Shown: positions 1-64,000 of the stretch, piece after piece
Position numbering within the stretch: the first letter of the stretch is position 1
Layout: every line of letters begins with the position of its first letter
Source: Macrostomum lignano
Lineage: Eukaryota
Direction of reading: 5' to 3'
Assembly: GCA_002269645.1 (NCBI GenBank)
Contig: NIVC01000007.1
Span: 44,129 to 108,128 of the forward strand
DNA: 64,000 bases
Position numbers and translations under genes: made by a program
Notes under the pieces: generated by a model
Told to the model about the DNA's origin: nothing
The model's database searches: none
The model's input: the letters and a program-made list of their open reading frames with translations, nothing else

Positions 1-1086
1 CGGCACCTCGCAGGCGCAATACTCGAAGCTGATGCCAGCAACCTGCACTCCGCACGACAGGCTCTCCCTGCAGTTGCAGCAGCGGAAGCAGCGCTTGTGG
101 TAGACTTGGGCCATTGCTGGCACTGTGTAGGCGGACGGTCCAGGGCGATGCTGTTGCAGGCCGGACAGACATCTGCCGGCGGCCGCTGTCCTCGGCCAGG
201 TAGGTCGGCGGCACAACGCACGGGTCGTCTTCGAACGGCAGTCGACGCACCGGCGGGTCGTAATAGCGCTCGATTCTGACGCGCCTACGGCTGTCGTCTT
301 TCGGAGTGTAGCAGCAGCGGTTGGTCGCGCACGTTGAGGTCATAGTACTCGCTGTTGCTCACGTTGTCGGGGACAGCAGCGACAGAGGTGGATTGGTCTG
401 TGTTGGACTGCAGCGGGTCCTGTAGTGCGAGCAGATCCCCGCTATTGCACTTGTATCTACTCCATTATAAAATCCACTCCTAATTACATCGCTGAGCTCT
501 ATGTTCAGCTTACTAAATAAAGCCTCATGGGAGGCTCTGGTTGTTGTCTCTTGTGCTGATGCCCTATTGTACATCATATCATAACCCTAGATATTTTTCC
601 CCTGGATTCCACGCAGTGGACCATGAAGCGCACCTTCACAGCGATGGCCTGCACGCGAATCCGCAGTTTAGGCTGCCTAAAGTGACCGTATATGTGCAGG
701 CAGGTGTAGCACAGCACGAAACCGTCAACGGAGACCAGTTTGCGACTATTTGGCACTGATTGGCGGCCGCAACAGTGGCAGCGGGCGCAGCCGTTGCACA
801 CCAGAGTGCCGTCAAGCACCATCACGTGCCAGCTGTCCTGCCGGTGCACCGCGGTGCCGCAGTAACAGTTGAGCCTCCGCATCCTCGGCAGGTCAGGGTT
901 CAACTCGCAACGGCGCAGCGAATCCAACAGGCTCCTGTCGGCGTTCGGATCGTGAAACGTCTTCAACCAGCCGTCTTCGCCAGGTCGCCGAATCCGCTTC
1001 GGTCTGGACGGCTGAGCATTGTCCGAGCTGTCTGTAGAGATGTCCAGCTCGACTCGATTGTTGGCAGATTTGTCGTCCGGAGCCAT
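1..1086 (-). CDS. Cys-rich, LIM-like zinc-finger protein; multi-exon, runs off the left edge
   Basis: The ORF starts at ATG 1086 and contains CYC-x18-CNGC-x2-CHCC-x17-CYTC. Near the left edge one minus frame reads AMAQVYHKRCFRCCNCRESL, matching the H-x2-C-x2-C-x2-C half of a LIM domain. Internal exon boundaries and the frame of 180-470 were not resolved. Confidence 0.45.
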
Positions 1087-2138
1087 TCTGTGTTATCAAA
1101 TTAGCCGAAGTCGCCTTCGAAATGGCTGGCTTTCAAGCAAACAGATTGGCAGCGTAGAAAGTTTTGCCTTTGACTGCAGAAAAGATTTCTCACTGCCTAG
1201 TGAGTGGGGGGGGGGTAACGGCCACAGACAGAAGCTGTAGAAGACATTAGTTGCTAAGCCAAAAGTACACACGCTTAACTCGTCCAAAGCTGTCATGTCA
1301 ATTATTTTCAGTCCAGAAAGTCAACCTGTGATGAAGACTTTTAGTCTCATGTGACCATGAGGAAAAGAGGAATAGATTTAAGAGCAATCAATATTTAATC
1401 TCAGCTTAGTTGGAATGCATGACAGCCGATAAACAGCTTTGGCGTTAAAAAAATTTCAAACCGTTTTATTACATTTAGCTCGTATATGCCAGAAAGATGT
1501 TGATAGTTGCATAAACATTACACAGATATGTATTTTGACTTACTAAATATAGAAATAATGAACAGATAAAAAGCTATTAGATGGAAGGAACTGACAACTT
1601 TTACAAGTCAACATAATCGCTTATAGTCGTAAAGAACTGGGATCGTAAGATAAAAAACGCATTATTCAATTTATAAAAAGTACATCCTACTCACTAAGCA
1701 GATAAAACAGTAGTATATACAACAACAACAGAATCTCAAAGCATTGCCTGTAAACTTTAACTGCGCAAGTTTCAAATGCTGCTTATACTACTTACCGTAG
1801 TTAGTTAGCTCACAAGTAGGTACTGCTTACAGATTCAAAAAGGAACCCCATTTTAAACACGCGATTTCTACATGTGACTTTAACATAGATTTCTAATTTT
1901 CTAAACTATAGGAAAGGCCAAACATATCAAAAGATGAACATTGGTTCCGCCTTCTATTAAAAGCAATAACAGATTTTGAGCTTAAAAATGAAAACTTCCT
2001 ATCTCCGTAATGTATCTTTACGGAAAAACCTGTGTACTACAATTTTAAAAGAAACGAGATTTCCCGTCCTTCTACTTAAGTAGTCCTTGAATCATAATCT
2101 GAATTCCATTTAGTTTCTAACTAGGGAACTTATAAAAA

Positions 2139-2372
2139 GGGGACTGTAGCCTAGTGGTAGACTGTAGACTGAATGGTTGGGGGTTCGATTCCCGACCCAC
2201 TCGGAACAATTTGTGTCCCCGAGCAAGACACGTTTAACTCTGCATTGCTTCAGTTCACCCAGCTGTAAAATGGGTAATTGAGGGTGGTTGTGGCGACCCC
2301 CTCCCAGTCCTTGGACTGAACAGCCGTACACAGTCTCCAGGATGCGCCACGCAATAGCTGCGGCTAAGCTGA
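2139..2372 (+). mobile_element. tRNA-derived CORE-type SINE, copy 1 (part of tRNA head deleted)
   Basis: A box TAGCCTAGTGG and B box GGTTCGATTCC. The central TGTGTCCCCGAGCAAGACACG-TTAAC...CAGTTCACCCAGCTGTAAAATGGG resembles the MIR CORE. The body and tail are shared with the copy at 56555. Confidence 0.75.
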
Positions 2373-2458
2373 CTTTTAATATATATTATTAACTAGGAAG
2401 AAGTTACAGCAGAATTTTACAGACTAAAGTGATACTGTTAACGCAGCAGAGTGGAATA

Positions 2459-2955
2459 TTAAAGTTCAGCCTCCAGGCGGCTGAAACACGATCGGCTCCG
2501 CTGGTCCAGCTGGGCCGCCAGCGCCGCAGCCTCCGCGGCAAACGAGGCATCGCCTGCAGCGATAGCCGCGGTGCCTCCGCCGCCGCCGCCGCCGCCGTGG
2601 CCGCCAACGCAAGTCGGCGCCAGCGAAAGGCAGACGGTGAAATCCGGCGACTCGGTCCAGCAGCCCACCGGCCGAGTGGCATTCAAAGCCAGCCAGTTGT
2701 CGAAGAAATCCGGCTCGCTGCTTTTGGCAAAGCCGAAGCCAAAGTTGGGACTGACAGCTGCGTTGCTAGGCAGGCTGTCGCCCAACAGGCGCGGGTGAAT
2801 ACGGCGACGACTTTGACGATTGCTGACGCTATTGTAGCCGGCTTCGGTGTCGTCATGGCGACCACAGGCGGCACGATAGGCAGCCAGAGAGGCGGCGGCC
2901 ACTGCCGATTCCGGGTCAGGCCAGCCGGCTCTGTGAATTAGTGAGGGTGTGAGAG

Positions 2956-3004
<49 letters not shown>

Positions 3005-3009
3005 CAGTC

Positions 3010-3050
<41 letters not shown>

Positions 3051-3053
3051 TTC

Positions 3054-3104
<51 letters not shown>

Positions 3105-3217
3105 CAGTTAGTTAGTTAGTTAGTTAGTTAGTCAGTTAGTTAGTTAGTTAGTTAGTTAGTCAGTTAGTTAGTTAGTTAGTTAGTTAGTCAGTTAGTTAGT
3201 TAGTTAGTTAGTCAGTC

Positions 3218-3256
<39 letters not shown>

Positions 3257-3257
3257 C

Positions 3258-3288
<31 letters not shown>

Positions 3289-3289
3289 C

Positions 3290-3340
<51 letters not shown>

Positions 3341-3353
3341 CAGTTAGTTAGTC

Positions 3354-3390
<37 letters not shown>

Positions 3391-4151
3391 TTTAGTTAGT
3401 CAGTCAGTTACCAGACCTGTGAGTCATAAATCAAGCCACTAATGCCTCACCTGTGAGTCACCAGCAAAGCCTGATATCCCAGCCGACTCCGCAGGTGCAG
3501 CCGGCTGACTTTCCTGCGCCCATTCATCACCGAAGTAGTTCGCAGCACGCTGTACAACCGGCGGAGCAGGTCCAGGCCGACGGTGACAGTCGCTGGTTCA
3601 ACCGGTACAGCTGGCGGATTTCCAGTCTCCATGGCGCCCAGCAGAGCCACCAGGCCGCGGCCATCGAGGAACAGCGAGTCAGCGTAGGGCACCGCGAACT
3701 CCAGCATCAGCTGAGCGAACTTCGGCTCATCCGACGGCAGCGGAGGCAGCCGCAGGTGGGTCTTCACTCGGCCGCTGGCGGTGAGGAACTCCACCAGGCT
3801 GGACAGGCGATCGCGCAGCAGTCCGGCAGACTGCGGGTGGTCGTGGATGGCCTGAAGGCCCGCCAGCACGAGAAGGTCTGGCTGGAACTGCTCCATGCGG
3901 GACTGAAACGAGCGCAGGCTGGACAGCTGAGCGTTCCACTGACTCCGGCGGAGGGCGTACCAGCTGTGTGCGCCTGTGGCGGGGTCGGCTTGCTCCACTA
4001 GCAGCCTGAGGGGATGGCGATGGGGTTCCTGCTCTGGTGGAATTCTAATGCAGCCAGGCGAACAGACAGACAGACAGTCAGACAGACAGACAGACAGACA
4101 GTCAGTCAGACAGACAGACAGACAGTCAGACAGACAGACAGACAGACAGTC

Positions 4152-4184
<33 letters not shown>

Positions 4185-5072
4185 GTCACACAGACACACA
4201 GACAGTCAGACAGACAGACAGTCAGACAGACAGACACAGCAGCTCACCGGTACTCATCCACATCCACAGCCGAGTCTTTGGTCTCGGCCGCAGCGGCAGC
4301 AAGCGAGACTTCCTCGGCCAGCCGGTGCCGCATGCGCCCGGCCGCCCGGCCAGCCCCGAGCAGCACCTTAAAGCCGAAGCCGGCCAGTGAGTTGGCCAGG
4401 CGAACAGGGCATCCGCCCAGAGACACCCGGTGATGGTGCTGGCTGCCGCGGACGCCACCAGCGGCCGTCAAGTCAGCGACCAGAGCGGCAAACAGGCTGG
4501 CATTGTGAAGGTGCCGCTCAGAGGCCGGCTGACGGCCCGCCGAACGCTGTTGAAAATCCGCCACAATGTCGGAGGCAGTTTCAAGCCTGCGACGGCGGAT
4601 GTGTGGCGGTGTGGGGAAGTTCTTTTAGTTTGTCCAGTCCCCACATACTAGAATATTTAGATATGCTACTTGCAAAAATATGCGTTTATTTTAGTAGCAA
4701 AATTTGCGTTTTTAAAGATAAAAAAGAAACTTTTGAATTTTACCGATCAATCCGTTTGTTATTTGCATCCTTCGTTGCCATGGCAGCGCCTCCGTGAGCA
4801 GCCAGCAACGCCAAGAAGCGATCGGGACTGGCTCGAACGTCCACATTGGCACCGAGACCGACGGCAACCCTGGCTCGCCTGGAATGATCCGCCCGTCTGT
4901 TATCAGCGCTGCTGGCTACGCGAGATAGCGAACTGGCGGTTAAGGCTGCCGCCTTGGCCACGGCCTCCACTGATTGGCTGGCCAGCTGATGGCCCGTCAG
5001 CCAATAGGATGCGAGAAAGGCTAGCAAGGCCGCGGCCACTGCCCAGCATAGCAGGCGCTGCGGGTTGCCCAT
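2459..5072 (-). CDS. ADPGK: ADP-dependent glucokinase-like protein, 4 exons (5072-4744, 4586-4248, 4005-3451, 2930-2459), about 564 aa
   Basis: N-terminal hydrophobic anchor, then RVAVGLGANVDV, ASERHL, KVLLG, DEYRLLVE, FQPDLLVLAGL, SRLHLRS and AAGD, collinear with the ADPGK family. GT-AG junctions keep frame (329+339+555+472 = 1695 nt). Confidence 0.8.
2957..3410. repeat. (TTAG)n microsatellite in ADPGK intron 3
   Basis: Direct reading; occasional TCAG variants. Confidence 0.95.
4062..4237. repeat. (GACA)n microsatellite in ADPGK intron 2
   Basis: Direct reading. Confidence 0.95.
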
Positions 5073-5132
5073 GCAAAAAGAGCGGGAGCGGGCATGGCGT
5101 GGCGTTGGGTATTGAAAAACTAACGGAACGAA

Positions 5133-5383
5133 TTGGCTGAGCCAGATTGGGCCTGCCCCCTAGGCTGATTTTCGTCTGTCTGACTTTCACCTCTATCCTT
5201 TTTGCTTTCTGATTGGCTGAGCCAGATTGGGCCTGCCCCTAGGCTGATTTTCGTCTATCTGACTTTCACCTCTATCCTTTCTGCTCTCTCATTGGCTGAG
5301 CTAGATTGCGCCTGTCCCCTAGGCTGAGTTTCGTCCATCTGACTTTCACCTTACAGCTCTCTCATTGGCTGAGCTAGATTGGG
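5133..5383. repeat. About 79-bp tandem repeat (3+ units) just upstream of the ADPGK start, each unit with a CCAAT on the minus strand
   Basis: Units begin GGCTGAGC(C/T)AGATTG at about 5135, 5215, 5294 and 5367. Confidence 0.85.
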
Positions 5384-5738
5384 CCCAAGGATGATATATA
5401 ACAGCTGGATTGTCAGACTAGCACTAAAGCATGCTTAAATTTTGACCCGCAAATCCCCTTTTTTATGCTCATTGGCTGGAGGGTTTTAAATACACTAGGA
5501 AGATAACAACCTTGCAAACACACCCCTGCATTTATCTCTCTTCCCCCCCGCGAGCCCTCCCGTTCTAGCTAGTTTTCTAACCACCAGGCAATGTTTTTAC
5601 ATAGTTTGGCATAGCAAGTGAGCTAAAAATAGCAGCCAATGAGCTGGAAGCAGGGGTTTGGTGAGTCACATTTTAGGCATATTCAACCCTTATAGATGGA
5701 GTAGTTTGACAATACAGTTGTTATATATCATCCTTGGG
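5384..5738. mobile_element. MITE-like element with imperfect long terminal inverted repeats, inserted into the last tandem unit
   Basis: Left end CCCAAGGATGATATATAACAGCTGGATTGTCAGACTA; the reverse complement of the right end is CCCAAGGATGATATATAACAACTGTATTGTCAAACTA. The interrupted repeat unit resumes after 5738. No clear TSD. Confidence 0.65.
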
Positions 5739-6677
5739 TCTGCCCCCGCTCGCCCCTAAGCTGAGTTTCGTCCGTTTTGCGTTCACTTTTGCACATTGAG
5801 TTAAATGCTTGTTGTTCATTCTTAACCCCACATACTCCTGAGGCTGCAAATCCTGAGGAAAAAAGGAATTTTAACTGTTATATTAAATTTATAAGTGACA
5901 CTGCGCAGACGAACTACTGAACACAGAGTAGACGCTCTACTTTTTCATACTTCACAACGTTAACTGCGATTTATTCTAGTATCTTTGCTAAAACTGGGAG
6001 TCCATGATCGACCAGGAACACCAGTTAAAAAGTACTTTGACTGGCAAGAATAAACAACCGATTTTTCCTGCGCAAAACTAGATTAAGGTCGCAAAACTTA
6101 TTCAATACTAAAAATAGCCTACTCCATTCATCATTAAAACTAAAATAAATCAACAGGAAACAAACAATTAAAAAAATTCTGCCCAACAACCAATAAAAAT
6201 AGTTTAATCTCTGATCTTGCAACAATTCTCTGAATAGAATGAAAACAATATAACCTTCTATTAACAAGCAGAGGTTAGTGAACAAACTTTGGAACACAGA
6301 AGAAGACAAAAAAGAAGACAATGTACAGCAATTTAAATTAAAAACTTAGCGATGAATATTCAATGTAAAAACACTTCACCATGCTACTGTCAGAAAGACA
6401 GCACAAATATTGGTTGCTTTTATAAAAGAAAATTTTGATTTATTATATTTTAACTTTTTTTAAAATTAAACCAGTGACAGATAAAAATCATCAAACAAAA
6501 AATTAAAATTTTTAATAAGCTGATAAATCGATTTGAAACCTCAAGGCTCTGACTGAATATCAGTTCGTTTTGAGGAGGATACAATGGGCAATAAGTGAAA
6601 TAAAAAGGATCTAGATAAAGCAACAGAAACTTCAGGCGACACTTGAGTCTCTGTGGAAGAATTTTTGAGCTTGATCC

Positions 6678-6962
6678 TGGAGCTCAGGTGAGTCTTTGAG
6701 CTCAGGTGAGTCTTTGAGCTCAGGTGAGTCTTGAGTCTTCGAGCTCAGGTGAGTCGTTGAGCTCAGGTGAGTCTTTGAGCTCAGGTGAGCCTTGAGTCTT
6801 CGAGCTCAGGTGAGTCTTTGAGCTCAGGTGAGTCTTTGAGTTCAAGTGAGTCTTTGAGCTCAGGTGAGCCTTGAGTCTTCGAGCTCAGGTGAGTCGTTGA
6901 GCTCAGGTGAGTCGTTGAGCTCAGGTGAGTCTTTGAGCTCAGGTGAGTCTTTGAGCTCAGGT
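6678..6962. repeat. 18-bp minisatellite GAGCTCAGGTGAGTCTTT
   Basis: About 15 units by direct reading; produces the spurious LKDSPE ORFs. Confidence 0.95.
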
Positions 6963-7068
6963 AAATATTTAGCGACAATAAACTTTAAAAAAGAACAAAT
7001 TAAGCATTTCACAAAAATGGACCATTTAGCAATAGGCCATGCTTTTTGCTTAGAACTCCAACTGTAGG

Positions 7069-9499
7069 TCAGTAGATCTGCAACCCGGATGTAGTGGAGC
7101 CATCTAGCCAGGCCAGAGCGTCCTGGCCGTCCACTGGTGGCGCCACAGCCTGACGGCACATCGGGCAGGTTCGCGACTGCGCCAGCCAGCGCAGCAGGCA
7201 GTCCAGACAGAAGGCGTGCTGGCAGGCCAGTCTAACTGGACCGCGCATCAGCTCGCGACAGATCGGGCACTCGTTCGAGTCGGAGCAACCACCGGTGTCG
7301 GAGCTCTTAGTTGACGATTGAGCGGTGTTATTGCCGAATAGCGTTGGGGTTTGGATTAGATTGGCCAGGATCTTGACTAGCGGTATAGCCGAGGTATAGA
7401 GGCTGTGCACCTGCCCGGGGAAGATGTTGTTATTGCTAGGTATAGATGCTACTCTCAGTAGTTGGCTTGCCTTAAGTAAAAAGTTGCCGTAAATATAAAC
7501 ATAAATATTATAAAAGCCGGAAGTTGGTGCAGGGGGTTGGTGCAGATGGCTGGGGGGTTGGTGCAGATGCTGGGGGTTGGTGCAGATGGCTGGGGTTGGT
7601 GCAGATGGCTGGGGGTTGGTGAGGATGGCTGGGGTTGGTGCAGATGGCTGGAAGGGGTTGGTGCAGACGGCTGGGGGGGGTTGGTGCAGACGGCTGGGGG
7701 GGGGGGGTTGGTGCAGACGGCTGGAAGGGGTTGGTGCAGACGGCTGGGGGGGGTTGGTGCAGACGGCTAGGGGATTGGTTAAGATGGCTGGGGGGTTGGT
7801 GAAGATGGCTGGCGGGTTGGTGCAGACGCAGAGTTAATGGTGGATATCTGTAATCAATGCAAGTGTACTCGGAAACAAGAGTTACTGTTATCAAAATTTA
7901 AACATAAAAACGAATTTAAAAATAATCAAACGTAAAAGCAGTAAGCAGAACTCACTTTAAAAATGGCATAGGCAATCACTAGCAGGCTGGTGTAGATACG
8001 TGAGGAGTCGGCTCCGCCGCCAGACACGAGAGTGACATACCAGACTCCGATGGGGACAAACTGTCTGTACAGCTGATAGAATCGTTCCACTATTAAATAA
8101 ATCCGAGTTAGCGACACGCAGGACAGCCTGTCAGACAGCAAGCAGACAGCCGACAGTTTAATCGACATGACAACAAACTTTAGCAGCATATCAGCGACAG
8201 TCACGGTGAACAGCAGGCTCCAGAAGCCGTAGGTTTGCAAATTTGGTGGCAAACAAATCAGACTGAGCCACAATGACTGCTCTTTGAAGAGGTAAATAAC
8301 TAGAAGCACAGTTGCTAGGCAAACTAAGCACAGACAGGCGGCTTGTCTGCGATGCGAGGCCCAGAGGAGGCTGCTAGGTTAACAACTGGCGCTCGACTCC
8401 GACTGATCAGCTTTGTGACGCCTTCGTTGCATTTGGCGAACAGCAGCCACAGGCAGACGAACAGCAGAAGTCCGACCTTGGTTTGGGGGCGTTGTATCGG
8501 GCTTGGCTAGTTCAATAAATTGACAATCGTTTGGCTCTCTTCAAAGTACCCGCGAGTTCAATTCATTTTCCACCTATAGATTATTAATGCATTTCTCAGC
8601 TTCAATATCAATTATCTCAGCATGCACCTCTGCTTAATTTATTTCAAGGTCATGTGCAAAACTGATATAAACGGTACCCAGGCCAAGAAGCGTCCCAGAG
8701 TCAGTTGCAAGTAACGCAGGTAAAATAGGAAAGAAGCGACTCTAGACGAATCCAAAGCGACGAGATGTCGCGGTACAAGTCGCCAATCAAAGTCGTCAAG
8801 GTTCTGCAACCCACGTGACGCGCTCCGCGCTCGTGACTTAAAAGTCGCCTCTCCGTCGCATTACAGTCGCTTGGGTCGTTTCAAAAGTAACAAGAGCCGG
8901 CCCATTGAATCGTTTGCAATGACTCTAGGCGATTCTTGTCATGTTAACGTTTTTCACAAGGATAATTAAGACTTTTCTTGTAAAATTAAAATACACACAC
9001 ACGTGTGCGAACTTCAATAATGACGAGCAGGTCAGAGCCCCTGTACAACACGTGTCCGCGACTCAGAGGTCACAGCGGAATGGGTAACTCTCCATATTTA
9101 TTTACAAGTTAATCATAGCTGAACCCGAGACACGCACTCTCTCACCTTGTGATCGTACAGAAACTTCAAGGCCAACAGCAGAATGAAGGGCAGTGAAGGC
9201 AGCACCGCTTTAGTGACTTGAATAAATGCCTGATTCGGGTTCTGCTGCTGACCAGCTGTTGGATTTGGCGCCGGAGCGCCATTCACAGCGTCGGCAGGGT
9301 TCTCATCGACGGCGCCAATCGTATAGGAGTTACTGTTGTTGCTAGCAGCGTTGTCATGGATATTGTGCGGCAGTTGAGCTAAAAATGGCTCCAAATTCAC
9401 TGACAAAGACGACGGATTTGATGCCGAGGAGCTGGCAGTCGTCGATAGGCTTCTGGCCTCCGGGTCGGAGGCGGACATCCTGCGGCCCAGGTGACGCAT
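7069..9499 (-). CDS. RNFT1: RING finger and transmembrane domain protein (RNFT1/RNFT2 family E3 ligase); exons about 9499-9146, 8476-7956, 7410-7069
   Basis: TM region VTVADMLLKFV...IVERFYQLYRQFVPIGVWY, C3HC4 RING CPIC...CQHAFCLDC...CPMC, and the family C-terminus WLDGSTTSGLQIY. The middle exon is out of frame by one base (see findings). RNFT1 versus RNFT2 is not resolvable. Confidence 0.85.
7520..7825. repeat. About 20-bp G-rich minisatellite (GGGGTTGGTGCAGATGGCTG) in an RNFT intron
   Basis: Direct reading. Confidence 0.9.
8692..8931. mobile_element. MITE-like element of a family with CCCAGAGTC-type termini
   Basis: Starts GTCCCAGAGTCAGTTGCAAG and ends TTTGCAATGACTCTAGGCG (imperfect inverted pair). 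Related sequence at about 14835-15230 and 44968-45083. Confidence 0.5.
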
Positions 9500-9584
9500 G
9501 CATTGGATGGGGATGGTGTTCTTTGAAAATGAGTCTTTGACCTATAAAATTTTGGACTGGAAACTGTTCGACTGAATGTAGCAA

Positions 9585-9925
9585 TCTGGACCGGAAGCTA
9601 CCAGCAGTCCATGCAACCTAACGATAGCATCTGGACTGGAAACTAATCAGCAGTGCATGTAACCTAATGATAGCATCTGGACTGGAAGCTAATCAGCAGT
9701 GCATGTAACCTAATGATAGCATCTGGACTGGAAGCTAATCAGCAGTCCATGTAACCTAACGATAGCATCTGGACTGGAAGCTAACCAGCAGTCCATGTAA
9801 CCTAATGATAGCATCTGGACTGGAAGCTAACCAGCAGTCCATGCAACCTAACGATACCATCTGGACTGGAAGCTAACCAGCAGTCCATGTAACCTAATGA
9901 TACCATCTGGACTGGAAGCTAAGCA
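9585..9925. repeat. 46-bp tandem repeat upstream of the RNFT start
   Basis: About 7 units of CATCTGGACTGGAAGCTAATCAGCAGTCCATGTAACCTAATGATAG. Confidence 0.9.
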
Positions 9926-10806
9926 GATATCTATGTAACTTGATTATAGCATCATCAATGGCAACGCCATCACTATGAGTAGCTAAGAGTGGATCTAATT
10001 TAACTGATTAAAAGCCATTACTAACCGCCTGATGAGGCGCAGGGGAAGCTGCAACAGTGACCGAGAGGATTGAAACTGCAGAAAAAAATATACGCCAATG
10101 AATCTATTTTAAAATAGAAATTGTTTCGCAATATCAATGCCTATGCAATGTCAGATATTAGTTAACGGCGAATAAAAAATTGAACAAGTCAACTCATTTA
10201 TAGCTCGCCGAAAATTTCTACCTGCTACAAATCAAGCGTGTTTACTTTAAGTAGTATAAAAAGGTACTATTTAGTGCAGCGTTACATAAAAATATGAAAA
10301 ATACCTGCAACTGACACTAAATAATTACACATACTGAACAGAGAGAAGCACCAAATATTAATTTTTACATTTTGTCCCTTTACTGATGAAGCCATTATAA
10401 AAATACTTCATTAAATTCTACGCTCGCAATGATATGAGTTTATACAAAACAGTAAAAAAACAAGCATGAAAAAATAGTGTGATATAAGATAGAAAGTTCA
10501 GTTTTATAAAAAGCAATTATAGTATAATTGAGCATGCAATGAATAATTTGAGCTGTGCAAGCTAGCATAATTAGCTAAATAGACTCAAATGCAGACGCCT
10601 GTGGGGTAATTAAAAAGCTGCAAAAAACTTTGTAAGATAAATTTAGAAAGCAATATGCTTGATTTTTCAAATGCCTACTTGAAGTAACACTTAAGCATAT
10701 ATTTACAAGAATAAAAATCAGTTAAGAAATACGAAAGTTTTAGTTAATAACAGGTAGTTAAAAGCACTGAAGAGAAATGACTGAACCGAGTTGAATAAGC
10801 AATTAA

Positions 10807-13800
10807 TCAGGGCTTGCTTTTAGGAGTAACAAAACTGTATTTGTTGCTGGATGGCCAACTGCCAACAGCTTGTTGATGCTGCTGCTTCTGAACTGACATT
10901 GTCGCTCCATCTTGCGGAGCTGCAACTGTGGATGCGCTGGTCCTCTGCGGAGTTGACAGAGCTGCCGAGTTCCACTGGATAATGGCGGATTGACAATAAA
11001 TTTAGGAAATGTACATTTTTGCTGCATGGGGGGGAAGATATACAGATATATTCCGTCAGGTGGCTTCAGTCCCAGCATAGCCGGTTGGTCTGACTAAATT
11101 CTTTCCCAATACAGTGGAATTTATCTGGCAGACGGCTAACAGAGTAATATACCAATCTAGGAATCACAAGTCTTATCATGCAGCCATGGCTCCTGCAGAA
11201 AGGACTTTTTCACTACGAAGAGTTGGGGTATTGAAATTGCATTAGTCTAACAAATGTATTATTTCTTTTGACACTTCAATATACAAATTTAGAATGTCCC
11301 ATAACAGATGTATTTTCTCAAGTTTCTGACCAAATAAAGAAAGGCGAGGCTCCCAGATACTCAGTTGCTGGGCCAGCAGTCTGATTCTCTCTCTGACCCC
11401 TGACCATAATCAGAGAAGCCCTAGTCTGATTCTCTCTCTATCCCTTTCCTGACCAATCAGAGAAGCCCTAGTGTGATTCTCTCTCTATCCCTTTCCTGAC
11501 CAATCAGAGAAGCTCTAGTCTGACTCTCTCTCTATCCCTTTCCTGACCAATCAGAGAAGCTATAGTCTGATTCTCTTTCTACCCCTTTCCTGACCAATCA
11601 GAGAAGTCCTAGTCTGATTCTCTCTCTACCCCTTTCCTGACCAATCAGAGAAGCTCTAGTATGATTCTCTTTCTACCCCTTTCCTGACCAATCAGAGAAG
11701 TCCTAGTCTGATTCTCTCACTACCCCTTTCCTGACCAATCAGAGAAGCTCTAGTCTGATTCTCTTTCTACCCCTTTCCTGACCAATCAGAGAAGTCCTGT
11801 TCTGATTCTCTCTCTACCCCTTTCCTATTTAATCAGAGAAGCCCTAGTCTGATTCTCTCTCTCTCTTTAACCTTTCCTGACCAATCAGAGAAGTCCTAGT
11901 ATGATTCTCTCTACCTTTTCCTGACCAATCAGAGCAGTCAACAGATACTCACCTGTCCGAGAACTCGCACAACTTTCTTAGCCCGACACCGACAATTATT
12001 CAATTGCTCTTCAAACGGTCGCAAATAATCAATTAATTTTAATTGTTGAGCGCAGGTCTGTTCAAGCTGATAGGCTCGAGTCTGCCATTCCTCCCGAGCT
12101 TCCTGATGCCTGCGCTCGGCCGAGTCCAATTCCGATTCTGTCTGGCGCAGTCGTTGCAGCAATCGTTCGGCCTCTGATTCCGATTTGGCGGCACGTTTAC
12201 GCTCGGAGCTGACTGCGGAGCGAAGCTCGGACAGCTGAGCGGCCGTGTCGGCTGCGGCCGCCTGCTGGCGACGGTCCAGCTGGGCCTGTGCGGACTGAAG
12301 GCGACGGATAGGTGCAGTTGAGTAGAGTAGTGGTTGTGGCTCAGCTCACGCAATCACGCATGAAGACAGTGAAAATATGAAGACACGAAGCAGGAAGACA
12401 TAAAAATAGGAAGATATAAAGACACAAAGACACGAAGACATGAAGATAGGAAGATTGGAAGACATGAAAATATAAAGACACGAAGATAAGAAGACATGAA
12501 GATATCAAGACAGGAAGACAGGAAGACATGAAGATAGGAAGACATGAAGATAGGAAGACATGAAGACAGGAAGACATGAAGACAGGAAGACATGAAGATA
12601 GGAAGACATGAAGGTAGGAAGACATGAAGATAGGAAGACATGAAGACATGAAGATAGGAAGACATGAAGACATGAAGATAGGAAGACATGAAGGTAGGAA
12701 GACATGAAGATAGGAAGACACGAAGACACATGAGATTAAACTTCATCTCATAGAGATATCATACACCGGTAATTTTAGCTTTGAGCTACGAGCTATAAAA
12801 GCGGCAAATGAAAACTAGTGAAACAGAAAGATCTGTATAGTGAGCTGCAACAAAGCAGAGAAACTGAGCCGAACCTTGAGCTGATCTTTGAGCACGGCAA
12901 CCTGCTCCTGCAGGTCGGCCAGCATCTCCTTGGCAGCGGACTGGGCCTGCTCAAACCCGGCCACCCGCCGACGCTCCTCAACCAGCCGACGCTCCGTCTC
13001 GTTAGTCGTTGAATTCGCCGATTCTAAAAGTCGATTTTTCTCCGCCTCCACGGCGGTCAGCCGGTCTTTCGCTGAGCGGGCCTCCCGCGAGTGGGACTCG
13101 GCCTCAGCTACGGCTCGGCTGAGGCGGACATCCATCTCGCGCACAGACTGCTCGCGCTCGGCGGCCAGGCGCTCAGCTTCGCGACATCGGCTGAGCAGCT
13201 GGCGTTTCTCAGCCTCGGCGGCGGCTGTCTGGCGTCGTTGAAGCTCGGCTAGAGACGATTCGGCGCGCGCGGCGCGTTGTTCAGCATCGGCGGCGCGCTT
13301 CTCGGCGAGTTTTATGGCGTCGTTGGCGCGCTTCTCGGCGAGTTTTATGGCGTCGTTGGCGCGCTGCTCGGCGCTGGTGGCAGCGCTAGCAGCGGATTCT
13401 GAGGTGGCCGATAATTTAGAATCCGCCTCGGCTAAAGCGGCTTCAAGGCGTTGGATCTCCTGCATAATTAATTGGGACTCGCGATGAAAATAATGCGCTC
13501 CACAAAGTTATTTACGCTACATATCGGCGCCTGATTTTTTCCAGAGGTTTTCCAATTGCTAGTTTTGAATTTTTTAACTTTAAGTCGGAAAATGTATTTT
13601 TTATTCTTTAAAACTGTCAGAAAAAATGGTCTTACAAAGTATATTACGCTACATATCGGTAAACATCCAGTGTCTAGATCTTGCCAAAAATTGAATGCAA
13701 GAATTTAACAGTTGACAGAAAATTTAGCTGAAATAAATCTTTTTTGAAAAAAAATAGTAGTTAAAGGACCATCCCAATACTTTGTTTACATTCATTTACG

Positions 13801-14680
13801 GCACTTCAAAAAGCGCTACAGAAAGTATTTTACGCTACATATCGGCGCCGAGCTAAATTTTTTAATTTAGCGAAAAAGCAGGCAAATAGTTAAACAGGCT
13901 AGACTGCTTATATGGACTAGATTAGAATAAAATTTTTAAGTTGTTCAAAACCACTTTTACAAAGTAATATAAGCTACATATCGGCACCTAGTCTAATTAT
14001 AAACTCACCGCTTTAGCTTCTTCAAGCGCCTCTCCCTTTTCCAGCTTCTCGTCTAAGTAGCGGTCCGTTCGCTTTTGCAATTCTTTTTTCTCTTCGCGCA
14101 CGAAGGCCACCCGCTCCTCGGCGGTGACCAGCTTGCAGCGGAGCGCCTCCTCGCGCTCCCGGCCGGCGCGCAGCTGATCAAGCAGGTCGCCAATCTCGCC
14201 GGTGAGTCGGGCCAGAGACTCGGCAGTTGAACTGTCGCTGCCACGACAGTCAGATTCGGTCTGGACAGATGCGGCAGCCACAGAGGCAGCGGCAGCCGAG
14301 TGAAAGGACGAAGAGCACTGCGACGCGGCGTCCTCGTTGCCAGACGTTCGACGAGAATTGGCGGCGGACAGCAGGCTGTCCAGCTGTCGCATGAGATGCT
14401 CGTTCTCCTTGGCTAAGTACGAATGCCGACTGTTGGTGGCGGCAGCAGCTGAGGAGGCTGCGGTTGAAGTTGAGGACGAAGCCCGGGCCTCAAGCATGGC
14501 GTTTCGTTCGCGCAGGGACGCGATGGTGAGCCGGCAGTCGGCGTGCTCAGTCTGCAGCTTGGCGTGGCTGGCCCGCAGCTCGGCCAGTTTGCGCTTGTGC
14601 TGCTTCAGCTTGTTGCTAACCGCTGCTGATGACGAAGCTGAACTGGAACTGTTTCCCTGCTGAGACTTTGGACTGCGCAT
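10807..14680 (-). CDS. Long coiled-coil protein, 4 predicted exons (14680-14009, 13459-12875, 12294-11953, 10974-10807)
   Basis: Heptad-rich ORFs joined by phase-0 GT-AG junctions. The motif QQLKLIDYL followed by basic residues resembles the Citron/sticky QQTKLIDFL segment, but no kinase domain is seen. The last exon is the least certain. Confidence 0.7.
11380..11935. repeat. 47-bp tandem repeat in the last intron of the coiled-coil gene
   Basis: About 11 units of CTGACCAATCAGAGAAGCTCTAGTCTGATTCTCTCTCTACCCCTTTC. Confidence 0.9.
12360..12732. repeat. 8/16-bp purine-rich minisatellite (CATGAAGATAGGAAGA)
   Basis: Direct reading; source of the spurious MSSCL ORFs. Confidence 0.9.
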
Positions 14681-14834
14681 TGTGTATGGCTTGGGCTTGG
14701 AATTTAGCTGTAAATTTTGTTTAAACTCGTATTTTTAATTACCTGGCAATGATAAAGTCAGCGCCGCTGCGTACGCCTTCATTTCTGATGAAAACAGTAC
14801 TTAGGCAACACAGGTAAATTAAGAAAGAATTGAC

Positions 14835-15230
14835 TCCAAACGACGAGGCGTCAGGGTCGCAAGTCATTAAAAAATCGCCAAAGAGTCAATTTGAGGCCTT
14901 TAATAAATCTTTTTCTGCGACTCTGTGATGACTTTGGGATGACACAAGTGACTGTGGGGTGCTTTTATAATGACTCTAGGCCTATAGAGTCATGTTCGAG
15001 GCACTTTTATAATCACTGAGTTGATTGGCATTGTCACTTCATGAATTATAATCAAATTTCGCAATTAGTCTACTTAAGTTAGAAAATTAGGTGCTAACAC
15101 AATAACTCTTAAGAAGACAATTTTTGCAACCCTTTTACAATTCTGCAATTGTGTCCCAACAGTACGCCTCTACATCATATTAAAAAGTGAAAAGAGTTGC
15201 CCCAGAGTCGCTAGAGTCACTAGAGAGTTG
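14835..15230. mobile_element. Degenerate member(s) of the GAGTC-terminus MITE family
   Basis: AAGTCATTAAAAAATCGCCAAAGAGTCAATTTGA near 14860 is close to the reverse complement of TCAAATTGACTCTTAGGCGAATCTTTGACGACTT near 45009. GCCCCAGAGTCGCT lies near 15200. Confidence 0.4.
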
Positions 15231-15260
15231 CTTGCAGCGACACTAGCTACTTCTGATCAC

Positions 15261-17950
15261 GGGTGGCAACGAGACCACGTTCCCGATGCGCCCGCACCCT
15301 TTCGAGGGTGGCGAAGTGTCTCAATTTTCCCGGATGCTGCGAAGTAAGCCCAGGTCCTCGCCGACGCCCCCGAGGTCCTTGCTGGGGCGTCGGCGAGGAC
15401 CTTGGCTCTGATCACCTGCCAATACAGTTCTTGATCTGCGATTGCGCCCTGGAGGCCTGTTGCGCCGCCCTTTAAGAGAGGGAGATCACCCCATCAGCAG
15501 CCAACATAACTGACTAGAACGGAGCCCGCATCTCGCTATACAAGACCATTGCCACTGCAAAGCGAGAGCATTGGGAGAACACCTGCGAGTGGCTAAACAT
15601 CGGCTCGGACCTCTTCCGCCTCGCCCAGAAGCTCCGCGGCGACGCCGCCCCGCCCTGATCCAGTGCAACCATCCAAAACACCTCGAAACGCGGAGCCACT
15701 CACAAAGCTGTCACCGATTGTGAGAAAGCCGATCTAATTGTCGATATTTACGCCAGCGAGTCCCAGCTTGAGCCCGCCACCAGCGAGAGAAACATCCGTA
15801 CCGAAGCAAACAACTACCTGCGCAGCTGCCTCCGGGCACCCCTCAGCGATGCCGAGTGCGACTTCTCCCTGGCTGAGCTGTGCGCCGCCATCAGCCGGCT
15901 CAAAACCGGCAAGAGCGCTGGCCTGGACGGAATCGCCAATGAAATGATCAAACAGCTCCCGCCAGACACCGAAGCCTGTCTCCTCGACTTGATTAATTGT
16001 ACCTGGCGTGGCGACCCCATCTTTGCCAGGTGGTGCCGCGCTACGATCGTGCCGATCCCGAAGAAGGGTAAGGACCCAAGCAATCCAACTTTGTACCACC
16101 CAATCACGCTCACCAGCTGTATTGCAAAGACTGCAGAGTGGCTCATCCAGCAGCGTCTCAGTGTCTGGCTTGAACAGCACCATCGGCTTACCCCTGAACA
16201 AGCCGGCTTTCGCTCTGGCCGCAGCACGGAAGAGGTGCTAGCCCACGTCTGCCAATCGATTTTTGACAGCCTTGAAGCCAGCCCTGCCCTCCACTTGGCC
16301 CTTGTGCTGCTGAACTTTAAACGAGTATATAACTGGGTCTGGCTCCAGGCTCTTTGCATCAAACTATGCAATGCAGGAGTCCCAGCGCGCTTCATGCTGT
16401 GGATCTTCAGATTCCTCTATGACAGGCGTGCCGCCATCTGCTGGAACTCAGCCATAGCAGCAAGTGCATTTTCTCGGAGGGACTACCACAGGGAAGCGTC
16501 ATCGCCCCACTTCTCTGGCTGCTCTACATTAATGACCTACTTGCTGCGGTGCTGCGCGCCAGCCCCAGCTGCGGCATCAATCTCTACGTGGATGACAGCA
16601 GCTTCACAGCCATTCATCAACAGCTCCGGGGGTGCACTGCCATTTTCCAGCCCGCCATTGCCACTGTGGTGGAATGGTGCAAGATCTGGAAAGTACTTCT
16701 CAGCTAGAAGTGCAAGTACGGTACTTTCATCCTCAGCCCAGCTGAGTGCAACAGCAAACTCCACCTTCTGCTTACTATCAACGGCCACGAGCTTGCCTTC
16801 AATCTTTATCCTAGGCTGCTCGGCATGACTCTCGATTGCCAGCTCAACTTTAGTCAGCATGGGCAAGAGGTCTGCCATTGCATGGCTCAACACCACAGAG
16901 CCTTGGCGCCTTGCAAGCCATCTACCTTGCCACTATCCAAGCCTGCGCAGACTATGGCAGTGCCATATGGCTAATAGGCGCGGCACCAAACACTAGGCAC
17001 ACCATCGAACAGCAACAAACTATCTGCGCGCATTTTATCACTATCACTGGCTGCTGCAGTTCCACCCCCAACCACCTGACACTCCAACTGGCGAACCTGC
17101 CACCTGTGGGCAACATTGCCATCAAGCGAGCTGCCTCCCTGTTTAAATGCATCTCCAGGCTACTCCCAGACTGCCCAGCTTTTGCCACCAGCACACGGCG
17201 GACATGACCGCGACTCAAAAACTGGAGCTTTGACCCGTCCCCAGCGTGGGAAGCGAGGTCCCTAATGACCGCGGCAACCTCAACTGCTCCCATAAGTTCC
17301 AAGGGTGCTGCATTGTGCTGCCACTGAGCTGTCCATCTATGCCACGCTGCAGCACCTTGGATGGGAAAACATGCCTAGACCTACCCCCTAGAGACTGCAA
17401 CGGCGGCCCTAAAACTTTTGACCTCACTGAAATGCGCATCCACTGCTTTGCCCCTTAGTGGCTAGGGCCAAAGCTGCAACCGTCAGTCCTACCAACTACG
17501 ACGCCATTGCCTGGACCAATAAGTCAACCGCCAGCGGCACTAAGAATAACAGCAGTGCTGCTGTCATCTGCATTGGCAATGCCACTACTATCATCTGCAA
17601 GCTGGCTGGCGCACTCTGCAGCAGCTTTTAGGCTGAGCTAGTTAATATCCATGCTATGCTGGAATACCTCCTTGCAAACCAACCCACGCTTTCCGCACAG
17701 TCGCCATTGCCATGGACAGCTTGAGTGCCCTGATGGCCCATGAATAAGCTCCCTTGGGCAAGCCACTGCCACTAGAGAAGTCTGTTGGCAATTCCTAGCC
17801 AACAGCAGCACTGCCGTCACTTTCATTTGGGTGCCAGGCCATGCAAGAATTGACAGCAACGACACAATAGACACTGCTACTGCCGAGGCTGCTATCCTGC
17901 CACAAGCCTTCGCTGCCATCAGCCTCTAGACAGTATGTACCACAATCTAC
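15261..17950 (+). mobile_element. Decayed non-LTR retrotransposon with RNase H (I/Ingi-like); pseudogenised
   Basis: APE C-terminus GEDLGSDHLPI; RT motifs KSAGLDGIANEMIK, IVPIPKKGKDP, PITLTSCIAK and QAGFRSGRST. RNase H remnants SSF*AEL, AMDSLSAL and FIWVPGHA lie at about 17500-17880. Many stops and frameshifts; the 3' end is approximate. Confidence 0.85.
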
Positions 17951-20499
17951 CAAGATTGTTGCACTCTCAATACTCAGGTCCTAGTCCCTCCATTTTGCCC
18001 AACCAAGCCAGGCTACAGCAGGGAGGATTTCATTGCCACGAACCTGTTCCATGCTAGTGTTAGTACCCTCTGCGCTATCATCTGCAGATAATTATACTTA
18101 ATTATAGTTAGTCTTGCCATTTAACCAAAAACTGCAATATACCATGATACCACCTGCTTTGACTCTAGCCATAATATGACACCAGAAAATTCCGAAATTG
18201 CAATGGATGTTAGATAACTTCTGTCCACTTATTCCAATAGGGCTAACCAAAATTGGCTAAAAATAAAGATAACAAAAATTGCAAACAATCATACAAGTAG
18301 GTCTAATAAAATATATATACATATAAGGGGAACTAGTATACAATACTACTATGCTATATTATAGGGCCTAGGTATAGTTCAAGTCTAAGACTAAGCCTAT
18401 GATAGCATGGGTGCTAGTCACTTTATCAATTGGCATTTTATCAGATGGTTGACAAAGTGACTATTTGGCAGGGGTAACAGTATTTGCAATTGACAGTGTC
18501 CTCATTTTTAATTTATAGTTTTTTTGGTGCCAAATGTTTATAGAGAATTGAGCTTTATATGAGATATTTTATTTGTGATTTAAAAAAATTAATTTTCACA
18601 GATTAATTAGTTAATAGTTTATTATTAAATTTTATCATTCTTTTTAAACAACCTTTTTACTTTGTTATAATTCAATGTTGAATTTTGAATTTTAATTTAA
18701 TTAGGCCAAATTTAGACAATTTAAACATATATCTTTATTAGGGTATATATTTTGAAAAGAATATCGGCTTATCAATATAGTATAAGGCCTATTGCACTTC
18801 AAAATTAATTAACCTACTTTACCTGCTTCATTCATATTTAAAGAGAGTTTAATAGAACAATTCTTTCTTAGTATAGATATAGCCTTAACATATATTATAC
18901 AAAATATTGCATTGTATATAGACCTCTATAGGTGGTATCAATTGATATATGATTATGTATATAACCATAGGCCCAGTCAACAAAGTGATAGTGATTACCA
19001 TTTTAAGTGTCACAATTGGAAATTGACAAAGTGACAATGTTTAAAGGGCAATTGATTTGCTAGTTGATAAAATGACCTAAGGCCTAAGGGAAATAGCTTC
19101 TCAGTTGACAAAATGCTAGTTGACAATTTGACTAGGATTCAATGACCCTAGGCCTATATATACAAAAAGAAATTTAATTTTAATTAGGGCCTAGGTCTAG
19201 CCCTAGGATAGGCCTCTATAAACTAAAGAAGATATAATATTCAACATATGCCCTAATTAATTATCTTTGTCATTTAGACAATGTCAATGTCATTAACATA
19301 ACAACCATGTCAACCAGACATTGAAGTCTATAAAAGCAAGCCCAAAAATTAAAAAAAAATTAAATTAGGCCTATGTGATTTTAGTTTTTAATTTGACTTG
19401 AATTTTTGCCTAAGCCTTATGCCCTTAGGCCTACACCTAGGCCTACTATACTTAAAGTTGAAGCCTTGAAGGGGCCTAGCCTTATTTTTAGGTCATCAAA
19501 TTTTTTAAATAATTGCCATTGGTTATATTATTCAATAAATATAGGCTCTAGGCCCTAGTTAATATATTCATTAGGGGCCTAACATTATTTTTACTTTAGT
19601 TCCTTGTTCTTTCTTTTTCTTGAACTTCTAATCTCAATCTAGAGTCTAGACTCTCTAGTATGAAAATAAAATGAAGTTAGGCCTAGCTTTCAGACAAACT
19701 AGGTACAAAATTGTTTTTTTTTTCTGTGATCATTTGGCCTATTTCTGTAAAAGCATCTGCTTGGACTCTACTTACACTTACACCCAAAATTTTAATTATT
19801 TTGGGACTTTACAAGACTTTCCTGCCCATGCGGCCGTCCCTTAACTAAATATAGTACTTTTTTAATGTGCCTTAGAGCATTGACTATGCCTAAGACTAAG
19901 AGGCTAAGAACTTATTAACTGGACTGCACCGAGCGATAATATGAAGGAATGCAAATGCTGCAACAAAAACACATCCGTCACGTCGCCTATTCGACGTTGC
20001 ACGATCATTAAGCAAAGAATTAAATCAAATTAAATTAAATTTAGTGCCCCAAAGCAAAACACGAATACGCGATGTTGGCGAAAGCGAAAGCAGTAACGAG
20101 GCCTCTTTATTTATATTTTAATGATTAAAAGAATAAGGATAAAAGAAGAAGAAAAAAAAGAACTGCGCGAAAACACTGCCAACTCAGCAGCGCGGCTGGA
20201 GTAAAATACCCCCCCCGCCGGCGGAGGGGTGGGCGCCCACCTAAACAACACAGAACGTACACACGCGGCGGGGGGGGGCGCACCACAGACGCAGCGTGCT
20301 TGGGCACTAAAGCCGGTTTGCTCAAGGCAAGCCTAGCGCAAACCGCAGCCTTAGTGCCCCAAAGCAAAACACGAATACGCGATGTTGGCGAAAGCGAAAG
20401 CAGTAACGAGGCCTCCAAAGCCAAAGCAACAACGGGAAAGCGCGCGAAAGAAAAAAAAAACATAGAAGGAAACGGAACATCGAAAAGCTGATGCCAACG

Positions 20500-21558
20500 T
20501 CAAACGAGGGATCCCACACCTCTAGCAAACACGACGGAAGCTGCCAAGCCCTGCTGCGACTGCGGGAGATACCGCTGCACTGAGTCGCTCTTCCAGTCAC
20601 CGATCCGCATGATGTCGGGCACCGGCACACCCAACACCGAGGCCCAGGTCGCGCCGCCACGGCGGAGGCTGTGGGCTGAGAAGTGCTCACGCCTGAAGCC
20701 CGCAGCCCCTAGCTTGTCCGCTAGGAAGCGATCGAGCTGCCTGCCCGTCAGCAGCCGCTGGTTGCCTCCGGCGTCGCGATAAGTGAACAGAGGCGCATCA
20801 GCCGATTGCAGATTATTGAATCTTGCGTGCTGCTCGATTGCTAACACCGGGCACAGCGACGTCCGCCTCACTAGCCTTGGTAGAAGCACCTGGTGCACCC
20901 GCTCTTTGAACTGGAGAGTCTTCCCTTGCTCCAGGCGCAAGATCAGACCTCGCGGGTGTCGAAAGATGTCAGCGCAGCGCACACGTGCCGGACCTTTTCC
21001 CGAAGTCGGCAGCACGCTGGATTTTCGGAGCATGCCCCACCAACAGCAGATGGTGACTGCCCAGCATGCCAGCTGAAGCCCATCAGAACGACTGACTCGC
21101 TGATGAATCTCCGACAACATGAGCGGCGATACTGGTCGTTTTCTCGACACCCGAAGTCCCAGCTCTCGCTTGGCGCCTCGCAGGAGGAGAGTCGTGGCGG
21201 CATGCTTCGTCAGGTCTGGTGCAGAGTTGATGCGAAACCAAACGGACAGCGAGCTGGCGACAGAAGCAACGCTGCCGTACGCACGCAAACGCGTCCCGAC
21301 TAGGCTGGCCAGGTAGTCGAGCAGGCTGTTCAGCGGACAGGATACAGGACTGCAGCGGGTCTGCTTGCAGTAAGCTAGCCACTCACGGATGTGCCTTGCC
21401 ACCGCCTGCCTTGACCGTGGTGCATAAGAGACGCCTAGCAGCGACGCGGCCCGGCGGCTGAGAGAGTCTGGCGCAGCTGGACGGCCTGAAAATGAAGAAA
21501 GTGGGCAGAGGCAGGGCAGAAAGCATGTCGATGCATTGATTGCAAAGCAAACGGGCAC
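20500..21558 (-). CDS. Tyrosine recombinase of the Ngaro element
   Basis: Catalytic set intact: MLRKS (R), SAHSLRRGGAT (H-x2-R), GDW and VQRY (Y). The listed start is GTG; the first ATG lies deep inside the domain. Confidence 0.92.
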   Translation of the reverse strand: MPVCFAINASTCFLPCLCPLSSFSGRPAAPDSLSRRAASLLGVSYAPRSRQAVARHIREWLAYCKQTRCSPVSCPLNSLLDYLASLVGTRLRAYGSVASVASSLSVWFRINSAPDLTKHAATTLLLRGAKRELGLRVSRKRPVSPLMLSEIHQRVSRSDGLQLACWAVTICCWWGMLRKSSVLPTSGKGPARVRCADIFRHPRGLILRLEQGKTLQFKERVHQVLLPRLVRRTSLCPVLAIEQHARFNNLQSADAPLFTYRDAGGNQRLLTGRQLDRFLADKLGAAGFRREHFSAHSLRRGGATWASVLGVPVPDIMRIGDWKSDSVQRYLPQSQQGLAASVVFARGVGSLV

Positions 21559-23093
21559 AAGTTGCCATAGCAGCGAAATAAAAAATTAATCAACTGACTG
21601 CGCTCGTGCAACCGAGACGCTGCATCGGCGAGAATTTGAAACTCTCCCGGCACATGAAAGGCTCGCACACTCAAACCATGCCGTAAGGACATCAACGCAA
21701 TCGTTTGCAGTAGCCTCTGCACGACAGGACACCTCGAAGTGCCATTATTGATAATATGACAGGCCGCCATGTTGTCACAATAAACGCTAACTTTACAGCC
21801 TTTCAGCTCTTCCCTCCAGCGCAGGATTGACAGCAAAGGAGCCACCGCCTCTTTGTAGTTGATTGGCAGATCAGCGAACACTCCGGCCCCATCCTGGCTC
21901 CAATTGATGTAGCACCAGTCCCAACTGCCATCTGACCTTCGAAGCACCGCTGCCCCGCCTCTTCCACATGCATCGGACTCGATTGCCACATGGTTCTTGA
22001 AAACAGGCCAAAGCTCCACCCACCGGGCCGACTCCAGCGCTACAATCCACCAGCTGAATTGGTCACAGAGCTGTAAGCTGACTTTAATTCTCTCGTCAGG
22101 CCGCATAGCGTTGCACACTTCGATCAGATCACGCAGAAAAGTTTTTCCTTTGCGAATCACCTGTGCTGCCCAGCCAAGCTTGCCGATCAAGCGTTGCAAA
22201 GCCCGCTTGCTGATCCTGGTTTTGCTCCTTTCAGTTGCTAACAACTCAGCGAGGTTCCTCGCCTTCTCCTCGGGCAACCTCTTGATGCCGGCCACTGTAT
22301 CGAACTCGACACCAAGGAAGGTCATGCGCTGAGTTGGTGTCTGACACTTTGCCCAGTTTACAGTGAAGCCCAGCCGCGTCAACAGGCCTGTCAGCTCGTC
22401 GTAAAACCGCTGGCATTCGTCACGCGAGCCCGCGAAGGCGAAATCGTCCAGGTAGGACTCGGTGCCCACAAAGCCTCTGCGCACCATCATTAAACGCACA
22501 GCATTGCTAAGATGGTGAAAACAGGTAACAGAAGCTGCAGCGCCGAACGGCAAACGGGTGTCATACATGTAGGTGGCTGCCTTGGACTCGCCGAAGCGGA
22601 ACTTGATCCCTGTCCGGCTGAAATCATCGGGGTGAACACCACAGGCGCGGTACGCTTCGCTGAGATCCACCTTAGTCATAAAGCAGCCTCTAGAAAGCTT
22701 CCTCGCAAAGTTGTCGGCACACGTGAAGCGCAGCCTCTCCTGGCTGACCCATCTGGAGTTCACAGAGTTATTCACGGGCCGACTGCAGTCGTGAATCAGG
22801 CGCACACGGCCACCAACCTTGGGCAAGGCTCCGAGAGCACTGACCACTTGCGGACGCCAGCCGGTCGGGCACTCGCGATACCTGCCACACCCGAGCTCCT
22901 TCTTAATCTGCTTTTCCACAGCCTCGAAATGAACATTGACAGAATGGTAGTTGTTAACATCAATTGACTTGCAGTCAGAAACAGTTTTGTTAGTTATACG
23001 AAAACCATATGCAACACCATCGAGAATAAACTTCTTCCGATCCATAGGCAAATCAATACACAACAGCTCCTTCTCCCACTCCACGAACCTCAA
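21435..23093 (-). CDS. Reverse transcriptase / RNase H of the Ngaro element
   Basis: RLIHDCS, KVDLSEAYR, RLPFG, YLDDF and FLGVEFD; RNase H motifs ESDAC, NYKEA, YCDN and ADAASR. The listed start is TTG. Confidence 0.95.
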   Translation of the reverse strand: MRFVEWEKELLCIDLPMDRKKFILDGVAYGFRITNKTVSDCKSIDVNNYHSVNVHFEAVEKQIKKELGCGRYRECPTGWRPQVVSALGALPKVGGRVRLIHDCSRPVNNSVNSRWVSQERLRFTCADNFARKLSRGCFMTKVDLSEAYRACGVHPDDFSRTGIKFRFGESKAATYMYDTRLPFGAAASVTCFHHLSNAVRLMMVRRGFVGTESYLDDFAFAGSRDECQRFYDELTGLLTRLGFTVNWAKCQTPTQRMTFLGVEFDTVAGIKRLPEEKARNLAELLATERSKTRISKRALQRLIGKLGWAAQVIRKGKTFLRDLIEVCNAMRPDERIKVSLQLCDQFSWWIVALESARWVELWPVFKNHVAIESDACGRGGAAVLRRSDGSWDWCYINWSQDGAGVFADLPINYKEAVAPLLSILRWREELKGCKVSVYCDNMAACHIINNGTSRCPVVQRLLQTIALMSLRHGLSVRAFHVPGEFQILADAASRLHERSQLINFLFRCYGNLCPFALQSMHRHAFCPASAHFLHFQAVQLRQTLSAAGPRRC

Positions 23094-23138
23094 ATCTGTA
23101 GATAAAATGGGGACGTTAAAATCACTACGGGCACTCAG

Positions 23139-24179
23139 TCAGTGCGAGGACCTGGCCGTCTCGATACCCACGCCATCCCGGTGGGCAGCCGCTTCTGAGT
23201 GGCCTAGACCGCACCTCCGGCATTGATGAGCAAACTTGCAGTTTCTTCTGCTGCAACCGGCTTCCTTATTGAAGTCAAAGCACACAGGCTGCTGGCTCCG
23301 CTTCGACGGTCTCTCTGAGGCAGTCGGACCCCTCTGTGGTGCCATCAGGTAGGCGGCCACCAGACCCATGTCGGAGGCTCTGGCTTCCCAAGAGGTAGTA
23401 GCTGTCTGGCTTATTCTGCACTCATCGTCGAATCTCATGACGCGGGTCTTCTCGAAACCAAGGTCAAAAAGCTCTCCTATCCGAATATTAAAGCTCAGGT
23501 AGTCTCGGAGCTCAGAAACATCAGGACATTCTCCTTCACCGCTCTTAACTAGAGCTCCATCATCCAGCATCTTCAGCATTATGCGCGCATTGCCAGCAAT
23601 CCAGTCGCCAAAGGTCAGAGATTCTAACGCTGCCTCCTTCACTTTGTAGACAACTTTACCTGTCCGATCAACAGACTGGATGATACCCGCTTCCTGCTGC
23701 TTGCGTTTACAGATGAATTCGGGGATGCGGTAGGTACCATGCGGGATCGCTGGTCTAGCTGACTCACTCCCTGATATCACGTGACCAAACAACTCACCAT
23801 GGTTAGTTGAGGGAGCCCGGTGCCGCTGCAATAGGTTAACCTCGGCCTGCAGCTCGGCTTCTTCCTTGCGCAGTTTCAGCAGCCGTATACGCTGCTCGAC
23901 TTCCCGCACCTCGTCGTCCAGGCCGCCAGCCGCTCCAGACTCTGACGCCGCCGTCGCAGCTTCGCCGTCCGCCGCAGCCGCCAGCAAATCTTGAATGTTC
24001 TTCGAGCGAGTCGTCTCCGGGGTCAGTGAAGGTCTGCGATCATCGCCGTCCTGCAGTTCTGTAACGCTGTCGATGTGTGCAGACAGCCTCTCCAATAGCT
24101 CCATTTTGTTTCCGTGGGTTGGCAGGCCTAGGCCTTGCAACCTCTCGCGCAGTGACTTGACAGTGTCAGTGCTAGCCAT
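23139..24179 (-). CDS. Gag-like ORF1 of the Ngaro element (N-terminal SAP-like motif, coiled coil, C-terminal CCCH/CCHH zinc finger)
   Basis: ATG at 24179. TVKSLRERLQGLGLPTHGNKMELLERL is SAP-like; EVREVEQRIRLLKLRKEEAELQAEV is a coiled coil; CFDFNKEAGCSRRNCKFAHQCRRCGLGH is the zinc finger. Confidence 0.85.
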   Translation of the reverse strand: MASTDTVKSLRERLQGLGLPTHGNKMELLERLSAHIDSVTELQDGDDRRPSLTPETTRSKNIQDLLAAAADGEAATAASESGAAGGLDDEVREVEQRIRLLKLRKEEAELQAEVNLLQRHRAPSTNHGELFGHVISGSESARPAIPHGTYRIPEFICKRKQQEAGIIQSVDRTGKVVYKVKEAALESLTFGDWIAGNARIMLKMLDDGALVKSGEGECPDVSELRDYLSFNIRIGELFDLGFEKTRVMRFDDECRISQTATTSWEARASDMGLVAAYLMAPQRGPTASERPSKRSQQPVCFDFNKEAGCSRRNCKFAHQCRRCGLGHSEAAAHRDGVGIETARSSH

Positions 24180-24547
24180 GATTCAGCGATTGGCATTAGA
24201 GTTCAAAAAAAGAAAAAGAACTGCGCGAAAACACTGCCAACTCAGCAGCGCGGCTGGAGTAAAATACCCCCCCGCCGGCGGAGGGGTGGGCGCCCACCTA
24301 AACAACACAGAACGTACACACGCGGCGGGGGGGGGCGCACCACAGACGCAGCGTGCTTGGGCACTAAAGCCGGTTTGCTCAAGGCAAGCCTAGCGCAAAC
24401 CGCAGCCACTCGTAGTAGTAGAGCCAACGTGAAGTTATCGTTGTCATACTTGAAATGGGGATGCAGGAAATACATCCGAAAATCGAACAACAATCAAGAA
24501 CAACTTGCTTACAAACCATAGAAATATTTCCAGAGCTGAGATGAACG

Positions 24548-27204
24548 GTATCCGCCAATGTATCCGCCAATGTATCCGCCAATGTAGCCAACGGTATCCG
24601 CCCGATTGCCTCCAAGGTAGACGCCATTCAGCAGTGGCCGGCGCCCAAGGACGCGAACGCTTTACGGCGATTCCTCGGGGTCATCGGCTTTTATCGGCGG
24701 TTCATCCCGCACTTCGCTGACATCGCCGCACCGCTGCAAGATCTCGTTACATCGGCACGACGTTCACCGCGAGCCTACACCTGGGGACAAGTCCAAGAAG
24801 AGGCGTTCAGGCGACTCAAGGAGAGCCTGGCTGAGCGACTGCTGCTTCAGCACCCGGACCCGAACTGCGAGTCCTACAGCCTGGTCACGGACGCTTCATA
24901 CACCAGCATCGGCGCCGCGCTTCATCAAGCGTCCAGCGAGACCTCGACACCGATTGGCCTATTCAGCAAGAAGTTGACGGCTGCGCAGCAGAAGTACTCA
25001 GCGTTCGACCGAGAGCTTCTCGCCGTCTATCTGGCAGTGCTGCATTTCCGGAGCTTGATTGAGGGCCGCAACGTGACGGTCTTCACGGACCACAAGCCCC
25101 TGGTTCAAGCGTTCCACAGCAGCAGAGACGGCACATCGGACAGGAACCAGCGATACCTCAGCGTCATCACGGAGTACGTCACGGACGTCAGCTACATCCG
25201 AGGCGCCGACAACGTCGTCGCGGATGCTCTTTCGAGACTCGACGCCGACAACAGGGCGAGCATCGGACATGTCGACGCCGACCAGCCACCACCAGCGCCG
25301 ATCGATATCCCAGCCATCGCAGACCAGCAGCAACAGGAAGACATGCAACCATCCGACAACTGCCGCGTCTTCCCGGTGGACGGCAACAGGTCGCTGCTCT
25401 GCGAGACGTCGACGAGCTACCCGCGACCGGTGATTCCAAAGTCAATGCAACAGTCGCTGATAAGGCACTTCCATGACTTGGGTCACTTCGGCCTCCGCAA
25501 GACAGCCCGCCTCATCACATCGCGCTACTACTGGCCCAGCATGCGCTTCGACATCAAGAGCTACTGCCGAACCTGTGAGACTTGTCAACGCACCAAGATC
25601 AGCCGGCACACCATCTCCGGCAGCACAGCGTTTGACCTGCCTTCTAAGCGACTGGAGACGGTCCATATCGACATCGTCGGCCCCTTGCCTGTCCCGGAGC
25701 GCAAGCACGACGTCTCCTGCGGCCTGACCCCAAGGTATCTGCTTACTATGATCGACCGGGGCACTGGTTGGTTCGAGGCTGCTCCGCTTGAGTCCATCAC
25801 AGCTTCCAGCGTCGCCGCCGCCTTCCTGGCTACTTGGATTTCCCGATACGGGGTGCCGCTCTACATCGTTACAGATCGGGGAGCCCAATTCGAGGCGGAC
25901 CTCTTCAAGTACCTCGCCAGCAGGGTCGGTTTCTTTCGCCTGAGGACAACGGCGTATCACCCGCAGACAAACGGGAAGGTTGAGCGGGCGCACCGGACGC
26001 TGAAGAACATCCTGAAGGCTCACGGACCTTCTTGGCTGGACAGTCTGCCGCTTGCTTTGCTCGCCATGCACATCGCTCCCGACGAGAACGGCGTCAGCCC
26101 TTTTACGCGCCTCACGGGTGAGCATCCCATGGTTCCACGAGTCCTGGCGACGGAGGACATTGAACCGCAGACACTCCAGCTCCGGATGGACAGCATCATC
26201 GACGACGAGCAACGTCCAGGCACGACAGCACCAGTGAGGCAGTACATCCCGGCTGACCTGTGGAGCGCCAAGAAAGTCTGGCTGAGGGTGGACCGCGTGC
26301 GCAAGCCCCTTGAAGCGCCCTATCAAGGCCCATTCCGAGTCATCCAAAGGACGGCAAAGTTTTTCGTCATCGAGACACGTCCAGGTCATCAGGAAACCGT
26401 CTCTATCGACCGTCTAAAGCCGCTACGAGGACCCCAAGGAGCCACCGGCGCACGGCCAGTTGAGCAGCACCGACCGGAGAACCTGCCATCGTCACGACAG
26501 CCATCTCATGCAACGCCGCCATCGGCAGCCGAGTCCAGTTTGACACAGCCGTCAGAATCCGAGCTGCCATCAGCGTCACCAACTCCGGACCCACCCGCTG
26601 CACCCGCCGCGACGGAGCCGGAAAAGGTGACTAGAAGCGGTCGCCGCGTGAGATTCGCCAGAGACAATGATTTTCATTACTATTGACATCGCATTTTTCC
26701 AATTTTTTCTCACTTTTCTTTCATCTCGTTTCCATTGCACCGTACATGTACTGTTTTCATTGTTTCGTTCTTAGTATCTGGGGACTCCGTCTTCCGTGGG
26801 GGGAACTATTGTAGCGTAAAGCATCAATTTTAGAAAGTACGTATCGCGCAATATTTATTTTTAGAAATTAGAATCTTCGAGAAATTACTTTTTGTAGTGC
26901 AAGTTAAAGTTCATTCTAGAAATTTCCTTTAGTTTAATCAAACGTTAGTTTTACTTCTAAATATTGAGTATAAAATTTATTGTTGTCATATTTATTAATG
27001 CATTTGTACAGCAGTGCTACGTAATAGCATTTAGAATATTTAATTTTGTTTTAACTAACGAAACTTCTAGAAATTTCCGGTTATACTCAGTTCAGTACTA
27101 TAAATAAACGTAACCTATGTACTTCAACTCTTTAAGTGATTCTTTTCATTCAGCAAACACAGAACCACCGCCTTGGCTCTTTATCTTCATCAACTATCGC
27201 TACA
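24548..27204 (+). mobile_element. 5'-truncated Ty3/Gypsy LTR retrotransposon (end of RT, RNase H, integrase, PPT, 3' LTR)
   Basis: Open frame from about 24548: GIRPIASKVDAI, LRRFLGVIGFYRRFIP, LVTDAS, YSAFDRELLA, FTDHKPL. Integrase HHCC finger, VHIDIVGP, IVTDRGAQF, YHPQTNGKVER and GPF motif; stop at 26686. No gag, protease or 5' LTR in the window. Confidence 0.92.
26810..27204 (+). repeat. 3' LTR of the Gypsy element (395 bp)
   Basis: Follows the polypurine tract GGGGGGAAC; begins TGTAGCG and ends CGCTACA (perfect 7-bp inverted termini). Confidence 0.85.
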
Positions 27205-28377
27205 TACCAACGTTCTGAGACTTGGTTTTGCTGTTTAAATTTCGCTCTTTGAGGTAACCTTCATAAATCACAAAATTGCACATACGAAACAGAGCTTCAA
27301 ACTTGCAATGGAAAAAGATCTGACATTCACATCTTTATTACTGGACACTATCCTAACTATAGATCGCTTGGCTCGACGTTCATTTCGACGAAGATTGTAT
27401 TGTTGGTAAAAGCCAGATTTTTGACGAAAACCGGCGAATGTGCACGTCGGATCATCTATCGGTGCGAGTGTCAAACTCCAGAAGCGTAGTTTTTTGTACA
27501 CAACATGTGACTCACCAATGTTCTCTTCTCTTTTAATTAAAAGTAGTTGAAAATTATGTACTATTTTAGTCATTAGGTTTTGAAAGCTCTCATAAAATAA
27601 TATTCCTTTGTAAAAATTATATCGGCATTACTTAAACTGCCGGAAAACTTTTCGCAGTATTTTTGTCCTTTTTACGCTATAGACGTTAGCGATATTCGCC
27701 AGGGATATAGCGATTTAGCGATTTTCGCTGATGATGATTACATATCCCACATATATTTGCAAGTAGCTAGTAACAACTGACTGAAATAAGAGAATTTCCA
27801 TACGAGAGCAATTTAGTAATCAGAACGCAGAAAAGAGGAGCAAAAAAATTATAGCCTTTTCATCAGAAATTTTAACGACGCGACGATGCATAAACATCAA
27901 AACACTAGCATCGGTCATTCTGAATATATTGTACTTAAAAACAAGCAGCGCAAAAGTTCATATGCATTAAGTGCAATGTACTTATAGAAATGCATTCACT
28001 GAATCGATTTACTTTAAAGTATAATTAAGTACAATTATAGGAGTAAGAAAGTTTTTAAAAAAATAAATAGTTGCTTTAGGCCATCTGCTTGATTGTGAAT
28101 TTTCTATGGCAGCAGAGCATACACTGAATTTTATAAGCATACTAAAAACGTTGACAACATTGATGAGTTACATAAAACACGTATAGCATGCGAATTGATT
28201 CTGGATAGAAAAAATAAAAAATAAAACAAACTATACTACTTCCAATGAATTATGAAGTAGCTACTGTAGTAGACAGAGCTGGGAAATTAATTTATAAAAA
28301 CACTAATCGCGGACTGCATAGATCAGACGCCTGCTGATGAATTTAGCAAGTTTATTTTTAAGAACTGAACGATAAAA

Positions 28378-30119
28378 TCAACTCCTGCGCTGTTTCCCTT
28401 TTGACGCTGCATTATCCTTCTTATCGTCTTCTTTCTTCTTTTCTTTTGCTTCTTCTTCGTCATCGTCTTCGTCGTCGTCATCAACGTGGTTGAGCACCAC
28501 TCCTCTGGCGGCTGGACGCTTCCGCTGCATCGGATTGAGCAGACTCATCCCAGGCAGGGCGGTTCGAATGGCGCGCCTACCGCCAGCGCCACCGGCACCA
28601 CCAGCAGCGGCGGCGCCGAGCTGTTTAGCTAAGCTGACAGCCGTAGAGGCGCCGCCGCCAGATCGGGCGGCCTCCAAATCTCGCCTGCTGGCATCCAGCC
28701 TGGCTGAGAGGTCATGGGTCCGACTGGACAGCAGGCAGAACAAGCGGCGTCGATAAGCGGCTTGGTCGGCCGGGGGGTTGAGGCTGATTTGAACGCCAGC
28801 AACCGGCAGCTGCAGAGTCAGCGGGGCGCCCGGCGTGGTAGGCGGTTGTTGAAGTTCGCGGAGACTGGCCCTGTGTTGAATGTCGAATAATGTAGATTTC
28901 TCAGATTTCGATATACTATTAAAGTAGATCTTCGGGATCAGGGCTTCTGCAGACCTGGTTCTTATCTTTAGGATTGGTGTCTCAATCTTTAAGATCAGGG
29001 TTTTAGGTTCTCGGATCAGGGTCTCAATCTTTGGGATCAGGGTCTCAATCTTTGGGATCAGGGTCTCAATCTTTGGGATCAGGGTCTCAATCTTTGGGAT
29101 CAGGGTCTCAATCTTTGGGATCAGGGTCTCAATCTTTGGGATCAGGGTCTCAATCTTTGGGATCAGGGTCTCAATCTTTGGGATCAGGGTCTCAATCTTT
29201 GGGATCAGGGTCTCAATCTTCGTGACCAGTGTTTTAATTTCTAGGATCAGGGTCTCAATCTTCGTGACCAGTGTTTTACTTTCTAGGATCAGGGTCTCAA
29301 TCTTCGTGACCAGTGTTTTACTTTCTAGGATCAGGGTCTCAATCTTCGAGATCAGGGTCTTAATCTTCGTGACCAGTGTTTTAATTTCTAGGATCAGGGT
29401 CTCAATCTTCGTGACCAGTGTTTTAATTTCTAGGATCAGGGTCTCAATCTTCGTGACCAGTGTTTTAATTTCTAGGATCAGGGTCTCAATCTTCGTGACC
29501 AGTGTTTTACTTTCTAGGATCAGGGTCTCAATCTTCGAGATCAGGGTCTTAATCTTCGTGACCAGTGTTTTCATTTCTAGGATCAGGGTCTCAATCTTCG
29601 TGACCAGTGTTTTACTTTCTAGGATCAGGGTCTCAATCTTCGTGACCAGTGTTTTCATTTCTAGGATCAGGGTCTCAATCTTCGAGATCAGGGTCTTAAT
29701 CTTCGTGACCAGTGTTTTCATTTCTAGGATCAGGGTCTCAATCTTCGTGACCAGTGTTTTAATTTCTAGGATCAGGGTCTCAATCTTTAAGATCAGCGTC
29801 TCAATCATAAGTTTGAAATTGGTCTGTACACTTTAGTCTTTAAGCCCTAAGCAAAGCAATTATATAAAAAAATACTATAGTGCCATTCATTTGCATACCC
29901 AATTAGATTGACAACACCTTGTCGATTGCTTAGACCCAGTCGTGTCTGTAGATCGTCAATCTCATTATTGCCAAGATCAGCATACAGAACACTGTCACCG
30001 TTTGACAAATAGATATGCCAATGACCATCATTGCTCAACTCTGTTACTAGAGTGTAAGGACCAATCAGCCTGACCATGGAGTCCAAGCAGCTGTTTTTTA
30101 TTGCATCAGATAGTGACAT
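28378..30119 (-). CDS. PAXX: PAXX-like (XRCC4/XLF paralog) NHEJ factor, 2 exons (30119-29899, 28870-28378), 237 aa
   Basis: The head WHIYLSNGDSVLYADLGNNEIDDLQTRLGLS parallels human PAXX FNLYVTDAAELWSTCFTPDSLAALKARFGLS as recalled. A short coiled coil follows. The tail LPGMSLLNPMQRKRPAARGVVL parallels PGESLINPGFKSKKPAGGVDF. The phase-2 GT-AG junction gives 714 nt. Confidence 0.65.
28995..29800. repeat. 21-bp and derived 42-bp minisatellite in the PAXX-like intron
   Basis: GATCAGGGTCTCAATCTTTGG units, then 42-bp units; source of the spurious KIETLI ORF. Confidence 0.95.
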
Positions 30120-32503
30120 TTCTTTAGAGAATAAGTTTACACTGAAAAGATAGCACACAGATTTGTTAAACTTTTAAGTATTAATTATAAGAACTTAAAA
30201 AACATTTATTATAAATATACAATAGTTGTATAAGATATAATTATTTGGTACAAGGTTAGTAAACTTATATATTAGCTAAAAAACTATGGAAAAGTTCATA
30301 AATTCATAATATAGTTTAAAAAGCCAGCTTATTTTTTAACTTATGTATAGAGCTCTTATTCATTGACATTTCTTTAGAGAAATGTCATATTTTTCTTTTC
30401 TATTAAATGTATATTACATTTTGAATCCATGTGATTGCTAAGAAAGTGATTTGTTATACTGTGCATATTTTCCAAAATATTTTCACAATCTAATTATTGT
30501 TTTAATAAAGTCAAAAACTTAGTTTAAATAGATGCATTTTTGGCAAGAGAGAGCCCAACCATTTTAAGTTTGGCTTGACTTCAAATTAGCATTGCAATTG
30601 AAGTGTTCAATGAGTTAGGAAATATCTAAAGAAGTGTTTTCAAATTTGATTCATCTCATGACAGAGTGAAGTAGAAGGAAATTGTGTGCTATATAAGTAG
30701 AATAAGTACTGATAAGAAGAACATAAAGAGAAGGAAAATGATGTAGATCAATAACAATATAGTATATAAAAATATATAGAATATAGAGACCATGACCCTC
30801 TAATCTTAGGAATGCCTAGGACTAGAAGTAATACATGCAGAACATATACCAGTAGTAATAACAGTAATATACCACTCAGGCTAGCTTTACATATAATGCT
30901 TCCAGAACTAGTAAGAATGCTAATAGCAGAATGATAACACTACCAGTAAATACTCAGAAGTCAGAACTATACCCAGACTTGTCATTGTACTAAGAGAAAT
31001 ACACAGACTAATGCTCAGACATATACTTAGACAATTATTTAGATATATACTAAGAATAACTCATAGACTAATTTTAAGAAAATAGAGGATTTACCCTGTA
31101 ACAACTTTGTGACAGCTGTGAGACTAGTTTAAAGGACAGAAGAATGACCCCTTGGACACTTAGCTTGTATAATGTACATATTTTTATTTGTTGCTAAAAG
31201 TTACTAAAATCCTTAATAGCCAAGGACCTAATAAGCTTATCTCACAAAAGCTTTGCAACTGGTAATATTTATCCAATTTTAAAATGTTCTATTGCTCCAC
31301 CCTGACCTATCAAATTAATGGCTCAAATTGATGTGCTTTTGGTTGTCTTGGGGTAGTTTAGTAAGTCTTCAGTATCCCACCACTGCCACCACTAAAGTAT
31401 TGACATAGTACTTTTGTGATTTTTGTGTTTTTTAAGTTTTGAGAGAGAACACCAACTATGGACTGCATTGCTCTGCCAAAATTTCTGTCCCTGACCTGCC
31501 TATTGATCTTTGGACAAATTTATTGTATAGAATAATTATTCATCAAATATTTTTTATTGTTAGCCTTGGTTTTTTGTTTTAATAAAATAAATCTTAAGAT
31601 GCACCATGGAGTGCAAAATGCATTGACTTATTAATGTTGATTGTTGGTTTTTTATTCATATTATTTGCAAAGTGACAACTCTATCTGATTTATACTGACA
31701 ATTGTCTTGGTGTGGTTTGGTAGATCTTTAGAATCCTAATAAAACAACATTGTACTTGTGCTTTTTGGCTGCACTAGCATAGTATAAATGGCTCTCTGTT
31801 ATATCTGATTATAAGCCTTTTAGTAGCAAAGTTAGTTGCTACAATAATGTGCCAGGTCTAAGCCTTCAGTAAGATGAGCTTCTATTCGGATTAAATAAAC
31901 AAGTTAACAAACTGGCACTACATGCAGATTTGCAGATTAACAAACAAGGCATCTGGTCAGCAGATCCCACTAGGCTTAGTAGGTGGTTGGGAAGGCAGTA
32001 TTAGCTTCCTTTAGGCTTGGGCATCTAAGTTCAGTCAGGCCAATTATAGATGGCTTTAAACAAAGAAATGTTGAGAATCCAAAACAGGATAGCAAAAGAA
32101 CTGAAAGCAAGGAACTAGACCTAAAACTGAAACAGAAATCTTTTATAGAAACAAAGGTGAGAGGGGTCCATACTTATATAGGCTAAGAATCCCCATTGTG
32201 CCATTGTGCACAAGACTGCATGACTGTCACCTTGAGCTTTATAGAAGGCAAAGGTCCTTGGACAATATGCATCAGACCATATGACAAAGTATCTATTTTT
32301 AGAACTGATGAACTGATTGCCTCTTGCCTTAGAGAAGGCTGGGGTCCTAGGACAGGTGATTTCTCTATAAACATAGGCCAGTGCAGTTGACATGTTTATT
32401 ACATTTTTGGACTCCATGAAAACATGGCTTGTCATGTGACTTGCTTATATAACAAGAGAAAACAGGTCACCAACCATGACCTTAAAACTAGAGTGAAACA
32501 AAC

Positions 32504-33035
32504 GGGTCCACCCCAACTGCCAGCCGGAAAACTGCCAGCCGACAATTGCCAGCCGACAACTGCCAGCCGACAACTGCCAATTGACAACTGCCAGCCGACA
32601 ATTGCCAGCCGAGAAAACTGCCAGCCGGAAAAGTGCCAGCCGACAACTGCCAGTCAACAATTGCCAGTCAACAATTGCCAGCCGAGAAAACTGCCAGCCG
32701 GAAAACTGCCAGCCAACAACTGTCAGCTCAGAAATCTGCCAGCTGACAACTGCCAGCCGACAAGTTCTAGCTAATTGAATCTACTGTAGCCTACTTATTA
32801 GCTAAGTAAAAAGCACGAAACTGTTTGGCTAGCAAAAGGCTTGTGGGGTAGCCTTAAATGTTGCCCTTCCCTACCCTAATTTTTTCAGATTTCCATTAGA
32901 AGTATATATTAGCTAATAAGTAGGCTACAGTAAATTCAATTAGCTAGAACTTGTCGGCTGGCAGTTGTTGGCTGGCAGATTTCTCGGCTGGCAGTTGTTG
33001 GCTGGCAATTGTCGGCTGGCAGTTGGGGTGCTCCC
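32504..33035. mobile_element. Non-autonomous Mutator-like foldback element with 9-bp TSD
   Basis: GAAACAAAC flanks both ends (32495-32503, 33036-33044). Termini GGGTCCACCCCAACTGCCAGCCG and CGGCTGGCAGTTGGGGTGCTCCC. The arms are inverted arrays of CTGCCAGCCGACAA, with further inverted arms at about 32775-32806 and 32911-32941. Confidence 0.8.
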
Positions 33036-33619
33036 GAAACAAACAGCAGACCACAGCAGAGATGCCTGTGGCTATAAGAATGTAGAAAAAGAGAGGGAAA
33101 TAGAGAATGGGCAGGCAAAAGAGGAGAGAGGCTGCTTAGCAGCAGATAGTAACCTAAGGCAAAGGCAAGGAAAATTGGTGAAAGTAGTGCAATGCCTAAC
33201 ATTAAACTAATGGCTCACTACATAACATAATAGTCTTCTAAGTTATTGAGAAGCCTAGATATAAAAAATAAAAATGGGGAATATGTGTTTTTATAACCAT
33301 ATATGTATCTATATATTCTTTGTAAAACCTTTCCATAACAAAAATTAGGGAAAATTGCAATAATTTATAAAAAAATCTATTACATTTTTTTAATCACATA
33401 ACTTATAGGAAAAGTGAGTTTTTCCCCTGATTCCCTGAAATCCATCAGCTGAATCCCATGACCTAACCCATTATCCTAATCCTTTCAAATCTATCAAAAT
33501 CCCCTAAATGAAACTGGACTTCATTAATATCTTTTCCATGAAACAGAAATACTTCAAAGTCTTTCCATTGAACAAAACTCCATCAAAAGCCTCTTTATTA
33601 AACAGAACACCATCAAAAG

Positions 33620-33900
33620 CTTATCTGTGAAAGACATTAATCAAAATCTCTATAAGACAGAAATCCATCACAATCCTTTTTGTGAAACAAGATTCTATCA
33701 AAATCCTATTTGTGAAACAGAAATCTATCAAAATCCTCTTTGTGAAACAGAAATCTATTAAAATCCTCTTTGTGAAACAGATATCTATCAAAATCATTTT
33801 TGTAAAATATAAATCTATCAAAATCTTTTTTGTGAAACTGAAAGCCATTGAAATCCTCTTTATGAAACAGAACTTTATCAATTTTTTTTGATGAAACTGA
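33620..33900. repeat. Degenerate 30-bp tandem repeat
   Basis: Units of about AAATCTATCAAAATCCTCTTTGTGAAACAG. Confidence 0.75.
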
Positions 33901-35398
33901 ATTCCATCAAAATCCACTTTGTTCAATAACAATCTACCAATATCATCTCTGTCAAGCTACAATTCATCAATTTAATCATAATACCCAACATCTCCATGAA
34001 ATTGCAATCCATCAAGACTGTTAAATTAGGATCCAAAAGAAGCAATCTATATTTAAAATATTCAATTTGGAGGCATCAGTGGTTAGGATTAGGGTTAACA
34101 TTTTATCATTCTTTTATTTCATTGCTATCTGCAGCCTTTTTACTGGGCATTCACTATGTATACTGAGCCTTATTGCTGCCACCCCCAACACAGGAGGGGG
34201 GTCATTTGCATTGTATACAGAACATGTGAGAAAGTTAAAAGAATGATTTTTTCTTGAATGTTGTGCTTTCTGTTTTTTTTTAAAGCAAGAAGCTTGTATC
34301 GTCAAACTCAGTGTTGTAGGCTCTCTCTAGCAATTTAAGTCTCTTCTCTCTCCAAGTTTAAATGTCAGAGAACAGTTTGCATTTGAAAATTCCCAATTTA
34401 AAGCATTGAAGTAGTGAGTATTCATTAACTATGTGCTAAAAAGGCTCAAAAATGTATTCATTGAATTTTACTACCAAGATAACATAGACTCATAGAGCTG
34501 CTTATAGAAAGATGCCAATAATAAAACAAATGGAATAATAGATGGCTTAATTGATTTCTTAGTCAGTAAGTATTAGTCTCAGTTCAATATTATAACTTTA
34601 AAAAATATAGTTGTGAAATGAAAACTAAGTCAACCCTCCAATACAGTCACCAAACCCCCTGTAATGCACAGTAGCAATTAAAAATTGAACCACTTTGTCT
34701 TTACTTTATAATATTTGACCTATTGTAAAAATAATTACAATCTGTGCAAAAAGTTGAAAGTATGTAGAATTTTTTTTCTGTTTTGCTTTCTGTTTTCACA
34801 TTTAAAGCAAACAATTTATATCTACTGAATTCAGTTTTTAAAGATTTTTCTAGCAATATAAGTCTTTTCTTTCAAACTTAAAACTCAAGGAATAGTTAGA
34901 ATTTGAAATTTCCTAATTTCCCAAGTGCTTACTTGAGAAGCTTGCAAGTTTTCATTGAATGTCACCCTCATTGCAGTGCATAGGCATTTTGGCAGATAGC
35001 ATCCAGTGTGGATAGGCTAGGCCGGGCCGCGAATTACCAACACTCTTTCCTTACATTTACAAAATGGATCTAATTCTAGAACAAGCAATATGAAAAGGCC
35101 TTTGATCGAGTATTGGATTTAAAATTGCACTTCAAATTATGTTAGATTTAAATATAAACTGCTAAACACGAGTTGTTAAACCTCATACTGATACAGTGTT
35201 TAAATCAATAGCCTATTGTGCATTTTAAGCCTAGGCTATTAGTTAACGCGGGCTTTAAAATAACCTTTCCTAGAAACCAGGTTGCAAAAATCTGTCAACG
35301 AAGACATTGTTGTTTACACCCGACCCGAGTAGTGTAGGACGCTGTTGTCAACTATCGCTATTTATGGTTAAGCATTTTGGGCAGTAATCTAAATTAAA

Positions 35399-38300
35399 AT
35401 GTCAGATTTTGATAATCCGTTTGCTGACCCATCCAGAAATAGCCCCTTTTCGGTAAGTGACATAAGTGTAGAGCTGTATGTATTTTATTGTTGCCCAGCT
35501 AGCTCTACCTAGTCTAGTCCTCACTCAGATAAGAAACAAATTTTATTTTAATAATAATATAACTAATATAACCAATTTTAATATCTACTTAAAGATACAA
35601 TATAAATTGGAGACAATAACTGTTGGAAAATATAGCAAAAATTGTTCTTCTGGAGTACCCTTTAATGCAATGGCTTTATATAGGCCTATAAGCCTATTTT
35701 AGGTCTAGTAGATTGACTATTCAGAGTTTTGCAGATCTTATTAATTGAGTTGTTGCAATTTTTTGGCTATTCTGGTTAGAGCTATAATTAGAGCTAGTTT
35801 TATAGTTAGATAATAGAATTAATAGTAAAAAATAAAAACCACATATTATTAATATTATGCATGGGGATTTAATAAATAAATATATTATAACAAGCTATTG
35901 AAACCTGTGGAATTTAAACTGATAGAATTCTAGTCCCCAGAACTATTTTTATTTGTATTCTAAAATCTAAAATCATACTCAAACAAAAAACTTGTTAATA
36001 GTCATACATGCCCAACCTCAAAATTTCACCTGTCCAGTGCAACTTAGTTTTGTCCAGATATGTGACTTACCTATGCACTACCACACTGAAGGACTGGGGG
36101 GTAGGGGGGTAGCACACCTTGTGCATGCTTGTACTTATTGAAACATAGAAGTACCTCATTTCTCTTCCCTTTCTCCTGCCCTTACTTTCTTTACTGATTG
36201 ATTTATCATTCACTTATGCAGCATTATACTAAATTGCACTGTAGCCTATACCCTGTAGGCTACACTCTACATACTGTACTGTATATGTCTGGCAAACTAG
36301 CTTGTATATATACACTTGTGCATATATATATATATATATAGGTGTACATTCTTTTCAATCATTGTATACTTTACTTAAAGATAGACCTGCACCTGACTAT
36401 ATGAGGGCTGAGCAATAAGTTTCCAGATATGCCCAGACAGAAATACTTAGAGAGAAAAAACAGTTACATCTTTTCAAAGTACTCTCAAGCAGATTCAATG
36501 TAAATTTTCATGCGCTTTACCATTTGCTAAAGCAGCTGGACCAATCTGAAGTAGGCACCTCCTCCATATGCCAAATGAAGGCCTCCATTGCAGCTTCTGG
36601 TGATCCATAGTGGATTCCACATAGGACTATCCTGCGCTTGATTTGTAGAAACAAGGGCTAGGTCGAGGCTGTAAGGTGGATGACCAAGCTCTTGAATGTG
36701 CTTTCTAGCCAGGAACTCTGCTACCTGTCGAGCCTTGTGGGCCGGGACATTGTTGTGATGGAGAAGGATGCGGCGGCCCCAAGCTCGAGTCCTTGGGCGA
36801 CGCCTGGAGAGAGCGCTCAGCACTTCTGGCACACAAACATTGGCGTACCAGTCACCAGTGACTGTGCGCTGCTGCACAAGTGGAACTGTGGCTAGATGAC
36901 CAGTTTTTGCCACAAAAATGGCCACCATCTGCTTTGCCATGTTGCACTCTCACTGAAGCTTGGATGGTGGGGTGCCACCAACTGGAGTCCACTGGGCCAA
37001 CTGCTGCTTAGTCTCTGGGTCAAAACTATGGATCCAGGACTTGTCACCACTGATAATATCCCAGACTGAGTTTGAGCTGCCTCCATTGAATCTGTCAAGC
37101 ATAGTGCAGCACCAGGTCACCCAAGCCTCCTGCTCCAGAGTCAGCTGATGAGGCACCCAGCATGCAGAAATCTTGCTCAGGTTTAGATGTGAATGCAGGA
37201 TTGTCCTGATGAATCCTGATGAAATACCCATCTCTGCCTCTATCTGGGTCAGTTACTCGGGCATCATCCTCAACCATGGCCCAGACAGCAGCAACATTAT
37301 CCTCAGTCATTGCAGAGACAGACCAGCCGCTGCGCTCCTCATCATCTAGACTCTGCCTGCCACATCAAAATTTGGCAAACTAGTCAAAAATGGTGGATCT
37401 AGATGTGCTTCATCCCCAAAAGCTCCTTGCAATTGCTCAAGACTTTCTTGCTGCCGCAAACCACTTTTAAAATGGTAATAAATCATTTCTCTAAAATGAC
37501 TCCTATTGAGCTCCATTGTGAATTTGATAGATAGGGTGGCTATGCTAGCTTGGTTTGGGATGCTGCACTGGCTATATATGACCAATGTGTTTGAATCTTT
37601 ACAAACATTGTACTTATATAATGTACTTGACACCTATGGTGTCAGATTTTGTCAGTTGCCTCTCAACTATGCACACCCAGAAACTTATTGCTCAGCCCTC
37701 GTATATTGAATCCTGCATGTGAATGGGATCAAAAAGGCCATGAAGACTATTCTATCAACTAGTGCCCCCTTTCTGCAGCTGAAGAGCAAAAGCCATTGCC
37801 TTTTACACAATGGAAACTTGGTTGTGTAACTCCTGGAGAAGTTAATGATTATTCTGGTAGGCATTGAATATTAGAATAAAATTTACCAACAATCTTAAGT
37901 GCATCCCAAGGATCAGGTGATAGTGCAGCTGCAGCACATTCAAAAGAACTAGAAGCACCACTATCCCATACAGAGAGGGACTGTTAATGGCCGTCCAAAA
38001 TCCAGAGGTTGTTGCTTCTAATAGAGATCTATTTGTGCAGAATGCAAAAATTGAGATTCATGTTGCAGATGCAATAACCCACAGGGTGTTACAATAGATA
38101 AAGCATCTGTGATAACAGGAAATTGAGTTAGACTTATAAGTTTGCTAAAACCATGGGCAAGAAACAATTTCTTCCAACACCATTGTGCTGCACACAAATT
38201 GGAGCCTTGTATATATCATGCCTTCAAAAATTTGCCATATATACAATGCCTAGATACACTACTGCATTGCCTAGAGGACAGGCAAAAAATCTCCCGATTG

Positions 38301-39978
38301 CGACTTTGTTCCTCCTGATTGCGACTTAGCTAGTTCCTCTTGATTGTGACTTAATTCCTCCCAATTGCAACTTAGTTCCTCCCAATTGTGACTTAGTTCC
38401 TCCTGATTGCGACTTAGTTCCTCCTGATTGCGACTTAGTTCCTCCTGATTGCAACTTAGTTCCTCCCAATTGCGACTTAGTTCCTCCTGATTGTGACTTA
38501 GTTCCTCTCGATTATGACTTAGTTCCTCCCGAATGCGACTTAGTTCCTCTCAATTGCAACTTAGTTCCTCCTGATTGCAACTTAGTTCCTCCCGATTGCG
38601 ACTTAGTTCCTCCCGATTGCGACTTAGTTCCTCCCAATTGCAACTTAGTTCCTCCTGATTGTGACTTAGTTCCTCCCAATTGCAACTTAGTTCCTCCTGA
38701 TTGTGACTTAGTTCCTCTCGATTGTGACTTAGTTCCTCCCGAATGCAACTTAGTTCCTCTCAATTGCGACTTAGTTCCTCCTGATTGCAACTTAGTTCCT
38801 CCTGATTGCGACTTAGTTCCTCCTAATTGCTACTTAGTTCCTCTATTCTCTTTTCTTCTCTTTCTCTTTCTCTCTCCTCTTTCCCTCTCTCTCTTCTTCC
38901 TTTCTTTTCCTTTTCTCTTCCTTTCCTTTCTTTCTTCCCCCAATTTTTCGTTTTTCCCATTTTCAATTTTGCGACTTACCTTGGCTGGCGGCCATTTCAC
39001 CTGTCTGGTTCAGACGGGTTGGATGGGTGTTGGGCATGTATGTTAATAGTTAGGTCAGGAGATAGACAGAGCCAGAGGTCTTAACAAAATTGGAGTAAAT
39101 TCCTATAAAATTAAGATTTGAGGAAAGCATTGATCACATTGCCAGAATGTCAGCCAATGCCTATTAAAAACATATAGTGGCAAATTCTGGCCTTTGCCTT
39201 TGTTTTCTCTATATTAATATCCCTTGGATCATTTGAAACTTCTATTTTCTCTTTTGCTTCCTCTCTTCTCTCATCTCTTATCTCTCTTCTATTCTCCCCT
39301 CTTCTCTTTCTTCTTTTGTCTCTCATCTCTGCTCTCTCATTTCTATCATCTCATCTCCTCTCATCTTTCCTCTCTTCTCTCCTCTCCGTCTTCTCTTTGC
39401 TTTCTCCAATCTCCCCTCTGCTCTCTTATTTTTCCTCTACTCTCTTCTCTCCCCTCTTCTCTTCTGTCCCCTCTCTCCCCTCTTCACTTTTCTCTCTAAT
39501 CTTACCTCATCTCTTCTCTCATCTCTGCTCTCTGCTCTCCCATCTCTTTTCTCTCTAGTCTCTCCCCTCTCCATTTTCCTTTCCTCTGCTCTCTCCTCTC
39601 TCCCTTTCCCTTTCTTTCTGTTCACTCTTGTCTCTGTTCTTATCTTCCCTTTTCTTCCCCTCTTGACTCCTTTCTTTCCTTTCTCCTCTTTTCTCTTCTC
39701 TTCCCTCTTCTATACTCTCTCTCTCTCTCTCTCTATTCTATCTCCTCTTCTCCTTACTCTCCTCTTTTTTATCTATTATCTCTCATTTCTCATCTCACCT
39801 TTCATTTCTTTCATCTCTACAACTTTATCTCTTCTTTCTTCCCTTTACTTTCTTATCTTTCTTGTCATCATTGCTCTCAAAACTCTCTTTTCTTCCCTTT
39901 CCTCTCTCTTTCTTTTCCCCTCTCTCCCCTCTCTTTATGATTCTCTCCCCTTTTCTCTCTCCTCATTCTTGCACTTCT

Positions 39979-40009
<31 letters not shown>

Positions 40010-43000
40010 GTCTTTCCTCTCTTCTCTCTCCTCTCTTCCCTCCTTTCTCCCTTCTTTTGCTCTTTCACTCCTCCTCTCTCCTTTCCCTGCTTTTCTCTTC
40101 CCTCTCTCTACTCACCTCCCTCTTTTTTCATTTTATCTTCTATCTTTTCTCTTATCTCCTATCTTGCCTCTCCTCCCTTTTCTACATGTATATTCTCTCT
40201 TGTTTCCACTTAGTCTCATCTAGCCTGCAGCCATGAGGCATGAGCTGGATTCTTTATCTGGCTTTGAGGTAAAAGTCTGCCTATCCCTGCTTACAAAGCC
40301 AGTTTGTGGGACATAGTACTCTTATGGTTGTTCTCATGCTTTGATCACGTCATCTTTCTTGCCAATTTGTAGCCCTGAAAAGAATTTGTATATCTTTAGC
40401 TCCATTGCATTCTGCAGCAGTCTAACAACCAAGGAAATATGCATTTTTAGGAGGCCATTTAAATTTTAAAGTACTTTTAAGAGAAACTTAAAATTTCCAT
40501 GGTGTAACTAATTTCATAGGGTTGTATTGCATTACATCCCTTTTTCATAAATCTTTTGCTTTTACAAACCCTGTTGGATTGCTTTGATTTGCAGATTACT
40601 ATCTGCTATTAAAACTGTTGCAGAGTTTGCCTATATAGAGGGCAGTGGTTAGAATTTCTCACTAAACTGTTATGGCTAAAATGTAGCCTCTCTGTGGCGA
40701 TGCAAAGAAGGCTATAAAAAGTTATTCCAAAACAAAACACTGTGCATTGCCATGTATATTTAGCCCTATTGTCTGACCCTTAGTCTGGCTTTGGAACAGT
40801 AAGTGAGTGAGTGGAACAAATGACAGAAAAAGCAAAGAAACTTCATATGCTTATAGTTTCTATCCTGTTTGAGTTAAAGAGTTGAGACTTTATATTTAGA
40901 TAGAGAATAAGTCAATGAATAATTGTGTCAAGTTAGAAGTCAATTGCTTGACATTTGGCTGCCAAAAGTTATTTGATTTTAAAACCCTTTGCAGATCTAG
41001 GCCAGATAAAGAATAGAAAGGCAGATAAAGGTTGGGGTGGCTCTCTCATTGACAAAAAGCAGACTAACTTCAAAACTGCATAGCACCAGTCAGGATTATC
41101 TTTTAGACTTGAAATTTTACACAATTGTGTAATAGTTAAAAAAATTTTGTATCCAAATTTTAAAATGATTTGTAAAATGAGTAAATATATGGGAGGATTT
41201 AGTGAAAAAATCCCACTTTTTGCAGTTTTTTTGCACTTTTAAGTAGGAAGACTTGGATTTAGGAAATTTTAAAGTAGTTTATGACACTTTCCATAGTGAG
41301 TTTAAGGTGGGTGTAAAATTTGGTATAATTTGGTTTTGGTTAACTGGCTTGGGAGTCCATAGCAAAGTACACAGACAGACTTTTCATTTTTATGTAATCT
41401 TACATAATCAATGTAATCTTACCTAGCACAGTGCTATAGAGACATTGGGACATTGCAGGTACTACAATCTAGGATATTTTGTAGCAGATAGTACTTTGCT
41501 AATCAGCATATAGTAGTATTTACATTTGGTACTAAGGCAACTAGCTCACAATGATTTAGGTCTAAGTTGCATAGTTCAATGGTAGCTCATAGTTTGGCAA
41601 TAAGAGTTATGACTGTATGGTGCTAAAGGGCATCCTACCGTGCTGCAAGTAGCTCCAATGGCAAATAAATGGAAAAAAATAATTTAGAATACAAAACAAG
41701 AAGAAGATTGCCAAAACACATTGATAAGCTATCAATTAATGTATATGCTAGGTCATTTTGTCCTATAAATCTCTTTATCATGGGTTATTAAGAATTGAAA
41801 GAGAGAATGCAAACAAAAGCATGTGGCTAAATGTAAATAAAAAAGCATTATAGGGCAAACCTTGGCAGGAAAAGCTTGGTAGAAAATTTACTTGTCATAG
41901 GCAACTTGCTTATATACAAAATTCACTTAAAGCAAATCTTAGCAAGAAAAGTTCAATGGGCAATTCACTTAGACAAATTGTACTTTAGGCAAATTATAGT
42001 CAATTCTTTTTCTCCTAGATTATCTCGCAAAAGTTGTTTTGACATATTATGCTACTTTCCTGACTATGGCAATCAATACCTAATAGGCAAAGTTACTTAC
42101 TTAATTAATTACTTTGCATTTTAAATCTTCCATTGTCTCAATCACAGGTCACTGCAGAATATTTGGCATCAGTGACCAGTTTCAATCATAGGTCACTGCA
42201 CAATATTTGAGATCAGTGACCAGTCCCAATCACAGGTCACTGCATAATATTTGGGATCAGTGACCAGTCCCAATCACAGGTCACTGCATAATATTTGGGA
42301 TCAGTGACCAGTCGCAATCACAGGTCACTGCATAATATTTGGGATCAGTGACCAGTCGCAATCACAGGTCACTGCATAATATTTGAGATCAGTGACCAGT
42401 CCCAATCACAGGTCACTGGATAATATTTGGGATCAGTGACCAGTCCCAATCACAGGTCACTGCATAATATTTGGGATCAGTGACCAGTCCCAATCACAGG
42501 TCACTACAGAATATTTAGGATCAGTGATCAGTCTAAATTTTACAAAAAAACCTATTTCCTACTTAGCACATCGTGCAAAAGAGTCAGAAAATTTTTTTTA
42601 AAGTTAATTAATAATTAATTAATAATAATAATTAGTGGTACCAGTAGGTTGCTCAATATTATTGGCTGACAATTATCATTTATGCAATTTGTACTTTGCA
42701 TTCCATAGGACCCATCAGTGCAGCAGGCCCGCACAAGCAGTGGGGCTGGCGGCGGCGGTGGCGGTGGCACCACAGGCGACTACAACCCATTCGATAAGAC
42801 CCAGCCGCAGCAGGCGGCTCCACCCCCAGCCTACACGGCCAGCGCTCAGCAGAGAATCTCCAGTGACGAATTGGAGCGCCGTCAGCGCGAATTGGAGGCC
42901 AAATCTCGGGAACTCGAACGTAGAGAAGCCGAACAAAGGCAAAGAGAGGCGGAGAGCTCCGCTGGCGCTGCCGGTTCGCGTGAGTTTCTATGATTGGTTG

Positions 43001-45371
43001 CTGGCTTAGAAGTACATATTAATATCTGCAGGTCTCGTTTTTGGTTTTCAATTTTTTGGCATAATGTTTATCACCCAATTGGTGAGTTTATTACTCACCT
43101 TGGAGATTTTATTGCTCACCTTGGAGATTTTATTACTCACCTTGAAGATTTTATTACTCACCTTGAAGATTTTATTACTCACCTTGGAGTTTTTATTACT
43201 CACCTTGAAGATTTTATTACTCACCTTGAAGATTTTATTACTCACCTTGAAGATTTTATTACTCACCTTGAAGATTTTATTGCTCACCTTAAAGATTTTA
43301 TTACTCACCTTGAAGATTTTATTACTCACCTTGAAGATTTTATTACTCACCTTGAAGATTTTATTACTCACCTTGGAGATTTTATTACTCACCTTGGAGA
43401 TTTTATTACTCACCTTGGAGATTTTATTTCTCACCTTGAAGATTTTATTACTCACCTTGGAGTTTTTATTACTCACCTTGAAGATTTTATTACTCACCTT
43501 GAAGATTTTATTGCTCACCTTGGGGATTTTATTGCTCACCTTGGGGATTTTATTACTCACATTTAAGATTTTATTGCTTACCTTGGGGATTTTATTGCTC
43601 ACCTTGAAGATTTTATTACTCACCTTGGAGATTTTATTACTCACCTTTTAGATTTTATTGCTTACCTTGGAGATTTTATTACTCACCTTGGAGTTTTATT
43701 GCTCGACTTGATTGTAATTATTACTTAGGGGATTTTTTGCTAAACTTTTGATATTACTCACCTTGGAGATTTTACTGCTAAACTTTAATTTTTGGCGCCT
43801 TGTAATTAAATTTATCAACGCGGACTTTAATTGCCATGAAAAGGGTTACAATGTCTACATTACACTTTTATTTCTGTACTGAACTGACTACTAACTGCCC
43901 TCTTGGACAGAGAGCCCCAACAACTGGCCGCCACTGCCCGCCTGCTGCCCTGTCGGCCCCTGCTTCTACCAGGATTTCGATCAGGAGATTCCCGCCGAGT
44001 ACCGGCTGGTGGTGAAGCTAGGCTACTACCTGTGGCTGGTTCACAGCGTTCTGCTGCTTGTCAACATCATCGGCACTCTCACCTATTTTATTGTCTCCCC
44101 TAAGACGGACGCCATCACGTCTGGCACGGTGTTTGGCGTGTCTCTGCTGGTGTGCATCATTCTGGTGCCCTGCTCCTATCTGTGCTGGTTCAGGCCTTTG
44201 TACAAGGCGTTTAAGTGAGTTTCCCCGCTGTTATAGCCACAGTCACAGTCACTGGATAGTTAAAGATCAGTGACCAGTTTCAGTCACTGCATCAGTGACC
44301 AGTCACAGTCACTGGATAGTTAAGGATCAGTGACCAGTTTCAGTCACTGCATCAGTGACCAGTCAGCAGTCACAGTCACTGGATATTTGAGGATCAGTGA
44401 CCACTCCTAAACTGCATGTCAGCAGATTTCAAATCGAACATCATGTCAATTTTGCATTACGCGCCAATGTTTTTTCTTCCGCCAGAAACGACAGCAGCTT
44501 TAATTTCTTCTTCTTCTTTCTGCTGTTCGCCGTGCAAATCTGCGTCCTGATTGTGCAGTGCCTCGGCATCAATTACCTGGGCTCCTGCGGCTGGATTAAC
44601 GGCGCCGCTACTCTGAAAGTTAAACTTGGCGCTGGGGTGTTCATGATGGTGATTGCCGCCCTGTTCACCTTGCTGGTGATTGCTGATGTTCTGCTTATCA
44701 TTAGGGTGAGTTCACTGCGCTAGATTCTTAATGCGGTCAACGTACATGCGCAACCTCCCCCCCCCTGGTTTATACTGGCCGTGCGACTTACCTGTGAAGG
44801 AAACCCGAAAGAAAAATTATCGCAATTTCGGGTAAACGGCAAAAGTAACTATGACTGTCCTATTAAGGTTAAATGCCTCGTCATCTAAATAGTAATACGT
44901 CTGTCATTTTCGGGTGGGCATTTTTGCGACTTACCTTGGCCAGACCCCTCGCCAGCCGGCCGGGATCGGCCCCAGAGGCGTTTTAGAAACGCAGACAATA
45001 AAACGCTTCAAATTGACTCTTAGGCGAATCTTTGACGACTTTCTGTGTGACTTTACTGTGTTACCTGCAACGACTCTGGGGCGATATTATAACAAATATA
45101 ACCTCCGTTTGCGGTTTCTCCTACTCAATGTCAGTAGCATAACGCAGTCTCTTCGCCATGCGCCTTCTAAACCTCCTCCCTCCAAAAAAACTCCCCAAAG
45201 GTGCACCGAATCTACCGCAGCTCCGGCGCCAGCTTCGCCAAAGCCCGTCAGGAGCTCAGCCAAGGCGTCGCCGCCAACGAAACGGTGCGCAGCGCGGCAG
45301 CCGGCGCCGCCACGTCCACTTTCTCGGCGATGGCCAGCGGCAGCGGCGGCGGCAGCGGCGGACGATATTGA
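35399..45371 (+). CDS. SCAMP: Secretory carrier membrane protein, 5 exons (35399-35452, 42709-42979, 43911-44214, 44486-44705, 45201-45371), 339 aa
   Basis: MSDFDNPFADP with NPF repeats, coiled coil ELERRQRELE, NNWPPLP..PVGPCFYQDF, CWFRPLYKAFKNDSSFNFF and VHRIYRSSGASFAKA. All junctions are GT-AG and in frame (1020 nt). Confidence 0.93.
36400..37703 (-). mobile_element. Mariner (Tc1/mariner) DNA transposon, 1304 bp, inactive transposase, in SCAMP intron 1
   Basis: TIRs TA(T/C)GAGGGCTGAGCAATAAGTTTC with a TA TSD on both sides. Transposase fragments WVPHQLT, ISGDKSWI, LLHHNNVPAH (D to N) and HPPYSLDLA are split across frames. Confidence 0.92.
38295..38842. repeat. 21-bp minisatellite GATTGCGACTTAGTTCCTCCT
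   Basis: About 26 units by direct reading. Confidence 0.95.
38843..40215. repeat. CT-rich low-complexity tracts in SCAMP intron 1
   Basis: Near-pure pyrimidine runs at about 38843-38960 and 39230-40215; the Leu/Ser-rich ORFs here are compositional artefacts. Confidence 0.9.
42142..42530. repeat. 44-bp tandem repeat with internal inverted repeat GGTCACTG...CAGTGACC
   Basis: About 9 units; related array at 44238-44405. Confidence 0.9.
43078..43775. repeat. 21-bp minisatellite TTTTATTACTCACCTTGAAGA in SCAMP intron 2
   Basis: About 30 units. Confidence 0.95.
44238..44405. repeat. CAGTCACTG/CAGTGACC-rich tandem repeat in SCAMP intron 3
   Basis: Shares its palindromic core with the 42142 array. 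Confidence 0.8.
44968..45083. mobile_element. Short MITE-like member of the CCCAGAG-terminus family in SCAMP intron 4
   Basis: GCCCCAGAGGCG at the left end and CGACTCTGGGGCG at the right end; internal match to about 14860 in reverse. Confidence 0.45.
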
Positions 45372-45487
45372 AGCTCTAGGAAACTAAATTGAACAAATTT
45401 TGATAAAATACTTTTTTGGGGGGGGGGGGCTGTGCACGGAGTTTAATCGATTAACGAACTCCTTAAATATTAATCCCTACAGTTTTC

Positions 45488-45860
45488 AGATCCCAAATCC
45501 CAAAAATCCCAATAATTTTCATATCGCAACTCCCAAGAATCCCATCAGATCCCAAATCCCAAGAATTCCATCAGATCCCAAATCCCAATAGTCCCATCAG
45601 ATTCCAAATCCCAATAATCCCATCAGATTCCAAATCCCAATAATCCCATCAGATTCCAAATTCCAAGAATCCCATTAGATCCCAAATCCCAATAATCCCA
45701 CCCGATTCCAAATCCCAATAATTCCATCAGATCCCAAATCCCAAAAATCCCATCAGATTCCAAATCCCAAAGATCCCATCAGATTTCAAATTCCAATAAT
45801 CCCATCAGATTCCAAATCCCAAAAATCCCATCAGATTCCAAATCCCAAAAATCCCATGAG
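45488..45860. repeat. 26-bp minisatellite AAATCCCAATAATCCCATCAGATTCC
   Basis: Direct reading. Confidence 0.9.
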
Positions 45861-46375
45861 TTCTCGGATTATAATAATCCTAGAAATCCCATCGATTTTC
45901 GAATTCCAAAAATAATCCCTTTCAATTTTCTTATTAATCCAAGGTAATATCGAAAATGTATTAAGGTATACTGCACATGTATACTAGCAGATGTGCACCT
46001 AACTTAGGTCAAAGACGTCCTGGTAGAGGTGTTAATTCTAATATTAAAGGTACAAAAAATAATTATTCTTTTAATACTTTTAAAAGCAGCAGCAGCCAGC
46101 CAGTGTTAATCTCATTTTGAATAGTTTTTATCCTGACTGAAAAGCTAATTTATACGGTTATATTTTGTCTATGTGCCTTACTTTATCGTTCTACAGTTCT
46201 TACTTCTTCCAATTCTTGGCTGTGTAACAATTTTATGCTGACTTTGTTTCCGAAATTTTTGGTTAACTTTGACAGTGCATGTTTTGTTTTTAATTTAAGG
46301 TCACACTGAACTTTATTTAAGGTATGGCGACTCACTTTTACTTTTTTTATTCACTGTTTTGGTAGAAAGCTAACT

Positions 46376-46895
46376 GAGATTTCGAGGTCCTTGTAATATT
46401 TCTGGGTCACTGTGAGATTTCAAGGTCATTGGAAGATTCTTTGGTCTCTGTAAGATTTCAAGGTCATTGGAAGATTCTTTGGTCTCTGTAAGATTTCAAG
46501 GTCATTGGGAGATTCTTTGGTCTCTGTAAGATTTCAAGGTCATTGGAAGATTCTTTGGTCTCTGTAAGATTTCAAGGTCATTGGAAGATTCTTTGGTCTC
46601 TGTAAGATTTCAAGGTCATTGGAAGATTCCTGGGTCACTGCGAGATTTCAAGGTCATTGGAAGATTCTTTGGTCTCTGTAAGATTTCAAGGTCATTGGGA
46701 GATTCTTTGGTCTCTGTAAGATTTCAAGGTCATTGGAAGATTCTTTGGTCTCTGTAAGATTTCAAGGTAATTGGAAGATTCTTCGTCTCTGTAAGATTTC
46801 AAGGTCATTGGGAGATTCTTTGGTCTCTGTAAGATTTCAAGGTCATTGGAAGATTCCTGGGTCACTGCGAGATTTCAAGGTCATTGTGAGATTCG
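46376..46895. repeat. 38-bp minisatellite GATTTCAAGGTCATTGGAAGATTCTTTGGTCTCTGTAA
   Basis: Direct reading, about 13 units. Confidence 0.92.
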
Positions 46896-47502
46896 AAAAT
46901 CACTCTCAGTAGCCCAGATTCAGCTGTACTGCAAGGTACTGAGTTCGATTTTTATTTTAGCGCAAGCAGGTTTTGTTTTAATAAAAGGAAATAAAGTTAT
47001 TATTATTTAAATAATCGTTTTGGCTGGCATCGTGGAGTTTGCTTAACACATTCCTCTAACATTCCTATTAGTATGTCTAATTATTTTATGCAGACACTAT
47101 TTATGGCACATGTAATCTGAAGTTTAAAAGCTCATTAACTATTAACTTTAAATCTTTTGAAATTATCTTACAAAGCTAACGGTTTTATTTTGCTGTAATT
47201 GGCTTCATGACACAATAGGTTGCTTATCTGCTCACAGCTGAGTCACAAATTTGTGATCAAGCGGAACCCCGCTTGTCTGCTAAGAATATTTAACAATTAA
47301 TAAAATAAATATAAAAGTACATGCGCATATGTGTGCGTGTGTTGCAGAGCTGCTTGACGTTCGAAGCACTTCCTGATAAAGTACGCTCGTAAAAAATCAA
47401 TGTACTGTTTTATACTTGAGTTTGCTACATTTTTTATCTGTCTGCTTAACGTGTCTGCTTAAAGTAGGCTAACAGTATTTGTTTAGTATTTTGTTTGTAG
47501 TA

Positions 47503-61282: not shown

Positions 61283-63743
61283 ATGCAAGACTTCGATCCG
61301 AGGTTTGCTCTCGCCGCTTCCTGCACTGTCAATCAGGGTGAGTGTGTTGCAAAATTTGATTTGAGTATTTATGAATGTTTGCACACACCAGCTATGCAAA
61401 ACTTAGGCAATTGTGGCTCATCAAAAGTTCAGCCCAGTTAGCGCCCCTCCCAGTCAGTGGTGTACATAGGAATTAATTGGAGGCACCGCAACCCTAAGGG
61501 GCGCCAATCATTGATGTCATGGTGGGCGCCCCCTGTCTCTCGGGTGGGCGCCCCTGTCTCTCAGGTTGGCGCCCCCTGTCTCTTGGTGAGAACCCCTGTC
61601 TCTCGGGTGGGCGCCCCTGTCTCTTAGGTGGGCGCCCCTGTCTCTTAGGTGGGCGCCCCTGTCTCTTAGGTGGGCGCCCCTGTCTCTTTGGTGGGCGCCC
61701 CTGTCTCTTAGGTGCGCGCCCCTGTCTCTTAGGTGGGCGCCCCTGTCTCTTAGGTGGGCGCCCCTGTCTCTTAGGTGGGCGCCCCTGTCTCTTAGGTGGG
61801 CGCCCCTGTCTCTTAGGTGCGCGCCCCTGTCTCTTAGGTGGGCGCCCCTGTCTCTCAGGTGGGCGCCCCTGTCTCTTAGGTGGGCGCCCCTGTCTCTTTT
61901 AGGTGCCCAGTTGGCGCTCCCCCAGTTGCCCTCCCCCAGTTGGCGTCCCCAGTTGGCGCCCCCCCCCAATTGGCGCCCCCCTAGTTGGCGCCCCCCTCCA
62001 ATTGGCGCCCCCCAGTTGCCCTCCCCCAGTTGGCTCCCCAGTTCACTCCATGCGGAGATCTGCATATCAGCGCCACGTGATGCTCAATAGACACATGAGT
62101 TAAACAGAAAGCAAAAGAATTCCAACAAATTGACCAGAAAATGAGAGGTGATGAAAAACACAAAAATCTTTAAGCGCTATTCGGCATCGTTGCGCAATCG
62201 CTATTAGCAAGGACATGCAGTTAGTCGGCTTGTTTTAAACAAAAGTCGTCACTTTCCAAATTTCTATTTTGACCGTTCGCGTGCGAGCATCCCATTAAAT
62301 GGCGCATGCGTGCGAGGGCAGAGGTGAGATAAAAAGCATTAAATATCTGCATGCCTGATTTGTGCGCCAGCCAAAGTGTGGCAGGCGGGAGGCTCAGATG
62401 CTGCAGTGAGGCTGGGGTTTATAAGTGTCGCACAATGACGCAATAATTAAGTGAGTAATGAAAGAACTGGTCCCTGTCAAGTCAAAGGGGTGTTGATCCT
62501 GCATGCAGTCCGCTTCACCGAATCAGTTTGCGTGCCGGCAAATTTAACAGCGGTTAAAACAGAACTGCATAACAGGATTCTAGTCTATCTAACAGGATTC
62601 TAGTCTATCTAACAGGATTCTAATCTATCTAACAGGATTCTAATCTATCTAACAGGATTCTAATCTATCTAACAGGATTCTAATCTATCTAACAGGATTC
62701 TAATCTATCTAACAGGATTCTAATCTATCTAACAGGATTCTAATCTATCTAACAGGATTCTAATCTATCTTAACAGGACTCTAATGTATCTAACATGATT
62801 CTAATCTATCTAACAGGATTCTAATCTATCTACAGGATTCTGATCTATCTACAGGATTCTAATCTATCTAACAGGATTCTAATCTATCTAACAGGATTCT
62901 AATCTATCTACAGGATTCTAACCTATCTAACAGGAGTCTAATCTATCTTACAGGAGTCTAATCTATCTAACAGGAGTCTAATCTACCTAACAGGATTCTA
63001 ACCTATCTAACAGGATTCTAATCTATCTAACAGGATTCTAATCTATCTACAGGATTCTAACCTATCTAACAGGAGTCTAATCTATCTTACAGGAGTCTAA
63101 TCTATCTAACAGGATTCTAATCTATCTAACAGGATTCTAACCTATCTAACAGGATTCTAACCTATACCCCAATCTCCATCAATCCTCAGACAGCAGCTCA
63201 ACAATGAACTCGGAAGCCGCGATGTCGTGCAGTTCGTCGCCTGCTCCACAGTCTCATGACCGCCGACCAAAGCCGCAGCCGCAGCCGCAGCAGCAGAGGC
63301 TGAAGCACCTCCGCAGGATGAAGGCGAACGATCGCGAGCGCAACCGGATGCACGGCCTGAACGACGCCCTGGAGACGCTGCGGCAAGTCCTGCCCAGCAT
63401 GGGCCAGCACGAGACCCGCCTGACCAAGATCGAGACCCTGCGCACCGCCTACGAGTACATCGCCTGGCTGTCCGACACTTTGAGGCGCCTGGACGCCGCC
63501 CAAGCTGCCCAGCCTCCCCCGGCTGCATCTGCAACTTGTTGCAATTTTATTGAGAGCATCTGCTATTGCCAGTCTTGTTGCTTTCAGCAACAGCAACAAC
63601 AGCAAGAAGTTAGCTATAGCAACTGGAATTTGCAGCAGCAGCAGCAGCAGCAGCACCAACCAACTTTTCAAGCATCCACACCGGAGGAAGCTTCAACTAT
63701 GCACGGACAGTTTTACGACATCAATCGGCCGTATTCGTTTTAA
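61283..63743 (+). CDS. neurog: Neurogenin-type bHLH transcription factor; main exon to 63743 with a probable upstream coding exon 61283-61337
   Basis: [28 protein letters not shown]...[14 protein letters not shown] matches the neurogenin bHLH. The upstream exon (ATG...CAG G|GTGAGT) joins CCTCAG|AC at 63190 in frame with ATG 63204. Confidence 0.85.
61525..62040. repeat. 21-bp minisatellite GTGGGCGCCCCTGTCTCTTAG followed by GGCGCCCC-rich degenerate units
   Basis: Direct reading. Confidence 0.9.
62570..63165. repeat. 20-bp minisatellite AACAGGATTCTAATCTATCT ending about 25 nt before the neurogenin acceptor
   Basis: About 29 units. Confidence 0.95.
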
Positions 63744-64000
63744 TTCTTTTCCTAAATTATAAAATTGGTCAACACATGCGCGTGTTTGATACTGATAGTA
63801 GTGCAGCGTGAGACCGAATAATTTTATACATTTCTCTTTTAATTGCTCAAATAATTGCGTAATGATTTAACTGCTTGCTATTTAAGTAGTACGAATAGTG
63901 TAAAAAATTTACCTGTAATATTACTATTTTCACCTGCCTACGCAGCTGTAGTTCTGCCATCAGCTAAATAAATTTTCAATAAAATTATTGGTACAAATAT

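What the first reader, a model, noticed from the sequence alone, without database searches (positions are those of the whole stretch)
20500..23801. Ngaro retrotransposon appears wired for alternative splicing: one gag donor, two in-frame acceptors for RT/RH and for the recombinase
Seen in sequence (minus strand): neither enzyme ORF has an ATG ahead of its conserved domain. The YR ORF begins at a very strong 3' splice site, CTTTCTGCCCTGCCTCTGCCCACTTTCTTCATTTTCAG|GC (exon from 21485). The RT ORF begins at TTTTAAC-GTCCCCATTTTATCTACAG|AT (exon from 23095). Both are phase 1. gag contains three phase-1 donors: CATG|GTGAGT (intron from 23797), GGA|GTGAGT (23767) and CAG|GTAAAG (23659). GTGAGT is the commonest donor in the host genes of this window. 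Joining 24179-23798 to 23095-21435 gives 2043 nt (680 aa), and to 21485-20500 gives 1368 nt (455 aa); both are open. Inference: unspliced RNA makes Gag, while two spliced RNAs make RT/RH and YR that each carry the first 127 aa of Gag (SAP-like motif plus coiled coil) but lack the zinc finger. This could tether both enzymes to the Gag particle or to DNA. I do not know of this scheme being described for Ngaro elements, but I could not search the literature.
Basis: partly seen in the sequence, partly recalled or inferred. Interest (0 to 1): 0.85.

Follow-up and report, generated by a model that had tools for sequence, protein, structure and literature searches.

The report
Ngaro retrotransposon: spliced recombinase, readthrough RT
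This is an intact Ngaro retrotransposon that probably makes its recombinase from a spliced RNA, as a fusion to the first 127 residues of Gag, a scheme conserved across animal phyla and not found in the literature searched.

Summary
The element (minus strand, 24407-20041) is an intact Ngaro: A1, gag, RT/RNase H, tyrosine recombinase (YR), B1, A2, B2.

**YR splice: supported, though no RNA was examined.** The acceptor (pyrimidine tract + CAG|G, exon from 21485) is the best-scoring AG of 299 in the element. It recurs at the same spot in 14 of 14 related elements from several families. The donor CATG|GTGAGT (intron from 23797) is the best GT upstream and is kept, in phase 1, in relatives, although the Gag sequence around it is not conserved. 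RefSeq gene models in a limpet and two amphioxus genomes join Gag N-terminus to YR at exactly these sites.

**RT splice: not supported.** The AG at 23097-23096 is missing in the three closest relatives. All six same-frame relatives have UGA-C. All three -1-frame relatives carry A AAA AAY. Gag-RT is therefore most likely made by translational recoding.

The scheme resembles a simple retrovirus, with the recombinase in place of env. I found no description of it.

The parts
24207..24407 (-). A1, the 5' split direct repeat
   Evidence: 98.5% identical over 202 nt to A2 at 20149-20350.
23139..24179 (-). gag ORF (346 aa plus TGA): SAP motif at aa 6-36, coiled coil around aa 86-120, variable linker, Gag core, and a C-terminal CCHC-like zinc knuckle
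   Evidence: ORF list and translation. Pfam SAP, E = 5e-6. Alignment with the Gags of relatives.
23792..23800 (-). 5' splice site ATG|GTGAGT. Exon 1 ends at 23798 and the intron starts at 23797. Phase 1, after Gag codon 127.
   Evidence: - Best-scoring of 162 GTs between the gag ATG and the YR acceptor.
- GTGAG is kept at phase 1 in L001, L002 and L003, inside a linker whose protein sequence is not conserved. The codon is GGT three times and TGT once.
23139..23141 (-). The single in-frame TGA between gag and RT/RH (context CAC TGA CTG); proposed programmed readthrough site
   Evidence: - Same frame, and only one stop in 915 codons.
- UGA-C occurs in 6 of 6 same-frame elements and in 0 of 6 elements with another frame arrangement.
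23094..23138 (-). 15-codon linker between the stop and the RT core (LSARSDFNVPILSTD). It is conserved as peptide and partly as nucleotides (ATTTTAAY, RTTTTATC).
   Evidence: - Codon alignment with L001 and L002 shows synonymous changes, and no AG in the relatives.
- The site ranks 2 of 299 AGs in this copy only.
21435..23138 (-). RT/RNase H ORF (567 codons plus TAG), in frame with gag
   Evidence: - Pfam RVT_1, 43.3 bits. RT_RNaseH, 21.3 bits, which is below the cutoff.
- 52-61% identical to P0001, P0002 and P0003.
21579..21585 (-). T TTT TTA heptamer in the RT frame, at the point where the YR frame opens; a candidate -1 frameshift site specific to this copy (rival route to YR)
   Evidence: - Heptamer scan.
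- No stable downstream structure, z = +1.2.
- Absent in L002, L003 and all other families. In L003 the YR frame is closed at this position.
21486..21527 (-). 3' splice site: pyrimidine tract plus CAG (AG at 21487-21486); exon 2 starts at 21485, phase 1 in the YR frame
   Evidence: - Rank 1 of 299 AGs, with 32 of 40 pyrimidines upstream.
- Same signal at the same position in 14 of 14 related elements: rank 1 in 9, and rank 7 or better in all.
20500..21485 (-). Exon 2: tyrosine recombinase (327 codons plus TGA), with no ATG before the catalytic fold
   Evidence: - Aligns with Cre residues 29-306, including HxxR and W...Y.
- Pfam Phage_integrase, 19.4 bits, which is below the cutoff.
- The join with exon 1 gives a 455-aa open frame.
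20351..20415 (-). B1 repeat
   Evidence: 100% identical to B2.
20149..20350 (-). A2 repeat
   Evidence: 98.5% identical to A1.
20041..20105 (-). B2 repeat, the 3' end of the element
   Evidence: 100% identical to B1.

Best explanation
The region is a young, intact Ngaro tyrosine-recombinase retrotransposon whose expression is organised like that of a simple retrovirus.

1. The unspliced RNA is the template for reverse transcription. It is also the mRNA for Gag and, by occasional readthrough of the single UGA-C stop at 23141-23139, for a Gag-RT/RNase H fusion.
2. One intron of 2312 nt (23797-21486) is removed from part of the transcripts. This joins Gag codon 127 plus one base to the recombinase frame.
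3. The spliced RNA encodes a 455-aa protein: the SAP motif and coiled coil of Gag, followed by a complete Cre-like recombinase that has no start codon of its own.

**Shown directly:** the ORFs, frames, signals and their conservation.

**Inferred:** that splicing and readthrough actually occur. It is also inferred that the shared Gag N-terminus gives the recombinase a DNA-binding or oligomerisation module, or tethers it to Gag assemblies.
For: **YR splice**
- The acceptor ranks 1 of 299 AGs here. The homologous site ranks 1 in 9 of 14 related elements and 7 or better in all 14.
- In L016 and L017 the acceptor lies downstream of the RT stop, so the pyrimidine tract is not a by-product of RT coding.
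- 10 of 14 YR frames have no ATG before the domain.
- No conserved slippery heptamer exists in the RT/YR overlaps.
- Donor: the top-scoring GT is a phase-1 site in the N-terminal part of gag in 7 of 11 elements. L012, L013 and L014 share a phase-1 GTRAR after Gag residue 14-15.
- In the close family, GTGAG is kept in a linker that does not align as protein.
- All predicted joins are open.
- Three RefSeq models join Gag-N to YR across the rest of gag plus RT at these very sites, all phase 1:
  - XP_050388701.2 (Patella vulgata)
  - XP_035659582.1 (Branchiostoma floridae)
  - XP_078682739.1 and three further identical 503-aa XP models, each on a different large contig (B. floridae x B. belcheri)
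- My naive 'best phase-1 donor' rule reproduces the 640-aa and 503-aa products exactly.

**Readthrough**
- gag and RT share one frame with one stop.
- The linker peptide H*L..(D/N)FN..(I/V)LS(T/S)DL is conserved with synonymous changes.
- UGA-C occurs in 6 of 6 same-frame elements against 0 of 6 others. A AAA AAY occurs in 3 of 3 elements with RT in the -1 frame.
Against: - No RNA data were available. The RefSeq models are Gnomon predictions whose supporting evidence I could not inspect, and a gene finder would favour the same consensus sites.
- No spliced fusion protein of the close family was found in the protein collections, although those searches were crippled by the word index.
- The pyrimidine tract in this copy also encodes a moderately conserved RT-frame tail (HAFCPASAHFLHFQ), so part of its conservation could be protein-level.
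- This copy has a T TTT TTA heptamer that could give an RT-YR frameshift fusion.
- No conserved readthrough-stimulating RNA structure was found downstream of the UGA.
- In L003 the homologous donor scores poorly (CCT|GTGAGT). In L013 and L014 the donor is ambiguous by score alone.
Confidence: 0.6

Rival explanations
1. One reading: one gag donor (23797) and two alternative acceptors. These would give Gag(1-127)::RT/RH (exon from 23095) and Gag(1-127)::YR (exon from 21485), both lacking the rest of Gag.
For: - In this copy the RT acceptor looks good: TTTTAAC branch-like motif, pyrimidine run, CAG, rank 2 of 299.
- The join is open.
- The motifs ATTTTAAY and RTTTTATC are conserved at nucleotide level in L001 and L002.
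Against: - The AG is absent in L001, L002 and L003.
- The phase match is automatic, because gag and RT share a frame.
- The codons upstream of the 'acceptor' are conserved as protein, with synonymous changes.
- UGA-C and A AAA AAY signals explain Gag-RT in all families.
- No RT homologue in the database carries a Gag-N fusion.
Confidence: 0.05
2. No splicing at all. YR would be made by a -1 ribosomal frameshift from the RT frame, as a (Gag-)RT/RH-YR polyprotein. In this copy the shift would occur at T TTT TTA (21585-21579).
For: - YR is in the -1 frame relative to RT in all 12 elements where the RT and YR frames overlap.
- This copy has an HIV-type heptamer in the correct frame, exactly where the YR frame opens.
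- L001 has T TTT TTG at the same place.
- The family does use -1 frameshifting at gag/RT in some members.
Against: - The heptamer is absent in L002, L003, L004 and all other families.
- In L003, L006, L011, L012 and L015 the YR frame opens only 4-31 nt before the CAG, and no slippery site is present there.
- In L016 and L017 the RT stops before the acceptor, so frameshifting is impossible.
- There is no downstream structure, z = +1.2.
- It does not explain the top-ranked acceptor or the in-phase gag donors.
Confidence: 0.15
3. Gag-RT is made by removing a short intron that contains the stop codon. The donor would be CGG AG|GTGCGG (intron from 23214) and the acceptor CCCGTAG|T (exon from 23124): 90 nt, in frame. 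This would replace readthrough.
For: - The Macrostomum lignano protein A0A1I8G0Z6 (P0106) lacks exactly the stop-containing segment (...HQCR|S|STELSSDL...).
- The GTGCGG donor is present in the window, L001 and L003.
- A phase-2 AG exists in the linker of all four close relatives. In L003 it would also repair the gag/RT frame difference.
Against: - The GT is forced by the conserved zinc-knuckle residues R-C-G.
- The acceptor has no pyrimidine tract, and its position is not conserved.
- L003 has a canonical A AAA AAC 6 nt before its gag stop.
- UGA-C is found in 6 of 6 same-frame elements.
- P0106 is a gene-model protein with no DNA available. Gene predictors commonly 'splice out' in-frame stops.
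Confidence: 0.07
4. The splice-like signals are coincidental or non-functional by-products of coding constraints. YR would be translated by some other route, such as non-AUG initiation or reinitiation.
For: - The tract is coding in the RT frame in most elements.
- The RT-frame motif (HMS...FL..Q) is partly conserved.
- Some elements have an ATG near the junction: L004, L007, L012 and L017.
Against: - Rank-1 acceptors in 9 of 14 elements, among 150-350 AGs each.
- The acceptor persists where it is non-coding (L016, L017).
- Donors are always phase 1, across at least 5 families.
- Every predicted join is open.
Confidence: 0.08

Closest known systems
Ngaro elements as described (Goodwin & Poulter 2004; summarised in PMC9210276)
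   Same: - gag, RT/RNase H and YR in that order.
- Split direct repeats A1...B1A2B2.
- No methyltransferase domain.
- ORFs that 'overlap'.
   Different: Published descriptions available to me only state that the ORFs overlap. They give no expression mechanism. Here the overlaps resolve into recoding (gag/RT) and a conserved intron (Gag-N::YR).
Avian leukosis/Rous sarcoma virus env mRNA (from my own knowledge)
   Same: The splice donor lies inside gag, downstream of the gag AUG. The distal gene has no AUG of its own and is translated as a fusion to the first Gag codons.
   Different: - ALV donates only 6 codons that end up in a signal peptide. Here 127 residues with folded modules (SAP, coiled coil) are donated; the L012-L014 family donates about 15.
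- The distal gene is the recombinase, not an envelope.
Murine leukaemia virus expression plan (from my own knowledge)
   Same: - Gag from unspliced RNA.
- Gag-Pol by readthrough of one in-frame stop.
- A third gene from a singly spliced subgenomic RNA.
   Different: - MLV uses UAG plus a pseudoknot. Here the stop is UGA-C, and no conserved structure was found.
- In MLV the integrase is part of Pol, whereas here the integrating enzyme is the spliced product.
Foamy virus Pol (from my own knowledge; review PMC7828637 listed)
   Same: A replication enzyme is translated from its own spliced mRNA rather than as part of a Gag-Pol polyprotein.
   Different: Foamy Pol is not fused to Gag sequence. Here only the recombinase, not RT, is on the spliced RNA.
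Spliced subgenomic RNAs of Ty1/copia elements (Drosophila copia, BARE, Arabidopsis EVD; PMC3735527, PMC5580714)
   Same: Splicing of a retrotransposon transcript sets the ratio of products.
   Different: There splicing removes pol to over-produce Gag. Here it removes most of gag plus RT to produce the recombinase.

Membership tests
Ngaro (tyrosine-recombinase retrotransposons, order DIRS) | Reverse transcriptase plus RNase H | tested here: met
   - Pfam RVT_1 at 43.3 bits, above the 29.6 cutoff.
- RT_RNaseH at 21.3 bits, below the 24.8 cutoff.
- 102 homologues, all RVT_1.
Ngaro (tyrosine-recombinase retrotransposons, order DIRS) | Tyrosine recombinase instead of a DDE integrase | tested here: met
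   - Aligns with Cre residues 29-306 at E = 0.0024. HSLRRGGA aligns with HSARVGAA, and GDWKSDSVQRYL with GGWTNVNIVMNYI.
- Pfam Phage_integrase scores only 19.4 bits, below the 27.1 cutoff.
- 4693 relatives found by phmmer.
Ngaro (tyrosine-recombinase retrotransposons, order DIRS) | Split direct repeats A1-[ORFs]-B1-A2-B2 | tested here: met
   BLAST of the element against the window gives A1/A2 of 202 nt at 98.5% and B1/B2 of 65 nt at 100%, in the expected order.
Ngaro (tyrosine-recombinase retrotransposons, order DIRS) | No methyltransferase domain and no inverted terminal repeats (which distinguishes it from DIRS1-like elements) | tested here: inconclusive
   Pfam finds no methyltransferase domain in any ORF. 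I did not run an explicit inverted-repeat search.
Ngaro (tyrosine-recombinase retrotransposons, order DIRS) | RT falls in the Ngaro clade in a phylogeny | not tested
   No tree was built. The nearest homologues have the same gag-RT-YR layout.
Programmed stop-codon readthrough for Gag-Pol (gammaretrovirus type) | gag and pol in one frame, separated by a single stop | tested here: met
   One stop in 915 codons. The same arrangement occurs in L001, L002, L005, L006 and L017.
Programmed stop-codon readthrough for Gag-Pol (gammaretrovirus type) | Leaky stop context | tested here: met
   UGA followed by C in 6 of 6 same-frame elements, including UGA CUAG in L001. None of the 6 other elements has it.
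Programmed stop-codon readthrough for Gag-Pol (gammaretrovirus type) | Downstream stimulatory RNA structure | tested here: inconclusive
   The RNAalifold consensus of three sequences is weak, -6.3 kcal/mol. The conserved ATTTTAAY and RTTTTATC motifs remain unexplained.
Programmed stop-codon readthrough for Gag-Pol (gammaretrovirus type) | A readthrough product is observed | not testable with these tools
   Needs a reporter assay, ribosome profiling or proteomics.
Retrovirus-type subgenomic splicing with a gag-encoded leader (ALV env type) | Consensus 5' splice site downstream of the gag AUG, in phase with the distal ORF | tested here: met
   ATG|GTGAGT, rank 1 of 162, phase 1. It is conserved in relatives, and the joins are open.
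Retrovirus-type subgenomic splicing with a gag-encoded leader (ALV env type) | Consensus 3' splice site immediately upstream of a distal ORF that lacks its own AUG | tested here: met
   Rank 1 of 299, present in 14 of 14 elements, and no ATG in 10 of 14 YR frames.
Retrovirus-type subgenomic splicing with a gag-encoded leader (ALV env type) | The spliced RNA is observed | not testable with these tools
   Only indirect evidence: RefSeq Gnomon models in Patella and Branchiostoma use the junctions.
-1 programmed ribosomal frameshift for RT-YR | X XXY YYZ heptamer in the upstream frame, inside the overlap | tested here: met
   T TTT TTA at 21585-21579 in this copy.
-1 programmed ribosomal frameshift for RT-YR | Downstream stimulatory structure, and conservation of the site | tested here: not met
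   z = +1.2 against shuffles. The heptamer is absent in 12 of 14 elements, and the site is closed by stops in L003.

The most novel reading that the evidence does not exclude
Metazoan Ngaro and related YR retrotransposons as a group express their recombinase only from a singly spliced subgenomic RNA, as a fusion to the N-terminal module of Gag. That module is SAP plus coiled coil here. In other families it is a SAM-like helical domain, a CxxC zinc motif, or a 15-residue basic peptide. This would be the first retrovirus-like subgenomic mRNA in the DIRS order. It would also make the Gag N-terminus a shared targeting or DNA-binding arm of the recombinase.
Probability: 0.55. Interest if true: 0.75.

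Novelty: new variant of a known kind. Interest (0 to 1): 0.65.

Why it matters
How DIRS and Ngaro elements translate their overlapping ORFs, which lack start codons, is not addressed in any paper I could find. The one description I read says only that the ORFs frequently overlap.

- **A concrete, testable expression map.** Recoding gives Gag-RT and one conserved intron gives Gag-N::YR. This explains why YR ORFs lack start codons.
- **A functional prediction.** The recombinase carries Gag's nucleic-acid-binding or oligomerisation module, which may couple recombination to the Gag/cDNA complex.
- **An evolutionary point.** The retroviral logic of a third gene on a spliced RNA that uses the gag AUG would have arisen independently in a tyrosine-recombinase lineage.
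- **Consequences for annotation.** Gene finders will call Gag-N::YR 'genes' inside these elements. Spliced RNAs could also seed deletion derivatives of about 2.05 kb that keep both sets of repeats.

Tried and rejected
**Searches that gave nothing useful**
- The hypothetical Gag127::YR fusion against the 5.8-billion-protein collection: only two YR-only hits.
- P0106 as query: returned only itself. The word index appears to fail for this family, so absence of a close-family fusion is uninformative.
- First metagenome scan with the RT protein: nothing. An earlier attempt had a frame error.
- Second scan with an RT alignment: 6 loci, of which L005, L006 and L007 were useful.
- Rfam on the whole window: no hits.
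- Five literature searches and four papers read, of five look-ups. I found no description of native splicing, readthrough or frameshifting in Ngaro or DIRS. Goodwin & Poulter 2004 is not held.
- Short N-terminal extensions on other YR hits turned out to be ORF calls on metagenome contigs, so they are uninformative.

**Ideas rejected**
- A conserved readthrough stimulator: the consensus fold is weak.
- A structure downstream of T TTT TTA: none.
- Spliced-leader trans-splicing at the YR acceptor, considered because the nearest proteins are from the flatworm Macrostomum. I rejected it as the general mechanism. The phase-1 acceptor would not be in frame with an AUG at the 3' end of a spliced leader, as recalled from other flatworms (not checked here). 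In-phase cis donors are conserved in non-flatworm hosts.

Full report
**What is there**

On the minus strand, 24407-20041 is a complete Ngaro-type retrotransposon.
- A1 (24407-24207) and A2 (20350-20149) are 98.5% identical. B1 (20415-20351) and B2 (20105-20041) are identical. The order is A1-ORFs-B1-A2-B2.
- The three ORFs are intact.
  - gag runs 24179-23139 and has a SAP motif (Pfam E = 5e-6).
  - RT/RNase H runs 23138-21435 (RVT_1, 43 bits).
  - The third ORF is a recombinase (21558/21485-20500). It aligns with Cre over residues 29-306, including the HxxR and W...Y catalytic motifs.
- It is the only copy in the window.
- It sits inside a Ty3/gypsy-like pol.

**Checking the observation**

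- The donor is CATG|GTGAGT, with the intron starting at 23797.
- The acceptors are ...TTTTCAG|GC (exon from 21485) and ...TCTACAG|AT (exon from 23095).
- The joins are 2043 and 1368 nt, and both are open.

Any in-frame deletion between them is automatically 'in phase'.

The RT ORF also has an ATG at 23045-23043, although this lies downstream of the conserved W-x-x-E-L motif. The YR ORF truly has no ATG ahead of its fold.

**Relatives**

- An RT search found 102 homologues.
- The closest are three metagenome or sequencing-run contigs, L001, L002 and L003, at 61, 58 and 52% identity, plus L004.
- The nearest named proteins are from the flatworm Macrostomum lignano.
- More distant complete elements were L005-L007, L011-L014 and three elements in annotated genomes. 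These three are L015 (Patella vulgata), L016 (Branchiostoma floridae) and L017 (B. floridae x B. belcheri).

**The RT acceptor fails**

- At the homologous codons the window reads TCT ACA GAT. L001 reads TCG ACT GAC, L002 reads TCG TCG GAC and L003 reads TCG TCT GAC. None of the three has an AG.
- The peptide upstream of the proposed acceptor, H*L..(D/N)FN..(I/V)LS(T/S)DL, is conserved with synonymous differences. This stretch is therefore probably translated.
- L001 and L002 also have gag, one TGA, then RT in the same frame.

Across all twelve elements with a gag/RT junction:

| gag-to-RT arrangement | Elements | Signal |
|---|---|---|
| Same frame, one stop | window, L001, L002, L005, L006, L017 | UGA followed by C in 6 of 6 (UGA CUAG in L001) |
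| RT in -1 frame | L003, L011, L015 | A AAA AAY in the gag frame, inside the overlap, in 3 of 3 |
| RT in +1 frame | L013, L014, L016 | Diverse stops (UAA G, UAG U, UGA A) |

None of the six elements in the last two rows has UGA-C.

Gag-RT/RH is therefore best explained by translational recoding, which in this copy means UGA readthrough. I found no convincing conserved stimulatory structure. The motifs ATTTTAAY and RTTTTATC downstream of the stop are conserved at nucleotide level and remain unexplained.

**The YR acceptor holds**

- In all 14 elements a pyrimidine-rich run ending in CAG sits exactly where YR-frame conservation begins.
- With a simple acceptor score it is the best of 150-350 AGs in 9 elements. 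It is never worse than 7th.
- It is always phase 1 in the YR frame.
- In L016 and L017 it lies downstream of the RT stop, so it is not a side effect of RT coding.
- Ten of 14 YR frames have no ATG before the domain.
- Several YR frames open only 4-31 nt before the CAG, and no slippery heptamer is conserved.

**The gag donor holds**

- In the window, L001, L002 and L003 a GTGAG sits at phase 1, between the coiled coil and the Gag core. The proteins do not align in this linker. The split codon is GGT three times and TGT once.
- The best-scoring GT between the gag ATG and the YR acceptor is a phase-1 site in the first part of gag in 7 of 11 elements: the window, L001, L002, L006, L011, L016 and L017.
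- The L012-L014 family shares a phase-1 GTRAR after Gag residue 14-15.
- Every predicted join is open.

**Independent annotation**

A full HMMER scan with the YR returned proteins with N-terminal extensions. Three are RefSeq models. Mapping them to their loci shows two exons, the Gag N-terminus and the YR, with the rest of gag plus RT as the intron.

| Locus | Donor | Acceptor |
|---|---|---|
| Patella (L015) | GCAA\|GTATGT, after Gag residue 124 | TTCTAAACAG\|AT |
| B. floridae (L016) | CAG\|GTAAGA, after residue 312 | TTTATTTCAG\|CC |
| Hybrid Branchiostoma (L017) | AAG\|GTAAGC, after residue 173 | CTCCCACAG\|CC |

- All of these are phase 1.
- The N-terminal modules differ between families: SAP plus coiled coil, a SAM-like helical domain, or a CxxC motif. 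The architecture is the same.
- These are Gnomon models. I could not see their RNA support, so they corroborate the splice rather than prove it.

**Rivals for YR in this copy**

- T TTT TTA lies in the RT frame at 21585-21579, just where the YR frame opens. It could give an RT-YR frameshift product.
- It has no downstream structure.
- It is not conserved. The equivalent site is closed by stops in L003.

**A second rival for Gag-RT**

- This rival is a 90-nt stop-containing intron (23214-23125). It is suggested by the Macrostomum protein A0A1I8G0Z6, which lacks that segment.
- Its donor GT is forced by the zinc-knuckle codons.
- Its acceptor is weak and not positionally conserved.
- L003 has a textbook slippery site instead.
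- That same protein jumps from RT residues ...SALG to RLPATP... exactly at the YR acceptor position.

**Mechanism proposed**

1. Unspliced RNA gives Gag and, by UGA readthrough, Gag-RT/RH.
2. A singly spliced RNA (intron 23797-21486, 2312 nt) gives a 455-aa Gag(1-127)::YR protein.
3. The signals and their conservation are shown. Splicing, readthrough and the role of the shared N-terminus are inferred.

**Comparison and novelty**

The plan parallels simple retroviruses. MLV has readthrough Gag-Pol plus one spliced RNA. The ALV env mRNA starts with gag codons. Foamy virus Pol is made from a spliced RNA. Here the recombinase is the spliced gene.

The papers I could search describe Ngaro and DIRS ORFs only as 'overlapping'. 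They report no native splicing or recoding. I rate it a new variant of a known kind.

Noticed in passing
window 21579-21585 (minus strand): An HIV-type slippery heptamer, T TTT TTA, lies in the RT frame exactly where the YR frame opens. L001 has T TTT TTG at the same place. No downstream structure was found.
   Followed up: yes
window 23100-23122 (minus strand); L001 1551-1575; L002 1125-1149: Downstream of the gag UGA, the motifs ATTTTAAY and RTTTTATC are identical at nucleotide level in three elements that are only about 60% identical in RT protein. This includes the rare Leu codon TTA. It may be a readthrough-stimulating element.
   Followed up: partly
UniProt A0A1I8G0Z6 (P0106) and A0A1I8JH72 (P0105), Macrostomum lignano: These are the closest named relatives of the window's Gag and YR, so the host is probably a flatworm-like metazoan. 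P0106 is a Gag-RT(N-terminal 100 aa)-YR chimera. Its second junction falls exactly at the YR acceptor, and its first removes the stop-containing segment.
   Followed up: partly
window 24974-26686 (+) and 15944-16825 (+): Both are Ty3/gypsy-type pol fragments: RNase H plus integrase H2C2 plus rve, and RVT_1. The Ngaro element appears to be nested in, or next to, this older LTR element.
   Followed up: partly
window 24548-24586: A perfect 12-nt tandem repeat (GTATCCGCCAAT, 3.2 copies) lies about 140 nt outside the A1 end of the element.
   Followed up: no
window 6680-6962: A minisatellite whose 18-nt unit, GAGCTCAGGTGAGTCTTT, carries a consensus 5' splice site (CAG|GTGAGT) about 15 times.
   Followed up: no
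window 47503-50196, 50940-52432, 59342-60547 and many others: The window is very rich in tandem arrays. Examples are a 20-nt unit in 135 copies, ATAG in 374 copies and a 17-nt unit in 71 copies. The long 'ORFs' at 47479-50322 and 50873-52462 are artefacts of these repeats and have no Pfam hits.
   Followed up: partly
window 3450-4199 (minus strand): An open frame with an ADP-dependent glucokinase/phosphofructokinase domain (Pfam ADP_PFK_GK, E = 2e-14). It is probably a host exon, flanked by TAGT and ACAG microsatellites.
   Followed up: no
L013 about 1470-1490; L014 about 1150-1170: Elements with RT in the +1 frame share CCA CGT TTT CGN in the gag/RT overlap. This is a possible +1 frameshift site, with UUU slipping to UUC before an Arg codon.
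   Followed up: no
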